A stretch of DNA of 64,000 bases from Clostridia bacterium (GCA_017509785.1 JAFWOT010000025.1:60394-124393), one strand, 5' to 3'. Counted from the first letter of the stretch, positions 1 through 64,000 are shown. Made by a program: numbers and translations. The notes: generated by a model not told the origin, from the sequence alone.

Positions 1-260
1 TACACATGGGAAGGAGCGGAGCCCGGCTTCCCGTCATATCGAAAGGATCGGTTTACGGGAGCTACGTCCACGGCATATTCGACGCCGACGGCGTTGCCGA
101 AACCATGCTCCGCGCTCTCTGCGAAAAAAAGGGAGCGGACGCATCCGCTCTGGGTTCGTTTGACGAGAACGCCTATCGGCAGGCACAGTACGATAAGCTC
201 GCCGACGCTGTGCGTGAGGGGCTCGATATGGATCTCGTCCATCGCATACTGTGGGGATAG
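1..260 (+). CDS. CobQ-like (cobyric acid synthase) glutamine amidotransferase, C-terminal fragment; 5' end outside window
   Basis: ORF open to the window edge. GSVYGSYVHGIFDADG resembles the GTYLHGxFDN motif near the end of the CobQ GATase domain. Family call from memory only. Confidence 0.45.
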   Translation, partial: HMGRSGARLPVISKGSVYGSYVHGIFDADGVAETMLRALCEKKGADASALGSFDENAYRQAQYDKLADAVREGLDMDLVHRILWG

Positions 261-417
261 GCCGCCCCCAAACCCGGAGCTTCGTTCAGTGCAGGCTCTC
301 TTCAAGGCCGCTCCCTTGGGTATACGGCTCCGCAGATCAAAGTTCTACCGAAATTCGACCTTCAAACCCTTGCAAAAACGGCGTCGGCGTGTTATCGTTT
401 TTTGCGGAGGAAAGAAT

Positions 418-1116
418 ATGGACAGGAGATACGCGATAGGCAATTTCATCTATGAGCTGAGACAGCAAAAGGGCCTTACGCAGAAACAGCTTGGCGACAT
501 GCTCGGTGTGACGAACAAGGCGGTTTCAAAGTGGGAGACCGGCGCGGCCGTGCCGCGAATAGGATATCTGCACGATCTCTCCGCCATACTCGGGTGCACT
601 GAGGAGGAGCTTTTCCTCGGCTGCCGCACCGGCGGGGATGAGCCGGAACCAAGTATCACGGCACAGGAAAGTTACGTTTCCGTCGTAAAGAGATGCGACG
701 CGTGCAGGCATGAAGCAAAACCGGAAGGGCGGGCATTTAAGAAAAAGCTTATATGCCAAAAATGCGGAGCAGAGTTGAAAGCCACTGCAGGCTGGACTGC
801 GGCTGTTATTGCAGCGGCCTCGATCATTCTGCTGGCGGCAGCTGTGTGCACGGTTATTATTTCGACCGATCTTTTGATCGTAAATTTTTACGCGCAGGGT
901 TTCCCGAATATGGAAGAAGCTGCATTCCATAATTCACTGCTCGAACACTTTCCCAAGATCAAAACGATCGGTCTGCTCGCCGAATGCTTTATATTTGTCG
1001 CATGTGTTTCAGCGTCATTTCTGCTGATCTGTTTATTGGTTTTCCTGCTTCGTAAATGCATCAGGTATAAGGTAATACGATATCCGCACGCTGAGGACGG
1101 GAAGATCGTGCTTTGA
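418..1116 (+). CDS. XRE-family HTH regulator with CxxC pairs and C-terminal transmembrane segments
   Basis: ATG at 418 follows GGAGG. HTH LTQKQLGDMLGVTNKAVSKWETG. CDAC...CQKC zinc-ribbon-like pairs, then long hydrophobic stretches (AAVIAAASIILLAAAVCTVII; FIFVACVSASFLLICLLVFLL). Confidence 0.75.
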   Translation: MDRRYAIGNFIYELRQQKGLTQKQLGDMLGVTNKAVSKWETGAAVPRIGYLHDLSAILGCTEEELFLGCRTGGDEPEPSITAQESYVSVVKRCDACRHEAKPEGRAFKKKLICQKCGAELKATAGWTAAVIAAASIILLAAAVCTVIISTDLLIVNFYAQGFPNMEEAAFHNSLLEHFPKIKTIGLLAECFIFVACVSASFLLICLLVFLLRKCIRYKVIRYPHAEDGKIVL

Positions 1117-1555
1117 GAACAGCTGAACGTTTTGTGTAAAAACGCGGATCGCCGATACAAAGAACAGCTCTTTTGGGCGCATTCACATAAGGATATACAG
1201 CCTCAAAAGGTATCTTTTTGCGCCGTACTGCGTCTAAAATGCTCGAAAGACTTTCCAAGTATTCCTGCGCTTTTCTCCTTGTCCGGCACAAAAATCTCCT
1301 CTTTTGAGGTGCTTCGCAGTTTTCAGCATTCAAACAAACAAGATACCGGGGATGGATCTCCATCCCCGGTTTTGCTTTTATCTCGATCGGTCTCCTCTGC
1401 TGAAAACCTGCATCTCCTTAAGTGAATGCACCCTTCAGTTCCCTTTTTTCGCTTTTCACGGAGCGTGAAAAGCGATTTGTTTTTGCATATCGGATCTCGC
1501 TGCCTGCGTTCCGCGCCAACGCGGTTTCGATCTGCGCATAAAACCCTGGCCCTTT

Positions 1556-2914
1556 TCAGCCCCGTTCTTTATTGACTATTCGGAGTATGCGCTCCTCTGC
1601 GGAGGCGAGCTCGCTCCTTATCGAGGGGATGGACGTCTCGCTCGTCGGGACGACGACGAAGCACTTCCCTCCGAGCGAAGCGAACACGCGGCAGGGGCGG
1701 CAGCGGGCGCTCACGACCTTCACTCCGCCCGAGGTGCGCTTCAGACCGACCTCCTCGATGAACGTGTCGTTCGCGGCCTGCTGCGCCATGCTCGAGACGA
1801 AATTCCCGAGCGAATACATGCATAGCACGCGCCTCCCGTCGGAGGCGTTTATCCACACGACGGGCTGAACGGCGTGGGAGTGCGCGCCGCAGATTATGTC
1901 CGCGCCGGCGTCGGCGAGCTGCTTCGCGTGCCTGCGGACGGTCTCCGTCGGCTCGTGGGTATGCTCTATGCCCCAATGCGCGTATACGATGACGATCTCG
2001 GCTCCGTCCGCGCGGGCGGCCGCTATGTCGCGCTTTGCGGCGGCCTCGGAATAGCGGTTGAGCATCCAGGTATGATTCCCGACGCATCCCTCGAAACCGT
2101 TGAAGAACTCGGAATAGGACAGGAGCGCCGTCCTGACTCCCTTTACTTCGATCATCAGATAGCGCTTCGACGAGGCGCTTTTGAATAGCCCCGTGCCGTA
2201 AAGCCCATACTCCCTGACGGCGTCGACGGTGTCGATCACGCCCTGTTTGCCCGCGTCGCAGCAATGGTTGTTCGCGAGGGAGAGCGCGTCGAAGCCCGCG
2301 TATTTGACCGCCTCAAGATACTGCTTCGGGCCGTTGCAGTTGGGCTTGCCGTTGATCTCCTTCTCCTCGGAGGCGTAGGGCCATGAATCGGAGAGCGTCG
2401 TTTCGAGATTGCCGAAGGCGCAGTCCGCGCGGGAAAGCAGCTTTTTAACGTAGGTGAAGGAGGGCTTGAAATCGTAGCCGTTCCCGCCGGCCTGGCTCTT
2501 TGCCGCGAACTGCTGACCGGAAAGGCACATGAGATCGCCGACGAACATCAGCGTGACATCCGCGCCTCCCTCCCCGGTTTGGGGGGCGGAGGTCGGCTTC
2601 GGGGTGCCTGTGGGGTTTGGAGTCTTCGTGGGCTTCGGCGTCTTCGTCGGCGCGGGCGTGGGCGCGGCAGTGGGCTCCGGAGTCGGAGCCGGAGTCGGCG
2701 CGGGAGTCGGGACCGGCGTCGGAACGGAGGTCGGCGCCTGCGTCGGGATCGGGGTCGTCTCCGGCGTGGGTTCCTCTATCCGGATGGCGGAAGGATCCCG
2801 CCCCGTCGGCAGAGGATCAACTCCCCCTTCGCGCGGGAAACAGCCCGCAAGGAGCAGGCACAGCGCCGCCGTTAGCAGCACGGCGGCTTTGAATCTTCTT
2901 CTCATACGGATCAC
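1556..2914 (-). CDS. CapA/PGA_cap family metallophosphatase-like lipoprotein with PT-rich linker
   Basis: Signal peptide plus lipobox LLAGC. About 70 aa of P/T-rich linker. Motifs MFVGDLM, NLETTLSD and ANNHCCDAG are typical of CapA. Start is ambiguous: GTG at 2914 or ATG at 2905. Confidence 0.8.
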   Translation of the reverse strand: MIRMRRRFKAAVLLTAALCLLLAGCFPREGGVDPLPTGRDPSAIRIEEPTPETTPIPTQAPTSVPTPVPTPAPTPAPTPEPTAAPTPAPTKTPKPTKTPNPTGTPKPTSAPQTGEGGADVTLMFVGDLMCLSGQQFAAKSQAGGNGYDFKPSFTYVKKLLSRADCAFGNLETTLSDSWPYASEEKEINGKPNCNGPKQYLEAVKYAGFDALSLANNHCCDAGKQGVIDTVDAVREYGLYGTGLFKSASSKRYLMIEVKGVRTALLSYSEFFNGFEGCVGNHTWMLNRYSEAAAKRDIAAARADGAEIVIVYAHWGIEHTHEPTETVRRHAKQLADAGADIICGAHSHAVQPVVWINASDGRRVLCMYSLGNFVSSMAQQAANDTFIEEVGLKRTSGGVKVVSARCRPCRVFASLGGKCFVVVPTSETSIPSIRSELASAEERILRIVNKERG

Positions 2915-3076
2915 ACTGAGCCGGGGGCTCTCCCTTCCTTTAATACGAATAGATCATAACATATATTCAGGTTAAAAACAATACCGTAATACGCGCCGTG
3001 TTCCGTTCAAGATTGACAAAACCCGTATTTGGGAGTATCATATCCACGAAAAAACAAGGAAAGGAAGGCATGTATC

Positions 3077-4540
3077 ATGCCCTGTACGACACTTCTCGTA
3101 GGCAGGAAAGCCTCGAATGACAATTCCACGATGATCGCCCGCACCGACGACGGGCATTTCGACACCAAGAAGCTCATAGTTGTCGAGCCGAAGGATCAGA
3201 AGCGCAAATATAAGTCCGTGCTCTCGCACGTTGAGATCGAGCTGCCGGCGGAGCCAATGCGCTATACCTCCTGCCCCAGCGTCGACACGAAGGACGGTAT
3301 CTGGGCGGCGACGGGCATAAACGAAGCGAACGTCGGCATGACGGCGACGGAGACCATCACCTCCAACCCGCGCGTGCTCGCGGCGGATCCGCTCGTTGAG
3401 CTCAGGAAGGCGAAGAAGCGCGGTGAAAAGGAGATCCCCGGCGGCATAGGCGAGGAGGACATACTCGTGCTCGTTCTGCCCTATATCCGTACCGCGAGGG
3501 AGGGCGTTCTGCGCCTTGCGGAGCTGCTTGAAAAATACGGCACTTATGAATCGAACGGGATCGCCTTCAACGACGAGAACGAGATCTGGTGGATGGAGAC
3601 CATCGGCGGCCATCATTGGATGGCAAAGCGCGTGCCCGACGACCGCGTCGTGATAATGCCCAACCAGTTCGGCATGGACAGCTTCGATCTCGACGACGCG
3701 TTCGGAAAAAAGGAGTCGCATATGTGTTCCGCGGATCTTCGCGAGTTTATCGCGGAAAACAGCCTCGACTGCAATCAGGGCGGCCGTTTCGACCCGAGGA
3801 ACGTCTTCGGCTCGCACTCCGATCAGGATCATATCTACAACACTCCCCGCGCGTGGTACATGGGGCGTTTCATCGCGCCGCGCGCCTATAAATGGGACGG
3901 CGCGGACGCGGACTTCACCCCGGAGAGCGACGATATCCCCTGGAGCTTCGTGCCGGAGCGCAAGCTCGCCGCGGAGGACGTGAAATACCTGCTCTCCTCG
4001 AATTACGTCGGCACTCCCTATAACCCCTATCTCAATCAGGATACGGGCGTGAGGGGCAAGTACCGCTCCATCGGCATCAACCGGACGGGCGTTACCGCGA
4101 TCTGCCAGATCCGAAACGGCGTGCCCGACGCGATAAAGGGCATCGAGTGGGTGTGCTTCGCCTCCACCACGTTCGACGCCGCCCTGCCCGTCTACACGAA
4201 CGTGCGCAGGATGCCCGCGTATCTTTCCAACGTGACGCTCGACGTGAGCTCGGAGAACTTCTATTGGTCGAGCGCGATGATAGGCGCCCTTGCCGACCAC
4301 AGCTACAACTCCTGCATTCAGCACGTGCAGCGCTATCAGTCGAAGGTCATGACAGAGGGCAGGCGGATCATCCGCGAGTACGACCGGAGGATGATCGGGA
4401 GCGGCGACTTCTCCCTTGCGGAAAAGGCAAACGAAGAGCTCTGCGCCATGGCGAAGGAACAGACGACGTATACCCTCGGCAAGGTGCTTTACGAGGCCTC
4501 CGTTACAATGAAGAACGGCTACAACAGAGCCGATAACTGA
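3077..4540 (+). CDS. C69 family dipeptidase
   Basis: ATG at 3077 after AAGGAAAGGAAGG. N-terminus MPCTTLLVGRKAS has the Cys nucleophile directly after Met. Length is about 487 aa. Confidence 0.85.
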   Translation: MPCTTLLVGRKASNDNSTMIARTDDGHFDTKKLIVVEPKDQKRKYKSVLSHVEIELPAEPMRYTSCPSVDTKDGIWAATGINEANVGMTATETITSNPRVLAADPLVELRKAKKRGEKEIPGGIGEEDILVLVLPYIRTAREGVLRLAELLEKYGTYESNGIAFNDENEIWWMETIGGHHWMAKRVPDDRVVIMPNQFGMDSFDLDDAFGKKESHMCSADLREFIAENSLDCNQGGRFDPRNVFGSHSDQDHIYNTPRAWYMGRFIAPRAYKWDGADADFTPESDDIPWSFVPERKLAAEDVKYLLSSNYVGTPYNPYLNQDTGVRGKYRSIGINRTGVTAICQIRNGVPDAIKGIEWVCFASTTFDAALPVYTNVRRMPAYLSNVTLDVSSENFYWSSAMIGALADHSYNSCIQHVQRYQSKVMTEGRRIIREYDRRMIGSGDFSLAEKANEELCAMAKEQTTYTLGKVLYEASVTMKNGYNRADN

Positions 4541-4554
4541 AGCATATCCCGGGT

Positions 4555-4592
4555 CAGCTCCGCGGTCTCACGCATCGCGGAGCTTTTCTGTT
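4555..4592 (+). terminator. Intrinsic terminator after the dipeptidase gene
   Basis: Hairpin CAGCTCCGCG...CGCGGAGCT followed by TTTTCTGTT, 15 nt after the stop codon. Confidence 0.6.
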
Positions 4593-4619
4593 GCAATAAA
4601 ACCGCATCCATGGTATAAT
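4591..4619 (+). promoter_or_regulatory. Near-consensus sigma-A type promoter
   Basis: TTGCAA (4591-4596), 17-nt spacer, TGgTATAAT (extended -10; TATAAT at 4614-4619). Confidence 0.5.
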
Positions 4620-4625
4620 GATCAT

Positions 4626-4790
4626 GCTGTACAAAACCGAATATCGATCCGCACAGAGTGAGCATACTGTTTCCGGCAGGAGCGCATCTTCGCTTTCTCA
4701 TCTTTGCGGATGGATTGGTTTTGTGCAGCAACAAACGGAGCTCTGCGTTTTTGCGTGTGCAGTCCCGTTTGGGCTGCACACTTTTTTATT
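4626..4790 (+). ncRNA. Candidate small RNA or orphan leader (family unknown)
   Basis: Lies between a strong promoter and an intrinsic terminator (GTGTGCAGTCC-loop-GGCTGCACAC plus TTTTTTATT, 4755-4790). A 12-bp helix joins 4627-4638 to 4717-4728, and a 6-bp helix joins 4647-4652 to 4706-4711. No credible ORF or RBS. Confidence 0.3.
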
Positions 4791-4912
4791 CCACGGCTCC
4801 TTCATCGCGGCAGGCCGGTCCCCTTTCCTTCCCGGCGCCCGTTGGACTTTCGGCTCCCTGCGAAGGCGGGGAGCCCTTTTCAATTTCGTGCATAATATAT
4901 TATTAATGGGTA

Positions 4913-4940
4913 TTGCAAATTATTGATACAGTGGTATAAT
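4913..4940 (+). promoter_or_regulatory. Sigma-A type promoter for the RHH-clpB unit
   Basis: TTGCAA (4913-4918), 16-nt spacer, TGgTATAAT (TATAAT at 4935-4940). AT palindromes at 4892-4903 and 4936-4945. Confidence 0.5.
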
Positions 4941-4984
4941 ATTATTGTCAAAAAGAGAGAATACATCTACCGGAGGTGAATGAA

Positions 4985-5632
4985 ATGGCAAAAAGCATCT
5001 ACTCCCTCGTGCTGGACGACGAAGTGATAGCGCTCATCGACCGCATGGCGTATGCGGAGGGCGCGAGCCGTTCGGCGCTCATCAACCGGATACTTGCGGA
5101 GCGCGTCGGGTATTCCACGCACGAGATGCGCACGCGGGACATATTCCGCCGCATGGAGGATATGCTTGCGGACACGCTCCTGCCGATGCTCGGCGAATCG
5201 GGCGACACGACAATGCGCCTGCGCTCGGCGATATCATATAAGTACAATCCCACGGTGAAATACACGGTCGCCCTCGGGCGGGACGGGGATTCCATCGGCG
5301 AGCTGCGCGCGCAGGTCAGGAGCCGCAGCGACGGCTTCACGCTTATGCTGCTGCAGTTCTTCCGGCTCTGGACGAGGCTCGAGGAGGCCTATATCGGGCG
5401 GACGGATATCAGCTTTGAGCCCGGCAGGCTCACGAGGAAGCTCGTTCCCCACAGGAAGGAGGACGGCTCGCTCATGAGCTCCGTCCGCGGTGAGGATATC
5501 GCCGCCTACATAAACGCGTTCGACGGCGCGATGAAGGCCTTTTTCGACAGCATAAACGACCCCGCGGACGCCACCCGCGCCGCCGAGAGCGTAATGGCGG
5601 AGTACGTGAAGCAAAACGAGATCATCATGTGA
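4985..5632 (+). CDS. Ribbon-helix-helix (CopG-like) domain protein, otherwise uncharacterised
   Basis: ATG at 4985 lies 8 nt after GGAGG. The N-terminus SIYSLVLDDEVIALIDRMAYAEGASRSALINRILAERVG fits the RHH strand-helix-helix pattern. Confidence 0.65.
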   Translation: MAKSIYSLVLDDEVIALIDRMAYAEGASRSALINRILAERVGYSTHEMRTRDIFRRMEDMLADTLLPMLGESGDTTMRLRSAISYKYNPTVKYTVALGRDGDSIGELRAQVRSRSDGFTLMLLQFFRLWTRLEEAYIGRTDISFEPGRLTRKLVPHRKEDGSLMSSVRGEDIAAYINAFDGAMKAFFDSINDPADATRAAESVMAEYVKQNEIIM

Positions 5633-5651
5633 CCCGAAAGGGGGTTATTAT

Positions 5652-8231
<2,580 letters not shown>

Positions 8232-8365
8232 TACGGATCAGACCGCTGACAAAGCTCCCGCAAGACATATCCCCGAAGCTGGCCTGCCCGGCCGCTTCGG
8301 GGATCATACCTTCATACGTGTTTTCGGGATGAAATACTCCCGTTAAGCGGGTTTGACGGTAAACC

Positions 8366-8400
8366 GAGCCGTCCGTCCGGGCGGCTCTTTTGCGCGGTTT
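8366..8400 (+). terminator. Intrinsic terminator downstream of clpB
   Basis: GAGCCGTCC-loop-GGGCGGCTC followed by TTTTGCGCGGTTTT. Confidence 0.5.
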
Positions 8401-8469
8401 TGACTCCTGCGCTTGACTTTTCCGCGCCGTGTAAATATAATATATGTATTAATCCAACGGAGGTGTTTT

Positions 8470-8994
8470 ATGGATCAAAAGGTCAAGAACGTCCTGCGCA
8501 GCTACGTATTCGACGGAGTGCTGATGCTGGCGCTGGGTATAGTGCTGCTCATCTGGCCGAAGACCGCGCTCAATACGATTTTCTACGTTATCGGCGCGGC
8601 AGTCGCGCTGATGGGGCTCATCAAGGTGATATTCTTCTTCGCTCAGAGCGCCGACCGGGCGGCGATGGATCTCGTGATGGGCGTCGCGCAGATAGGTCTC
8701 GGCGTGGCTCTCATAGTGAAGGTCGATTTCTTCATCGAGTTCTTCAACGTGATACTCGCGATACTCTTAGCCTACGGCGCGCTGCTGCTCTTCGCGCAGG
8801 CGGTGATACTGCGGCGCGGCGCGTTCTTCGCGCTGGCGCTCATATTCGCCGTCATCACTATGGCGCTCGCGGTGATAATATTCCTCGATCCGGCGGGGTT
8901 CGCCTCCTTCATGACGCAGCTCCGCGGTATCGCGCTCATCGTCGAGGGGCTCGCGATGCTCATAGTTCTGGCAAAGGTCAAGAAGACGGCGTAA
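8470..8994 (+). CDS. HdeD/DUF308-like integral membrane protein
   Basis: ATG at 8470 after GGAGG. About six hydrophobic helices. N-terminus FDGVLMLALGIVLLIWP is typical of DUF308. Confidence 0.65.
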   Translation: MDQKVKNVLRSYVFDGVLMLALGIVLLIWPKTALNTIFYVIGAAVALMGLIKVIFFFAQSADRAAMDLVMGVAQIGLGVALIVKVDFFIEFFNVILAILLAYGALLLFAQAVILRRGAFFALALIFAVITMALAVIIFLDPAGFASFMTQLRGIALIVEGLAMLIVLAKVKKTA

Positions 8995-9111
8995 AACGCT
9001 TTGCTCTTCGGGGATCGGGGAATGCTCCGGTCCCCCTTTTCATTACAGAAAGGCTTTTACTTTTCCGGATGCCGTGGTATAATAGGGGCAAATAAAAAAC
9101 AAGGAGTCATT

Positions 9112-10017
9112 ATGGTTTACGACGTAGCGGTAGTCGGCGCGGGCATCGCCGGCATGACGGCGGCGATATACGCGCGCCGGGCGGGAAAATCGGTTGTTAT
9201 GTTTGAAAAGGAAAGCATCGGCGGGCAGATTGCGCTTTCGCCCAAGGTCGAGAATTACCCCGGCTTTACGGCGATATCGGGGCTCGATCTTTCCGATAAT
9301 ATCTTTCAGCAGGCGTTGGGCCTGGGCGTGGATCTTGAAGTCGATGAGGTCAAGTCCGTAGAGCAAGCCGACGGGATATTCAAAATCACCTGCGCTTACG
9401 GCGCTTACGAGGCGAAGTCCGTGGTGCTGGCGACGGGCCTCAAGCACCGCAGGCTCGAAGCGGCCGCTCCCTTTGAGGGCAGGGGCGTTTCCTACTGCGC
9501 GGTGTGCGACGGCGCCTTCTATAAGGGGAAGACCGTCGCCGTGGTCGGCGGAGGGAACACCGCCGTCTCCGAGGCGATCTACCTTGCGGATATCTGCGAG
9601 AAGGTGTACCTCATCCACAGGCGTTCGGGCTACCGTGCTGAGAAGGCCGTGATGGATACCTTCATGGCGAAGGAGAACATAATCCGCCTTGAAAACAAGG
9701 TGGTCGAGAAGGTCGCGGGCGATAAGACCGCCTCGCACCTCACGCTGAAGGATACCGTGGACGGCTCTCTTTCGGAGCTCGATATAGACGGGCTTTTCAT
9801 CGCCCTCGGGCACGAGCCGCAGAGCGCCGCGTTTGCCGGGCTCATAGAGCTTGACGGGGACGGATTCGCCCTCTCGGACGAGAGCTGTACGACGCCCACT
9901 CCGGGGCTCTTCGTCGCGGGGGACTGCCGCAGGAAGGCCGTGCGCCAGCTGACGACAGCGGCTTCCGACGGGGCGGCCGCAGGGCTTGCCGCCGCGAAGT
10001 ATGTCGACGGATTATGA
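9112..10017 (+). CDS. trxB: Thioredoxin-disulfide reductase
   Basis: ATG at 9112 after AAGGAG. FAD motif VVGAGIAGMTAA, redox-active CAVCDG, NADPH motif VVGGGNTAVSEA. Confidence 0.9.
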   Translation: MVYDVAVVGAGIAGMTAAIYARRAGKSVVMFEKESIGGQIALSPKVENYPGFTAISGLDLSDNIFQQALGLGVDLEVDEVKSVEQADGIFKITCAYGAYEAKSVVLATGLKHRRLEAAAPFEGRGVSYCAVCDGAFYKGKTVAVVGGGNTAVSEAIYLADICEKVYLIHRRSGYRAEKAVMDTFMAKENIIRLENKVVEKVAGDKTASHLTLKDTVDGSLSELDIDGLFIALGHEPQSAAFAGLIELDGDGFALSDESCTTPTPGLFVAGDCRRKAVRQLTTAASDGAAAGLAAAKYVDGL

Positions 10018-10059
10018 AGCGAAGGCTCGGGAACGGGCCCCGAAGAAGGAGGAAAAGGC

Positions 10060-10329
10060 ATGGAGAAGAACAGCTGCAGGTATTTTCAGAACAGGGAATG
10101 CGAGTATTTCCCCTGCCACAAGGGGGCGGATGAGGAATTCTTCAACTGCCTGTTCTGCTACTGCCCGCTCTACGCTCTCGGCGATAAATGCGGCGGGAAC
10201 TTCCGTTATATGGAGAGCGGCATAAAGGATTGTTCCAACTGCCTCGTCCCGCATTCGCGCGGAGGATACGATTACGTTATAAAGAATTTCGGGAAGATCT
10301 CCGAGCTGGCGAGGAAGAAGGAAGAATAA
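10060..10329 (+). CDS. Cysteine-rich small domain protein (putative metal-binding)
   Basis: 89 aa with many Cys (CRYFQNRECEYFPCH...CLFCYCPLY...CSNC). Confidence 0.65.
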   Translation: MEKNSCRYFQNRECEYFPCHKGADEEFFNCLFCYCPLYALGDKCGGNFRYMESGIKDCSNCLVPHSRGGYDYVIKNFGKISELARKKEE

Positions 10330-10335
10330 GCATTA

Positions 10336-10361
10336 TAAAAAAGGGCTCCGGGCCCTTTTTT
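10336..10361. terminator. Bidirectional intrinsic terminator between convergent genes
   Basis: AAAAAAGGGCTCCGGGCCCTTTTTT: a GC hairpin flanked by an A-run and a T-run. Confidence 0.65.
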
Positions 10362-10957
10362 CATATTATGCCCATCTTCCTCATCGCGTCGGCCAATATG
10401 CGGCTGTGGTCGCCGGCGAGGTTTTCGGCGGGGATGAAAGCCGCCCTGCCGTTTTGGAATTCGTAGGGGACGGTGATCCTCTCCCCCGTTGCCGAATGCG
10501 TGAGTGTGATGACGCGGGCGGAGGTATCCGCCTCGATGACGAAAAGCCCCGCGTCGGCGGCGTCATCGGCGGCCTTCGGGCGCGCGCCCTCGGGCAGCTC
10601 CATTATGAACGCCACGGTGATTATGCGCCCGCGCGGATCGCGCTCCGGGTCGCCGTACGCGCCGAGCTGGACGGGAGTGACGCCGGAGACGCCCGTTTCC
10701 TCACAGAGCTCGCGCATCGCCCCCTCCTCCAGGGATTCGTCCATCTCGAGGAAGCCCCCGGGGAAGGCCCAATCGCCTATGAACGGATGGTTGCGCCTCT
10801 TTATGAGAAGCACCGCCGGGCGGCCTTCGATCCCGGAAAGAACTATATTATCGACCGTCACGCTCGGACGGTCGTATTTTTTAAGGTCATACTCCGCCAA
10901 AAACTCTTGGAGAGTCTGACCTTTTTCGTTTACTCTGCTTTGCTTTTCATTGTTCAT
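10361..10957 (-). CDS. NUDIX hydrolase
   Basis: Nudix box GGFLEMDESLEEGAMRELCEETGV. ATG at 10957 (MNNEKQ) chosen, overlapping the murI stop by 11 nt. The longer ORF to 11125 would run deep into murI. Confidence 0.8.
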   Translation of the reverse strand: MNNEKQSRVNEKGQTLQEFLAEYDLKKYDRPSVTVDNIVLSGIEGRPAVLLIKRRNHPFIGDWAFPGGFLEMDESLEEGAMRELCEETGVSGVTPVQLGAYGDPERDPRGRIITVAFIMELPEGARPKAADDAADAGLFVIEADTSARVITLTHSATGERITVPYEFQNGRAAFIPAENLAGDHSRILADAMRKMGII

Positions 10958-11774
10958 AGATGGGGGTCTCCAGAAGCCTTCTGAATATGGGTTCGAGCGA
11001 TCCCTCGTCGCCGCTCGTGAAGAAGCTGACACGGTTTTCGGGGGGAGTCGCCATGGGGTCCGCTTCGAGCCCGTTTGCGCGGAGCACGCGCCGCAGCTGC
11101 CTCGCGGTGCCTTCGTTGCCGTCATAGAGGCGACAGGCGCCCTTAAAATGCGCCCGGGCGTAACGCTCGAAAACCGGGGCTATCAGCGGATAATGCGTGC
11201 AGCCGAGGACTATGCCGTCGACTTTTTTCCCCTCGAAGGGGGCGAGCTTTTCTTCGAGCAGACGAAGGATATCCTCCTCCAAGGCGGAGCCCGATTCGAT
11301 CAGCTCGACGAGCCCGGAGCAGCCGACGTTTATCACCCGTTCGGGTTCCCTCATGCGGGCCTGCAGGGCTTTGTATCGGGCGAGCTTCGTGGTGGCGACG
11401 GTAGCAAGCATAAGCACGCAGCCTTCGCCGGGGGTCTCGCAGGCGGGCTTTATCGCGGGCTCGACGGAGACGACGGGAACGTCGAGCTTGCGGCGAAGCG
11501 CGTTGATGGAGGCGGAGGTCGCCGTGTTGCAGGCGACGACAAGCGCCTTCACGCCCTTATGAAGGAGCAGATCCGCCGCGGCCTCGGAGAGCGCGAGTAT
11601 CTCATCCTCGCGCTTGTCGCCGTAGGGGGCGTTGGCGTTATCGCCGAAATAGATGAACCTCTCGTTGGGGAGCAGGCGAAGTATGTTCCGCAGGGTGCTC
11701 GCCCCGCCGAAGCCGGAATCGAAGACGCCGATCGGCCTCGCGTCGTATTCGGTTTTGAGTGTGATATCACTCAT
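10947..11774 (-). CDS. murI: Glutamate racemase
   Basis: Motifs VFDSGFGG, VVACNTATS and GCTHYP carry the two catalytic Cys contexts. Confidence 0.92.
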   Translation of the reverse strand: MSDITLKTEYDARPIGVFDSGFGGASTLRNILRLLPNERFIYFGDNANAPYGDKREDEILALSEAAADLLLHKGVKALVVACNTATSASINALRRKLDVPVVSVEPAIKPACETPGEGCVLMLATVATTKLARYKALQARMREPERVINVGCSGLVELIESGSALEEDILRLLEEKLAPFEGKKVDGIVLGCTHYPLIAPVFERYARAHFKGACRLYDGNEGTARQLRRVLRANGLEADPMATPPENRVSFFTSGDEGSLEPIFRRLLETPIYEQ

Positions 11775-13320
11775 GATGGTGGTGATGCCCGTGATGCTCC
11801 CCGGGCTCCTCTCCCTTTCGGCGGTCGGTGTAGGCGGTCATGCAGTCGAGGAATATTGCCGCCGCAAGCATATCGGCGCAGCCGCCGCAGTTGACGTTCC
11901 TCTTGATGAGCTCACGGTCGAAGGAGATCACCTCCGCGAGGCGCTTCGAGAAGGGCAGTTCCATTATCTCGGCGGCCCTGCTGCGGACGTATTCCGCGCC
12001 TTCCTTACCCGCCCTCTTATAGGCGTTGGTGTCGAAAAGCTCAGTCATAATGCCGATGAGCGTCAGCGCGTAGCAATCGTTGTCGGAAAGGTTCATCAGG
12101 CGGTAGCCGAGTATCCTGCGGTAGGCGTTGACCGCCGCGGGGAAGCCCGCGCGCGCCTGCGCGTCCGCGCCGAGAAGCCCGCTTCCGGCTTCGTCGGGAT
12201 ATTGACTGCGGACCTCCGCTCCGTTCGTGCCCCTGCCGGGGTCGGGACGGTTCGCCGCCATGCGTTTAGCTTCAGCTATTATATCGAGAGCCTCGCAGGG
12301 TTTTCCTTCCGCAGCGAGCTTTGCGAAAGCCGAAACGAGAAGACCAAGGCAGAATATCGCGCCCTTATGCGTGTTTACGCCGCCGGTCGCCTTCTTCATG
12401 ACGGCCTCCGCCTCGACGCCGAGTATGGTCAGCTTCGTCATGAGGGAAGCGCCGTGCTCGAGCTTGCAGCCCTCGTGCGAGGGGCAGTCGGCGCAGTTGA
12501 CGTTCTCATCCTCCGCGCAGCCCTCGCCGTGCCCGCTCTCGGGGGAATCGGTATCGGCGGCGACGTACGCCATCGAATAGAAATAGGGCATGAGCGCGTC
12601 CGCGCTCGCGCGGAAGAGCTCGGGATCCATATCGGTGTTCGCACCGTTGTTGTTGAGATCGACGAGGCCCGCCTTCGGGGTAGTCTCCACCTCGCGGAGG
12701 AGGGCGCGGTAAGCGGCGTTCGCGGCGGATACCGCAATCGCTTCACGAAGGAGCTCCTTCGTCTTTGCCTGCAATTCCTCCACGGAATGGGTGCGGTTCC
12801 TCGCGCACTCGGCCGCGGGCCTTTCGCAGATGAGGCATTTGCGCGGCTTGGAGCGCCCGAGCTTTTCGCCGTTTTTGTCGATGACGTCGATATCGAAGAT
12901 GCGGCCGAAGCCGTAATTGTTCTCCTCGAGCTTGACGGCCTGCGCCTTCAGCATGCGGGCGTTGAGCCCCGAGAAGCAGAAGAACGCCTCGCACCCGGTA
13001 TTATCTATATGATATTCCTCGTGAACGGGCTTGGCATTGAACATTTCGAGCGTGAGCAAAAGCTGCTCCACGCCTTGGTTGAAGCATATCTCTATGGCGG
13101 GGGAATACTTTATCGGCCCCGCGATGTTCATGGTAAAGCAAACTACCGGCAGGCCGTGCTCCCTTATGAGCTGCTTCTGTTTTGCCGCCCTCGCCTCGCG
13201 CCGAAGAGCCATATCCTCAACGGAAACGGGCTTTATCTCTATCGTTTCGCTGTGATGGTTATGTGAGCAGTTCGCGCCGCAGGAGGCGCAGAGCTTTTCA
13301 TCGCATTTTATCTCGTTCAT
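11767..13320 (-). CDS. citXG: Bifunctional CitX (apo-citrate lyase phosphoribosyl-dephospho-CoA transferase) / CitG (triphosphoribosyl-dephospho-CoA synthase)
   Basis: ATG at 13320 after GAGGT. The N-terminal half matches E. coli CitX as recalled (VVCFTMNIAGPIKYS; GRIFDIDVIDKNGEKL; RKCLICERPAAECARNRTH). The C-terminal half is CitG-like (TPKAGLVDLNNNGANTDMD). It has an extra Cys/His N-terminus and a HHGHHHHHE tail. Confidence 0.85.
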   Translation of the reverse strand: MNEIKCDEKLCASCGANCSHNHHSETIEIKPVSVEDMALRREARAAKQKQLIREHGLPVVCFTMNIAGPIKYSPAIEICFNQGVEQLLLTLEMFNAKPVHEEYHIDNTGCEAFFCFSGLNARMLKAQAVKLEENNYGFGRIFDIDVIDKNGEKLGRSKPRKCLICERPAAECARNRTHSVEELQAKTKELLREAIAVSAANAAYRALLREVETTPKAGLVDLNNNGANTDMDPELFRASADALMPYFYSMAYVAADTDSPESGHGEGCAEDENVNCADCPSHEGCKLEHGASLMTKLTILGVEAEAVMKKATGGVNTHKGAIFCLGLLVSAFAKLAAEGKPCEALDIIAEAKRMAANRPDPGRGTNGAEVRSQYPDEAGSGLLGADAQARAGFPAAVNAYRRILGYRLMNLSDNDCYALTLIGIMTELFDTNAYKRAGKEGAEYVRSRAAEIMELPFSKRLAEVISFDRELIKRNVNCGGCADMLAAAIFLDCMTAYTDRRKGEEPGEHHGHHHHHE

Positions 13321-13342
13321 AAAAACCTCACTATTCGGGCCT

Positions 13343-14086
13343 TCAGAGCCTGCGCTCGAGGCATTTCTGCGCAAGCGCCTCGTCGCCGTTCCGGCGGGCG
13401 GCAAGCGCCGCGTCGTTCCAGAGCGAATTGACGCCGCTCTTCATGGCGGCCTCGTCGCCCGTATAGGCCATGGCCTTCGCAAAGCAGTAGGACGCGCTGT
13501 CAAGATCCGAGGCTTCGAGCCTCGCCTTCCCGCATTCGAGCCATATGCCCGCGATCTCCTCATACGAGGACTCGCCGCAGAGATGGAACACCTTTCCGGC
13601 GGAATCGTAATCGCCGCTCTCGAGGAAGCGCTCGGCGGCGCTCATCCTAACGGGATCGAGCAGGGCAATGTAACTCGACCCGTGCGAAATGCAGGAGAAG
13701 CAGTTCTCCGCTTCGACGCGCTCGTTCTCGGCATAGGCCTTTACGCCGAGCTGATAGTATGCCGAATCGACCTTTGAAAGCACCTCCGACGAGGCGCCCG
13801 CCTTGAGATAATAAGTCCTCGCCTGGGCAAGGTCGCCGCCGTCAAAGCTCGCGTCCCCGGCCGAAAGCCATGCGCGTTTGGCGCGCTCCGCCGAATCGGC
13901 GTAATCCTTCATCGTCTCGAACTGGAGGGCGGCGGGGACGTAATCCCCCGCTTCCGCAAGGGCGACGGCGTCCCTGTATTCATGGAGGGGACGCACCCTC
14001 GATGGGTAGAGCCAGAAGGCGAACACCCCGGCAAATATGAGGAGCAGCGCCCCCATCAGTATAAGTACGAAGAACAGTTTTCTCAC
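13343..14086 (-). CDS. Membrane-anchored TPR-like repeat protein, function unknown
   Basis: GTG start overlaps the citC stop (GTGA). N-terminal TM helix FFVLILMGALLLIFAGVFAFWL, then Ala/Asp-rich helical repeats. Confidence 0.55.
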   Translation of the reverse strand: MRKLFFVLILMGALLLIFAGVFAFWLYPSRVRPLHEYRDAVALAEAGDYVPAALQFETMKDYADSAERAKRAWLSAGDASFDGGDLAQARTYYLKAGASSEVLSKVDSAYYQLGVKAYAENERVEAENCFSCISHGSSYIALLDPVRMSAAERFLESGDYDSAGKVFHLCGESSYEEIAGIWLECGKARLEASDLDSASYCFAKAMAYTGDEAAMKSGVNSLWNDAALAARRNGDEALAQKCLERRL

Positions 14087-15060
14087 AGGAGCTGCCTCTC
14101 TTTCAGATAGTTCAGCGTTGTCGCGGGGACGAGCCGGCAGAGCTCCGCGCCGTCGCCCGAATCGATGGCTTCACGCACGCGGCTCGCGGAGATACCGCCG
14201 AGGCGTTCGATCTCGCTCACCTCTATCCCGTTGGCGGGGAGTATCTCCTTCATCACCTCATTATAAGCCCTCGTCACGGCGCAATAGGGCTCCGTACCCA
14301 CAAAACGCTTTGTTATATTGAGAACAGGAGCGATTTTTAAAGCAAATAGGGTCAAGTCAAGCTCTGCATGGATCCTTTCGACGCTGCCCACGTCCTTTAT
14401 GAAATAGGTCGGGAAGGTCGCCTGGCTGATCATGTATTCGCCGCTCGGGAGGACGGTGACGTTCTCCATCCCCTCCGTGCCGAGCTTGACCATCGCGAAC
14501 CTGTCGGCGAAGGAGAACCGCGACCTGTCCTCGCTGACTACGAAAACGAAGAGGCGGTCGGCCTGCGCGGAGGCGGTCTCTATGAGGTACCTGTGCCCGA
14601 GTGTGAACGGATTGCAGTTCATGACTATCGCGCCGACCGTCCCCCCGAACCGGGGGATGGTCTCCAGCCAGCGCGAGAGACCGGTGCGGGAGTTTTCCAT
14701 GAAGCAGACGTCCCGCGTTGCCGCGAGGGTGTAAAACCCGACGCCGCGGAAGAGCATCTCGTTCGCGGCCTTCGTGAAGAGGAAGAGCTTCGTTATGCCG
14801 CGCCTGTAGGCCTCGGAAACGAGCTCGGAGACAAGCGTGAGCGCCGCGCCCTCGCCCTGCAGGCGTTCGTCGATCGCGATGTATTTGAGGATGTTCCCGC
14901 ATAGGCATCCGTTGCCGAGTATTTCCCCGTAATCGGAAAGGAGCTGCACCGTATGATCGGCGCCGCCCTCATACCTCAGCCCCATCTTATGAAGGAAATC
15001 TTCTGTTTTTTTCAAGCGTTCCGGCGTCAGAAGCACGCCGGACTGAGTATAGAATTCCAT
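14083..15060 (-). CDS. citC: [Citrate (pro-3S)-lyase] ligase
   Basis: N-terminal acetyltransferase-like region plus the nucleotidyltransferase motif NCNPFTLGHRYLIE. Located in the cit cluster. Confidence 0.9.
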   Translation of the reverse strand: MEFYTQSGVLLTPERLKKTEDFLHKMGLRYEGGADHTVQLLSDYGEILGNGCLCGNILKYIAIDERLQGEGAALTLVSELVSEAYRRGITKLFLFTKAANEMLFRGVGFYTLAATRDVCFMENSRTGLSRWLETIPRFGGTVGAIVMNCNPFTLGHRYLIETASAQADRLFVFVVSEDRSRFSFADRFAMVKLGTEGMENVTVLPSGEYMISQATFPTYFIKDVGSVERIHAELDLTLFALKIAPVLNITKRFVGTEPYCAVTRAYNEVMKEILPANGIEVSEIERLGGISASRVREAIDSGDGAELCRLVPATTLNYLKERQLL

Positions 15061-15129
15061 GCGGGAGCATCCTTTTGAGAAATCTCCGCCCCGCCGGGAG
15101 AACGGCGGGACGGAGCGGATAAAACACTA

Positions 15130-16671
15130 TCAGTCGATGACCTCACGGATAACGTCGATAACGGAGTTATCCCTGTACATGAGGATGCCGACGATCTTCT
15201 CACCGTACTTGATGGGCTCGGGAGTGCCGACGATGCGCTCGGCGCGCTCACGGAGCTTCTCGATGGTGGTGACAGGCAGACCCGCCTCAACAAAGCGCTC
15301 ATAGAGCTCGGGCCTGGCGGGGTTGACCGCGATGCCCTGATCGGTGACGACGACGTCGACCGTCTTGCCCGGAGTGCAGACCGTGTTGACGTGGGAGCAG
15401 ATGGTGGGGATACGGCCCCTGAGCAGCGGGCAGACGACAATGGTCATCGAAGCGCCGGCCGCGGTATCGGGATGCCCGCCGACCGCGCCGCGGATGACGC
15501 CGTCGGAACCCGTCATTACGTTGACGTTGAAGTCGGTGTCGACCTCAAGCGCGGAGAGGATGACGAAATCGAGCTGGTTGACGGCGGCGCCCTTGTTTAC
15601 GTAGCTTGCGTAGTAGGACGCGTCGATCTGCTGATGGAAGCGGTTGTTCTTGACGGAGTTCGCCGCGATGAGATCGAAGCTCTGCACGTCGAGGATCTTC
15701 TTGACGAGGCCCTCCTCGTGCATCTGGACGATCTGACCGGTGATGCCGCCCAGAGCGAAACGGCACTTGATATCCTGCTCGATCATCTTCTCGCGCAGGT
15801 ACCTCGCAACGGCAAGGGACGCGCCGCCGGAGCCCATCTGCATGGAGAAGTTGTTCTTGAAATAGCCGGAGGCCACGATCGCGTTCGTCGCGTACTGGGC
15901 GATGAGCAGCTCCTTGGGGTTCTTGGTGAAGCGGGTCGCGCCGCTCATGATGCCGTTGGGATCGCCGATGTTATCGACCTTGACGACGTAATCGACCTGG
16001 CTCTCGGGGATGCCGAAGGGCGTATTCGGGAAGGATACGAGATGATCGGTGATGATTATGCACTTGTCGGCATAGAGGGCGTCAAGCTTCGCATAGCCGA
16101 GGGAACCGCAGCAGGAGCCTTCCTCGGAATCGCGGTTGTAGCCGTTGGCGTTGCCGTACGGGTCACAGGAGGGCGCGCCGAGGAAAGCGACGTCGATATG
16201 CAGCTCGCCCGTCTCGATGGCGGCGGCACGGCCGCCGTGGGAACGGAACACCACGGGGAAATCCATCAGGCCGTGGGAGACGGCGTCGCCCAGCTTGCCG
16301 CGCAGACCGGAGGTCTCGATATGATCGATAACGCCGTTCTTGATGTGGTCGATAAGGGGCCAATGGCAGTCCGTAAGGGAGCTGGCGGCGAGGGTGAGGT
16401 GCTTAAAGCCCATCTTCGCGATAACGTCCATTACCATGTTGACGACGTAGTCGCCGTTCCTGAAATGGTGATGGAAGGAGATGGTCATGCCGTCCTTGAG
16501 GCCGACGCGCCTGATCGCTTCCTCGATGGAGGGAAGGACCTTCTTGGAATCCTGCTGACGCTCGTCAAAGCTCATGAGGTTCTTCTCGGAGACGTTCTCG
16601 GCGGCATATACGCCGTGGCAGGCGGAAACTTCTTTGATGTGGGGAATGGAATCGAAATCAAACTTACTCAT
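15130..16671 (-). CDS. citF: Citrate lyase alpha subunit (citrate CoA-transferase)
   Basis: About 513 aa. GMTISFHHHFRNGD and overall length are typical of CitF. ATG at 16671 after AGGTGA is preferred over GTG at 16680. Confidence 0.92.
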   Translation of the reverse strand: MSKFDFDSIPHIKEVSACHGVYAAENVSEKNLMSFDERQQDSKKVLPSIEEAIRRVGLKDGMTISFHHHFRNGDYVVNMVMDVIAKMGFKHLTLAASSLTDCHWPLIDHIKNGVIDHIETSGLRGKLGDAVSHGLMDFPVVFRSHGGRAAAIETGELHIDVAFLGAPSCDPYGNANGYNRDSEEGSCCGSLGYAKLDALYADKCIIITDHLVSFPNTPFGIPESQVDYVVKVDNIGDPNGIMSGATRFTKNPKELLIAQYATNAIVASGYFKNNFSMQMGSGGASLAVARYLREKMIEQDIKCRFALGGITGQIVQMHEEGLVKKILDVQSFDLIAANSVKNNRFHQQIDASYYASYVNKGAAVNQLDFVILSALEVDTDFNVNVMTGSDGVIRGAVGGHPDTAAGASMTIVVCPLLRGRIPTICSHVNTVCTPGKTVDVVVTDQGIAVNPARPELYERFVEAGLPVTTIEKLRERAERIVGTPEPIKYGEKIVGILMYRDNSVIDVIREVID

Positions 16672-16683
16672 ATCATTCACCTA

Positions 16684-17574
16684 TTATATGTCTTCAACGG
16701 TCATGGTCTTGGCGCGCTCTGCCATCTCAAGCAGGTACTGCGCCCTTGCGACGACGGGCTTGTCGATCATCTTGCCCTTGAGGGAAGCGACGCCCGAACC
16801 CCTGGCATTGGCCTCGGCGATGGCGTCCATAACGGCGCGAGCCTTCATGAGATCCTTCTCGGAGGGGGTGAAGACAGCGTGCAGAGGCGCTACCTGGCGG
16901 GGGTTGATTATGGACTTGCCGTCGAAGCCCATCTTCTTTATCATGGTGGCTTCGGCGATAAAGCCTTCCTCATTATTCACGTCGGAATAGACGGTATCGA
17001 GAGCCATGATGCCGGCGGCCTTGGCGGCGTTGACGATCATGCCGCGGGCGAACATCAGCTCGATGCCCTCGGGGCTCCTGGTGGTCTTGAGGTCGGTAAC
17101 GTAGTCCTCTGCGCCGAGGGCTATACCGATGAGGCGCTTCGAAGCGAAAGCGATCTCCTTCGCGTTGAGGACGCCGTTGGCGCTCTCGATGGCGGCCATC
17201 ATGCCCGTCTTGCCAACGGGGATGCCCGCTTCGCGCTCGATGCGCTCGATCTCACGCTCGCACTCGATGACGTCCTTGGCGGAATCGGTCTTCGGGAGCC
17301 TGATGACGTCGGGCTGCGCGCGGACGATCGCCTCGAGGTCGGCGATGCCGAGACCGGAGCTGAGGTCGTTGATGCGGACGACGAGTTCCTTCTTGCCGTA
17401 ACGCAGATGGGTCAGCGCGTTATAAACGAGGAACCTCGCCGTATCCTTCTCGGTGATGGCGACGGAATCCTCAAGGTCGAACATGATGGAATCGGAACCG
17501 TAGATATGCGCGTCCCTGATCATGCCGGGGTTATTGCCCGGTACAAAAAGCATACTTCTTCTTAATCTGCTCAT
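16684..17574 (-). CDS. citE: Citrate lyase beta subunit (citryl-CoA lyase)
   Basis: MSRLRRSMLFVPGNNPGMI...FDLEDSV is HpcH/CitE family. Its ATG overlaps the citD stop (ATGA). Confidence 0.93.
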   Translation of the reverse strand: MSRLRRSMLFVPGNNPGMIRDAHIYGSDSIMFDLEDSVAITEKDTARFLVYNALTHLRYGKKELVVRINDLSSGLGIADLEAIVRAQPDVIRLPKTDSAKDVIECEREIERIEREAGIPVGKTGMMAAIESANGVLNAKEIAFASKRLIGIALGAEDYVTDLKTTRSPEGIELMFARGMIVNAAKAAGIMALDTVYSDVNNEEGFIAEATMIKKMGFDGKSIINPRQVAPLHAVFTPSEKDLMKARAVMDAIAEANARGSGVASLKGKMIDKPVVARAQYLLEMAERAKTMTVEDI

Positions 17575-17873
17575 TTGACGCCTCCGTTCTTCCAGACATA
17601 AGCTGTGCTCTCGGCGGCGCGGTAGGCGGCGGCCGAAGTCCTTGCCGCAACGGTGCAGTCCAACGCGCCCTTGTCGACGGCGTTAACGTATGCACGGGTG
17701 ATGCCAAGCTCACCCAAGGTCTCTCTGATGACCTTCTCGATCTGCTTGCCGTACTGCTGCATGACAGCACTCTCCAGCGTCAGCTCGACGCCCTCGGTAT
17801 CCTTGGGCTCGATCCTGACGATGATATCGCTGGACTCCATAGTCCCGGCAACACCCGTTTTCTTGATTTCCAT
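17571..17873 (-). CDS. citD: Citrate lyase acyl carrier protein (gamma subunit)
   Basis: ATG at 17873 after GGGAGG. MEIKKTGVAGTMESSDIIVRIEP carries the prosthetic-group Ser context (ESSD). Confidence 0.9.
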   Translation of the reverse strand: MEIKKTGVAGTMESSDIIVRIEPKDTEGVELTLESAVMQQYGKQIEKVIRETLGELGITRAYVNAVDKGALDCTVAARTSAAAYRAAESTAYVWKNGGVK

Positions 17874-17952
17874 GACGAAAAATTCCTCCCATTTTCGTAT
17901 GCTGCTGTATTTGGGCGGCAAAGGAGCTCCTGCCCATCGCGGCCCAACTTAT

Positions 17953-17980
17953 ATAGTACCACTTTTATCCGATTTTTCAA
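17953..17980 (-). promoter_or_regulatory. Putative promoter of the cit operon
   Basis: On the minus strand: TTGAAA, 16-nt spacer, TGgTACTAT (extended -10), about 75 nt upstream of citD. Confidence 0.4.
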
Positions 17981-18029
17981 GAGCGACAATGCATTTTTTT
18001 AATATATTGCGGAAGCGCCCCGAATGTGC

Positions 18030-18066
18030 AAAAAACAAAAAAGCCGGGGCGCGGGGCCCCGGGCGA
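18030..18066 (-). terminator. Intrinsic terminator of the lipoprotein gene
   Basis: On the minus strand: a GC-rich hairpin (GCCCGGGGCCCCGCGCCCCGGC) followed by TTTTTTGTTTTTTG. Confidence 0.55.
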
Positions 18067-18078
18067 AAAGAAGCGGAT

Positions 18079-19140
18079 TCAATAAAGGTCTATCTTCCAA
18101 ACGGCAAATTCCTTCTCAAAGCAGGCCATGACGTAAACCATGCCGTCGCGCCCGACGATAACTTCTTCGGAATAGTCATATGGCTCGAGCTCGGAGAAGC
18201 TGTACGGCATAACGGTGTAACCGAGGACGTTCATCTGCCTGTCCGTTCTGACAATGGCTATGTTGATGAAGGAATCGGTTTCGCCGGCGTTTTCGGGGAA
18301 AACGAAGCAGAAGCAAAGCGTTCCGTCGGGGAATATCCCGACGAGGGAGTACCCGTCAAACGGAGCGTGAAGCTCCGCATCCAAAGGCACGGGATCGCTC
18401 CATTGACAGGTATCGGGATCGAGCACCCTGCAGCTTCCCTCGCTGAACACGCTAATATTGCCGTCCCACGCGGTCATAAAGGACCCGATGGAGCCGTCGG
18501 TACCATCCTGAGGTATGCCCTCTTCAAAGCTTGTGAATTCGCCCGTCGAAAGGATCTCCCTCGAGCGGCAGGAATACATTGTACCGTCGACCGCGATCAT
18601 CGCCATATTCCCAAATGGAAACGCGTTCACCGGCACGCGCGAAGCCGTACCCGCCGCCATATCGTAGACGAACATCGTCTTCTGCGCGCCGTCCGTCAAG
18701 CCGGTCATACCCGAGTCGGAGACATAGATAAGATCCCCGTCGACGGAAAAGCGCGTGGGCCCGAACGCGGGCGAGCTCTCCCCTTCCTCCGATTCGGACC
18801 AGCCGTGATCGTATAAGGGGCCGGGATCGTCGGGAGCCAACGCCGCCGCCTTTTCAGCGCAGCTTTCAAACGGTATCTCTTCGGAAGCGGCAAGTATCTC
18901 CTTAATGGATCTGTCATGCCACCAGCCGGGGTCATTCTCCGGCGTATCGGTGGGAGCCTCGGTGGGTCCCGCAGAGGGATTATCGTCATCCGACACGCCA
19001 CCTTCGGTGCTTTCGGGAAGCGCGGCCTCCTCCGTCGGTTCCGGGGATGCGGGCTTTGGGCTCGAGCTGCAGGCCGAAAGCAGTGCAAGGCCGAACACGA
19101 GAAGCAGCGCGAGACCGGTTCTGCAGATGTATCTTTTCAT
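18079..19140 (-). CDS. Secreted lipoprotein, function unknown
   Basis: Signal peptide plus lipobox LLSAC, a P/E/T-rich linker, and a beta-rich C-terminal body. Confidence 0.65.
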   Translation of the reverse strand: MKRYICRTGLALLLVFGLALLSACSSSPKPASPEPTEEAALPESTEGGVSDDDNPSAGPTEAPTDTPENDPGWWHDRSIKEILAASEEIPFESCAEKAAALAPDDPGPLYDHGWSESEEGESSPAFGPTRFSVDGDLIYVSDSGMTGLTDGAQKTMFVYDMAAGTASRVPVNAFPFGNMAMIAVDGTMYSCRSREILSTGEFTSFEEGIPQDGTDGSIGSFMTAWDGNISVFSEGSCRVLDPDTCQWSDPVPLDAELHAPFDGYSLVGIFPDGTLCFCFVFPENAGETDSFINIAIVRTDRQMNVLGYTVMPYSFSELEPYDYSEEVIVGRDGMVYVMACFEKEFAVWKIDLY

Positions 19141-19174
19141 GATATAGTCTCCTTTCGGTAATTATTCTTTGGGA

Positions 19175-19392
19175 TCACAGGTACGGTCCGAATCCCGCAA
19201 GCTCCTTGAATTCCCAATCGTCGCCTCCGTTATGGGTCAGGAAACAGCAGCTCACCACGGTGGGATCCGTCTCGTTTCTAACCGGGTAGGAGAGTGTAAC
19301 GAGTATCACGCCGCCTCGCGCTCCCTTCCGCATGCGGTGAAGAGCAGCGCGAGACTGAAGGATATGATCGTTATGATCGTTTTGATTTTCAT
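19175..19392 (-). pseudogene. Small lipoprotein gene apparently split by a frameshift
   Basis: ATG at 19392 gives MKIKTIITIISFSLALLFTACGREREAA then TGA at 19306-19308. An adjacent frame continues ...VILVTLSYPVRNETDPTVVSCCFLTHNGGDDWEFKELAGFGPYL to 19175. Confidence 0.3.
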
Positions 19393-19581
19393 CGTAATGA
19401 TCCTCTCTCTTTGCTTTCGTACGGGGCTGCGGGTCGGGCTCCCGCCGGGTCTCCTCATATATTATAACGCACCGGAAGAAAAAAAGCTCCCGTAATTTAT
19501 CACATTTACGAAAATATATTCCGTATTTCCGCTGCACCGCGACTCCTTGCGTTTGCAGGCAACTGCTGTTATAATAAGGAT

Positions 19582-20562
19582 ATGAGGCAGAACCCATATA
19601 AGATAGGCCGCACGAAGGGCATCTCCCCGAGGCTGAAGGATAAATTAAAGCAGCTCCCCACGCTTAAGGGCTACGAGGGGCGCTGGTTCAGGCGCGTGCT
19701 CATCGGCATAGGCGTCGTTCTCGCCGCGCTCATCGCGATACATTTCCTTAAGCCGGAGACCCAGCTCATGAGCTCGGTCGAGATAAAGCGGATAGAATCC
19801 GCGGGTGTGCTCACCGTCGGCGTGAGGGACGATATGCCCGGCTTCTGCGAGAACGGGACGGGGCTCGAGGCGGAGCTCGCGAAGCTCCTCGCGGAGAGGA
19901 TCCTCCCCGATACGGAGGGCGCGGTGAGATTCGTGCCGTGCAGCTCGACGACGGTCACGACCAAGCTGAAGGACGGCAGCATAGACGTCGCCATCGCACT
20001 GCAGCCGAACGGTCAGGGTAGCGCGTACTCCTATTCCTACCCCTATTATTCCGATAAGATCAGCCTTGTGACTCTCGATCCGGCAAACGTAGACAAGGGG
20101 CTCGGCGAGCTTACGATCGGCTACATACCGGGGACCGCGGCGGGGAGTCGTTTCGCCTCATACGCGGCGGAGCTCGGCGCCGCCCCCGAGCAGGGGATAG
20201 TCGACAGGCTCCTTCGAAGGCCCAAGCCCACGCCGGATCCCGAGACCGCGATAATGGTCGAGACGAGGAGATTCGGTTCGATCGACGAGCTGCTTTCCGC
20301 CCTGAAGAGCGGGGCGGTCGACGCGATCGCGCTGCCCGGCGCATACCTGAACAAGTACTTCAACGACCTTGCCGGGGAGACCGACGCGGGTCAATTCTAT
20401 ATCTGCCGCGCCGACGTGGGCTCAGTCGATTACTGCATGCTCTGCTCCTCCGACGAGCCGGCGCTGATGCAGCTCGCGGATATGCTCATTTACGAGCTGA
20501 AGGAGAACGGCACTCTCGAAAGGCTGACGAAGGAATATCTCTCCGATCTGCCGGGCAGATAA
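19582..20562 (+). CDS. Membrane-anchored amino-acid-type solute-binding protein (SBP_bac_3-like)
   Basis: N-terminal TM helix. LTVGVRDDMPGF...ELAKLLAERIL...KLKDGSIDVAIA is typical of family 3 SBPs. Confidence 0.7.
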   Translation: MRQNPYKIGRTKGISPRLKDKLKQLPTLKGYEGRWFRRVLIGIGVVLAALIAIHFLKPETQLMSSVEIKRIESAGVLTVGVRDDMPGFCENGTGLEAELAKLLAERILPDTEGAVRFVPCSSTTVTTKLKDGSIDVAIALQPNGQGSAYSYSYPYYSDKISLVTLDPANVDKGLGELTIGYIPGTAAGSRFASYAAELGAAPEQGIVDRLLRRPKPTPDPETAIMVETRRFGSIDELLSALKSGAVDAIALPGAYLNKYFNDLAGETDAGQFYICRADVGSVDYCMLCSSDEPALMQLADMLIYELKENGTLERLTKEYLSDLPGR

Positions 20563-20666
20563 GTATTTACAAAGATTTTACAAGTTTTTTACTCTTTTTT
20601 GCTTCCGCACCTGTTCACATTCCCTCTGGGAGATGATATAATGAACAGAGCTTCACGAGGATGACT

Positions 20667-21254
20667 ATGGAAAAAAACATCTGCGTATTCGGCGCTTCGT
20701 CGAGCAATATAGATAAAGCCTATTTTGAAGACGCCTACGAGGTCGGCAGGCTCATCGCCCGCTCCGGGTTCGGGATGGTCTTCGGCGCGGGCGATCATGG
20801 GCTCATGGGCGCGGCCGCCCGGGGCTGTTTTGACGCGGGCGGAAGGATCGTCGGCGTCATTCCGGAGAAGCTCAACAAGCCCGGCATATATTTCGAGCAC
20901 TGCACCGAGCGGATAGAGACCGCCACGATGCACGAGCGAAAGGCGAAGATGGAGTCGCTCTCCCGCGGGTTCATAGCGCTGGGCGGCGGGTTCGGCACGC
21001 TGGAGGAATTCATGGAGGTGCTGACTTTAAAACAGCTCCGCTACATGGATCCGGCGATAGTCCTCCTCAACACGAGGGGGTATTTCGCCCCGCTCATCGC
21101 ACAGCTTGAAAAATGCGTTGACGAGGGATTCACCAACAGGGATTTTTCCGCGCTGTATCACGTCGCCTCCACGCCGGAGGAAGCCGTCCGTTACTGCGCG
21201 GAGTACGGGGGAATGAACATCAGGGATAAGCTCCTTGACGCCGGAAGGAGGTGA
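20667..21254 (+). CDS. LOG family / TIGR00730 Rossmann-fold nucleotide hydrolase
   Basis: Motifs GAGDHGLMGAAARG and GGGFGTLEEFMEV. ATG at 20667 lies 6 nt after GAGG. Confidence 0.85.
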   Translation: MEKNICVFGASSSNIDKAYFEDAYEVGRLIARSGFGMVFGAGDHGLMGAAARGCFDAGGRIVGVIPEKLNKPGIYFEHCTERIETATMHERKAKMESLSRGFIALGGGFGTLEEFMEVLTLKQLRYMDPAIVLLNTRGYFAPLIAQLEKCVDEGFTNRDFSALYHVASTPEEAVRYCAEYGGMNIRDKLLDAGRR

Positions 21255-21258
21255 CGCA

Positions 21259-21654
21259 ATGGAAAAAACGACCGGCAGCGGAATAATGGTATGCGTAACG
21301 GGGCAGCGCTCATGCGAGAGGCTCATACTTCACGGGGTGAAGCGCATCGAAGCCTGCGGCGAAGACCGTCCGCCCCTCTATATCGTGCATTGCGTGCTCA
21401 ACGGGCAGAAGTTCATGAACTCGCCCGATGAGGCCGACGCGATAGATTACCTTTTCACCTGCGCCCAGTACGCGGGCGCGGAGCTGACCATACTGCGGAC
21501 GGACAACGTGCAGGAGACCCTTGCGGAATTCGCGCATGAGCACGGCGTGGGGGTCATAATACTCGGCGCGCCCGGCGAACAGGGCGAGCATAACGGCAAA
21601 TTCGCCAGAAGCCTGCAGGAGCTTCTGCCCGAAATAGAATTCGATATCAGATAA
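21259..21654 (+). CDS. Universal-stress-protein-like (KdpD Usp-type) domain protein
   Basis: ATG after GGAAGGAGG. IMVCVTGQRSCERLI...LYIVHCV...GVIILG pattern of the adenine-nucleotide alpha-hydrolase fold. Confidence 0.5.
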   Translation: MEKTTGSGIMVCVTGQRSCERLILHGVKRIEACGEDRPPLYIVHCVLNGQKFMNSPDEADAIDYLFTCAQYAGAELTILRTDNVQETLAEFAHEHGVGVIILGAPGEQGEHNGKFARSLQELLPEIEFDIR

Positions 21655-21669
21655 CGGAAGGAGAACTCT

Positions 21670-21981
21670 ATGGAAGAACTGTTCGACAAGGCGGCGGCCG
21701 TCGCCAGGATAAGGGAAAACTTTGAAAACGAGGGAGATTTCTCCTTCATGAAGGAGGGCGAGCTCGAGGGAGTCATAGCGAGATTCGTCGATATCGACCA
21801 CGATTATATGGCGAAGCTCGGCGACGAGCCATATGACGAGGACGAAGTCTACGCGATGCTCGAAAAAGCCGCGAACGAGATGCTGCCCGATTATAAGATG
21901 TACGTGATGCGCCTCTGCGACGATTATATGGACTTCATGGAGCAGTACATGGTCGACGAGGGGCTCGTCGAGTGGGAATGA
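21670..21981 (+). CDS. Small acidic hypothetical protein
   Basis: ATG after GGAAGGAG. 103 aa, rich in Asp/Glu. Followed by a strong terminator. Confidence 0.5.
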   Translation: MEELFDKAAAVARIRENFENEGDFSFMKEGELEGVIARFVDIDHDYMAKLGDEPYDEDEVYAMLEKAANEMLPDYKMYVMRLCDDYMDFMEQYMVDEGLVEWE

Positions 21982-22054
21982 GGGAGCATATCCCGCAGGA
22001 CGAACGGTCGGCGCATCGCCATGAGGGCCGAACGCTCCGATAATGAAAACAGGA

Positions 22055-22093
22055 CCCCGTGCCGGATCGCTCCGGCACGGGGCTTTTTATTTC
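22055..22093 (+). terminator. Intrinsic terminator
   Basis: CCCCGTGCCGGA-tcgc-TCCGGCACGGGG followed by CTTTTTATTT. Confidence 0.8.
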
Positions 22094-22115
22094 GATGCGA
22101 TGCGCCGCCGCTCTG

Positions 22116-22916
22116 TCAGAGCGCGGCTTTTGCGAGAAGCTCACGGTAGATGCGGAGATCCTCATCCTTGAACACGTTGAAGACGACTTTCATCCGGGAA
22201 CCGGATGAGCGCCTGTATCCCATCACGGCGTCGACCGCGACGCGGGCGGCCTCCCTCTGCGGGAAGCCGAAGACCCCCGTGGATATGCAGCAGAAGGCGA
22301 TGCTTTCACAGCCGTTTTCCTCCGCGAGCTTCAGGCAGGAATCGTAGCTGGAGGCGAGAAGTTCGCTGTGCTCCTTCGTCAGCCTGCCATCGACTATGGG
22401 GCCGACGGTGTGGATCACGAATTTCGAGGGGAGGCAGAACGCGGGGGTGATCTTGGCGGAGCCCGTCGGCTCGTCATGCCCCTGCGCCTTCATCAGCTCA
22501 AAGCAGGCCTCGCGGAGCCTCAGCCCCGCAAAGGTGTGGATGCAGTTGTCTATGCAGTTGTGGAGCGGGCGGAAGCACCCGAGCATCTGAGAATTGGCGG
22601 CGTTGACTATCGCGTCCGCGTCAAGGCGGGTGATATCCCCCTGCCAAAGATACAAGCCATCCCCCGCGGGGGTAAGCCCGCCGACTCGCACGACTCCCCT
22701 TTCGGCAAGGCGTTCCTTCAGATACGCCTCCTCCGTTTCGACGTATTCCGGGGACAGCGGAGCGGGCATGCGCACGTTCATGAGGGCGCGCAGAAGCTCG
22801 CGCCTTCCGTTCGTATCATTGGGGACGCGTATCCCCTCCCCCTCCGGCCTCTCGGCAAGGAGGGCGTTTATCAGCCACAGCAGCCTTTCGTTTTGATCCA
22901 TATGCTTTCCTTTCAC
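22116..22916 (-). CDS. Macro-domain protein (ADP-ribose / O-acetyl-ADP-ribose hydrolase type) with N-terminal extension
   Basis: LWQGDITRLDADAIVNAANSQMLGC...IHTVGP...CCISTGVFGFP macro-domain motifs. Its start overlaps the stop of the upstream gene by 4 nt. Confidence 0.85.
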   Translation of the reverse strand: MKGKHMDQNERLLWLINALLAERPEGEGIRVPNDTNGRRELLRALMNVRMPAPLSPEYVETEEAYLKERLAERGVVRVGGLTPAGDGLYLWQGDITRLDADAIVNAANSQMLGCFRPLHNCIDNCIHTFAGLRLREACFELMKAQGHDEPTGSAKITPAFCLPSKFVIHTVGPIVDGRLTKEHSELLASSYDSCLKLAEENGCESIAFCCISTGVFGFPQREAARVAVDAVMGYRRSSGSRMKVVFNVFKDEDLRIYRELLAKAAL

Positions 22917-24685
22917 GCGGCGAGGCCGAGTACGCCCCTCAATACGGCGAGCGCGTCGCTAGCCGTGACGTTTCCGTCGCCGTCGATATCCGAAGCGGCC
23001 ATGAGCTCGTCGGGCAGAGTCTCTAGCCCAAGCACCGCCCTCAGCAGCTTCAGTGCGTCGTTCGCCGTAAGCGTCCCGTCGCCGTCAACGTCGCCGGGCA
23101 GCGGCTCCGGCGGCTGGACGGGAGTCGGCGTGGGCTCGTCCGTTTCGGTGGGCTCCGGCGTGGGCTCGTCAGTTTCGGTGGGCTCCGGCGTGGGAGTCGG
23201 AGCGGGCGTGGGCTCGTCGGACTGCGTGGGCTCCGGCGTGGGAGTCGGAGCGGGCGTTGCCGTAGGAGTCGGAGCGGGCGTTGCCGTCGGCGCAGGAGTG
23301 GGAGTCGGGGTCGGAGTCGGCGTGGGAGTCGGAGTCGGCGCAGGAGTGGGCGTCGGATCGAGCTCCGCGAGCGCGGCTATTATCGCGGCTCTTGTGAGCG
23401 GGCCGCAGATGCCGTCGACCTCAAGGCCGTGATCGGTCTGGAAGGCCTTCACCGCGGCGTATGTTTTGGGGCCGAATTTGCCGTCGATATCGAGGGGATA
23501 TCCGAGCTTTGTAAGGGCCGCCTGCAGCCACTTTACGTCGTCGCCCTCGCAGCCCTGCTTCAGCGTGCGGGTCGGGATCGGATAGTTGGAGGGATCCGTC
23601 GGATCTTCGGGCTCCTCCGTGGGCGTCGGAGAGGCCGTGGGCGCAGGAGTCGGAGTCGGAGCGGGCGTTGGAGTGGCAGTGGGCGTGGGAGTCGGAGTCG
23701 AGCCGACGGGGTTCGGATGCGCGTCGAGTACGGTTTGGATGTACGCCGCAGTCGTCAGCGTGCACTTGCCGTTGACGGTGAGGCCGTGATCGCTCTGGAA
23801 GCGGCGCAGGGCGGTCTCGGTGTTGCTGCCGAAAACTCCGTCAATGCTGAGCGGGTAGCCAAGCCAGTTGAGCGCCGCCTGCAGCCAGCTCACGCCGTCG
23901 TCCGTGGAGCCGTTCGAGAGGGTGACCTTCGGCTTTATGTGATTGATCGGGTTATAATAATCGTACGTGACTATTCCGCTGACGGAGACCGGATAGCTGA
24001 CGGAGCCGGAATCGTTCGTGTAATTCGGCGAAGCGGCGCCCTTTATTATCGGATCGTTTATATCGAAGCCGCGAAGCTCGACGTTGGCGTGTACGGTGTT
24101 CCCCTCCAGCACGTAGACGACGCCGTCCTTCGTCCTGTAGACTATGCCGACGTGGTTCCACTCGCCCTCCTGATTGGGCCAATCGAAGAATATGAGGTCG
24201 CCCGCCTTCGGCGTGTACGCGGGGAGGGACTTCAGCGTGAGGCCGTTGAACGAATATGCGTTGGAGGCTATGCGCGCATAGCAGGCGTTGCTGATGACGG
24301 ATTTGGGTATCCCCGCCTGACGGGCGCACCAGGAAACGAACATAGCGCACCACGGGCCCCAGTGCCCGGAGGAGTTGCCGAGTATCTCCGTGCCGTACCA
24401 CCAGCAGTATTCGGTGTAATTGTATTCGCCCGACTGGTTCCCGCCGCCGAGATCTGAAGCGGAATTCCCCTCGTGATAGCCGAGCTGTGAAACGGCGACG
24501 TTGATAATATCCTGCCTCGGGTTGCCGGTGAGGCTGACGTTCCTGACCTGAGTATAGTATTTGCTCGACCTGTATGCCGATGAGGCCGTATACGTAAGCG
24601 TGAGAGCCGCTGTCGGCAGAGCCGCAGCAAGCATCACTATCGCCGCTGCGAGAGAGACGAGCCTTATCAGTGTTTTTCTGTTCAT
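22913..24685 (-). CDS. Secreted CHAP-domain amidase/peptidase with two PG_binding_1 domains, PT linkers and a C-terminal dockerin
   Basis: ATG at 24685 after GGAGG, with a signal peptide. CHAP motifs (WCAMFVSWCARQAG; GDLIFFDW...NHVGIV). Two LGYPL(S/D)IDG(V/K)FG...FQ PG-binding repeats. The dockerin is a duplicated DVDGDGTLTANDA / DIDGDGNVTASDA. Confidence 0.85.
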   Translation of the reverse strand: MNRKTLIRLVSLAAAIVMLAAALPTAALTLTYTASSAYRSSKYYTQVRNVSLTGNPRQDIINVAVSQLGYHEGNSASDLGGGNQSGEYNYTEYCWWYGTEILGNSSGHWGPWCAMFVSWCARQAGIPKSVISNACYARIASNAYSFNGLTLKSLPAYTPKAGDLIFFDWPNQEGEWNHVGIVYRTKDGVVYVLEGNTVHANVELRGFDINDPIIKGAASPNYTNDSGSVSYPVSVSGIVTYDYYNPINHIKPKVTLSNGSTDDGVSWLQAALNWLGYPLSIDGVFGSNTETALRRFQSDHGLTVNGKCTLTTAAYIQTVLDAHPNPVGSTPTPTPTATPTPAPTPTPAPTASPTPTEEPEDPTDPSNYPIPTRTLKQGCEGDDVKWLQAALTKLGYPLDIDGKFGPKTYAAVKAFQTDHGLEVDGICGPLTRAAIIAALAELDPTPTPAPTPTPTPTPTPTPTPAPTATPAPTPTATPAPTPTPEPTQSDEPTPAPTPTPEPTETDEPTPEPTETDEPTPTPVQPPEPLPGDVDGDGTLTANDALKLLRAVLGLETLPDELMAASDIDGDGNVTASDALAVLRGVLGLAA

Positions 24686-24827
24686 CGGGAGAGGACCTCC
24701 GTTCGGTTCTTTTACCCGATTATAGCACGATTTCCCATGAAATTGAAGTCTTCCGCCAAAATATAACAATTTGTTCATATTTATCTGATTTCAAAGATCA
24801 GTTCTCGATGTGTTTTAAATTATTTTG

Positions 24828-24856
24828 TTGACTTGTCGCGGACCCCGTGTTATAAT
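24828..24856 (+). promoter_or_regulatory. Sigma-A type promoter upstream of the GT4 gene
   Basis: TTGACT (24828-24833), 17-nt spacer, TATAAT (24851-24856). This leaves a leader of about 170 nt. Confidence 0.5.
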
Positions 24857-25031
24857 GTCGAATGGTGGAGAAGCGCACCCGCGTCCCACCGTGCAGACGA
24901 TATACGGGAGCAGCCGTTCTTTTGTCGGGACACAGCGTTTTATACGGCATTTTTTATTATCCATACAGAGTTCCGAACAAAAAACACAGGCTCCTTATTC
25001 CCGTTTGCAAAAAACAGAGAAAGGAGTTCTT

Positions 25032-26177
25032 ATGACGCTCACAGTTATCTGCGACGTTCTCGGAAAGGAGAACAACGGCACGACGATAGCCGCAATGAAC
25101 CTCATCCGCTCCATGCGCGAAAAGGGGCATACGGTGCGTGTCGTCTGCCCGGACGAGGATCGCCGCGGCCGGAAGGATTACTACGTCGTTCCGACGCTGG
25201 GCCTCGGCCCGATCAACGGGTATCTCGCGAAGAACGGTGTGATACTCGCAAAGCCGGACAAGGCGATCCTGAAGGAGGCTCTCGACGGGGCGGACGCCGT
25301 CCACCTCTTCACGCCGTTCCTGCTCTCGATGAAGGCGGCGAAGCTCGCGGCGGGCATGGGGCTGCCGCTGACGGCGGGGTTCCACTGCCAGGCGGAGAAT
25401 TTCACCAACCACATATTCATGATGAATTCCCATGCCGTGAACAAGCTCGTTTACAGGGTGTTCGACAGGCAGGTCTACCGCTACGTCGACTGTATCCACT
25501 ACCCCACTCAGTTCATATGCAGCGTGTACGAATCGGAGATAAAGCGCAAGACCCCGCACAAGGTCATCTCGAACGGGGTGAACAAGCGCTTCCGCCCCGG
25601 GCGCAGTGAAAAGCCCGATGAGCTGAAGGACAAGTTCGTGATACTTTTCACCGGCCGTTACAGCAAGGAAAAATCCCACAGGGTGCTCATCGACGCGGCG
25701 GCGCTTTCCCGTCATTCGGACGAGATACAGCTCATCTTCGCCGGGTGCGGCCCGCAGGAGGAAAAGCTCAAAAAGCGCGCGGCGAAGCTGAAAAACCCGC
25801 CGATATTCCGCTTTTTCACGAGGGACGAGCTCGTCGGGGTGATAAACTATTCCGACCTCTACGTCCACCCCGCGGAGGTGGAGATCGAGGCGATAGCCTG
25901 CCTTGAGGCCATCTCGTGCGGGCTGGTGCCCGTCATATCCGACTCGCCCCGCTCGGCGACGAGATACTTCGCGAGGGATAGGATGAACCTCTTCAGGTGC
26001 AACGATCCCACCGACCTCGCGGAGAAGATCGATTGGTGGATAGAGCACCCGAAGGAGCGCGAGGAGACGAGCAGGAGCTACTGCGGGTTCGCCCGCAGAT
26101 TCGATTTCGATCACTGCATGGACGAGATGGAGCGGATGATCGTCGCAAACGCGGAGGCCGTCAATGAAGCGCGGTGA
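25032..26177 (+). CDS. Glycosyltransferase family 4 (GT-B)
   Basis: ATG at 25032 after AAGGAG. N-terminus MTLTVICDVLGKENNGTT and the E-x7-E region EIEAIACLEAISCGLVPV. Confidence 0.85.
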   Translation: MTLTVICDVLGKENNGTTIAAMNLIRSMREKGHTVRVVCPDEDRRGRKDYYVVPTLGLGPINGYLAKNGVILAKPDKAILKEALDGADAVHLFTPFLLSMKAAKLAAGMGLPLTAGFHCQAENFTNHIFMMNSHAVNKLVYRVFDRQVYRYVDCIHYPTQFICSVYESEIKRKTPHKVISNGVNKRFRPGRSEKPDELKDKFVILFTGRYSKEKSHRVLIDAAALSRHSDEIQLIFAGCGPQEEKLKKRAAKLKNPPIFRFFTRDELVGVINYSDLYVHPAEVEIEAIACLEAISCGLVPVISDSPRSATRYFARDRMNLFRCNDPTDLAEKIDWWIEHPKEREETSRSYCGFARRFDFDHCMDEMERMIVANAEAVNEAR

Positions 26178-26976
26178 AGTTATCGAATACCGCGACGAGC
26201 GGAACGACGATTTCGCTGGGACGGGCATAAGCGCCGTTGAAGTCAAAAAGGAGTTCCCCTTCTGCCCGAAGGGGCTCCTGTTCAGGATAGGCGAATTCAT
26301 CGCTTATTACCTCATCGCGATACCCGTCGTCGCGTTCATATGGTTCGCGGTCACCGGCTTTACGATAGAGGGGCGCGGGCACGTGCGCGCCCTGCGGCGC
26401 GAGCTGAAAAAGAGCGGGCGCGGGTTCTTCGTCTACGCGAACCACACCCATTGGCTCGACGCGTTCCTCGGGCCGCTCGTATGCTTCCCGAAGAAGGCGC
26501 ACGTCATAGTTTCGCCGGACACGGTCTCGATAAAAGGGCTGCGGGTCATAGTGCAGCTGCTCGGGGCGATACCCCTCCCCACGGAGAGGGCGGCGATGCC
26601 CGGGTTCGTCGGGGCGGTCGAACGCCGCATAAACGAGGGGCGCGCCGTCACCATATTTCCCGAGGCGCATATCTGGCCGTTCTGCACCTTCGTGCGGGAT
26701 TTCAAGGCGGGCTCCTTCCGCTACCCCGTGAAGCTCGGCGCGCCCGCCGTCTGCGTCTGCGTGACGTACACGAAGAGGCGTTGGTACGAGCTGTTCAGAA
26801 AGACCCCGCGAAGAAGGGTGTTCGTGAGCCCCGCCATGTATCCCGACGCCTCCCTTCCCGACCCCGCCGCCAAGCAGAAGCTGCGCGACGAGGCCTTTGA
26901 GTGGCTCTCCGGAACGGCCGCAAGGTACAGCCGGGAGGAATTCGTCCGCTATGTGAAAGCGGGCTCCGAAGAATAA
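26164..26976 (+). CDS. Lysophospholipid (1-acylglycerol-3-phosphate-type) acyltransferase
   Basis: H-x4-D box ANHTHWLDAF and the FPEAHIWP motif. Overlaps the GT4 gene by 14 nt. Confidence 0.8.
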   Translation: MKRGEVIEYRDERNDDFAGTGISAVEVKKEFPFCPKGLLFRIGEFIAYYLIAIPVVAFIWFAVTGFTIEGRGHVRALRRELKKSGRGFFVYANHTHWLDAFLGPLVCFPKKAHVIVSPDTVSIKGLRVIVQLLGAIPLPTERAAMPGFVGAVERRINEGRAVTIFPEAHIWPFCTFVRDFKAGSFRYPVKLGAPAVCVCVTYTKRRWYELFRKTPRRRVFVSPAMYPDASLPDPAAKQKLRDEAFEWLSGTAARYSREEFVRYVKAGSEE

Positions 26977-27069
26977 CAGATATCAAAAGGAGGGAGCCTC
27001 CCCCCGAAAGGGAAAGGAGCCCTCCTTTCGTTTTATATCGCCCAAAACCGTTGACATCGCGGGAAAAAT

Positions 27070-27094
27070 ATGATATTTTATCCATGATATTTTC
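27070..27094 (+). promoter_or_regulatory. Direct repeat ATGATATTTT x2 upstream of the ArsR-family gene (possible operator)
   Basis: ATGATATTTT at 27070-27079 and 27085-27094, just downstream of TTGACA. Confidence 0.3.
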
Positions 27095-27111
27095 GGAAGG
27101 AATTCGATCCC

Positions 27112-28245
27112 ATGACAGATCAGCAGTATGCGTCCGGTTATATCTATCCGGTCGACGAGGCCATCGCCTATTTCACGAACAGGCTCGAAAGGACCACCCT
27201 TTCGGATTACGCCGTCAAGACCGCGCAGAAGCACCCCGCGATCGGCGACCGCATAAGGCTGATACTGGAGCCGACGGTAGAGCTTGAGCGGAGGATCAAC
27301 GCCGCCGTGCCATCTCTCGACAGGGACTGCGAATTCTTTTTCAGCCTCGATAATTCCGTAAACGGCGAGAAAAAGCCTCTGACAAACGCCGCGTGGCTGC
27401 TCATGGGGGCGCGCGCGTGCTTCGGCGAGGAGCCCGCCGATATCGACGGGATGCTTGCTTCGCGGCTTGCCCTTTCGAAGGAGGACAGGGACAGGCTCTT
27501 TTTGAGCTACCTCTTCGATCTTGAGGAGAAGACCGTCCGTGAAACGGGCGTTCCCGCCGGAGTCGGGCTGCTCGAACTGATCGCCGGGAGCGGCATAAAC
27601 TCGCTGACGAGGATCAAGCTCACCGAGCTCTATCTCCATTTTGACGAGCATCTCTTCCGCCTCGCGGAGATACTGCGCCCCGCCGCCGACGCCATCGCGG
27701 GAGCGGCCGGGCTTTATACCGGCGCCCTTTTGAAGCTGAGGCGTCTGCTCGGAGCCGACGGCGGCGTGAGGGAATATCTCGCCTCCATGCACGGGTTCGA
27801 TATCGGCGAAGTCAGCTCCGTTTTCCCGAGGTTCAGTCTGATGGCTCCGCAGACCGTGATGATCCGCGAGGGGCTGTTCGACGGGATGGACGTTTACGTC
27901 GGCGTCTGCGTGGAGGAGCTTGCCGCCCTTGCCGCGCCGGGCACCGAGAGCGAGCGCATGGTTTCCGTGTTCAAGCTCCTTTCCGACGAAACGCGGCTCC
28001 GCATGCTCAGAGCCGTCGTGATGAAGCCGATGTACGGGCTCGAGCTCGCGGAGACCTTCTCCGTCACCGCTCCGACCGTCTCATACCACATGACGAAGCT
28101 CGTTATGAGCGGCCTCGTCGACAGCTATTTTGAGGACGGCAAGGGTTACTTCCGCGCGAACAGGCAGGCGCTTACGGCATTCAGCCGGAGTATCGGCAGC
28201 TTCTTCGGCCTCGCGGAGGAGCGCGGGGAGGAGAGCGGAGAATAA
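27112..28245 (+). CDS. ArsR-family HTH regulator with a long N-terminal domain
   Basis: C-terminal LSDETRLRMLRAVVMKPMYGLELAETFSVTAPTVSYHMTKLVMSGLV winged HTH. The roughly 280-aa N-terminus is of unknown function. Confidence 0.75.
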   Translation: MTDQQYASGYIYPVDEAIAYFTNRLERTTLSDYAVKTAQKHPAIGDRIRLILEPTVELERRINAAVPSLDRDCEFFFSLDNSVNGEKKPLTNAAWLLMGARACFGEEPADIDGMLASRLALSKEDRDRLFLSYLFDLEEKTVRETGVPAGVGLLELIAGSGINSLTRIKLTELYLHFDEHLFRLAEILRPAADAIAGAAGLYTGALLKLRRLLGADGGVREYLASMHGFDIGEVSSVFPRFSLMAPQTVMIREGLFDGMDVYVGVCVEELAALAAPGTESERMVSVFKLLSDETRLRMLRAVVMKPMYGLELAETFSVTAPTVSYHMTKLVMSGLVDSYFEDGKGYFRANRQALTAFSRSIGSFFGLAEERGEESGE

Positions 28246-28263
28246 CGGTGATTCTCTCATCGG

Positions 28264-28290
28264 GCCGGGCGCGATCCCGGCTCTTTTTTC
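28264..28290 (+). terminator. Intrinsic terminator after the ArsR-family gene
   Basis: GCCGGG-cgcgat-CCCGGC followed by TCTTTTTTC. Confidence 0.5.
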
Positions 28291-28318
28291 GCCCCATAAA
28301 ATATATTATCAGTACCCG

Positions 28319-28367
28319 TTGACAAATATCGTTTAACGATATAACATGTATGTATCGTTAAACGATA
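28319..28367 (+). promoter_or_regulatory. Promoter with two palindromic operators (likely PadR sites)
   Basis: TTGACA (28319-28324), 17-nt spacer, TAACAT. Palindrome ATATCGTTTAACGATAT (28326-28342) sits in the spacer. A second copy, TATCGTTAAACGATA (28353-28367), sits downstream. Confidence 0.55.
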
Positions 28368-28391
28368 TTACTTTTCGGAAGGAGGCGCGCC

Positions 28392-28718
28392 ATGCCGAGG
28401 GAAGCTTTGAGCTCGCTTACGGAGCCTATGTACTACGTGCTGCTGGCGCTCGTGCGCCCGCTCTGCGGGATCGAGATAATGGAGCGCGTGAAGGAGCTTT
28501 CACGCGGGCGGCTCGCCATCGGCCCGGGCACGCTCTACACGATGCTCGCAAAGTTCGAGGAAAACGGCCTGATCGCTCTCGCTATGGGACCGGGCTCCTC
28601 GGGAAAACGCAAGACCTACATCATAACCCGTCGGGGCGTCGGGTTCCTAAAGCAGGAATACGAGAGGCTCGAAAGACAGGCCGAGGACGGAAGAGCGATA
28701 ATGGAGGAATTGGTATGA
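28392..28718 (+). CDS. PadR family transcriptional regulator
   Basis: YYVLLALVRPLCGIEIMERVKELSRGRLAIGPGTLYTMLAKFEENGLI. Confidence 0.9.
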   Translation: MPREALSSLTEPMYYVLLALVRPLCGIEIMERVKELSRGRLAIGPGTLYTMLAKFEENGLIALAMGPGSSGKRKTYIITRRGVGFLKQEYERLERQAEDGRAIMEELV

Positions 28719-29407
28719 GCAAGGATACCGTTAAGCGCGTCACGCTTTTCGATTCCACCGATCTCACCGCGGCGGAGGAGTATTTCTCACAAATGGCGCA
28801 GAAGGGCCTGATGCTGAAAAAATACGGCCCTATCTCGCATTTTAGGCGCTCCGAGCCGTGTAAGCTCCGGTTCAGCGTGCAGGTGATCCCGGCGGCGAGG
28901 GGCGAAAACTACGTTAAAAAGACCTCGGAGTACGTCGACCTCTGCGAACAGGCCGGCTGGACCTGCGTTTCGGGCGCCGCCGGTATGTACGTTTTTGCGA
29001 CCGACCGCAGGGACGTGCCGGACGTCGTGACAGATCCGCAGGAGCGCATCGAAGCCGTGACAAAGCAGAGCATAGGCGGGATAATCGCTTCGTTTCTGCT
29101 CTCGCTGTGGCTGTCGATAAAGGTCGTCGGGCTGGTATCGAACCTTATTGAGGGAAAGAGCTTCGCTTCACAGATGGCGTATGAGCTGCCGTATTCGCTG
29201 CTCTGGCTCTCCGTTTTCCTGCTCTTTATAACAAAGACCGTCTCGTTCCTGAAATGGCGGAGGAACGCCAAACGCGACTCCGCCGCAGGACGCGCCATCC
29301 GCTTTTACGGTCTTCGCGCTTCCCGCCGGAGGCGGATCCTGCTCGCGGTATTCTTCTGCCTGCTGGCAGTCAGCCTGGGCGCTTTCATTATAGGTCTGTT
29401 CATCTAA
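28715..29407 (+). CDS. DUF2812-like membrane protein (PadR-associated)
   Basis: ATGA overlap with padR. N-terminus ...DLTAAEEYFSQMAQKGLMLKKYG, with C-terminal TM helices. Confidence 0.7.
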   Translation: MSKDTVKRVTLFDSTDLTAAEEYFSQMAQKGLMLKKYGPISHFRRSEPCKLRFSVQVIPAARGENYVKKTSEYVDLCEQAGWTCVSGAAGMYVFATDRRDVPDVVTDPQERIEAVTKQSIGGIIASFLLSLWLSIKVVGLVSNLIEGKSFASQMAYELPYSLLWLSVFLLFITKTVSFLKWRRNAKRDSAAGRAIRFYGLRASRRRRILLAVFFCLLAVSLGAFIIGLFI

Positions 29408-29416
29408 GGAGGGTAT

Positions 29417-30322
29417 ATGAGCAAGGACGTCAAGAAAGAATTTTTACCGTTCTATTATTCCGATCTCGATGCGGTCGCGCGGCACCTCGAGATGATGGCG
29501 GCGAAGGGGTGGATGCTGAAAAGCTTTGGCAACACCTGTGAATACGAGCCGTGCGAGCCCCTTATCGCGCGGTTCAACGTGGTGCTCTGCCCCGCCAAGG
29601 ACGCGGACTCCTCCCAAATAAAGCCCGAAGCAAGGGAATTCATCGAGCTCTGCGAGGACTCCGGATGGAAGTTCATAGACCATCGGGGGCCGGCATACGC
29701 GTTCTTTACCACCGACGAAACCATCCCCAACATCGTCACCGACGAAGCCGAGCGCATAGAGGCCGTCAGAAAGGCGGGCGGCAGGAGCAGGTTCCTGTAC
29801 ATGGCCAATATCGGGATCAACACGGCGCAGTTCCTGCTTCGCCTTATGAACGCGCTGACGGAAAAGGATCCTGTCTCCCGCGGGCTTTCGATCGCGCTCA
29901 CGGCGTTCTTCGGGCTCGGCGTGATACTGCTCACGGTCGGGCTCATCACGTTGCTGACGAGCGAGAAACGCTGGGTCGATTCGGCGAACGCGGCGATAAG
30001 CGCCGGCAAGCCGATACCGCGGTCGGACGACGTGGTGCTGCGCCGCAGGAAGGCGTATTCGGTCACGTTCATCATTGCGATCGCTGCGGCGACGGCATTG
30101 CTGATCGCGTATGCAATGCGTACGATGAGCCCCGAGGGGCGCTCGTTCCTCGCCGCGATGCTGATCGCGGCGATACCCCTTGCCTTTATTCCGAGGCTGT
30201 TCGGAAAAAAGCGCAGCCCCGCCGCAAAGACGTTCATAATAATAGGGCTCGTATTGGGGTATTTGCTGCTGACCTTCATACTGCTTCTCATAATTAGCGC
30301 GGTATTCGGCGTGTTTCAGTAG
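29417..30322 (+). CDS. DUF2812-like membrane protein, second paralogue
   Basis: YYSDLDAVARHLEMMAAKGWMLKSFG parallels the previous gene. Four or more C-terminal TM helices. Confidence 0.7.
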   Translation: MSKDVKKEFLPFYYSDLDAVARHLEMMAAKGWMLKSFGNTCEYEPCEPLIARFNVVLCPAKDADSSQIKPEAREFIELCEDSGWKFIDHRGPAYAFFTTDETIPNIVTDEAERIEAVRKAGGRSRFLYMANIGINTAQFLLRLMNALTEKDPVSRGLSIALTAFFGLGVILLTVGLITLLTSEKRWVDSANAAISAGKPIPRSDDVVLRRRKAYSVTFIIAIAAATALLIAYAMRTMSPEGRSFLAAMLIAAIPLAFIPRLFGKKRSPAAKTFIIIGLVLGYLLLTFILLLIISAVFGVFQ

Positions 30323-30371
30323 GCTTTTTCCTCCCCCGCCCATTGCGCAAACGGCGCGTTATGATTCGTTT

Positions 30372-31274
30372 ATGGACAAAAAGCTCATTTTAAAAGCCAC
30401 GGCTGCGACCGTGATCTGCCACGTTTTCTGGGGCTTCAGCTTTATGGCGTCGGGGTACGCTTTAAGGGAGGCCCACGTATTTCTGCTGCTCTCGCACAGG
30501 TTCCTGGCGGCCTTTATCGTGATGAGCCTGCTCGTGCTGCTGCGAGCGGCCAAGCTCAGCTTCAGGGGCAAGCGCATACTTCCGCTGCTGCTTCTCGGGG
30601 CGCTGGAGCCCGTCGTCTATTTCTTCGGCGAGCAGTACGGCATACTCCACTCGGGGACGGTGTTCTCCGGCGTTATGATAGCGATGATACCCGTGTTCTG
30701 CATATTGGCGGCGGCGGTGCTCCTCCGTGAGAGACCGACGGCGGGTCAGCTCGTTTTCAGCATAATTTCGGTGGGGGGCGTTATAGGACTCGGCCTCATG
30801 GGCGGAAGGAGCGGCACTGTCGAGCTCATCGGGGTGCTTGCGCTCCTTGTCGCCGTTATCGGCGCGACGGGCTACACCCTGCTTTCGAGGAAGCTCTCGA
30901 ACGAGTTCACCCCATTTGAGCGCACGTATATGATGATAGCAGTCGGCGCCGCCGTATTCACCGTCTGCGCCGCGATAAAATGCGGGTTCTCCCCCGCCGA
31001 ATACGTGAAGCCGTTTTCGGATATCAAATACCTGCTCTGCGTAGTATTCCTCGCGGTATTCTGTTCGGTCGTATGCTACTTCATGTCGGCATACGCGCTG
31101 ACGCATCTGCCCGTCGCGCGGGAGACCGTCTTCTCGAATCTGACGACGGCCGTCTCGGTATTCGCGGGGGTGGTGTTCATGCACGAGCCTTTCTCCTGGC
31201 TCGGGCTCGTCTGCTGCATACTGATACTCGCCGGCATCTACGGCGTGCAGAGGACGGCAAGGGACTCCGGCTGA
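30372..31274 (+). CDS. DMT superfamily (EamA) transporter
   Basis: About ten hydrophobic helices in two EamA-like halves. Confidence 0.85.
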   Translation: MDKKLILKATAATVICHVFWGFSFMASGYALREAHVFLLLSHRFLAAFIVMSLLVLLRAAKLSFRGKRILPLLLLGALEPVVYFFGEQYGILHSGTVFSGVMIAMIPVFCILAAAVLLRERPTAGQLVFSIISVGGVIGLGLMGGRSGTVELIGVLALLVAVIGATGYTLLSRKLSNEFTPFERTYMMIAVGAAVFTVCAAIKCGFSPAEYVKPFSDIKYLLCVVFLAVFCSVVCYFMSAYALTHLPVARETVFSNLTTAVSVFAGVVFMHEPFSWLGLVCCILILAGIYGVQRTARDSG

Positions 31275-31366
31275 CGCATAAGGCTTTTGCCGCCGTATTT
31301 ACTTTGCGGCGGGCCGCGTGTTATAATGATCTATCAAGGGCTTCGGCCCGCATTCTGAGGGAATCT

Positions 31367-33952
31367 TTGGAAAGGCTCGTTATAGGCATGCTGGCGCACG
31401 TCGACGCCGGCAAGACAACTTTATCGGAGGCGCTGCTCTATAAGGCGGGCGCGACGCGGCATTTGGGGCGTGTCGATCACAGGGACGCCTTTTTGGATAC
31501 GCACGAGCTTGAAAAGGAGCGCGGCATAACCATTTTTTCAAAGCAGGCGGAGCTTGAGCTGCCGGGAAAGTCCGTCACGCTCATGGATACGCCGGGGCAC
31601 GTGGATTTCTCCGCCGAGGCGGAGCGCGTACTGCAGGCGCTCGACTGCGCGATACTCGTCATATCCGCCTCCGAGGGGGTCCAGACGCACACCCTGACGC
31701 TGTGGGATCTCCTCACGCGGCACCGTGTGCCCGTTTTCATATTCGTAAACAAGACCGATCTGCCCTGCCCATCGAAGGAGGCGATAGTCCGCTCCCTTCG
31801 TGAAAAGCTCAGCGAGGCCTGCGTCGACTTCACGCAGGATGAAGCCGCCCTCTTTGAGGACGTCGCCTCCTGCGGGGAGGATCTGATGGAGGAGTATTTC
31901 GGGCGCGGTTCGCTCAGCCGCGAGCTCATCGCCCGCGCCGTGATGCATCGCCGCGTCTTCCCCGTCTGCTTCGGCTCGGCGCTGAAGCTCACCGGCGTCG
32001 ACGGGCTGATCGGGGCGCTCTCCTCATACACGAAGGCTCCGGAATACCCGGAGCAGTTCGGCGCGAAGGTCATAAAGGTCAGCCGCGCCGAGGGCGTGAG
32101 GCTCACGTTCATGAAGATAACCGGGGGCGTTCTCCGCGCCAAGCAGACGCTGACGAACCGCTCGGCCTCCGTACCGGAGGATAAGGTCTGGGAGGAGAAG
32201 GCCGATCAGATACGGCTCTATTCCGGGGCGAGGTTCGTTCCCCTTCCCGAGGCGGAGCCCGGGATGGTCGTCGCCGTGACGGGGCTTTCCGCCACTTTCG
32301 CGGGAGAGGGGCTCGGGTGCGACCCGGGCGACGCCGCGCCGAGGCTGAGGCCCGTCATATCGTATTCATTGAGATTCCCCGAGGGCGTGAACGCCTTCGA
32401 CGCCTACCGCCGCATCGCCCAGCTCAGCGAGGAGGAGCCTCTGCTCGATCTCGTATGGGATGAACAGCACGGCGAGATAAAGGCACTCCTGATGGGCGAG
32501 GTCCAGCGCGAGGTCCTCGCGAGGCTCATACGCGACAGGTTCGGCCTCGAAACGGAGTTCTGCGCAGGGTCCGTCATGTACATGGAGACCATATCCGCCC
32601 CCGTCCGCGGGATAGGGCATTTCGAGCCCCTGCGGCATTTCGCGCACGTCGAGCTGCGCCTTGAACCGCTTCCCCCGGGGAGCGGGCTGCAGTTTGAAAC
32701 GGAGGTCCCGCAGAACGAGCTCTCACGCTCCTGGCAGAGGCTGATACTGACGCACCTTGCCGAAAAGCGGCACCGGGGCGTGCTGACGGGCTCCCCGCTC
32801 ACGGACGTGAAGATAGTGCTGACGGGCGGAAAGGCGCATCTGAAGCACACCGAGGGAGGCGACTTCCGCCAGGCGACATACCGCGCCGTGAGGAACGCGC
32901 TCATGTTCGCCGGGAACGTGCTGTTGGAGCCGTATTACGAGTTCCGCCTTGAGGTGCCGGAGGAGAATATCGGCAGGGCGATGACGGATATTCGCCGCAT
33001 GGAGGGCGAGTTCACTCAGCCCGAAAACCTCGGGGGGACCGCCGTTCTCACGGGGACCGCGCCCGTTTCGGCGATGAGGGATTACGCAGCCTCGCTTGCC
33101 GCTTACACGCGCGGCAGAGGGAGGCTGAGCCTCACCCCGGCGGATCACCGCCCCTGTCACAATACCGAGGAGGTCGTGCGGGAGATCGGCTACGACCCCG
33201 AGTCCGACCTTCGCAATACGCCCGATTCGGTCTTCTGCGCAGGCGGCGCGGGCTTCACCGTGAAGTGGTTCGAGGTCGCCTCCTATCTGAAACAGCAGAA
33301 GTCGACCCCCAACGAGAAGATGCCCTCGAAGAAGCCCGTCATCCGAAGCGAGGACGACGAGCTGAAGGCCATATTCGAGCGCACCTACGGCAAGGTCGCG
33401 GAGACGAGCCTCCTTCCGAGGAGGAAGAAGGACGAGCCCGCGGCGGAGATCTCGAGGGAGGCGGGCGACGAGTATCTCCTCATAGACGGGTACAACGTGA
33501 TATTCGCGTGGGAGAGCCTGCGCTCGCTGGCGGCGGAATCGATCGATTCCGCGAGGGAAGCCCTGCGCAGGATGATGATAAACTACGCCGCCGTGAGAAG
33601 GACGACGCTCATACTCGTTTTCGACGCTTACAAGGTCTCGGGCGGGGCCGAGAAGGTCGAGGAGGACGGCGGCATATACGTCGTCTACACGAGAGAGAGC
33701 GAGATCGCGGACGTATTCATAGAGCGCGCCGTCCAGAAGCTGACGGACAGGAAGCGGAACGTGCGCGTCGTCACCTCGGACGGACTGGAACAGCTCATAG
33801 TCATGGGAAGGGGCGCCCTCCGCGTGCCGGCCTCCGCCTTCGAAAAGGAGGTGCAGCTCGCATCGGACAGGCTCTCCGATATTATGAAAAAGCTTCAAAC
33901 GGAAGGAAAAACGGTACTGCATCTATGGGAGAGGATGATTCAAAACTCATAG
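31367..33952 (+). CDS. TetM/EF-G-like translational GTPase fused to a C-terminal YacP/Rae1 NYN ribonuclease domain
   Basis: Likely TTG start at 31367 after GAGGGA (alternatively ATG at 31388). G motifs AHVDAGKTT, DTPGH, NKTD, with EF-G-like domains II-V to about nt 33300. NYN motifs LLIDGYNVIFAW, LVFDAYKV, YTRESEIADVFIE, VVTSDGLEQ (about 33470-33870). No stop codon between the two parts. Confidence 0.85.
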   Translation: MERLVIGMLAHVDAGKTTLSEALLYKAGATRHLGRVDHRDAFLDTHELEKERGITIFSKQAELELPGKSVTLMDTPGHVDFSAEAERVLQALDCAILVISASEGVQTHTLTLWDLLTRHRVPVFIFVNKTDLPCPSKEAIVRSLREKLSEACVDFTQDEAALFEDVASCGEDLMEEYFGRGSLSRELIARAVMHRRVFPVCFGSALKLTGVDGLIGALSSYTKAPEYPEQFGAKVIKVSRAEGVRLTFMKITGGVLRAKQTLTNRSASVPEDKVWEEKADQIRLYSGARFVPLPEAEPGMVVAVTGLSATFAGEGLGCDPGDAAPRLRPVISYSLRFPEGVNAFDAYRRIAQLSEEEPLLDLVWDEQHGEIKALLMGEVQREVLARLIRDRFGLETEFCAGSVMYMETISAPVRGIGHFEPLRHFAHVELRLEPLPPGSGLQFETEVPQNELSRSWQRLILTHLAEKRHRGVLTGSPLTDVKIVLTGGKAHLKHTEGGDFRQATYRAVRNALMFAGNVLLEPYYEFRLEVPEENIGRAMTDIRRMEGEFTQPENLGGTAVLTGTAPVSAMRDYAASLAAYTRGRGRLSLTPADHRPCHNTEEVVREIGYDPESDLRNTPDSVFCAGGAGFTVKWFEVASYLKQQKSTPNEKMPSKKPVIRSEDDELKAIFERTYGKVAETSLLPRRKKDEPAAEISREAGDEYLLIDGYNVIFAWESLRSLAAESIDSAREALRRMMINYAAVRRTTLILVFDAYKVSGGAEKVEEDGGIYVVYTRESEIADVFIERAVQKLTDRKRNVRVVTSDGLEQLIVMGRGALRVPASAFEKEVQLASDRLSDIMKKLQTEGKTVLHLWERMIQNS

Positions 33953-34671
33953 CGAGATTCTGCGAATTGGCCGACCGCGCCGACCGGACCGGCCTCTATA
34001 CGAATACGAAGTTCCTGAACGCAGCGGAGCAGTCCGTGCTTTTGAGGCTGCGCCTGCCCGTAAAGGCGGACCTTTGGGGCGGGTACGAAAACGCCGAGAG
34101 GCGTATCGCCGTTTTCGGGAGCGAGGAAACGGCGGGGTATGAGTTCACGCCGCCCATCGAATGCGTGCTCATCCGCCCCGCGAACGAGCGCTTCGCGGAC
34201 GAGCTCACCCACAGGGATTTTCTCGGCTCGCTCATGGGCCTCGGCGTGACGCGCGAGACGCTCGGGGATATAATAGTCGACGGGAACCGCGGTTACGTTT
34301 TCTGCCTCGATACGGTCGCGGGGTTCATATGCGATTCCCTGCGGGAGGTCAGGCGGACGAGCGTCCGCTGCGAAAGGGCGGAACCCCCGAAGCAGAGCGT
34401 GAACAGGGTCGAGCGGCGAAGCTGCACGGTCGCCTCCGAAAGGCTGGACGCGATAGTTTCCGCGGTCTGGAAACTCTCCCGCGGGGAGGCGAAGACCCTC
34501 TGCGAAAAGGAGCTCGTTTTCATCGATTCGAGAGTCTCCGCCAAGGGCGGCGCGCAGCTGAATGAGGGCGCCGTCGTCTCAGTCCGCGGGTACGGAAGGT
34601 TCCGCTTCCTCGGGATAGAGCGCGAGACGAAGAAGGGCAGGCTCCGGGTCACGGTCGAGGTATTCGTATGA
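33925..34671 (+). CDS. ylmH: YlmH-type S4-domain RNA-binding protein
   Basis: Aligns with B. subtilis YlmH as recalled (GGYENAERRIAVF; HRDFLGSLMGLGVTRETLGDI; VASERLDAIVS...VSVRGYGRFRF). Overlaps the upstream gene by 28 nt. Confidence 0.85.
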   Translation: MGEDDSKLIARFCELADRADRTGLYTNTKFLNAAEQSVLLRLRLPVKADLWGGYENAERRIAVFGSEETAGYEFTPPIECVLIRPANERFADELTHRDFLGSLMGLGVTRETLGDIIVDGNRGYVFCLDTVAGFICDSLREVRRTSVRCERAEPPKQSVNRVERRSCTVASERLDAIVSAVWKLSRGEAKTLCEKELVFIDSRVSAKGGAQLNEGAVVSVRGYGRFRFLGIERETKKGRLRVTVEVFV

Positions 34672-34772
34672 GGGTCTCCCCGTTTTCATTTTCATGCATC
34701 CTTTTCGGGTCGTGATGCGTTATATAAGTATAAGAAGCGGGGTAATACCCGCATAGAAAGGAACGGATACAC

Positions 34773-35768
34773 ATGAAACGCATAATTTCCATCGCAGTCA
34801 TACTTCTGATGCTCTTCTCGCTCTGCGCGTGCACCGGGAAGACGAACGAACCCGACTCTTCCGCGGAGCCTACCCGGGAGGCTCAGGCCCCCACCGATGA
34901 GCCTGCCGCAGAGCCCACCGAGGGACCCACCGAGGGACCCACCGAGGCGCCCGCGGAGCGCCCCTCCTGCGCGCTTGCGGAATACCCGAAGGTGGACGGC
35001 TCCACCGCCAACATACCGATGGCGCTCGGGCTTATCAAGGCAGTCACCGGATGCACGGACGACGAGGCTCAGGCCTCCATCAATTTCTCCACGACGGACT
35101 ACTCCTATGAGGCTCTTGCCGAGGGGCGCTGTGATATGCTCCTCGTTTACGAGGCGAGCCGCCCCACTAAGGAGCAGTACGATCCCGCGAACAACATGGA
35201 TATGCACCCCATCGGGCTTGACGCGCTCGTTTTCATCACCAACACGGACAACCCCGTCGATTCGCTCACGCTCGATCAGATCCGCGGCATTTTCAGCGGC
35301 GAGATCACCAACTGGAAGGACGTCGGCGGACTCGACGCCCCCATCAACGCCTTCCAGAGGCCGGAGCTTTCCGGCTCGCAGACGCTGATGCTCGACCTTT
35401 GCATGAAGGAGGTGCCCATGGCGCCCGTTGAACAGATCCTCGTCTCCAACACGATGGAGGACGTCATCAACGATATCGCCGCATATGACAACTCCGCGAA
35501 CGCGATAGGCTATTCCGTCTACTACTACGCAAAGAACATGTATACCTTCCCCAACCTCAAATTCATCACGGTCGATGGGGTGACCCCCACCAACGAGACG
35601 ATCAACTCCGGCGAGTATCCCTTCATCAATCCCTTCTACGCGATACTGCCGAAGCAGAACGTCGACCCGATGGCCGCCTCGATGGTGAACTGGCTTGAAA
35701 GCGAGGAGGGTCAGCTCTTCGTATCCCAGTGCGGGTACGTTCCCTATATGAAGGGTATCGCCGAATAA
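34773..35768 (+). CDS. PstS-like (PBP_like_2) substrate-binding lipoprotein
   Basis: Lipobox LFSLCAC and a P/T/E linker. SLTLDQIRGIFSGEITNWKDVGG and IGYSVYYYA are typical of the PstS family. No pstCAB genes are adjacent. Confidence 0.7.
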   Translation: MKRIISIAVILLMLFSLCACTGKTNEPDSSAEPTREAQAPTDEPAAEPTEGPTEGPTEAPAERPSCALAEYPKVDGSTANIPMALGLIKAVTGCTDDEAQASINFSTTDYSYEALAEGRCDMLLVYEASRPTKEQYDPANNMDMHPIGLDALVFITNTDNPVDSLTLDQIRGIFSGEITNWKDVGGLDAPINAFQRPELSGSQTLMLDLCMKEVPMAPVEQILVSNTMEDVINDIAAYDNSANAIGYSVYYYAKNMYTFPNLKFITVDGVTPTNETINSGEYPFINPFYAILPKQNVDPMAASMVNWLESEEGQLFVSQCGYVPYMKGIAE

Positions 35769-35786
35769 AAGCCGAAAGGAGCTCCT

Positions 35787-36974
35787 ATGAAACGCATCGT
35801 TTCCTTCGCGCTCATGCTCCTGCTGCTCGCGCTCTGCGCGTGCGGCAGCGAGCGGGAGCAGCAGGCCTCCGTTCCGACGGAGGCTCCGACGGAGCGGATA
35901 ACCGAGAGCCCGACGGCGGAACCCACCGCCGCCCCCACCGAGGCGCCGACCCCGGAGCCCACCGAGAAGCCGGATTTTTCGGGCCTCATACCGCAGACGG
36001 GCAGGCTCTGCGAGGGGCCGATTTTCCCCGAGCCCGGCAAATACCTCGTGCTGAGCGCGGGCGGCGGGCTGTTTCTCGTTTTCGACAACATGGGCGAGCT
36101 CATAAAGACGTTCAACGCCGTTGAGGACGATTCCGCCTTCGGCTCCCCCGGCATCTACGGCGAGGAAGGTATCTGCGAGGGCGTAAGGATCTCGACCGGA
36201 GAGGACCTTGGGATCTTCTCTCATTTTGACGACATAGTAATCAAAACCGCCTGGACGGAGAAAAAGGGTAAATGGAAATGCAGCGTCACCGAAGTGTTCG
36301 ACAAGGATTTCAACCTGCTGTTCTCGTTCGACGACGCCGACGAGGGATGCGTGGGCGATGATGGCGGCATACTCCATTTGGGTGACGACTATCTGTTCCT
36401 GGACCGCCACTGCGTTTATCACGGTTCAAAAGCTCCCGAATTGGTTTACAATTCGCCCATCCGCGTGTTCGGCTCCGACGGCTCAAGGAAGGCGGATATA
36501 GACCCAAAGCGCTTCCCCAGGCAGATAATGGGCGTTTTAGGCGGGAAATATCTCATTTGCGGCAGCGCTGAGCCCCAGCGTGACCCGTACTATTTCTGGG
36601 AGTCGCACGAGCTCTCCATCTGGGATATCAGCGGGAAAATGCTCATGGATAACGTCATGGTCTCCATCCGCTCCACGTACACGGTGGAAGCCGAGGGCGG
36701 GTACGGCGTACTGCTCGCGGGCGATTACCTTGAGGACGAGCATGGCTTCTGCTACAACTCGGAGCTTGAGATCGTTCCGGAGATCCCCGAGGGCGCCGAT
36801 ATCGATCCGTTCTGCGAACGATACGGGGCCGTCAACCTCCCGGACGTAAGGGTCTTTGACTACGACGGATATGTCTTCTCCGGAGTCAAGGACATGGACG
36901 GCAAGTGGCTCTTCCGTATCTATAATCCTAAGTTCGCAAGCGACAGTATCCCGAATCCCTGGAATTGGTTTTGA
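35787..36974 (+). CDS. Lipoprotein of unknown function, paralogue A
   Basis: Lipobox LLALCAC and an EAPTE-type linker. Conserved body shared with paralogue B (DNMGELIKTF, FRIYNPKFASD). Confidence 0.7.
   Translation: MKRIVSFALMLLLLALCACGSEREQQASVPTEAPTERITESPTAEPTAAPTEAPTPEPTEKPDFSGLIPQTGRLCEGPIFPEPGKYLVLSAGGGLFLVFDNMGELIKTFNAVEDDSAFGSPGIYGEEGICEGVRISTGEDLGIFSHFDDIVIKTAWTEKKGKWKCSVTEVFDKDFNLLFSFDDADEGCVGDDGGILHLGDDYLFLDRHCVYHGSKAPELVYNSPIRVFGSDGSRKADIDPKRFPRQIMGVLGGKYLICGSAEPQRDPYYFWESHELSIWDISGKMLMDNVMVSIRSTYTVEAEGGYGVLLAGDYLEDEHGFCYNSELEIVPEIPEGADIDPFCERYGAVNLPDVRVFDYDGYVFSGVKDMDGKWLFRIYNPKFASDSIPNPWNWF
35868..36036 (+). repeat. Copy 1 of a 169-bp near-identical segment shared by the two lipoprotein genes
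   Basis: TCCGTTCCGACGGAGGCTCCGACGGAGCGG...GGGCCGAT(T/A)TTCCCCGAGCCCG. Only a handful of mismatches against 37074-37242. Confidence 0.85.
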
Positions 36975-36995
36975 TCAGCGGAATAAGGAGGACGC

Positions 36996-38198
36996 ATGAA
37001 AATCCCGGCTTTGATCATTTCAATATTGCTGATCGCGTCCCTTGCCGGCTGCGGTAAGGCAGATCAGCATTCGTCCGTTCCGACGGAGGCTCCGACGGAG
37101 CGGCTGACCGAGAGCCCGACGGCGGAGCCCACCGCCGCCCCCACCGGGGCGCCGACCCCGGAACCCACCGAGAAGCCGGATTTTTCGGGCCTCATACCGC
37201 AGACGGGCAGGCTCTGCGAGGGGCCGATATTCCCCGAGCCCGCGAAGTATCTCGTAATATCCGGCGAGGGGGATAATTTCTACGTCTACGACAACATGGG
37301 CGAGCTCGTAAAGGTGTTCAAGGCGGTCGAGGATGAATACGCCTTCGGCGGGCCGGGCTTTTACGGCGAGGACGGCATCTGTGAGAACGTGCTGATAAGC
37401 ACGGGCGAGACCCTTGCCCCGTTCCACCTGTTCGGAAGCTGCTTCATATTCATTGACGAGGACTGGGAAAACGACAGCTTCCGTCTGAAAAGGATAGCGG
37501 ATGAGGATCTTCAAACGCTGTTCGAGTTCTCCGACGAGGAAGCGCCGGAGCTCGGCATTGCCGGCGGCGTGCTGAAGCTGGGCGACAGGTTCCTCGTGCT
37601 CGAACGCGAGCCGATATGGGACTTCGGCGAGAGCGAAACGAACGAAGATGAGATCCTGATCCTTGACGGAAAGGGCAAAACCGTCGGCCGCATCGACCCT
37701 GAGCCCTTCGGAAACATCATCGGGGTCTATGCCGACAAATACCTGATCTCCGGCGAGAGGATCCCCGACGGGGATGAGGACGAGCTCTCATACGAATCAT
37801 ACGGCTTCGTATGCACGCTTTACGACCTTGACGGGAACATGATCATGGATAGGGTCTACCCCGTCTTTACGAGTTCCTTCGCCATCGAGGACGAGGTGGA
37901 CATAGGAACTCTGCGCTATGCCGACTATCTGCGGGACAGCGACGGCCGTTATCTCGACTCCGATCTGAAGCCCGTTGAAAGCATCCCCGAATACGCTCCC
38001 TCCCCGACCTATCTGCGCTACGGGAACCTCAATTGGGAGATGGAAAAGCTCGGCTATTCCGCCGAGGTTTGGAGCGGAGTTTACTCGGGAGTGCGCCTTA
38101 TCGACGAGGACCGCAGGCCCGGCGAGTGGACGTTCCGCATCTATGACCCCAAGCTCGCGAGCGACCGCGACAACTCCCCCTGGCATTGGTGGGATTGA
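36996..38198 (+). CDS. Lipoprotein of unknown function, paralogue B
   Basis: Lipobox SLAGC. The first ~60 mature residues are almost identical to paralogue A. The C-terminus FRIYDPKLASD...PWHWWD parallels A. Confidence 0.7.
   Translation: MKIPALIISILLIASLAGCGKADQHSSVPTEAPTERLTESPTAEPTAAPTGAPTPEPTEKPDFSGLIPQTGRLCEGPIFPEPAKYLVISGEGDNFYVYDNMGELVKVFKAVEDEYAFGGPGFYGEDGICENVLISTGETLAPFHLFGSCFIFIDEDWENDSFRLKRIADEDLQTLFEFSDEEAPELGIAGGVLKLGDRFLVLEREPIWDFGESETNEDEILILDGKGKTVGRIDPEPFGNIIGVYADKYLISGERIPDGDEDELSYESYGFVCTLYDLDGNMIMDRVYPVFTSSFAIEDEVDIGTLRYADYLRDSDGRYLDSDLKPVESIPEYAPSPTYLRYGNLNWEMEKLGYSAEVWSGVYSGVRLIDEDRRPGEWTFRIYDPKLASDRDNSPWHWWD
37074..37242 (+). repeat. Copy 2 of the 169-bp near-identical segment
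   Basis: Aligns base for base with 35868-36036. The flanking coding sequence is much more diverged. Confidence 0.85.
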
Positions 38199-38286
38199 TA
38201 CCCGCATAAAAGGCGAAGGCCGAGGAAACCACGCCAGTCAGCAATGGTACAATGATGAAAACAAATCGAGGTTTCGGGAGGATCTT

Positions 38287-38856
38287 ATGTATTATCACGC
38301 TTCACCGATCGGGGGCATAACACAGTTGGAGCCACGCATTTCTAATCATGGCATCCCGCTGGTTTACTTTTCTAAAAAGAGAGAAAATGTTCTGGTCTAC
38401 CTGAGCAATGCAATTGAGAAGTATTGTAGAGAAACAGGATTCTCGTATGATGGCAAATGCCAAAAATGGGGCCCTTATGGTTTTAATAAAGATGGTCGTC
38501 TTCGGTTGGAAGAATACTATCCAAATGCGTTGATAAGTACCTACAAAGGCGTTTCTGGCTATATTTATAGTGCAGAAGCAATTACTGATTCCGGTTTTGC
38601 TGTTCAAATACCCGATGCAGCAACAAGCAGCATTCCAGTTGAGGTATCAAACTCGGAATACGTACCGGACGCATATGAGGCAATTCTACAAGCAGAAAGA
38701 GAAGGCCTGATCACTATCCTGCGTTACGAAGACATGTCTGAGAGGATGCGTGAGTGGAACGAAAAAACAATAAAGGATGAATATGAAGAAGCTACTGAGC
38801 ATCCGGAATACAGGCATTTCTTAAAAGGTAATTTCCCGAGTATCATAAAAGACTGA
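38287..38856 (+). CDS. Hypothetical protein on a low-GC islet
   Basis: ATG after GGGAGGA, 189 aa. Codon usage is visibly AT-richer than in the neighbours. I recognise no family. Confidence 0.55.
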   Translation: MYYHASPIGGITQLEPRISNHGIPLVYFSKKRENVLVYLSNAIEKYCRETGFSYDGKCQKWGPYGFNKDGRLRLEEYYPNALISTYKGVSGYIYSAEAITDSGFAVQIPDAATSSIPVEVSNSEYVPDAYEAILQAEREGLITILRYEDMSERMREWNEKTIKDEYEEATEHPEYRHFLKGNFPSIIKD

Positions 38857-38939
38857 CAGCTTCCGGTTTGCCGAATAGGTCATTCAGTTATAACGAGCAT
38901 CGGATCGTGCCCCACAAAACCCAGACCGCGCAGAGAAAC

Positions 38940-38979
38940 GGCGTGACCATAGCGGTCACGCCCGTTTCGTATCCTTTTT
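38940..38979 (+). terminator. Possible terminator after the low-GC gene
   Basis: GGCGTGACC-atagc-GGTCACGCC followed by CGTTTCGTATCCTTTTT. The T-run is not immediately adjacent. Confidence 0.4.
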
Positions 38980-39064
38980 AGCCGGGTATGGCTCCCTCAA
39001 ATCAACTTCCTTATGAAGTGTTGCTTGAAGTCTTCGCCTTTTTATGCAAAAAAGCCGATTTTTC

Positions 39065-39093
39065 TTGACAGGAAGCGCCGTTCACCATATAAT
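39065..39093 (+). promoter_or_regulatory. Consensus sigma-A promoter of the acyl-CoA ligase gene
   Basis: TTGACA (39065-39070), 17-nt spacer, TATAAT (39088-39093). Confidence 0.6.
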
Positions 39094-39155
39094 TGTGCGG
39101 GGGAAAACGGCGGGGCTTGTCGATTCTCCACGCATTTAACCGGAGGGATTTTCAA

Positions 39156-40868
39156 ATGACGATAACCGCAAAGACTCCCTGGAAGGAGCATCTCGGGGAG
39201 CTGCCCTTTCATCTCGATTATTTTGAGGGGACTATGTTCGAAGCCGTAAAGCGCATCGCGGATGAACACCCCGACAACATCGCTTTCGACTTCATGGGCA
39301 GATCGACCTCCTACAGGAGGATGATAGGCGAGATCGAGCGCTGCGCGAAGGCGCTCCGCACCATCGGCGTCCGCGAGAACGACAAGGTCACCATCGCGAT
39401 GCCCAACTGCCCGCAGGCCATCTACATGTTCTACGCGGTCAACCTCATCGGTGCGGTCGCCAACATGATCCACCCGCTCTCCGCCGAAAAGGAGATCGAG
39501 TTCTACCTCAACGAATCCGGGTCCGTCACCGCAATAACGCTGGATCAGTTCTACAACAAGTTCGAGAACGTCCGCAGGAACACGAAGGTCGTCAACATAA
39601 TAATCGCCTCCGTGAAGGATGAGCTCTCGCAGCCCCTGAAGGCCGGCTATATGCTGACCGAGGGCAGGAAGATAAAGCGGATCCCGAAGGACGCGCCGGT
39701 CATCCGCTGGCGCGAGTTCATGAACATGAGCCACATGTGCTTCTACGATTACAAGGTGGAGCGCCGCTCGGAGGATCCCGCCGTCATACTCTATTCCGGC
39801 GGCACGACGGGGACGACGAAGGGCATAGTCCTCACCAACAGGAATTTCAACGCGCTGGCGGCGCAGGTCGTCGCCGCGAACCCGATGTTCTCCGTCGGCG
39901 ACAGGATGCTCGCCGCGATGCCGCTCTTCCACGGGTTCGGGCTCGGGGTCTGCATCCATACGATGCTCGCATGCGGCGGCAGATGCCTCCTCATACCGAG
40001 GGTCACCCCGAAGGAGTACGCGAAGAGGATAGTCAAGTGCAATTTCGTCGCCGGCGTGCCCACGCTTTACGAGGCGCTCCTGCGCCTTCCCAGCATGGAA
40101 AAGGCCGATCTTTCCGGCCTGCGCGGGGTTTTCTCCGGCGGGGATTCGCTCTCGGTGGAGCTCAAGAAGAAGCTCGATAAATTCCTCGCGGAGCACGGCT
40201 GCAAGGTGCAGGTGCGCGAGGGCTACGGCACGACGGAGACCGTCACCGCCTGCTGCCTCACCCCGCCCCATATGCATAAGGAAGGGTCGATAGGTCTCCC
40301 CTTCCCCGACACGTATATAAAGATCGTCAGGCCCGACACCGACGAGGAGCTCCCCTACGGCGAGGAGGGCGAGATACTGCTTGCCGGGCCGACCGTGATG
40401 AAGGAATACATGAACCACCCCGACGAGACGGCGAAGACCCTCCGCACCCACGCGGACGGCTTGACCTGGGTCTATACGGGGGATCTCGGCGTTATGGACG
40501 ACGAGGGCTTCATATACTTCCGCGGCCGCGCAAAGCGAATGATAGTTTCCTCCGGCTATAACGTATACCCGGGCCAGATAGAGAACATACTCGACGCGCA
40601 CGAGCTCGTTCAGATGAGCTGCGTCATCGGCGTGCCGGATCCCTACCGCGTGCAGAAGGTCAAGGCGTTCGTGAAGCTCCGCGCCGGCGTCCCCGCGAAC
40701 GAGGAAACGAAGGCGAAGCTCATGGAGCACTGCCGGAAGAACATCGCAAAATACGCCATGCCCTACGATATCGAATTCAAGGACGACATGCCGAAGACCC
40801 TCGTCGGCAAGGTCGCCTACCGCGCCCTCGAGGAGGAGGAAGCGAAGAAGCGCGCCGCCGCGGATTGA
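39156..40868 (+). CDS. AMP-dependent synthetase/ligase (long-chain fatty-acid-CoA ligase type)
   Basis: ATG at 39156 after GGAGGGA. Motifs ILYSGGTTGTTKG, EGYGTTE, YTGDLG. Confidence 0.88.
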   Translation: MTITAKTPWKEHLGELPFHLDYFEGTMFEAVKRIADEHPDNIAFDFMGRSTSYRRMIGEIERCAKALRTIGVRENDKVTIAMPNCPQAIYMFYAVNLIGAVANMIHPLSAEKEIEFYLNESGSVTAITLDQFYNKFENVRRNTKVVNIIIASVKDELSQPLKAGYMLTEGRKIKRIPKDAPVIRWREFMNMSHMCFYDYKVERRSEDPAVILYSGGTTGTTKGIVLTNRNFNALAAQVVAANPMFSVGDRMLAAMPLFHGFGLGVCIHTMLACGGRCLLIPRVTPKEYAKRIVKCNFVAGVPTLYEALLRLPSMEKADLSGLRGVFSGGDSLSVELKKKLDKFLAEHGCKVQVREGYGTTETVTACCLTPPHMHKEGSIGLPFPDTYIKIVRPDTDEELPYGEEGEILLAGPTVMKEYMNHPDETAKTLRTHADGLTWVYTGDLGVMDDEGFIYFRGRAKRMIVSSGYNVYPGQIENILDAHELVQMSCVIGVPDPYRVQKVKAFVKLRAGVPANEETKAKLMEHCRKNIAKYAMPYDIEFKDDMPKTLVGKVAYRALEEEEAKKRAAAD

Positions 40869-40881
40869 CGGGGATCGCATA

Positions 40882-40924
40882 AAAAATCGGAGAGAGCCGT
40901 GAAAAGCTCTCTCCTCTTTTTTTA
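40882..40924. terminator. Bidirectional intrinsic terminator
   Basis: AAAAAATC-GGAGAGAGC-cgtgaaaa-GCTCTCTCC-TCTTTTTTTATTT between convergent genes. Confidence 0.8.
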
Positions 40925-41176
40925 TTTCCCGAACAGGCCGAAGCGCTTCTTTTCAAAGGGTTCGGCGCGGACGCCCGTCACCTTATAGCCCGTCGCCTCT
41001 ATGACGGAGGCGAGCGCTTCGGGGTCGATGGGGGATCCGGAGATTATCTCCGTCTCACCTTTCGCCCGCGAGGATGTGACCTTCTTTACGGGGAATGCGT
41101 TCCTGACGGCGTCGTTCACGTGCGCCTCGCACATGCCGCAAATCATACCCTCGACCTTTACCGTTATCCTTTCCAT
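40922..41176 (-). CDS. Heavy-metal-associated (HMA, CopZ-like) domain protein
   Basis: VKVEGMICGMCEAHV metal-binding motif. ATG at 41176 lies 9 nt after AGGAG; the upstream ATG at 41185 abuts the SD. Confidence 0.8.
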   Translation of the reverse strand: MERITVKVEGMICGMCEAHVNDAVRNAFPVKKVTSSRAKGETEIISGSPIDPEALASVIEATGYKVTGVRAEPFEKKRFGLFGK

Positions 41177-41199
41177 GACTTTCATCTCCTTTCGCCTTA

Positions 41200-41478
41200 T
41201 CAGCAGACGTGCTCCTCCAGTATGCTGCGCAGCGCCGCCATGGAGCTCGTATGGCTCCGCGCTATCTTTATGTTGCGGCTCTTCGCTTCCGAGAGAGCGC
41301 AGTGGATCATCTTGTGGGAGACGGTGCTCGTGAAGAGCACGAGCAGATCCGGGCTGCCTATATCCTTCAGGCCCGCCGTCATTTTGGGATACACCTTCGC
41401 CTTGCAGTTATATTCCGTGCAGAGTTCCTTATATCTGCGGGTCATGCATTCGTTGCCGCCTACGATCACTACGCTCAT
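41200..41478 (-). CDS. DUF2325-like small protein
   Basis: 92 aa. VVIVGGNECMTRRYKELC...DLLVLFTSTVSHKM... matches my recollection of DUF2325. ATG follows AAGGAG. Confidence 0.65.
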   Translation of the reverse strand: MSVVIVGGNECMTRRYKELCTEYNCKAKVYPKMTAGLKDIGSPDLLVLFTSTVSHKMIHCALSEAKSRNIKIARSHTSSMAALRSILEEHVC

Positions 41479-41534
41479 ACGATCTCCTTAATTCCTACTT
41501 GCTTGCTATGAGTTAGCCCGTGCTAACCATCTGT

Positions 41535-41563
41535 ATTGTATCAGACGAAGGCGGCTTTGTCAA
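41535..41563 (-). promoter_or_regulatory. Sigma-A promoter of the DUF2325-HMA operon
   Basis: On the minus strand: TTGACA, 17-nt spacer, TACAAT. A small GTTAGC-acgg-GCTAAC hairpin lies in the leader. Confidence 0.55.
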
Positions 41564-41620
41564 CACCCGCGCAAAAATTTTTTTGCACGCTTCCGCGGGA
41601 CGGTTATTCACATTTTCTTA

Positions 41621-41649
41621 TTGACACATCTTCCGCGGGAGATTATACT
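41621..41649 (+). promoter_or_regulatory. Sigma-A promoter of the metallophosphatase gene
   Basis: TTGACA (41621-41626), 17-nt spacer, TATACT (41644-41649). Confidence 0.55.
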
Positions 41650-41678
41650 GTATTTCGACAATGTTTTCGGAGGGGCTT

Positions 41679-42419
41679 ATGAGCTTTTACGCCATATCCG
41701 ACCTGCACGGTTATCCGCTTGAAAAATTCAAAGCCCTGCTTGAAAAAGCGGGCTTTGGCGAGGGCGACACGCTCTACGTTATCGGGGACGTCATAGACCG
41801 GAACCTCGACGGCGGAGTCGGGCTTCTTCGCTATATAATGGGGCGGCCCGATTTCGAATTCATACTCGGCAATCACGAGGACATGCTCCTTGCCTGCGAT
41901 TTTCTTTTCGAGGAGATCACCGACGAGAGCATATCGGAGCTGAACGAGATGAAGGCCGCGGCGCTGAACCGCTACCTCCGCAACGGGGGCGGGGTGACTT
42001 TGGAGTCCCTGCGCCTTCTCAGGCGGGAGGACCCCGCCGCCTTCGACGACTTGCTCGATTTCCTGCGCGAGTCCCCGCTTTACGGGGCGGTCTCCTGCGG
42101 CGGGAGGGATTTCCTTCTCGTTCACGGAGGGCTCGGCGGCTTCTCCCCCGAAAAGAAGCTTTCGGAATACTCCCCGCACGATCTGATCTGGGAGCGTCCT
42201 TCGTTGGAGACCGAGTATTTTGACGATGTGATCACCGTATTCGGGCACACGCCCACCCTCTATTACGGCGATGAGTACGCGGGGAAGGTGCTGTTCACGC
42301 GGACGTGGATCGACATAGACGCGGGGGCCGCGTCCTGCCTGCCGCCCGCGCTGCTGAGGCTCGACGATCTCGCCGTTTTCTACGGGGAGGAGTTCCCGGA
42401 TCCGGACGGCCTGAATTGA
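41679..42419 (+). CDS. Calcineurin-like metallophosphoesterase (Ser/Thr phosphatase / ApaH-like)
   Basis: Motifs ISDLHG, GDVIDRN, GNHE, VHGG, GHT. ATG follows GGAGGGG. Confidence 0.8.
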   Translation: MSFYAISDLHGYPLEKFKALLEKAGFGEGDTLYVIGDVIDRNLDGGVGLLRYIMGRPDFEFILGNHEDMLLACDFLFEEITDESISELNEMKAAALNRYLRNGGGVTLESLRLLRREDPAAFDDLLDFLRESPLYGAVSCGGRDFLLVHGGLGGFSPEKKLSEYSPHDLIWERPSLETEYFDDVITVFGHTPTLYYGDEYAGKVLFTRTWIDIDAGAASCLPPALLRLDDLAVFYGEEFPDPDGLN

Positions 42420-42492
42420 AGCTTCCGGGCAAACATAAAGCAGACGATCCGTTTTCGTCTGCTTTTTCGTTTTATCGCCGAACCGTTTTCGG

Positions 42493-42741
42493 TCACCTGT
42501 TCCCGCCGAGCCCTTCCGCGGTTTGGAGGCATTCCCACGGGAGCAGCCTCGCGCAGTCGAGCGCGTCCTTCTCGAAAAGGCCGGAGTACACGAAGTAGCG
42601 GCGCTCCCCGTCTTCGCGCCCGACCTCGATCGTTATGCGGCGATCCGGCTCCCGCGCGGGGCTCAATACGGTATCGTCCTTCCCGACGACGCGGTACTCA
42701 TAATACTCTCCGTCCGCCGTGTTGAAGCATGGGCTTTTCAT
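42493..42741 (-). CDS. Small hypothetical protein (last gene of the partner-switching-like operon)
   Basis: 82 aa, 9 nt downstream of the HD gene. No recognised motif. Confidence 0.45.
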   Translation of the reverse strand: MKSPCFNTADGEYYEYRVVGKDDTVLSPAREPDRRITIEVGREDGERRYFVYSGLFEKDALDCARLLPWECLQTAEGLGGNR

Positions 42742-42750
42742 ACGCCCCGC

Positions 42751-43332
42751 TCACCGCTCATCCTTCGGCGCGGAAAACAGGCTCTCGATGAGGCCGTGGT
42801 ATTCCTTCCACGCTTCCGAACCCGAAAGCTCCCCGAGGAGAGCTTCTATCGAGCGATAGTACCATTCATGCTGGGCGGGATCCTTCTGATTGAAGCGCCC
42901 CCAGACGGAGCCTCCCATGGAGCCGACGGCTCTTTTGAGCGCGCGCAGGTTGGAGAGCTTATCGCCTATCCAGATGAGCTTCACGCCCGGATCCGAGGCG
43001 TTTTTGAGCTTGCGGATGGATTCCTCCTTGCGCATGCGCCAGCTTACGGCCTTGGGAAGCTCGGGGTGCTTATCCTCCGTTTCGGAGGCGACGAGCGCCG
43101 CCGTGCGCGGGCCGAAGAGCGCTTCGATCTCCTCTATCGTGGCGTCGGTATCCTCGACCGTGTCGTGAAGGACCGCCGCGGCGAGCACCTCCTCGTCCTT
43201 CGTCATGGAGGAAACTATGAGCGCAACCTCCATCGGGTGGAGTATATACGGGGAGTTGTCGAGCTTTCTGTAAGCGCCGGAATGCTTTTCGGCGGCGTAG
43301 GCCACCGCCCTTTCGAACAGACCCTTCTCCAT
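42751..43332 (-). CDS. HD-domain protein of the RelA/SpoT hydrolase type (small alarmone hydrolase-like)
   Basis: YILHPMEVALIV...AAVLHDTVEDT HD motif. 193 aa with no synthetase domain. Confidence 0.8.
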   Translation of the reverse strand: MEKGLFERAVAYAAEKHSGAYRKLDNSPYILHPMEVALIVSSMTKDEEVLAAAVLHDTVEDTDATIEEIEALFGPRTAALVASETEDKHPELPKAVSWRMRKEESIRKLKNASDPGVKLIWIGDKLSNLRALKRAVGSMGGSVWGRFNQKDPAQHEWYYRSIEALLGELSGSEAWKEYHGLIESLFSAPKDER

Positions 43333-43333
43333 A

Positions 43334-44914
43334 TCACAGGCCCTTTCTGACGGTGAGCACGTTCTTACCGTCCCTGTATTCGTAGGAGACCTCGTCCATG
43401 AGCTGCTTCGTCAAGAATATCCCGAGGCCGCCGGGAGTCCTTTTTTCAGCGGGGAGCGCGGTATCCGGATCGGCCTTGGCGAGCGGATCGAAGCGGACGC
43501 CGCTGTCCGTGAACGTGATCGTCACGGAGGCGGGCTCCTTCGAGGTCCTCACGCTTATCACCGCGCTGCCGGGGCCGCCGCCGTAGGCGTAGCTGGCGAT
43601 GTTGATGAAAACCTCCTCCGCGGCAAGGGTTATCTGCATCGAGGCCCTCGGTGAGGGCTCGAGCTCCGCGGTGCGCTCCTCTATGAATCGAAGTACCTCG
43701 GGGAGTTCTTCCTTTTCCGCCGCAACGGTCATATCGTCCATCGTGAAGGTGAGCTCATCCAGCCTGCCGAGCAGCTCGATGAGGCTGTTCCGCCAATGAT
43801 CGAACTGTGCGCGCTCCTTCTCCGTCACCGTCTCGCCATGGCGGACGGCGCGGCTTATGAGGCGGGAATACCCGACCACCCTCGCCTTATCCTTCACCTC
43901 GCGGATCTTCGATTCGCAATTCGTGCCGAGGTATCGGGAGAGTACGCCGTGCAGAAAGCGCGTGCCGGTCTCGAAATCGAAGCCCTGGAATCTTTTTATC
44001 ACCTCATGGTCGTACTCCGAAAAGCCCGTGAAAGCGTTATAGACCGCGCCGAGCTCGAATATCGGATCGCCCACCGAGAGCGTATCCATATCGATGAGGA
44101 GGACCTCGTCGTTCTGCAGCATTATATTCTTGGTATGGAAATCCCCGTGGATGAGATTGTTCCTCTCCGGAACGGCTTCGATCAGCGAGAGGAGCTTTTC
44201 ACCCGCCCCGGCGGGGAGCTGTTCCGCCGCTTCCCTCGCCCATTTGAGCACGGGAGCCTTTGCGCTCGGGAGCTTGCCCGCGGGAGCCTCGGCTCCGTGT
44301 ATGCGGCGAAGAAGATCGGCGAATTCACGCACGCACTCGTCGAAGCGCTCCGGCTCAGAGATCAACACGTTCGTAAACGATTTTGCGTTGAGGAGCTCGA
44401 AAACGGAGCCGTAGCTCTCCCCCACCTTTACGACCTCATACGATATGGCCGTCGGTATGCCGAGTATGAGGGCAAGCTTCGCCATCTCGCGCTCGTGAAG
44501 TATGTCGTCGAGCGACTCCGGATCATGGTAGACCTTGACGACGGTATCGGGATCTATGCGGTAGACCGTGCCGTTGGCGCCCCTGCCGATCTCCTCGCAG
44601 CCTTCGATCGATACGGTGCGAAAGGCCTTCTCGACGGTCATCATCTGTGTGAAGCCCGTCATTTCGAATATCTCGTAAACCTCGGGGCTGACGTTGACTA
44701 TGCGCAGTTTGGGGAACTGTCTGCGGAGCCTCAAAAGCACGCGCAGGCCCGCGCTCGATATGTAATCGAGCTCCTTCGCGTCGATCGTGAGCGAGTCGGA
44801 GGCCGACTCGCCGACGGCGGCAAGAAGCTCCTCCTGGATGCGGGGAGCGTTGTTCGAATCTATCCTTCCGGAGAGGGGGATGGTCAGATCCAATGCGGCG
44901 TTTTTTTCGTCCAT
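43334..44914 (-). CDS. Triple-domain protein: STAS (anti-sigma antagonist) + protein-kinase-like/APH phosphotransferase + RsbW-type HATPase
   Basis: STAS: LDYISSAGLRVLLRL. Kinase-like: GRGANGTVYR, VVKVY, LIHGDFHTKNIML, IDMDTLSVGDP. HATPase_c_2: EEVFINIASYAY, FTDSGVRFDP, GGLGIFLTKQLMDEV. Confidence 0.8.
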   Translation of the reverse strand: MDEKNAALDLTIPLSGRIDSNNAPRIQEELLAAVGESASDSLTIDAKELDYISSAGLRVLLRLRRQFPKLRIVNVSPEVYEIFEMTGFTQMMTVEKAFRTVSIEGCEEIGRGANGTVYRIDPDTVVKVYHDPESLDDILHEREMAKLALILGIPTAISYEVVKVGESYGSVFELLNAKSFTNVLISEPERFDECVREFADLLRRIHGAEAPAGKLPSAKAPVLKWAREAAEQLPAGAGEKLLSLIEAVPERNNLIHGDFHTKNIMLQNDEVLLIDMDTLSVGDPIFELGAVYNAFTGFSEYDHEVIKRFQGFDFETGTRFLHGVLSRYLGTNCESKIREVKDKARVVGYSRLISRAVRHGETVTEKERAQFDHWRNSLIELLGRLDELTFTMDDMTVAAEKEELPEVLRFIEERTAELEPSPRASMQITLAAEEVFINIASYAYGGGPGSAVISVRTSKEPASVTITFTDSGVRFDPLAKADPDTALPAEKRTPGGLGIFLTKQLMDEVSYEYRDGKNVLTVRKGL

Positions 44915-44949
44915 GGGATTCCTTTCTGCCGGCGTGCCGCGGCAAACGG

Positions 44950-45609
44950 TTACCTTCTCAGATATTCGGATGAAACGGGGAATTCAAAATAGGTATCGGG
45001 GTAGGGTTCGTTTTCAAGCGTGAAATGCCACCATTCGCAGTCGAGCGGAGCAAAGCCGTTGTTCACCATCGCCCTCTGCAGAAGCATCCTGTTCTCATAC
45101 TGCTCGTCGGTGACGCTGCGGCTCGAAGGATGGGAGACCTCGCTGAAAAGATCGAAGGGGCTCCCCATGTCGAGCTCCCTGCCCGTCTTCATATCGAGGA
45201 GGGTGAGATCGACTGTGCTCCCGCGGGAATGCGAGGAGCGCTTTGCGATGTAGCCTTTAATGAAGAGCTCCTGCTTTTCGAGATCCGGATAGAAATACGG
45301 CTTCATGCGGATATCCGTATCCTCTATGCCCCAGAGCACGAAATGCTTCACGGCGCAGACGGGACGGTACGCGTCGAATATTTTGAGCCTGTATCCCATC
45401 ACCAGCATCTCGTTTGACACCGATTTGAGGGCGCGCGCCGCCTCCTTGGTAAGGATCGCGCAGGGCTCCTCGTAACCGTCGATGCGGTCGCCGATGAAAT
45501 TATACGTGGAAAAATATCTGATCTCCTGCACGATCTGCGGGATCTGATCCGAAAGGAGCACGAAGCCCGAAGGATCCATTGCCGCCTTGCTGTAAAGAAC
45601 GCTCATCAA
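44950..45609 (-). CDS. M15D D-alanyl-D-alanine dipeptidase (VanX/DdpX-like)
   Basis: KIFDAYRP, SSHSRGSTVDLTL, EWWHFTL. ATGA overlap with the upstream PP2C gene. Confidence 0.88.
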   Translation of the reverse strand: MMSVLYSKAAMDPSGFVLLSDQIPQIVQEIRYFSTYNFIGDRIDGYEEPCAILTKEAARALKSVSNEMLVMGYRLKIFDAYRPVCAVKHFVLWGIEDTDIRMKPYFYPDLEKQELFIKGYIAKRSSHSRGSTVDLTLLDMKTGRELDMGSPFDLFSEVSHPSSRSVTDEQYENRMLLQRAMVNNGFAPLDCEWWHFTLENEPYPDTYFEFPVSSEYLRR

Positions 45610-47246
45610 TTCCGCCTTTCCGCTCCCGCATATCTCACGCAGAGCATGGTTATGTCGTCAAACTGTTCCGCTCCGCCGACGAAATCCCCGACCGCCGTGC
45701 TGACGGCCGAGATGAGCTCCGCGGGAGCAATACCGGGATTCGCGTTCAGCGCTTCGAGCATCCCCTCCGTGCCGAACATGTTTCCGTTCGCGTCGGAAGC
45801 TTCGGGCACTCCGTCCGTGTAGAGGAATACGGCGTCGCCCTTTTCGAGCATGATCTCATAATCCGTATAGCGGACGCCGCCGATGCCGCCGATAACGAAG
45901 CCGTGCTTATCGCGGATGAGCCCGAACTCACCGCCCGCCCTCATCAGAGCGGGGTATTCATGCCCGGCGTTCGCCGCAGTGAGCCTGCCGGTGGAGATCT
46001 CCAATATGCCGAGCCAGACCGTCACGAACATCTGCTCGGGGTTGGAGGCGCAGATGGCTTCGTTGACGGAGGCAAGCACTTCCGCGGGGGTCTTGCCGGT
46101 TTTCGCCGCGCCGGAGATGTGTATCTTGCTCGCCATCATGAAGAGAGCGGCGGGCACGCCCTTGCCGGAAACGTCCGCCATCACGATGCAGAGCCGGTCG
46201 TCGTCGATGAGGAAGAGATCGTAGAAATCGCCCCCGACCTCGCGCGCGGGATCCATGTAGGCGTACGCGTCGAATTCATCCCTTCCCGGGAAGAGCGGGA
46301 ATCCGCTCGGGAGCATGCTCGCCTGTATGCGCGCGGCGAGCGAAAGCTCCGTGCCGATGCGTTCCTTCTCGGCGGTCGCCTGCCTGAGGTTCTCGACGTA
46401 GTCGATGACCTGCTCCTCCATCCTGTCGATGGAGCCGGCAAGCACAGCGATCTCGTCGTTGGTCCTTATCGAATCAAGGAGCTTCACCTCCGCGGCGACG
46501 TTCTCCTCCGCAAAGCGGCTCGCCTCCTCCGTTATCTGCTTTACGGGCTTCAGGAGCACCCGGTCGAGATACAGCGCCTGCCCCGCCGTGACTGCCGCCG
46601 CGAGCACGAGCATCGCGATGACGACCTTGCGGATATAGGATCTTCTCGCGGAGGAGAGGGCGTCCATCTGCCTTTGAACGCAGAGTATCGCCTTCGTTTC
46701 GCCGTCCGTCCCCCTGAGGGGGATCATCGCGGTGATGTGCGGGTCGGTCTCGATATAGCCCTTATCGCGCACGACGAGCTCCTTTTCGGAGCCCTCCTCG
46801 TACAGGGCGCGGTATTTTTGTCTGTAATCGTCGTTCGTCGTTTCGCGGACGTAGCCGAAGTCATAGACGGTATAATCGTTCGCGCGGTTCTTGGTCGAGA
46901 AAATGAACGTGATATGCGCGTAATCCGAAGTATCCGGCAGTATGACGTAAACGAAAGTCGCTCCGGAGGTATTGCAGAGCGAATCGAGCTTGCTGAATAC
47001 GGAAAGGTATTCCGGATCCTGCCAGCCGCCTTGGGCATACTCGTCGATGCGGTCGGGGTCGACTTCCTTCGCGGCGGTCAGCGCCGTGCGGAAAGCGCCG
47101 TCCGCGTACTGATCGAGGAGCGCGTCTGTAAAGCCCCGGTAGCCGATCACGCTCACTATCGCCGCGAACAGGATCAGCTGGAGCAGTATCCCCGCAATGC
47201 TTTTGACGGTTATGCGGAACCTCGGTTTTTCGGAACGGTCATTCAA
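45606..47246 (-). CDS. Membrane sensor PP2C (SpoIIE/RsbU-type) phosphatase with HAMP
   Basis: Two TM helices flank a periplasmic region of about 190 aa, followed by HAMP. PP2C motifs GGDFYD, ADVSGKG, LYTDGV. Confidence 0.88.
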   Translation of the reverse strand: MNDRSEKPRFRITVKSIAGILLQLILFAAIVSVIGYRGFTDALLDQYADGAFRTALTAAKEVDPDRIDEYAQGGWQDPEYLSVFSKLDSLCNTSGATFVYVILPDTSDYAHITFIFSTKNRANDYTVYDFGYVRETTNDDYRQKYRALYEEGSEKELVVRDKGYIETDPHITAMIPLRGTDGETKAILCVQRQMDALSSARRSYIRKVVIAMLVLAAAVTAGQALYLDRVLLKPVKQITEEASRFAEENVAAEVKLLDSIRTNDEIAVLAGSIDRMEEQVIDYVENLRQATAEKERIGTELSLAARIQASMLPSGFPLFPGRDEFDAYAYMDPAREVGGDFYDLFLIDDDRLCIVMADVSGKGVPAALFMMASKIHISGAAKTGKTPAEVLASVNEAICASNPEQMFVTVWLGILEISTGRLTAANAGHEYPALMRAGGEFGLIRDKHGFVIGGIGGVRYTDYEIMLEKGDAVFLYTDGVPEASDANGNMFGTEGMLEALNANPGIAPAELISAVSTAVGDFVGGAEQFDDITMLCVRYAGAERRN

Positions 47247-47535
47247 TATTGAGTATGTCGGAGAAGCGCGTGATCTCGAAGACCTCGTTCACTATCTCGC
47301 TCACGTTGACGAGCTTCATCCCGCCGACGGCGCTCATGCGCTTATGTGCGGAAAGCAGCACACGGAGCCCCGCGGAAGAGACGTACTTGAGTTTTTCACA
47401 ATCGACCGTGAGTTCGTCAATGCCCTCTATGTTCTCATTCAGGTACTTTTCGAATTCGGGAGAGGTCATGGTGTCGAGCCTGCCGTCGACGGTTATTACG
47501 GCGCTGCGGCCGTTCCTGATCATTTCAATATTCAT
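47239..47535 (-). CDS. STAS-domain anti-sigma factor antagonist
   Basis: 98 aa. LKYVSSAGLRVLLSA with the conserved phosphorylatable Ser context. Confidence 0.88.
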   Translation of the reverse strand: MNIEMIRNGRSAVITVDGRLDTMTSPEFEKYLNENIEGIDELTVDCEKLKYVSSAGLRVLLSAHKRMSAVGGMKLVNVSEIVNEVFEITRFSDILNIE

Positions 47536-47548
47536 ATTTGCCTCGCTT

Positions 47549-48154
47549 TCAGAACTTTTTGGTTATGGTCATCTCGACGTCGCGCCCGATTATGCCTATC
47601 CTCACGTCGTCCGCAAGGCGCGCGACAACCGATTTTTCAAGCTCGTCCCAATTCTCGTCGGGCTCGCCGCCGCGGTTGATCTCGTCGCTGTATTTCTTCA
47701 GGGACCAGTAATTATCCGCCCCGAAGTACACTCCGCCGTACTCCGGATCGAACCCGCCGAGCGCAAACCCGGCCGCCATCCCATCGCCGAGGGTGATATC
47801 ATCCGGGGTAAGGAGACGCTCGAAAAGATCGCGCAGCTTGCCCGTCACGCCCCTGGCTGCGGAGTTCCTGCCGCTCGTTGAAACGGCGAGGAGCTTCCTG
47901 CGCTTGTCGGTGTCCATTTCCGTCCTCGCGGTGAGATGGAGCGCGAATACGCCGTCCTCGTCGTCGATACGGAAGTCTGCGCTCTTCTCCCCCGTGAGGG
48001 CGCGCATCATGCCCAGCATCTCCTCCGTCAGAAGGCGCAGATGCAGCGCGTCCTTTTCGGAGAGGTCCTTATACCTTGCTACGCGCTCGGCCTGCTCGAG
48101 AGCCTTCTCGAAGCCGAGCCCGTCGTTCGTCACGCGGATCACATCGGATCTCAT
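47549..48154 (-). CDS. Hypothetical protein embedded in the partner-switching-like operon
   Basis: 201 aa, 13 nt upstream of the STAS gene. No ATP-binding or other motif that I recognise. Confidence 0.55.
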   Translation of the reverse strand: MRSDVIRVTNDGLGFEKALEQAERVARYKDLSEKDALHLRLLTEEMLGMMRALTGEKSADFRIDDEDGVFALHLTARTEMDTDKRRKLLAVSTSGRNSAARGVTGKLRDLFERLLTPDDITLGDGMAAGFALGGFDPEYGGVYFGADNYWSLKKYSDEINRGGEPDENWDELEKSVVARLADDVRIGIIGRDVEMTITKKF

Positions 48155-48218
48155 AACAAATCCTCCTTAATATATCTGCATTGGCGGCTTGCGCCGCGAT
48201 TTTAAACGAATTGCCGGC

Positions 48219-50384
48219 TCACGCCCCGCCCTTGCCGAGGTACGCAAGGCAGACCATTGTCAGGTCGTCGAACTGCTCCGCCTCGCCGACGAATCCGTCG
48301 ACGCCGGCGCGGACCTTCCGCAGTATCTCCATGGGCGGATCGTCGGAGCCCGCGTTGAGGGCTTCGAGCATGCGCTCCGTTCCGAAGAGGGCGCCTTCCG
48401 TATCGGTCGCCTCGGGAACGCCGTCGGTGTAGAGGAAGAGCTTCGCGCCCGGCGCGAGAGTTATTTCGTACTCGGCGTAGCGCATGTTCTCCATTCCGCC
48501 GATGACGAAGCCGTGCTTGTCGCGGTAGAGCTCGAACCTTCCCCCGGGGGTTTTGAGAACGGGGTACTCGTGCCCCGCGTTCGCGCAGGTCAGCTTCCCC
48601 GTTGAGAGCTCGAGTATGCCGAGCCACACCGTGACGAACATCTGCTCGCGGTTGTTGGCGCAGATCTGATCGTTCACCTTTTCGAGCACGCGCGCGGGGG
48701 AAAGGCCCGTCATCGCGTAGTTCTGAACGAGTATCTTCGACCCCATCATGAAGAGCGCGGCGGGTATCCCCTTGCCGGAAACGTCCGCGATGACGACTCC
48801 GAGGTGATCGTCGTCGATCAGGAAGAAGTCGTAGAAATCGCCTCCGACCTCCTTGGCGGGATCCATCGTCGCGTATATGTCGAATTCATCCCTGTCGGGG
48901 AATGCGGGGAATATGTTCGGGAGCATATCCGCCTGTATGCGCGTGGCAAGGGAAAGCTCCGTGCTGATGCGCTCCTTTTCGGCGGTGATATCCGTGATAT
49001 CGCGGATGTATCTTTCTATCTTTCTGAAGAGGTCGTCGAAGGATTCCGCAAGGACCTCTATCTCGTCGTTCGTGCGGAAGCGATCCTGCATCTCGAAGGG
49101 CTTCCCGCTCCGCCCGCATTCGACGATGCTCTCCGTCATCTGACGGATGGGCTTTACCATCCTGTTGACGGCGAACAGGGCGCCGGCGAGCCCTATCACG
49201 AACGCGCCGAAAAGCAGTATTATGCCGAACCTGTTCGTTTTCGCGGTCTCACGGCGGAAGCTCTCGCTCGCCTCGTCGTTGATCCTGTCGTACTCCGCGA
49301 GGAGAAGCTTTTCCGCCTGCTCCGTCCTCTCCTTATCCACCACGTTGAGTACCGCCCAGCCGACCGTCGGCATGGGAGTCCCTACCATGTAATAAGCCTT
49401 CCCGCGGATCGTTACCGTGACAAGGCCGGTGGGCTCTTCAAGCGCCTTCCTCACGAAGGAGGCGAGCTCCGCGTTGCCGGACTCGCGCAGATCCGCCGCC
49501 TCGCTCTGAACGTTTATTTCGAATACGCCGCCCTTATCGGGCCCGAGTATGACCTCGCCGCGGTCGTTGACGACGTAGGCTTTGTTGCCCTCCGCGGAGT
49601 TGGCGATGAAATCGCTCACGCCGTCGAGTATAACGTCGATGCCGACGACGCCCACGGCCTCGCCGTCCGCCGTGACGGGAGCGGCGCAGGTGATGAGCAG
49701 CTCATGGGTAAAGGCGTCGACCGTGATCCCGGTGAAATACAGGTCTCCCCTCTCCATCGCGCCAACGTACCACGGCCTTTCCCTCACGGGGAAGGGGATC
49801 GGCCTGCCGGACTCATCGAGCTTGCCGGCGGATTTCTCATCTACGCAGAGATCCGTCCCGTCGCAGAGGCCGATATAGCAGCTGTCTATCTTGTCGGAAT
49901 TGCCGTGCATGGCGATCATCGGAGTGCTGAGATGGGCAATATACCCGAGATACTCCGACCGCGAAGGATCGACGCCCTCCTCGCAGAGGACGTAAGCGGA
50001 GGATACGCCGTCGAGCGCGGGATCCGGAAGCCCGACGGGGATCTGCGATAAGCTGCCCTTGTTTTCAAGCACGCCCTGCGCCATTGTCTGCAGGGTGCGG
50101 GTCCACCCGATGATCTCCGCGAAATCGTTGTCGGCAAGGTTTGCCTGAAGAGCGGTCGACGAAACGAGCGAATTCTCCACGACCTTGCGCATCGTGGCGT
50201 CGGAGGATTCGGAGATGGCCTTCTGCTGTTCGGTCCTCGTTTCCGCGACGACCTTTACGAGAGTATTATTCTGATATGCCGTAACGGCGACAAACATTGC
50301 CGCGGACAAAAGCATCACGATGACCACGAGTATGACAGCCTTCTTCTGAAGACCGCCGAACGTGATGCCCAATATTTTCTTCAC
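48219..50384 (-). CDS. Membrane sensor PP2C (SpoIIE-type) phosphatase with Cache-like extracellular domain and HAMP
   Basis: Extracytoplasmic region of about 340 aa with a Cache-like signature (PWYVGAMERGDLYFTGITVDAFTHELLITCAAPV...GVVGIDV). PP2C motifs GGDFYD, ADVSGKG, LYTDGV. Confidence 0.88.
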   Translation of the reverse strand: MKKILGITFGGLQKKAVILVVIVMLLSAAMFVAVTAYQNNTLVKVVAETRTEQQKAISESSDATMRKVVENSLVSSTALQANLADNDFAEIIGWTRTLQTMAQGVLENKGSLSQIPVGLPDPALDGVSSAYVLCEEGVDPSRSEYLGYIAHLSTPMIAMHGNSDKIDSCYIGLCDGTDLCVDEKSAGKLDESGRPIPFPVRERPWYVGAMERGDLYFTGITVDAFTHELLITCAAPVTADGEAVGVVGIDVILDGVSDFIANSAEGNKAYVVNDRGEVILGPDKGGVFEINVQSEAADLRESGNAELASFVRKALEEPTGLVTVTIRGKAYYMVGTPMPTVGWAVLNVVDKERTEQAEKLLLAEYDRINDEASESFRRETAKTNRFGIILLFGAFVIGLAGALFAVNRMVKPIRQMTESIVECGRSGKPFEMQDRFRTNDEIEVLAESFDDLFRKIERYIRDITDITAEKERISTELSLATRIQADMLPNIFPAFPDRDEFDIYATMDPAKEVGGDFYDFFLIDDDHLGVVIADVSGKGIPAALFMMGSKILVQNYAMTGLSPARVLEKVNDQICANNREQMFVTVWLGILELSTGKLTCANAGHEYPVLKTPGGRFELYRDKHGFVIGGMENMRYAEYEITLAPGAKLFLYTDGVPEATDTEGALFGTERMLEALNAGSDDPPMEILRKVRAGVDGFVGEAEQFDDLTMVCLAYLGKGGA

Positions 50385-50570
50385 CCGGTTCCCCTCCGTT
50401 CACAATTGCGTCGGCGCCGCTTTCGCATACAACCGTACAGTTTATTATATCATAAACAAACGCGGTACTCAACCCGCGAAAGCCCCTTTTCGCAAAAAAG
50501 CCTCGTCCGCGCGAACGGACGAGGCTGCAAAGCCATGTGGTATTCCGTTTCTTCGGGAGGCCTTCTCCGG

Positions 50571-51308
50571 TTATCCGTTTTGCTGCCCGCCGCTTCGGTG
50601 GGACTCGCCCGCTTCGGCAACCGTTTTATCGAGCACGCTGCCCGTCAGCGGGTCGATCCTGTAGGAATACTTCATTCCCTCAAAGCGGAAGCTCACCTTA
50701 TAGAAGGTCGTCCCGTCCTTATCGGAGACTCTCGCTCTGAGCTTTTCGACCGCTTCAGCGGTCAGCCCGGCGTCTTCGAGGGCGGCCTGCTTCGCGGCGT
50801 CCCGGCCAATGGCGTTCTCGGGCTCCTCGGCTTCGGAGGGTCTTGCGTGTCTGCCTCCGCGGGCCTCCTCTTCGCCGGCTTCTGTCACGGTCTTCTTGAG
50901 CACCTCCCCGCTCAGCGGGTCGATCCTGTAGGAATACTTCATCCCCTCAAAGCGGAAGCTCACCTTATAGAAGGTCGTCCCGTCCTTATCGGAAACTCTC
51001 GCTCTGAGCTTCCCGACCGCGTCCGCGGTCAGCCCCGCTTCATTGAGGGCGGCCTGCTTCGCGGCGTCCTTGCCTATGGCGTTCTCGGGCTCCTCCGCCT
51101 CGGCGGGTCTTTCGTGCCTGCCGTGGGAGTCTCTCTGCTCCGTCGTTCTTTCGGTGTTCGTGTCTTCGGCAGGCGCGGCCGAAACCGTACCCCCGTCTGT
51201 TTCGGTCGTCGGGAGAGCGTCCCTTTCAGCCAGCGCCGCCGTGAAGAGCGCGGACGCCGTCAGCCCGAGGCAGATGAGCGCCGCTGCGATCCTCTTTGCG
51301 TTTTTCAT
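50571..51308 (-). CDS. Secreted protein with two PepSY domains
   Basis: ATG at 51308 after AAGGAG, with a signal peptide. Duplicated IGKDAAKQAAL...VSDKDGTTFYKVSFRFEGMKYSYRIDPL(S/T)G. Confidence 0.8.
   Translation of the reverse strand: MKNAKRIAAALICLGLTASALFTAALAERDALPTTETDGGTVSAAPAEDTNTERTTEQRDSHGRHERPAEAEEPENAIGKDAAKQAALNEAGLTADAVGKLRARVSDKDGTTFYKVSFRFEGMKYSYRIDPLSGEVLKKTVTEAGEEEARGGRHARPSEAEEPENAIGRDAAKQAALEDAGLTAEAVEKLRARVSDKDGTTFYKVSFRFEGMKYSYRIDPLTGSVLDKTVAEAGESHRSGGQQNG
50645..50840. repeat. Intragenic direct repeat, copy A (PepSY unit)
   Basis: About 196 bp, roughly 90% identical by eye to 50912-51107 at a 267-bp period. Confidence 0.8.
50912..51107. repeat. Intragenic direct repeat, copy B (PepSY unit)
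   Basis: Matches 50645-50840 (TCAGCGGGTCGATCCTGTAGGAATACTTCAT...). Confidence 0.8.
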
Positions 51309-51523
51309 ACATTTCACTCCTTTTCGTTTATTTGCGGTTCTTCCCGCTGACATAAGTATAAACGGAGCGCCCGTCGCCGTTCCCCGAAAACCCATCGCGG
51401 GTCTTACGAAAAACATACGAAAGGCTTCGTGTGCTTTGCCGCTTTTTTCAGCCGCTTTCATCATTGAAATCACGCGCGAAAGCTGATAGAATAAACCCAA
51501 CGAAATCATAGCGGAGGCTGAAA

Positions 51524-52222
51524 ATGGAGCCGGAAAAGAAACGCATCTATATAGCGGACGACGATGACAGCATAAGGCAGGTCATAAGGACCTTCCTCGT
51601 GAACGACGGCTGCGAAACTGAGGACTTCCCCACCGGGGACGCCCTTTATGAAAGATTCGAGGAGTCGCCCTGCGATCTCGTGATACTCGACGTAATGATG
51701 CCGGGCTCCGACGGCTTTGCCATACTCACGAAGCTTCGCAGGATAAGCACCGTTCCCGTCATAATGCTGACGGCGCGGGATTCCGAAAACGATCTTGCGA
51801 TGGGTCTGGGGCTCGGCAGCGACGATTACATCACGAAGCCCTTCTCCGCGATGGCGCTCCTCATGCGCGTGCGGGCGATATTCAGAAGGATAGAGTTCGA
51901 AAGCGCGAAGTTCAGGCCCGCGCGGCCCGAAACGCGTTTCGGGAGGCTGAGCCTCGACGAAGCTTCGCGCAGCATACTCCTCGACAACGAGGCGCTCCCC
52001 CTCACGCCCACCGAATACGGAGTGCTGAGGGATCTCATGCTGCACCCGGGCGAAGCGGTCTCGAGGGAGGATCTGCTCAACCGCGTCTGGGGCTTTGATT
52101 CATACGTCGAGACCCGCGCGACGGACGATACCGTCAGGCGTCTCAGGCAGAAGCTCGCGGGGAGCGGCGTCAGGATATCCGCCGTCTGGGGCTACGGATT
52201 CAAGCTGGAGGACGGGCAATGA
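51524..52222 (+). CDS. OmpR-family response regulator
   Basis: Receiver domain (DLVILDVMMPGSDG) plus a winged-helix output (LTPTEYGVLRDLM...VWGY). Confidence 0.92.
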   Translation: MEPEKKRIYIADDDDSIRQVIRTFLVNDGCETEDFPTGDALYERFEESPCDLVILDVMMPGSDGFAILTKLRRISTVPVIMLTARDSENDLAMGLGLGSDDYITKPFSAMALLMRVRAIFRRIEFESAKFRPARPETRFGRLSLDEASRSILLDNEALPLTPTEYGVLRDLMLHPGEAVSREDLLNRVWGFDSYVETRATDDTVRRLRQKLAGSGVRISAVWGYGFKLEDGQ

Positions 52223-53556
52223 AGAAGAAGCGGCTTAAAACCAAACTGCTCGCCGCGCTCGTCGGCGTCACCTGCGCGGCGCTCGTCGTCGTTGCGCTCG
52301 CCTTCAATCTGACCGTTCGGGGCTATATCAAGGCGCGTGTGAATTCACAGCTCGAATCGATATCCTCCTCCGTTTCCGACGGGCGGAAGGACGGCCGCGG
52401 GAGCCTCTCCTTCGACGACCGTCCCGACAAGGCCACGGGCGCGCGCGGAAGCGCCCTCATACTCAGCTCGGAGGGCGAGCTCATAGTGGTGCTTCAGGGC
52501 GACGAGGACGCCGCCGGGTTCATCGCGGAGAGCTACAGCTCCGGCAAGCTCAAGCCCGGGGGCAGGTACACCACGCTGAAGTCCGGCGACGGCGTATACG
52601 CCGTGACCCTTTCGGAGGATACCTTCCTTAAAAACGCGTATATCGCCTCGTTCATAGACATCACCGCCATCTCGGGGCTCGCCTCGCGCATGAATATAAT
52701 ACTGACGGCCGTCATTTTGGCGGCGATAATACTCTGCGTCATATTGAGCCGCGTGTTCGCGAAGCAGCTCGCCAAGCCCGTGCAGAGCCTTTCGGATTAC
52801 GCGAGGGATATAGGCGGGGGCGACCTCGAGCCGAGGAATATGGATTTCAGCGAGGAGGAGTTTTCGGGGCTTGCGGATTCGATGAACAGGATGGCCGCGG
52901 CGCTGAAGGAATCGAAGAGCCGTCAGGAGGTGTTCTTCCAGAACGTTTCCCATGAGCTGCGCACGCCGCTGACCTCCATCCGCGGGAACGCGGAGGGCAT
53001 AGTTTACGGTGTGATGGAGCCGAAAGCCGCCGGGCAGACGATCATACGCGAATCCGAAAGGCTCACCTCCATGGTGGAGGACATCCTCTATATTTCGCGC
53101 ATCGAAAGGACGGGCGGCGCGGAGAACGCCGAGCCGATCGACCTGAGGGACGTGCTCTCCCTCTGCGTTTCCGAACAGAGGGCGGAGGCGCAGGGCCGCG
53201 GGCTGGAATTCGTATTCGACTTTGACGACGAACCGGCCATGGCGCGCATACCCGAAAAGGACGCCGAGCGCATATTCGGCAATATCATCTCAAACGCGAT
53301 ACGCTACGCCAACGGGACGATAAGCCTTTCCTGCCGCAATACCGAAAACACCGTCACGATCCGCATCCGCGACGACGGCCCGGGCATACCCGAAAAGGAT
53401 CTTCCGCACATATTCGAGCGATTCTACAAGGGCGAAGGCGGCAAGCACGGGATAGGCCTTTCCATAGCAAAGGAAGCGGCGGCCTCCTACGGCGGCAGTC
53501 TTACCGCGGAAAACGGACCCGGAGCCGTGTTCACGGCGGTGTTCCCGGGAGCATAG
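52219..53556 (+). CDS. Sensor histidine kinase (HAMP-HisKA-HATPase)
   Basis: Two TM helices, H-box SHELRTPLTSI, N and G boxes (NAIRYA; DDGPGI; GIGLSI). ATGA overlap with the response regulator gene. Confidence 0.9.
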   Translation: MKKKRLKTKLLAALVGVTCAALVVVALAFNLTVRGYIKARVNSQLESISSSVSDGRKDGRGSLSFDDRPDKATGARGSALILSSEGELIVVLQGDEDAAGFIAESYSSGKLKPGGRYTTLKSGDGVYAVTLSEDTFLKNAYIASFIDITAISGLASRMNIILTAVILAAIILCVILSRVFAKQLAKPVQSLSDYARDIGGGDLEPRNMDFSEEEFSGLADSMNRMAAALKESKSRQEVFFQNVSHELRTPLTSIRGNAEGIVYGVMEPKAAGQTIIRESERLTSMVEDILYISRIERTGGAENAEPIDLRDVLSLCVSEQRAEAQGRGLEFVFDFDDEPAMARIPEKDAERIFGNIISNAIRYANGTISLSCRNTENTVTIRIRDDGPGIPEKDLPHIFERFYKGEGGKHGIGLSIAKEAAASYGGSLTAENGPGAVFTAVFPGA

Positions 53557-53700
53557 AATATTAAGCGCAATGAACGGGCCTCGGCATGAAGTCGGGGCTC
53601 TTTTCGTATGTTTTGCGTATTTTTCGCCTCTCTTTTTCGGAGAAGAAGCCCTTCGATCCGGCTATAATGGGCACATGAAAAGAAACAGGAGGTGTTCAAA

Positions 53701-54987
53701 ATGAAACACGGGAACAAAAAGCTCCTTCCCCTTATTTGCGCGTTGGCGGCGATGCTGTCGATGCTGACCCTCACCGCCTGCGGCAGCGCCGGCGCAAACA
53801 CGGCGGCGATCCTCCCGGCGGCGCAGAACGCATCCGACGGAAGCGCGGTCTCGGCGGTCTCGCTGGCGGCCTCTTCCGACACGGACTCCGTCACCGAAGA
53901 CGCCTTCTCGTCCGCAGATCTCTCCGGCGAGTACGACGGGAACGGCGCGGTCACGATAGACCTCGGCGAGGCGGAAGGCTCCGACATCGTCATATCCGAA
54001 GCGGGGACTTACATAATAAGCGGCGTTCTTTCAAACGGCAGCGTCATAGTCGACGCCTCCGGTGAGGATAAGATCCAACTCGTACTGAACGGAGCCGAGA
54101 TCAGCTCCGACACGTACGCGGCGATATACGTAAAGCAGGCCGACAAGGTATTCATCACGCTTGCCGAAGGCACGCAGAACAGCCTCGCAAACGGCGGCTC
54201 CTTCGTGCAGAGGGACGACAACAACGTCGACGGTACGATATTCTCAAAGGACGATCTCACGATCAACGGCTCCGGGACGCTGACTATAACCTCGCCCGCG
54301 GAGCACGGCATAGTCTGCAAGGATGAGCTCGTCATCACCGGCGGCGTCATCAATATCACGGCAGGCGCTCACGCGATACAGGCGAAGGACAGCATCGCTG
54401 TATCGGACGGCAGCATCAACATACGCGCCGGCAAGGACGGCCTCCACGCCGAAAACGACGAGGACGACTCCCTCGGGACCGTTCTCATCACGGGCGGGAG
54501 CATCACGATCGACGCCGGCGACGACGCGATACACGCGGTATCCCTTCTCCGCATAGACGGAGGCGTCTTCGATCTCACTGCCGCCGAGGGCCTTGAAGCG
54601 ACGTACGTTCTGATCAACGACGGCGAGATGACCATCTCCGCTTCGGACGACGGCGTCAACGCGGCGGCAAAGTCCGCGGCCTACGCTCCCACCGTTGAGA
54701 TCAACGGCGGCAGCCTCAATATCACGATGGGCGCCGGCGACACCGACGCGATAGATTCGAACGGCGGCCTCATCATAACGGGAGGCACGATCGACATGAC
54801 CGGCTCCGGCTTCGATTTCGACGGCGCCGTCTCATTCACCGGAGGGACCGTCATACTGAACGGCCGTCAGCTCAGCGAGATCTCCAACAGCATGCAGGGC
54901 GGCATGGGCGGCTTCGGCGGCGGACAGAGCTTCGGCGGCGGACAAAGCTTCGGCGGCGGGCACGGCTTCGGCGGCGGACGCCCCTGA
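53701..54987 (+). CDS. Beta-helix lipoprotein of the Cthe_2159-like carbohydrate-binding family, with a Gly-rich tail
   Basis: ATG at 53701 lies 8 nt after GGAGG. Lipobox LTACGS. Repetitive (I/V)xxDG...I(T/N) turns. C-terminus GGFGGGQSFGGGQSFGGGHGFGGGRP. Family call from memory. Confidence 0.65.
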   Translation: MKHGNKKLLPLICALAAMLSMLTLTACGSAGANTAAILPAAQNASDGSAVSAVSLAASSDTDSVTEDAFSSADLSGEYDGNGAVTIDLGEAEGSDIVISEAGTYIISGVLSNGSVIVDASGEDKIQLVLNGAEISSDTYAAIYVKQADKVFITLAEGTQNSLANGGSFVQRDDNNVDGTIFSKDDLTINGSGTLTITSPAEHGIVCKDELVITGGVINITAGAHAIQAKDSIAVSDGSINIRAGKDGLHAENDEDDSLGTVLITGGSITIDAGDDAIHAVSLLRIDGGVFDLTAAEGLEATYVLINDGEMTISASDDGVNAAAKSAAYAPTVEINGGSLNITMGAGDTDAIDSNGGLIITGGTIDMTGSGFDFDGAVSFTGGTVILNGRQLSEISNSMQGGMGGFGGGQSFGGGQSFGGGHGFGGGRP

Positions 54988-55031
54988 CGGGGATCGACTT
55001 ATAACGGATAAAAGCAAAGGAGGAAAAACTC

Positions 55032-56384
55032 ATGTACGGTTACGATCAGGACAGGCAATACACTCAGGTAAACGGCATTGAATGCGAAAGGAAGAGCGCC
55101 CCCGCGAAGAAGCGCGGCAAGGGCGGAAAGTTCCTCTCCGTACTGCTCTGCGGCCTCATATTCGGGGCCGCGGCAGCCGGGGCCTTCAAGGGAACGAGTA
55201 TGCTCTTCGACGGCAATGACGGGGCTCAAACGGCCGTCTCGGCCTCGGAGGAGAGCTCATCGGAAGCCCGGGAGCAGAGCGCGCTCGCCAATATCACGAC
55301 CGCTTCCTACACCTCCGCGGCCTCGACCTCCTCACGGACGCTTGACGTCACCGGGATCGCCGAGAGCGCGATGCCCTCGATGGTGGCGATCACCAACGTC
55401 AGCGTGCAGGAGGTCAGGAACCTGTTCGGCTTCTTCGGAAACGGCGGGACGCAGACGCGGGAATCCGAAAGCCGAGGCACGGGCATCATAATAGGGAAAA
55501 ACGAAAGCGAGCTCCTGATAGTCACGAACAACCACGTCGTCGAGGACTCGGAAACGCTGACGGTCTGCTTCGTTGACAACGAGGCCTGCGAGGCCGAAAT
55601 AAAGGGGCTCGACCCGGATAACGACCTCGCGGTGATCGCGGTGAAGCTCTCGGATATAAAGGCCGAAACCGCCGCTGCGATAAGCATCGCCGTGCTCGGA
55701 GATTCCGATTCGCTGAAGGTCGGTCAGCAGGTGGTTGCGATAGGCAACGCGCTTGGGTACGGTCAGTCGGTCACGACCGGGATCGTGAGCGCGCTCGGCC
55801 GCAGCATCGACACGGCCGAAGCCAAGATGATCCAGACCGACGCCGCGATCAACCCCGGCAATTCCGGAGGCGCGCTGCTCAACATGAGCGGCGAGGTGAT
55901 CGGCATCAACTCCGCCAAGTTCAGCTCCACCGAGGTCGAGGGCATGGGCTACGCGATCTCCATCACCGACGCGCTCCCCATCATCGAGGAGCTGACTTCC
56001 CGCACCACCCGTGAGAAGGTCGCAGAGGAAAACGCATCGTGGCTCGGCGTCGATGGCGAGGATATCACTTCCGCAGTCTCCTCCGCCTACGGAATACCGC
56101 AGGGCATATACCTGACCTCGATCGACAGCGAGAGCCCTCTTCGCGGGCTCGGCGTCACAGTCAAGAGCGTCATCACCCATTTTGACGGCGTTCGCGTGAC
56201 GAGCCTCGAAAACCTCGAAAACAGGCTCAAATACTACGCCGCCGGCGAGACCGTCGAGCTCACCCTGCAGGCGGCAGAGGGCGACGGATACGTCGAAAGG
56301 ACGGTCGAGGTCACCCTCGGAAGAGCTTCGGAGCATACCGCCAGCGAAAGCGGCTTCGGATACGGCCCCTTCGGCGGAAGATAA
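55032..56384 (+). CDS. htrA: HtrA/DegP-type S1C serine protease with PDZ domain
   Basis: TM anchor, catalytic context TNNHVV...DLAV...GNSGGAL, and a C-terminal PDZ-like region. Confidence 0.9.
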   Translation: MYGYDQDRQYTQVNGIECERKSAPAKKRGKGGKFLSVLLCGLIFGAAAAGAFKGTSMLFDGNDGAQTAVSASEESSSEAREQSALANITTASYTSAASTSSRTLDVTGIAESAMPSMVAITNVSVQEVRNLFGFFGNGGTQTRESESRGTGIIIGKNESELLIVTNNHVVEDSETLTVCFVDNEACEAEIKGLDPDNDLAVIAVKLSDIKAETAAAISIAVLGDSDSLKVGQQVVAIGNALGYGQSVTTGIVSALGRSIDTAEAKMIQTDAAINPGNSGGALLNMSGEVIGINSAKFSSTEVEGMGYAISITDALPIIEELTSRTTREKVAEENASWLGVDGEDITSAVSSAYGIPQGIYLTSIDSESPLRGLGVTVKSVITHFDGVRVTSLENLENRLKYYAAGETVELTLQAAEGDGYVERTVEVTLGRASEHTASESGFGYGPFGGR

Positions 56385-56500
56385 AAGGACCGATACGCCC
56401 CGGGCTCACGCTCCGGAGGCTCGAACCCCGGGTAAAGGGGCTGTTGCACTAACCCCCGGCAAAGGCAAGACCGGGCAACCCTTGCGGGCTACCCGGTTCA

Positions 56501-56536
56501 GACCGCTGACAAGCCCATGTCAGCGGTCATTTTTTG
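56501..56536 (+). terminator. Intrinsic terminator downstream of htrA
   Basis: GACCGCTGACA-agccca-TGTCAGCGGTC followed by ATTTTTTG. Confidence 0.75.
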
Positions 56537-56609
56537 TGTAAAGAGCTGGAAAAAGGAGTCGGGATATGGTATAATAGAAGCAGAAAAAAGCTAAGGGAAT
56601 AAAGGAAAA

Positions 56610-56771
56610 ATGCTGATAGAAAAGGAAGCGAATCAGGGCAGGCTTGAGCTTGTGAACATAGAGGATCTCGTTCCCGCGGATCATCTGTTGAGGAAGATAG
56701 ACAAGTACATAGATCTCTCGTTCATTAACGATATGTGCAGGCCGTATTACTGCTTATGTTGGGTATCGTAA
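56610..56771 (+). mobile_element. Truncated transposase N-terminal fragment (IS5/IS1182-type DUF772 region)
   Basis: The 53-codon ORF MLIEKEANQGRLELVNIEDLVPADHLLRKIDKYIDLSFINDMCRPYYC... matches the conserved LVPxDHLLRKID...F(I/V) start of these transposases, then stops. No remainder of the element is seen. Confidence 0.55.
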
Positions 56772-56846
56772 AGACCTTCCCTTTTTCGAAAAGCTTCATT
56801 ATCTTCACCTTTAAAAATGCATATCGGGCGCAGACCTTTTACGCTC

Positions 56847-56884
56847 TTGACGACATGGCATGTTGACGTTATAATTGTAACGTC
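56847..56884 (+). promoter_or_regulatory. Promoter with an overlapping palindromic operator upstream of the TetR gene
   Basis: TTGACG (56847-56852), 17-nt spacer, TATAAT (56870-56875). The inverted repeat GACGTTA-taattg-TAACGTC (56865-56884) spans the -10. Confidence 0.5.
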
Positions 56885-56986
56885 GTTTCGATTATAGCGG
56901 CTTGGAAACAAATTGTCAATATTCGCGGGACGGCTGTAACGAAAACGGGCGATACCGTAACGCCGTGACAAAAAGGTGGTAATTAT

Positions 56987-57547
56987 ATGAACGAGCTTGA
57001 ACGAATGAATATTTTGCGCCTCTCCAACGCGGAGGCAAACAAGATAACGAGGGACTGCATGAAGTCCGCCCTCGTTAAGCTTTTGAATGAAAAGGATCTT
57101 CCCCGGATATCCGTCACGGAGATCGTGACGGCGGCCGGGGTCTCGAGGACCGCATTCTACCGTAATTATACTTCAAAGGAGGAACTGCTGGAGGACGTCA
57201 TAGCCTCGGTAAAGGAGCTCCTTTCAAAGGTGTTCTTGCTGTGGAGATCGGCCGAGACGCCCGGGGAGAAAAAGGCGTGGATGACCCGGGCCTTTACCGA
57301 AGCGGGGAATAACAGCGTGGAGCTCGGCTGGCTAATAGATATCGGGCATCCTCTGCTGACGGACGAGCAGATGGACTCCATCATAGGCGACGAGCACCCC
57401 GCCTCCGCCTACATGAATACGGCCTGCATCTCCGCAATATTTTCGATAATCCGAAGGTGGATAAAGGGCGGCAAAAAGGAGCCTCCCGAAAGCATGGCTT
57501 CGCTCTGCTGCGGCATCATAGCCGGCATAAGGGAGGGACAGGCATGA
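56987..57547 (+). CDS. TetR/AcrR family transcriptional regulator
   Basis: HTH ISVTEIVTAAGVSRTAFYRNYTSKEEL. Confidence 0.88.
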   Translation: MNELERMNILRLSNAEANKITRDCMKSALVKLLNEKDLPRISVTEIVTAAGVSRTAFYRNYTSKEELLEDVIASVKELLSKVFLLWRSAETPGEKKAWMTRAFTEAGNNSVELGWLIDIGHPLLTDEQMDSIIGDEHPASAYMNTACISAIFSIIRRWIKGGKKEPPESMASLCCGIIAGIREGQA

Positions 57548-57578
57548 AATACGTTATCGTTTCAACGGAGGCAGCGCT

Positions 57579-59882
57579 TTGGAGATAAACAAGCTTAACG
57601 TGTTTAATAAGGGCAAAAACGCGATGGATGTTGCCGCCGGGCTTATCGTCAGCCTGCGATACGTCATATTCGCGCTGTTTGCCGTCGCGTGCGTCTACTG
57701 CGCCATGTCGATGGGAAAGGTCAGGATCAACAGCGATCTGACCGCCTTCCTCCCCGACAGGGCGGAAACGCGCAGGGGCCTCACCGTTATGGAGGAGGAA
57801 TTCGTGACCTACGGCACGGCTCAGATCATGGTTTCAAACGTTACGTACGAGCGCGCGGAGGCGCTGGCGGAGGCGATAGCCGACGTCGATCACGTGACCG
57901 GCGTGACTTTTGACGATACGAAGGCGCATTACAAAAATGCCGCCGCGCTGTTCGTTGTCTCATTCGACGGGCAGGACGACGACCCCGCGCTCAGCGAATC
58001 GATGGACGAGATAAAAGCGATCGTTGCCCCGTATGACAATGCCGTGATGACGCAGGTCGGAAGCGATTATTCGGCAAAGCTCGCCGAGGAGATAACGGGC
58101 GTGCTGCTCATTGCCGCGATAGTCATATTCGCGGTGCTGCTCTTCACGTCGAGGAGCTATTTCGAGGTCGTCATATTCGCCGTCGTTTTCGTCGTCGCGG
58201 CGCTTCTCAATATGGGTACGAATTTCTGGCTGGGCGAGATATCCTCGATCACCAACTCAATAGCCGTTATACTTCAGCTTGCGCTTGCGATAGACTACGC
58301 CATCATATTCGCCCACCGCTATCAGGACGAGGCCGCCGCGGGCCCCACGGAAAAGGACGCGCTCATTCGGGCGCTCTCCAAGTCCATAGTGGAGATATCA
58401 TCCTCGAGCCTGACCACGGTCTCGGGCCTCATCGCGCTGACGCTCATGCAGTTCCGCATGGGCTATGACCTCGGCATTGTGCTTTCAAAGGGCATAATCT
58501 GCAGCATGCTGACGGTATTCCTGCTGATGCCGGGGCTCATATTGCTGTTCCCCCGCGCAATGAAGAGGACGGAGCATCGCTCGTTCGTCCCCGATATCAC
58601 CGGCTGGGGCAGGTTTCTCATGAAGCGCGGCTGGCTGTTCCTCGTGATATTCGCGCTGATACTGCCGTTTGCGGTTGTGTTTTCAAGCAAGGCGGAATAC
58701 GCCTTTTCGGACAGTGCGGTATCGGAGCTTATCCCATCCGAGAGCAGGATGCAGATGCATAAGATAATCGACAGCTTTGACCCGAGCACCACGGTTGCCG
58801 TTCTCGTTCCGACAGGAGATTACGAAAAGGAGAAGGCGATCCTGCGCGAGGCCGAGGCTCTGCCCGAGATAAAGAGCGCGGTCGGCCTTGCGAATATCGA
58901 GGTGAAGGACGGCGCCTGCCTGACCGACGGTTTCACCCCTCGGATGCTTTCGGAGCTGCTCGATATCGAGATCGAGGAGGCAAGACTGCTGTTCAGGCTT
59001 TACGGTGTGGAGAACAAGCAGTACGGCGCGGTGCTCGATACATCCGGCTCCTACAGGGTACCGCTCGTCGACATGCTCCTCTACCTCTTTGAAAAGACGG
59101 ATCAGGGGCTTGTGCCGTTGGATGAGGAGCAGGCCGGGAGGATAGCCGATCTTCGCGGGGAGCTTGAACGCGGCGTCGCGCAGCTTCGGGGCGAGAATTA
59201 CGACAGGCTCGTGCTGACGGCTTCCGTCCCCACGGAGGGCGAGGAAAGCGTCGCCCTCGTTGAAAAGGTGCGGGAAATGGCGGAACGGCGCTGCGGCGAG
59301 GGCAGCGTGCTCGTCCTCGGCGAGATAACGAGCGCGAGGGACCTGCGTGATTCATACAAGAGCGACTCGGTGCTTATAAACGTGCTGACGATCGTATTCG
59401 TCTTTGTGATACTGCTCTTCACATTTAAGAGCCCGGTCGCCGCGGCGGTGCTCGTTTTCGTGATACAGGGCTCGATATTCATAAACTTCTCGTTCCAGTA
59501 CGTCACGAACACGACGAGCCTTTTCGTCACCAACATGATAGTTTCCGCCATCCAGATGGGCGCGACGATAGATTATGCGATAGTAATAATGAACCGCTAC
59601 CTCGCCTTGAGGAAGCAGATGCCGAAGAAGGAAGCCATGGCGCACGCGGTGAATGAGAGCTTCCCGACGGTCGTGACCTCCGGCGCGATAATGACGGTCG
59701 CGGGGCTCGTTATCGCATTCCGCGTGACGGATGTGTATATCGGCCATATCGGGCTTGCCGTCGGGCGCGGGGCGCTGATATCCGTCATACTTGTGCTGAC
59801 GGTGCTGCCGCAGCTTATAGTGCTTTTTGATAAGGCGATAGAAAAGACCACTTTCAGGATAGGCGGAAAGGAGGCGGAGTGA
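57579..59882 (+). CDS. MMPL/RND-superfamily membrane transporter
   Basis: Two blocks of about 6 TM helices, each preceded by a large loop. TTG start at 57579 lies 7 nt after GGAGG; the alternative is ATG at 57624. Confidence 0.85.
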   Translation: MEINKLNVFNKGKNAMDVAAGLIVSLRYVIFALFAVACVYCAMSMGKVRINSDLTAFLPDRAETRRGLTVMEEEFVTYGTAQIMVSNVTYERAEALAEAIADVDHVTGVTFDDTKAHYKNAAALFVVSFDGQDDDPALSESMDEIKAIVAPYDNAVMTQVGSDYSAKLAEEITGVLLIAAIVIFAVLLFTSRSYFEVVIFAVVFVVAALLNMGTNFWLGEISSITNSIAVILQLALAIDYAIIFAHRYQDEAAAGPTEKDALIRALSKSIVEISSSSLTTVSGLIALTLMQFRMGYDLGIVLSKGIICSMLTVFLLMPGLILLFPRAMKRTEHRSFVPDITGWGRFLMKRGWLFLVIFALILPFAVVFSSKAEYAFSDSAVSELIPSESRMQMHKIIDSFDPSTTVAVLVPTGDYEKEKAILREAEALPEIKSAVGLANIEVKDGACLTDGFTPRMLSELLDIEIEEARLLFRLYGVENKQYGAVLDTSGSYRVPLVDMLLYLFEKTDQGLVPLDEEQAGRIADLRGELERGVAQLRGENYDRLVLTASVPTEGEESVALVEKVREMAERRCGEGSVLVLGEITSARDLRDSYKSDSVLINVLTIVFVFVILLFTFKSPVAAAVLVFVIQGSIFINFSFQYVTNTTSLFVTNMIVSAIQMGATIDYAIVIMNRYLALRKQMPKKEAMAHAVNESFPTVVTSGAIMTVAGLVIAFRVTDVYIGHIGLAVGRGALISVILVLTVLPQLIVLFDKAIEKTTFRIGGKEAE

Positions 59883-59884
59883 AT

Positions 59885-62800
59885 ATGAAAAACGTAAGGA
59901 ACGGCCTCGCGGCGCTGCTCGCGCTGCTTCTGATAACGGGTCTCATGCCCGCTGCCTCCGCATCGGGGAGGATCGTCAGGATACGTACAGCGGATGAACT
60001 CATAAGCCTGAGTGATGACTGCGTGCTCGATTCCCATTCCAAGGGGCTGACGGTCATCCTCGAAAACGATATCGACCTGAGCGGCTCCGGCTTTAAGCCC
60101 ATACCCGTTTTCGGAGGCATATTCGAGGGCGGCGGGCACACGATCTCCGGGCTCGGGATCGGAGGAAGGCTCGGCTCGGCCGGCTTCATCCGCACGGTGC
60201 TTGCGGGGGCTGTGATAAAGGATCTCAGCGTCTCCGGCAGCGTCGCGCCGACGGACGAGGCTTCATCGGTCGGCGGGATCGCCGCCGTGAACCAAGGCAC
60301 GATCTCCGGCTGCTCGTTTGAAGGCGAAGTCTCCTGCCGCGTTTGCGTCGGAGGGATCGCGGGCGTCAACACCGAGGAGGGCATAATAGAAAACTGCGCC
60401 TCGGCGGGCAGCATAGAGGGCGAGCACAGCGTCGGCGGAGTCTGCGGGGATAACCGCGGCGTTATACGCTACTGCACGAATAGGGCGATAATAAACGCGG
60501 AGATAACCGAGACCCGGACGGGCGTTGAGATAGACCCCGACGAGCTGCTTTCAAGGCTCTCGGAGTTCCGCCTTACCGCCGAGGAGCTTGTGGACATAAC
60601 CGACATCGGCGGCGTGGCGGGCGTCTGCTCCGGCGTGCTGCGGGACTGCAAAAACCTCGGCTCCGTCGGGCACGTGAACATCGGCTACAACGTCGGCGGC
60701 GTCGCAGGAAGGCTTTCGGGGCGCATGGCGGGCTGTGAAAACCTCGGCTCTGTGAACGGCCGAAAGGACGTCGGCGGCATAGTCGGGCAGATAGATCCGT
60801 ACACCGAATGGAGCGTTTCGAACGAAAAGCTGAATACGCTCCGCGAAAAGCTTTCCGCGCTGCGGAACTCGACAGATTTGCTCACGGAGGAGATAGGCGG
60901 AACGGGAGAAAGGCTCTCCGCGGATCTGAACGAGCTGATCTACTCGCTCAATGAAGCCAATTCCGCTCTCGATATCCTTTCGGGCGACGCGGTGAGCTTC
61001 GTGAACGGCAACGTGGAAACGCTGAACCTGCTCGCCGAAAGGGTAACGGAGACTCTGCGTCTGCTCTCTCCCGTGCTTGAAGAACTCTCGGGATTTACCG
61101 GAGAACTGCCGGAGATCTTCGATGATCTGACCGAAGCCGTCGATTCGCTTGCCGAGGCGGGCGATATCACGGGCGCGGTCTTTGACGAAGCTTCGGAAGA
61201 TATAGCCGGGATACGGGCGGAAGCCGAAAGCATAACAGAGGGGCTTTCTTCCGTTCTTGCCGAGCTCGAGGCGTTTGCCGCCGATCCGGAATCAGTGGAT
61301 GTTTCCGTTATCGTAAGCGATATCGCGGCCTTCACCGCTGAGGCAAGGGAGGGGCTCGGCAGGATACGCGCCCTTGCCGCTCATATCGGTTCGCTTCTGC
61401 CGGAGCTTTCCGAGGCAGGCGGGCCGCTTTCCTCCGCGATGAATGCTCTGAGCGAGGCGTTGAGCGCCGCTTCCTCCGCTTCCGAGTCGCTGGACCGCGC
61501 CGAGCGTCTCCTGGCGGAAACCGTCGATACTCTCTCCCGATACGACGCGCTCACCTTCACCCCAATAAACGAGGATACCGATGCCCGCAAACGGTTTTTC
61601 TCCTCCATAGGGGATGCGTACGGTGCGATGATGAAGCTCTCTGCAGGCGTGGGCGAGAGCGGGCTTAAAGCGAAAATCGAAGACGTTTCGGACAAATTAT
61701 TCGATCTGACGGAGTTTATGATCGATTCGCTTGAGGGCGTGAGGCTCGAGCCGGGCAGCCTGATAGATGACGACCCCAACGGCGAATGGACGGGGAACGG
61801 CGCCATCAGCTCCTGCAAAAACGGCGGTCCCGTTTCCGGGCAGACGAACGTCGGCGGCGCGGCCGGCGCGGTCACGCTCGATTTCGAATTCGACCTTGAG
61901 GATCAGTTCCGCCTTTCGTCGCTGCTTTCCGGCGGCGCAAGGTACGTGGTGCATTCCGCCGTCACGGACTGTGAAAACAGCGGCGTGATAACCGCGCGTG
62001 GAAACTGCGCGGGAGGCGTCGTCGGCAGGATGGACTTCGGCACGGTGATGGGCAGCAGCTCCTCCGGCAGCATCTCGGCCTCATCATGCGCGGGCGGCGT
62101 CGCCGGCAAATGCGCTGGGACCGTTTCGGGCTGCATGACCCGCGTTCGCGTTGAAGCGGAAAGCTATGAGGGCGGCGTCGCGGGATACTCCCGCAATATA
62201 AACGATTGCTTCACGATACCGGAGCTTTGCGGGGACGCAAGCTTTAAGGGCGCCGTCTCGGGCTTTTCCGAGGGGAACGCGGCAAACTGCTTCTATGCGG
62301 ACTGCGCCGTTGGCGGCGTGGACGGGGCAAGCTATGAAGGCTGCGCCGAGAGGATCGGCTATGAGGAGCTGCTGCGAAGGAGCGGCAATACGGAGCTCTT
62401 CGGAAGCGTCGCCGTCTCATTCGTCAAGGACGGCGAAACATTCGCCGAGGTCACGCTTCCCTACGGAGGAAGCCTCGAAGAGCTGCCCGAGGTCGCCGAC
62501 AGCGACGGACGGCATTGGAAATGGTCGGCGGGGAGCACGGACGGGATCATCACCGATCGGATCGTAGAAGGCGCTTATTTCAGCCCCGTGTACGTTCTTG
62601 CGACCGGGGAGGATATGCCCGAATGCCTCGTTGAAGGGATCTTCGACGAAAGCCAAACGCTTGAGCTCGGGGAGTTCTCCCCCGCCTACGGCGCATCGAC
62701 GGTCGATCCGGATCGCATAATGAGCTCGGGCACCGTCCGAGTCGACGGCTGTTACGACTCGCTTTCGGTGCATCTGCGCGCCGAAAAGGGCGGGGTGCTC

Positions 62801-63022
62801 TACACCGAAGGGGCGGACGGAAGGCTTGCGGAAACCGGTTACACGGTCGATGGAAGCTATATCGTATTCCCCCTGACGAGCGGCAGGGGCTTCATCTACG
62901 CTGAAGCCGGAGCACAGCTGCTGCCCCTTGTCATAGGATGCGTCTGCGCCGCCGCTGCCTTGGGGCTTGCGGTGACGTTCATCGTCAGGCACAACAAGCG
63001 AAGGAAGAATACAAGGCCGTAA
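59885..63022 (+). CDS. Large surface protein with GLUG-type repeats, central helical region and C-terminal TM anchor
   Basis: ATG at 59885 after AAGGAGG, 2 nt after the MMPL stop, with a signal peptide. At least 10 (V/A)GG(I/V)AG...C repeats in two blocks. A roughly 280-aa Ala/Leu/Glu-rich helical segment. The tail LLPLVIGCVCAAAALGLAVTFIV plus RHNKRRKNTRP. Confidence 0.75.
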   Translation: MKNVRNGLAALLALLLITGLMPAASASGRIVRIRTADELISLSDDCVLDSHSKGLTVILENDIDLSGSGFKPIPVFGGIFEGGGHTISGLGIGGRLGSAGFIRTVLAGAVIKDLSVSGSVAPTDEASSVGGIAAVNQGTISGCSFEGEVSCRVCVGGIAGVNTEEGIIENCASAGSIEGEHSVGGVCGDNRGVIRYCTNRAIINAEITETRTGVEIDPDELLSRLSEFRLTAEELVDITDIGGVAGVCSGVLRDCKNLGSVGHVNIGYNVGGVAGRLSGRMAGCENLGSVNGRKDVGGIVGQIDPYTEWSVSNEKLNTLREKLSALRNSTDLLTEEIGGTGERLSADLNELIYSLNEANSALDILSGDAVSFVNGNVETLNLLAERVTETLRLLSPVLEELSGFTGELPEIFDDLTEAVDSLAEAGDITGAVFDEASEDIAGIRAEAESITEGLSSVLAELEAFAADPESVDVSVIVSDIAAFTAEAREGLGRIRALAAHIGSLLPELSEAGGPLSSAMNALSEALSAASSASESLDRAERLLAETVDTLSRYDALTFTPINEDTDARKRFFSSIGDAYGAMMKLSAGVGESGLKAKIEDVSDKLFDLTEFMIDSLEGVRLEPGSLIDDDPNGEWTGNGAISSCKNGGPVSGQTNVGGAAGAVTLDFEFDLEDQFRLSSLLSGGARYVVHSAVTDCENSGVITARGNCAGGVVGRMDFGTVMGSSSSGSISASSCAGGVAGKCAGTVSGCMTRVRVEAESYEGGVAGYSRNINDCFTIPELCGDASFKGAVSGFSEGNAANCFYADCAVGGVDGASYEGCAERIGYEELLRRSGNTELFGSVAVSFVKDGETFAEVTLPYGGSLEELPEVADSDGRHWKWSAGSTDGIITDRIVEGAYFSPVYVLATGEDMPECLVEGIFDESQTLELGEFSPAYGASTVDPDRIMSSGTVRVDGCYDSLSVHLRAEKGGVLYTEGADGRLAETGYTVDGSYIVFPLTSGRGFIYAEAGAQLLPLVIGCVCAAAALGLAVTFIVRHNKRRKNTRP

Positions 63023-63044
63023 ATACATACCGCCTCTGCCGGAA

Positions 63045-63069
63045 AAAGCCAAGCCTTTGGCTTTTTCTT
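63045..63069 (+). terminator. Intrinsic terminator after the GLUG gene
   Basis: AAAGCCAA-gcct-TTGGCTTT followed by TTCTT. Confidence 0.75.
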
Positions 63070-63084
63070 AACGAAAACGACACG

Positions 63085-63385
63085 CCCGGTTCTCCTCCCC
63101 GCGGCGGCGCATGACGCTATCCGCCGCGGCGAAATCAACGGCCAATGCCATTGGTGAGATCCTCGGACTTCGTCCTCGGGTGAAATGAAATCCGTCCCGC
63201 ACCCCGCGAAGCGATTTCACCCACCGAAGGTAGATTTCACCCGTCCGAAAGGACGGATCTCGTTGAAAAAAGCGCTTTTGTCCGGTAGATAAAAAGCGCT
63301 TTTTTCATGGTGGAAGCGAGGGGAGTCTTTTCCCGCGGCGGCGCATCCGCTTTCCGCCCTTTCGGGGTTCTCCTCCCCTCGCCCC
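63085..63385. repeat. Repeat-dense non-coding stretch (short direct and inverted repeats)
   Basis: GGTTCTCCTCCCC at 63088 and 63366. CCGCGGCGGCGCAT at 63099 and 63333. GATTTCACCC at 63213 and 63233, with its complement at 63178. AAAAGCGCTTTT twice. GCGAGGGGAG paired with CTCCCCTCGC. Confidence 0.6.
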
Positions 63386-63400
63386 GCCTATTATAAAAGA

Positions 63401-63446
63401 GGCTGTTGCCTGCAATCTTCGTGCATTTGCAACAGCCCCTTTTTCA
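63401..63446 (+). terminator. Possible terminator/boundary hairpin
   Basis: GGCTGTTGC...GCAACAGCC (19-nt loop) followed by CCTTTTTC. Confidence 0.4.
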
Positions 63447-63552
63447 TGTATCGTCATCCGAACATGGATACCTGCACCCATTCAAACGATAGGTGCATTT
63501 CGGGTGTGTAATTGCACCCGGTTGCACCCGTTTTGTGTATTTCAAAAAAGAC

Positions 63553-63583
63553 TTGACTTTTGTGCATTTCAGAGTGATAGATA
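63553..63583 (+). promoter_or_regulatory. Possible promoter of the XRE gene
   Basis: TTGACT (63553-63558) and TGaTAGATA (extended -10-like) at a 19-nt spacing. Embedded among GTGCATTT / TGCACCC repeats. Confidence 0.3.
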
Positions 63584-63611
63584 GCACAACCGCAAGGAGG
63601 TGCTGTGTATC

Positions 63612-63839
63612 ATGGGAAAAGTGTACAAAACAAATCAAGAGGGGCAGATCATAAGGGAACGCCGCATTGAACTGGGGCTGACCCAGGAGCAGGCGGCGAT
63701 GGAGCTTGGTATAAGCCTGCAGCAGTATCAGCGATATGAATACGGGGAGCGCAAGTTCTCAAACTGCCCCATGCGGATAGGGCTCAGGATATGCGCGCTC
63801 CTTGAACTTGATCCATTCGAGATTATAGAATCGGAGTAA
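63612..63839 (+). CDS. Small XRE-family HTH protein (Cro/CI-like)
   Basis: 75 aa. IRERRIELGLTQEQAAMELGISLQQYQRYEYG. Sits in a low-GC context. Confidence 0.8.
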   Translation: MGKVYKTNQEGQIIRERRIELGLTQEQAAMELGISLQQYQRYEYGERKFSNCPMRIGLRICALLELDPFEIIESE

Positions 63840-63872
63840 GATGAGAAAAACGCAGGCATCTTATGCTCTTGT

Positions 63873-64000
63873 TTAGTTGTTTAGCCACTCATCTGTTCCA
63901 GGATCAACAAGCCCGTCCAATGCTTTGCATATTTTTTTGATAGTATCATTATCTGTTATGCATACCGCAGGGTGTTCATTCTTTTTAATGATTTTTACCT
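63873..64000 (-). CDS. Hypothetical protein, C-terminal fragment (5' end outside window)
   Basis: The minus-strand frame is open to the window edge and ends ...KALDGLVDPGTDEWLNN then stop (TAA complement at 63873-63875). Low GC. Only 42 codons are visible. Confidence 0.3.
   Translation of the reverse strand, partial: VKIIKKNEHPAVCITDNDTIKKICKALDGLVDPGTDEWLNN

Follow-up and report, generated by a model that had tools for sequence, protein, structure and literature searches.

Clostridia fusion proteins that join a Tet/EF-G-type translational GTPase to a Rae1-like NYN nuclease domain, with a ylmH overlap in one sub-clade

Tet proteins of ten Clostridiales species have been described as having acquired a YacP-like NYN domain (Atkinson 2015, BMC Genomics, PMC4342817), and TetM-NYN_YacP fusions were subsequently noted in some Clostridia, where their role was unclear (Matelska et al. 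2017, NAR, PMC5499597). These reports devote one or two sentences to the fusions and assign them no function, and no functional study of Tet-NYN_YacP fusions was found in the literature. In TetM, loop III of domain IV is the element that matters most for function: its conserved Ser508-Pro509 extends to the tetracycline site at C1054, and Pro509 sits in the drug site (PMC8161019, PMC4750697). The activity of the B. subtilis nuclease Rae1 (YacP) is abolished in the published catalytic mutant, D7N D81N (PMC10351889). B. subtilis carries ylmH within its ylm operon, close to the dcw cluster, and a term search through the article on YlmH (main text) returned no mention of ylmH next to a GTPase-NYN gene (PMC11317155).

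The gene considered here lies in the window, a 64,000-nucleotide stretch of DNA from a Clostridia bacterium, and encodes a protein with the same architecture, and from the same taxon, as the published fusions. It is thus not new, as the first-pass annotation had supposed in knowing of no description of such a fusion, but a member of the already noted Clostridia Tet-NYN_YacP family. What is added here is the size of the family, its invariant catalytic residues, its domain IV loops, a linker motif, and a clade-specific overlap with ylmH.

The protein consists of three parts: a five-domain translational GTPase of the Tet/EF-G type, a charged linker of about 55 residues, and a YacP/Rae1 NYN domain (Table 1). 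In the window sequence, the plus-strand reading frame is open without interruption across 30980..33952, and the family consensus (MxRLVxGMLAHVDAGKTT) begins at the same position as the TTG start. The promoter candidate is found 40 nt upstream of this codon, within the 92-nt gap that follows an EamA gene. Pfam combines four domains on the single polypeptide, GTP_EFTU (4-222, E 6e-47), EFG_IV (402-515), EFG_C (518-599) and NYN_YacP (704-850, E 1e-42, 146.4 bits versus a gathering score of 24.6), with weak matches to EF-G_D2 and EFG_III in addition. The complete TetM/EF-G-type GTPase in one uninterrupted frame, the Lys/Glu-rich linker and the full NYN domain that had been read from the DNA at first pass are thus borne out, including all of the motifs quoted for both domains. 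The AF2 model of the fusion has a pTM of 0.63, and the orientation of its NYN domain relative to the GTPase is not reliable.

Table 1. Features of the GTPase-NYN gene and of the overlapping ylmH homologue, in window positions.
Feature	Position	Strand	Description and evidence
Sigma-70-like promoter candidate	31298..31327	+	TTTACT, 18 nt, TG-TATAAT (extended -10); consensus scan, 10/12 matches; consensus match only
Fusion gene	31367..33952	+	861 aa, TTG start; ORF, translation, Pfam, NCBIfam, homologues of like layout
G domain, residues 1-222	31367..32032	+	Pfam GTP_EFTU; G1 AHVDAGKTT, G2 RGITI, G3 DTPGH, G4 NKTD, G5 GSALK
EF-G-like domains II-V, residues 243-599	32093..33163	+	Pfam EF-G_D2, EFG_III, EFG_IV, EFG_C; phmmer; Foldseek
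Domain IV loop, residues 415-428	32609..32650	+	Family-specific motif G-x-G-H-[FY]-E-P-L-R-H-Y-A-E-V
Domain IV loop III equivalent, residues 488-501	32828..32869	+	G-[RK]-A-H-x-K-H-T-E-G-G-D-F-R; residue-by-residue TetM alignment
Folded C-terminal extension, residues 600-645	33164..33301	+	Helix, beta-hairpin, helix; follows the Pfam EFG_C (domain V) match
Charged linker, residues 646-700	33302..33466	+	Predicted disordered (AF2 pLDDT below 50); poorly conserved
Short conserved linker motif, residues 665-675	33359..33391	+	E-L-x-x-I-F-x-R-T-Y-G; conservation, low-confidence helix in AF2 model
YacP/Rae1 NYN nuclease domain, residues 702-850	33470..33916	+	Pfam NYN_YacP, phmmer; D707, D753, D782, D805
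ylmH homologue	33925..34671	+	248 aa, ATG start; N-terminal domain, RRM-like domain, S4 domain
Gene overlap, 28 nt	33925..33952	+	ylmH ATG within the Leu-Trp codons of the fusion (CTATGG)

The same architecture and the same precomputed domain set are present in all 120 of the 120 nearest homologues, which share 53-99% identity with the window protein over 97-100% coverage, and the NYN domain is present in 142 of the 150 best representatives of 50%-identity clusters. Fetching related loci from independent assemblies yielded 105, of which four are cut by contig ends; in the remaining 101 evaluable loci, among them that of the isolate Oscillibacter valericigenes An860, the GTPase and the NYN domain share one ORF in every case. 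All 17 complete GTDB loci have uninterrupted ORFs of 852-892 aa, and an independent run contains a 99%-identical copy of the fusion (P0001/L021). The idea that misassembly or a frameshift has artefactually merged two genes could draw on one relative in which the GTPase is split over two frames (L018) and on the few representatives that have no NYN part; the fusion into one ORF across so many loci refutes this explanation, which retains a negligible probability.

The GTPase motifs AHVDAGKTT (10-18), DTPGH (74-78) and NKTD (128-131), together with RGITI and GSALK, are built from residues that are invariant or nearly so among 58 family members, and K16, H78 and D131, which include the P-loop lysine and the catalytic histidine of DxxGH, are kept in 135-136 of 136 representatives. 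Judged by these residues, the fusion carries an intact GTPase. Its GTPase part matches TetM (3J9Y, E 1e-64, phmmer) and also EF-G, with EF-G structures matched at E 1e-51 in Foldseek. TetM and TetO are its best matches among solved structures, tet_protect is the top-scoring NCBIfam model, NCBI labels relatives as “TetM/TetW/TetO/TetS family” proteins, and the published fusions were assigned to the Tet subfamily (PMC4342817). The fusion might thus be a tetracycline ribosomal protection protein that dislodges the drug like TetM and TetO, with the NYN domain adding an accessory, possibly RNase-based, resistance activity, as suggested by Atkinson in 2015 (PMC4342817). The tet_protect score of 366.1 bits is, however, under half of the curated cut-off of 775 bits, and the loop most important for TetM function is replaced: TetM L505-V510 correspond to A-H-x-K-H-T in the fusion family, Ser508-Pro509 align with L492-K493, and a lysine occupies the Pro509 position in 57 of 58 and 127 of 136 family members, all within a different and nearly invariant motif. 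A second domain IV loop, at 415-428, is likewise nearly invariant among the 136 representatives and unlike the aligned TetM sequence. Because of the low score and the replaced loop III, a role in tetracycline protection is distinctly unlikely.

The distribution of the family points in the same direction. The fusion genes occur in varied chromosomal housekeeping neighbourhoods, with no mobile-element genes among their called neighbours and no defence-system match in their context. The twenty GTDB species loci cover several Clostridia families, comprising Clostridia MAGs and the isolate Oscillibacter valericigenes An860, and because the family reaches down to 40% identity across these families, its spread in this large Clostridia group resembles long-standing vertical descent more than the travels of a mobile resistance gene. 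The TetM alignments end at residue 585. Beyond the domain V match lies the extension of residues 600-645, which is predicted to fold (AF2 pLDDT of about 80-89) and is conserved, with C597, Y609, D614, S621, C624, G627 and W634 invariant in the region; Pfam gave no match to it.

The linker that follows is rich in E, K and R, and ranges in the family from a minimum of 56 through a median of 82 to a maximum of 139 residues. Its short motif (E665 in 118 and I669 in 124 of the 136 representatives) is a candidate docking helix. The NYN domain, with the motifs LLIDGYNVIFAW (704-715), LVFDAYKV (750-757), YTRESEIADVFIE (774-786) and VVTSDGLEQ (801-809), matches B. subtilis YacP/Rae1 (5MQ8/5MQ9) over 145 residues (E 7e-24, phmmer). 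D707, D753, D782 and D805 align with Rae1 D7, D53, D81 and D104, and all four are invariant in 58 of 58 and 136 of 136 sequences; a loss of acidic residues on proper alignment is thus not seen, and by its conserved residues the domain is catalytically intact.

Which RNA this nuclease cuts is a matter on which two views may be held. The older view of YacP, drawn from the gltX-cysS-mrnC-yacO-yacP operon, is that of a factor in rRNA/tRNA processing (PMC5499597, PMC4342817), and subunit maturation involves other translational GTPases, BipA among them (PMC8313970). The nuclease could thus target rRNA or tRNA, with the GTPase docking on ribosomes or on intermediates of their assembly or hibernation, in ribosome maturation, turnover, or stress-induced inactivation; a tethered NYN domain would adjoin rRNA as much as mRNA. 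Against this, the experimental data on Rae1 all describe translation-dependent cleavage of mRNA (PMC10351889, PMC12407103, PMC13622287), the NYN domain is closely homologous to Rae1 and its conserved motifs show no obvious alteration, and the coupling to ylmH described below points toward rescue of stalled translation complexes. A target in rRNA or tRNA is therefore rather unlikely.

The 28-nt overlap with a YlmH orthologue, claimed at first pass, is upheld by several lines of evidence. The downstream product matches Pfam YlmH_RBD (E 2e-14) and B. subtilis YlmH (8S1P, residues 35-254, E 4e-23, phmmer), and its AF2 model (pLDDT 93.5) aligns with chain V of 8S1P over 247 columns at a TM of 0.74, the NTD+RRM part matching 2FPH and the S4 part matching uS4. 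The Pfam S4 model gives no score on the window product but does score on close homologues, and the S4 region aligns and is predicted to fold as in YlmH. R173 and R186, which are invariant in 34 homologues, correspond to R182 and R195 of B. subtilis YlmH, essential residues that contact H69. By sequence and predicted fold, the downstream gene is thus a true YlmH homologue. An overlap of 19-28 nt is found in ten of the fetched related loci, all of one sub-clade, and is kept in about eight distinct lineages (57-79% fusion identity) while other neighbours change. The linkage is absent at the Oscillibacter, Lachnospiraceae and Ruminococcus loci and at 80 metagenome loci, as well as from a 67%-identical relative (L023), and at a further locus (L107) a YlmH homologue of similar identity is unlinked to the fusion. 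A survey of relatives thus finds the fusion in all evaluable loci and the ylmH coupling only in one sub-clade, so that the latter is not a property of the family. Since most members lack it, and since YlmH homologues also occur unlinked, the linkage may be local synteny without functional meaning.

Taken from sequence, the most likely function is that of a Tet/EF-G-type GTPase tethering a Rae1-like mRNA nuclease at stalled ribosomes, for which the chances appear slightly better than even, and a ribosome-targeted role in RNA surveillance is plausible. In its GTP form, the GTPase part would bind the ribosomal factor site, with domain IV probing the decoding centre. The two near-invariant, family-specific loops at the tip of domain IV suggest recognition of a particular ribosomal state, for example an empty A site or a ribosome that has stalled or collided, and not tetracycline removal. 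Once bound, the factor would hold the NYN domain at a raised local concentration. Swinging on a linker of 56 residues or more, the domain would cut mRNA at the stalled ribosome's edge, the manner in which free Rae1 works in B. subtilis. The factor would be released upon GTP hydrolysis, and truncation of the mRNA would turn the ribosome into a rescue substrate. In the sub-clade of the window, the fusion gene is translationally coupled to ylmH, whose product is an RqcP-like player in ribosome-associated quality control, so that nuclease and clean-up factor would be made together.

The first-pass annotation had proposed a different course, in which the NYN domain is delivered under GTP control into the A site and cuts the A-site codon, after which YlmH processes the resulting 50S-peptidyl-tRNA. 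The GTPase is indeed of the A-site-binding EF-G/TetM type, ylmH does overlap the fusion gene, and Rae1 was initially modelled in the A site (as PMC12407103 recounts), a premise since revised by the same laboratory (2025 Rae1 data). The geometry is nevertheless difficult to reconcile with this course. Factors of the EF-G/TetM type place their own domain IV in the A site, which could not simultaneously accommodate an NYN domain of about 150 residues, and a disordered linker sets the latter apart. Because of both the occupied A site and this linker, it is more probable that the NYN domain contacts mRNA beyond the A site. Moreover, cutting the mRNA by itself leaves a non-stop 70S complex and feeds tmRNA directly, whereas a 50S-peptidyl-tRNA for YlmH requires an extra subunit-splitting step, and ylmH is linked in one sub-clade only. 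A cut inside the A site is disfavoured by the 2025 Rae1 data, and the proposal as a whole has little probability. What holds of the earlier interpretation is the architecture, the catalytic residues and the identity of YlmH; what does not is the novelty, the A-site cut and the direct path to a 50S-peptidyl-tRNA, while the link to ylmH holds in one sub-clade.

The tethered-nuclease function can be set against known systems. With Rae1, the fusion shares the NYN_YacP alignment and the four aspartates; the chemistry is probably the same, and action on mRNA at stalled ribosomes may be shared as well. Rae1, however, is free-standing, with 170-181 aa, locates ribosomes unaided and is usually encoded in a cysS-mrnC-yacO-yacP context (PMC5499597), whereas here the NYN domain, in a different context, is appended C-terminally to a GTPase of about 645 residues, so that recruitment would proceed via the factor-binding site and depend on GTP. 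TetM and TetO (3J9Y, 3J25, 4V6V) are the best sequence match over residues 4-585, with a five-domain EF-G-like layout and a loop III of equal length, but the fusion adds the folded extension, the linker and the nuclease domain, and resides in a housekeeping chromosomal context. EF-G (fusA) and EF-G2 have the same fold and Pfam domains as the fusion GTPase, which shares about 25% identity with them, has different domain IV loops and, at 256 bits, scores far below the EF-G equivalog cut-off of 659 (NCBIfam). B. subtilis YlmH (8S1P), an RqcP-like RQC factor, is matched by the downstream product at full length in sequence and fold, and differs in being encoded in the ylm operon rather than overlapping a GTPase-NYN gene.

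A bolder reading, which is possible but on balance doubtful, is that the family constitutes a dedicated GTP-gated sensor of stalled ribosomes with its own mRNA nuclease, in which the domain IV loops read the decoding centre and which one lineage co-translates with YlmH. If so, mRNA cleavage and the clearance of obstructed 50S subunits would form one operon-encoded rescue pathway in that Clostridia lineage. SmrB of E. coli and Cue2 of yeast are collision-sensing mRNA endonucleases, and Dom34-Hbs1 is a GTPase-delivered A-site probe. The analogy with these systems is functional only, as their folds are unrelated to that of the fusion; in them, nuclease and GTPase reside on separate proteins, whereas the fusion carries both on one polypeptide and would, if the reading is true, unite in one bacterial protein the counterparts of a GTPase-delivered A-site probe and of a collision nuclease.

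The GTPase-nuclease fusion lies in an open frame that spans positions 30980 to 33952 of the window, and translation from the TTG at 31367 yields 861 residues. This codon is taken as the start because three features agree on it: it matches the start of the family consensus (MxRLVxGMLAHVDAGKTT), it has a GAGGGA 5 nt upstream, and a promoter-like site precedes it (see the table). Pfam recovers GTP_EFTU (residues 4-222), EFG_IV (402-515), EFG_C (518-599) and NYN_YacP (704-850, E 1e-42), together with weak matches to EF-G_D2 and EFG_III. The GTPase, EF-G-type and NYN_YacP domains that the first-pass annotation had read from motifs are thus all present, each motif that it quoted was found in its place, and its description of a GTPase-NYN fusion overlapped by ylmH is borne out in every part by the reading frame, Pfam, the motifs and the YlmH homology.

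Features of the window around the fusion gene, with window coordinates
Feature	Position	Strand	Remarks
DUF2812 membrane protein, first of two consecutive genes just upstream of the fusion	28346-29407	+	
DUF2812 membrane protein, second	29417-30322	+	
EamA transporter	30372-31274	+	follows the DUF2812 pair
Promoter-like site	40 nt upstream of TTG 31367		TTTACT-18-TGTTATAAT; gap after the EamA transporter gene
Fusion gene	31367-33952	+	861 aa
Second domain IV tip loop	32609-32650	+	residues 415-428; G-x-G-H-[FY]-E-P-L-R-H-Y-A-E-V
Domain IV loop III equivalent	32828-32869	+	residues 488-501; G-[RK]-A-H-x-K-H-T-E-G-G-D-F-R
ylmH	33925-34671	+	248 aa
PBP_like_2 lipoprotein	34773-35768	+	precedes the tandem pair; PT-rich linker of the same kind
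Lipoprotein-like gene, first of tandem paralogues	35787-36974	+	46% identity to the second
Lipoprotein-like gene, second	36996-38198	+	
Gut-1 RNA (RF01706)	63195-63265	-	52.8 bits vs gathering score 50; only Rfam match in 64 kb

The notion that no such fusion had been described is incorrect, as Matelska et al. (2017) had already pointed to TetM-NYN_YacP fusions, of a role they considered unclear, in certain Clostridia (PMC5499597). The literature searched contained no later functional work on the family, and the gene is a real, well-conserved member of a known but functionally uncharacterised family. New here are the scale of this family, the invariance of its nuclease and GTPase residues, its own decoding-centre loops, a linker motif, and a clade-limited translational coupling to ylmH.

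All of the 120 best database matches carry the same precomputed Pfam set as the fusion, at 53-99% identity and full coverage. Searching GTDB with a single genome for each species gave 20 loci, in hosts that include uncultured rumen Clostridia, Pseudoflavonifractor, Lachnospiraceae, Ruminococcus, Peptococcaceae and the isolate Oscillibacter valericigenes An860, and a search of metagenomes that used the C-terminal part as query returned at least 600 stretches, at least 572 of them confirmed. That assembly created the fusion is a reading to which next to no probability can be given: the complete copies from the GTDB scan are uninterrupted ORFs of 852-892 aa (17/17), and NYN and GTPase share one ORF in 101 of 105 loci, the other four ending at a contig edge, so that the architecture is the same in 101/101 loci without a contig break. 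In one related locus, from a Lachnospiraceae MAG (L018:5567-8231), the gene lies in two reading frames with a break at about residue 505-516, reflecting either a frameshift or an assembly error. Among the 150 best representatives of a library clustered at 50% identity, scored by phmmer and MAFFT alignment for NYN presence and motif conservation and reaching down to 40% identity, 142 have the NYN domain; the other eight could, from their sequences, be truncated gene calls or genuinely unfused proteins. Five representatives of 656-719 aa (P0240, P0251, P0264, P0266 and P0268) have the family GTPase part and no NYN, ending in the extension or the linker, P0266 directly after the IFERTYG motif; either their gene calls are truncated or they occur naturally in unfused form.

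Beyond the Pfam EFG_C (domain V) match, residues 600-645 form a folded, conserved extension, and phmmer and NCBIfam alignments of the fusion to TetM/tet_protect stop at residue 585/586. The extension may resemble the C-terminal extension of TetM (...VRYMF...), which we take as a lead only. It is followed by a charged linker, predicted to be disordered (AlphaFold2 pLDDT <50 in a model of pTM 0.63), whose length in the family has a minimum of 56 aa, in the window protein, and a median of 82. A conserved motif, E-L-x-x-I-F-x-R-T-Y-G, lies in the middle of this linker (residues 665-675); because the model places it without confident docking on the remainder of the protein, the motif could be a binding site for some partner, for instance the ribosome. 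In an alignment of the NYN domain with B. subtilis YacP/Rae1 (5MQ8/5MQ9, E 7e-24), D707, D753, D782 and D805 correspond to Rae1 D7, D53, D81 and D104. Loss of these acidic residues had been raised as a possibility, and on alignment all four are invariant in 136/136 sequences; Rae1 D7N D81N is a catalytic-null mutant (PMC10351889).

The downstream gene starts at an ATG that still lies within the fusion gene, giving an overlap of 28 nt. Its identification as a YlmH orthologue is upheld at the level of homology by a Pfam YlmH_RBD match, by similarity to B. subtilis YlmH (E 4e-23 over residues 35-254), by superposition of an AlphaFold2 model (pLDDT 93.5) on 50S-bound YlmH (8S1P chain V; 247 columns, TM 0.74), and by the equivalents of the essential R182 and R195, which are invariant in 34 homologues. 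The proposed linkage holds in part. Loci with a ylmH gene directly behind the fusion are L001-L006, L021 (99% identity, from the organism of the window itself), L024, L025 and L106. They make up about eight distinct lineages with fusion identities of 57-79%, and each has ylmH starting within the Leu/Ile-Trp codons of the fusion, at an ATG or, in two, a GTG, so that the genes overlap by 19-28 nt. The other neighbours differ, being EamA and a PBP-like lipoprotein in the window, a TRAP transporter in L024, and a rubredoxin-oxidoreductase and SpoIVA in L025, indicating that the pair is kept and not a larger block. A further 14 fusion/YlmH pairs, matched between two protein searches, are circumstantial. 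No ylmH adjoins the fusion in L007-L020, in the Oscillibacter locus L022 or in L023, and none was found near it in 80/80 metagenome loci, a profile search included. In L023:7500-7900 (P0029, 67% identity), the ...LHLW... tail is kept and followed by about 20 extra residues with no ylmH after it, suggesting that the gene once downstream was lost or rearranged recently. The linked YlmH looks like the ordinary YlmH of its lineage and not a special paralogue, because relatives lack the linkage and another Oscillospiraceae genome (L107) has an unlinked YlmH of comparable identity (52%) beside the L21/L27 genes. Judged by gene order, the overlap represents an operon layout peculiar to one clade, and it fits a shared ribosome-rescue role without proving it; if functional, the coupling would join Rae1-type and RQC-type rescue routes. 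The chain first suggested, in which the nuclease makes 50S-peptidyl-tRNA for YlmH, skips the subunit-splitting step, and a term search of the main text of the YlmH paper returned neither 'NYN' nor 'GTPase' (PMC11317155).

The wider surroundings of the fusion, covering about 4-10 kb around each match in relatives, are of housekeeping type, with genes such as ProRS, LspA, RNase Y, TrmK, PNPase and SpoIVA. When every ORF lying up to 2.5 kb from the fusion was clustered across 105 loci, the result was no family-wide partner gene, the clusters being only synteny of closely related gut metagenome contigs and spurious high-GC ORFs. Scanning the window for Rfam families and tRNAs turned up no tmRNA or other translation-related RNA near the fusion; the Gut-1 RNA, 29 kb away, fits an organism of the gut or rumen. 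A role in a defence system was dropped, since PADLOC models matched neither the fusion nor YlmH and the neighbourhoods are housekeeping. As to the other genes in the table, a PadR regulator precedes the DUF2812 pair in L021, and the DUF2812/EamA arrangement is not common to other ylmH-linked loci. The tandem lipoprotein-like genes are near-identical over their first ~100 residues, Pro/Thr-rich linker included, and Pfam yields only a PT repeat for them.

EF-G/TetM-type factors fill the A site with their own domain IV, and a tether is therefore the simplest reading of the fusion anatomy. The same property makes it highly improbable that the nuclease cleaves in the A site itself, as first proposed. 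The natural, ancient and strictly conserved joining of a Rae1 domain to a factor-site GTPase acts as a 'Rosetta stone', from which we infer that a Rae1-type nuclease is recruited via the GTPase-associated centre in many gut and rumen Clostridia. In its GTP form, the factor would use the factor site and decoding centre to recognise a stalled ribosome, the NYN domain, held by a long flexible tether, would cut the mRNA at the ribosome border or the disome interface, GTP hydrolysis would release the factor, and the truncated message would pass the ribosome to rescue systems. This mechanism as a whole, with the GTPase docking on a stalled ribosome and the tethered NYN cutting mRNA, is favoured with moderate confidence, ribosome binding, the recognised state, the substrate and the position of the cut being deduced from the anatomy; that the nuclease is instead directed at rRNA or tRNA in maturation or turnover appears unlikely. 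Rae1 acting on collided ribosomes produces trans-translation substrates (PMC13622287), and as to how Rae1 recognises the ribosomes it cuts on, a 2025 paper describes structural work as still under way (PMC12407103). Given this Rae1 work of 2025-2026, the fusion is a good experimental target: non-hydrolysable GTP analogues would be expected to give a stable complex, a handle for biochemistry and cryo-EM, to which the invariant domain IV loops and the linker motif add further handles.

The GTPase part has the EF-G fold (Foldseek), its G1-G5 motifs are invariant or almost so, and of the proteins with solved structures it is closest in sequence to TetM and TetO (E 1e-64). Six related proteins (P0004, P0007, P0038, P0042, P0091 and P0094) are labelled by NCBI 'TetM/TetW/TetO/TetS family tetracycline resistance ribosomal protection protein', and thousands of fusion genes bear such labels in public databases. 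That the fusion genuinely protects against tetracycline, its nuclease being an accessory, is nonetheless doubtful to a high degree. The NCBIfam tet_protect model gives the window protein 366 bits against a cut-off of 775, less than half. In TetM, no element matters more for function than loop III of domain IV, whose Pro509 sits in the tetracycline site (PMC8161019, PMC4750697); the fusion has a loop of equal length in which the TetM residues are replaced, with Lys493 at the Pro509 position. Both tip loops of domain IV, which belong to the portion of the factor inserted into the decoding centre, are near-invariant in 136 diverse representatives, down to 40% identity, and this suggests a specific ribosomal ligand other than tetracycline. 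The loops contain many His, Lys and Arg residues (GHFEPLRH..., AHxKHTEGGDFR), and their conservation exceeds that of most of the G domain. The public resistance annotation of the family is, on these sequence grounds, probably an over-annotation, and because of the low tet_protect score and the absent TetM loop III residues, resistome surveys may miscount the family, so that counts from gut and rumen metagenomes may be inflated by mislabelled fusion genes. In both respects in which it can be compared with the TetM/TetO ribosomal protection proteins, the tet_protect score and loop III with its Pro509, the fusion departs from them.
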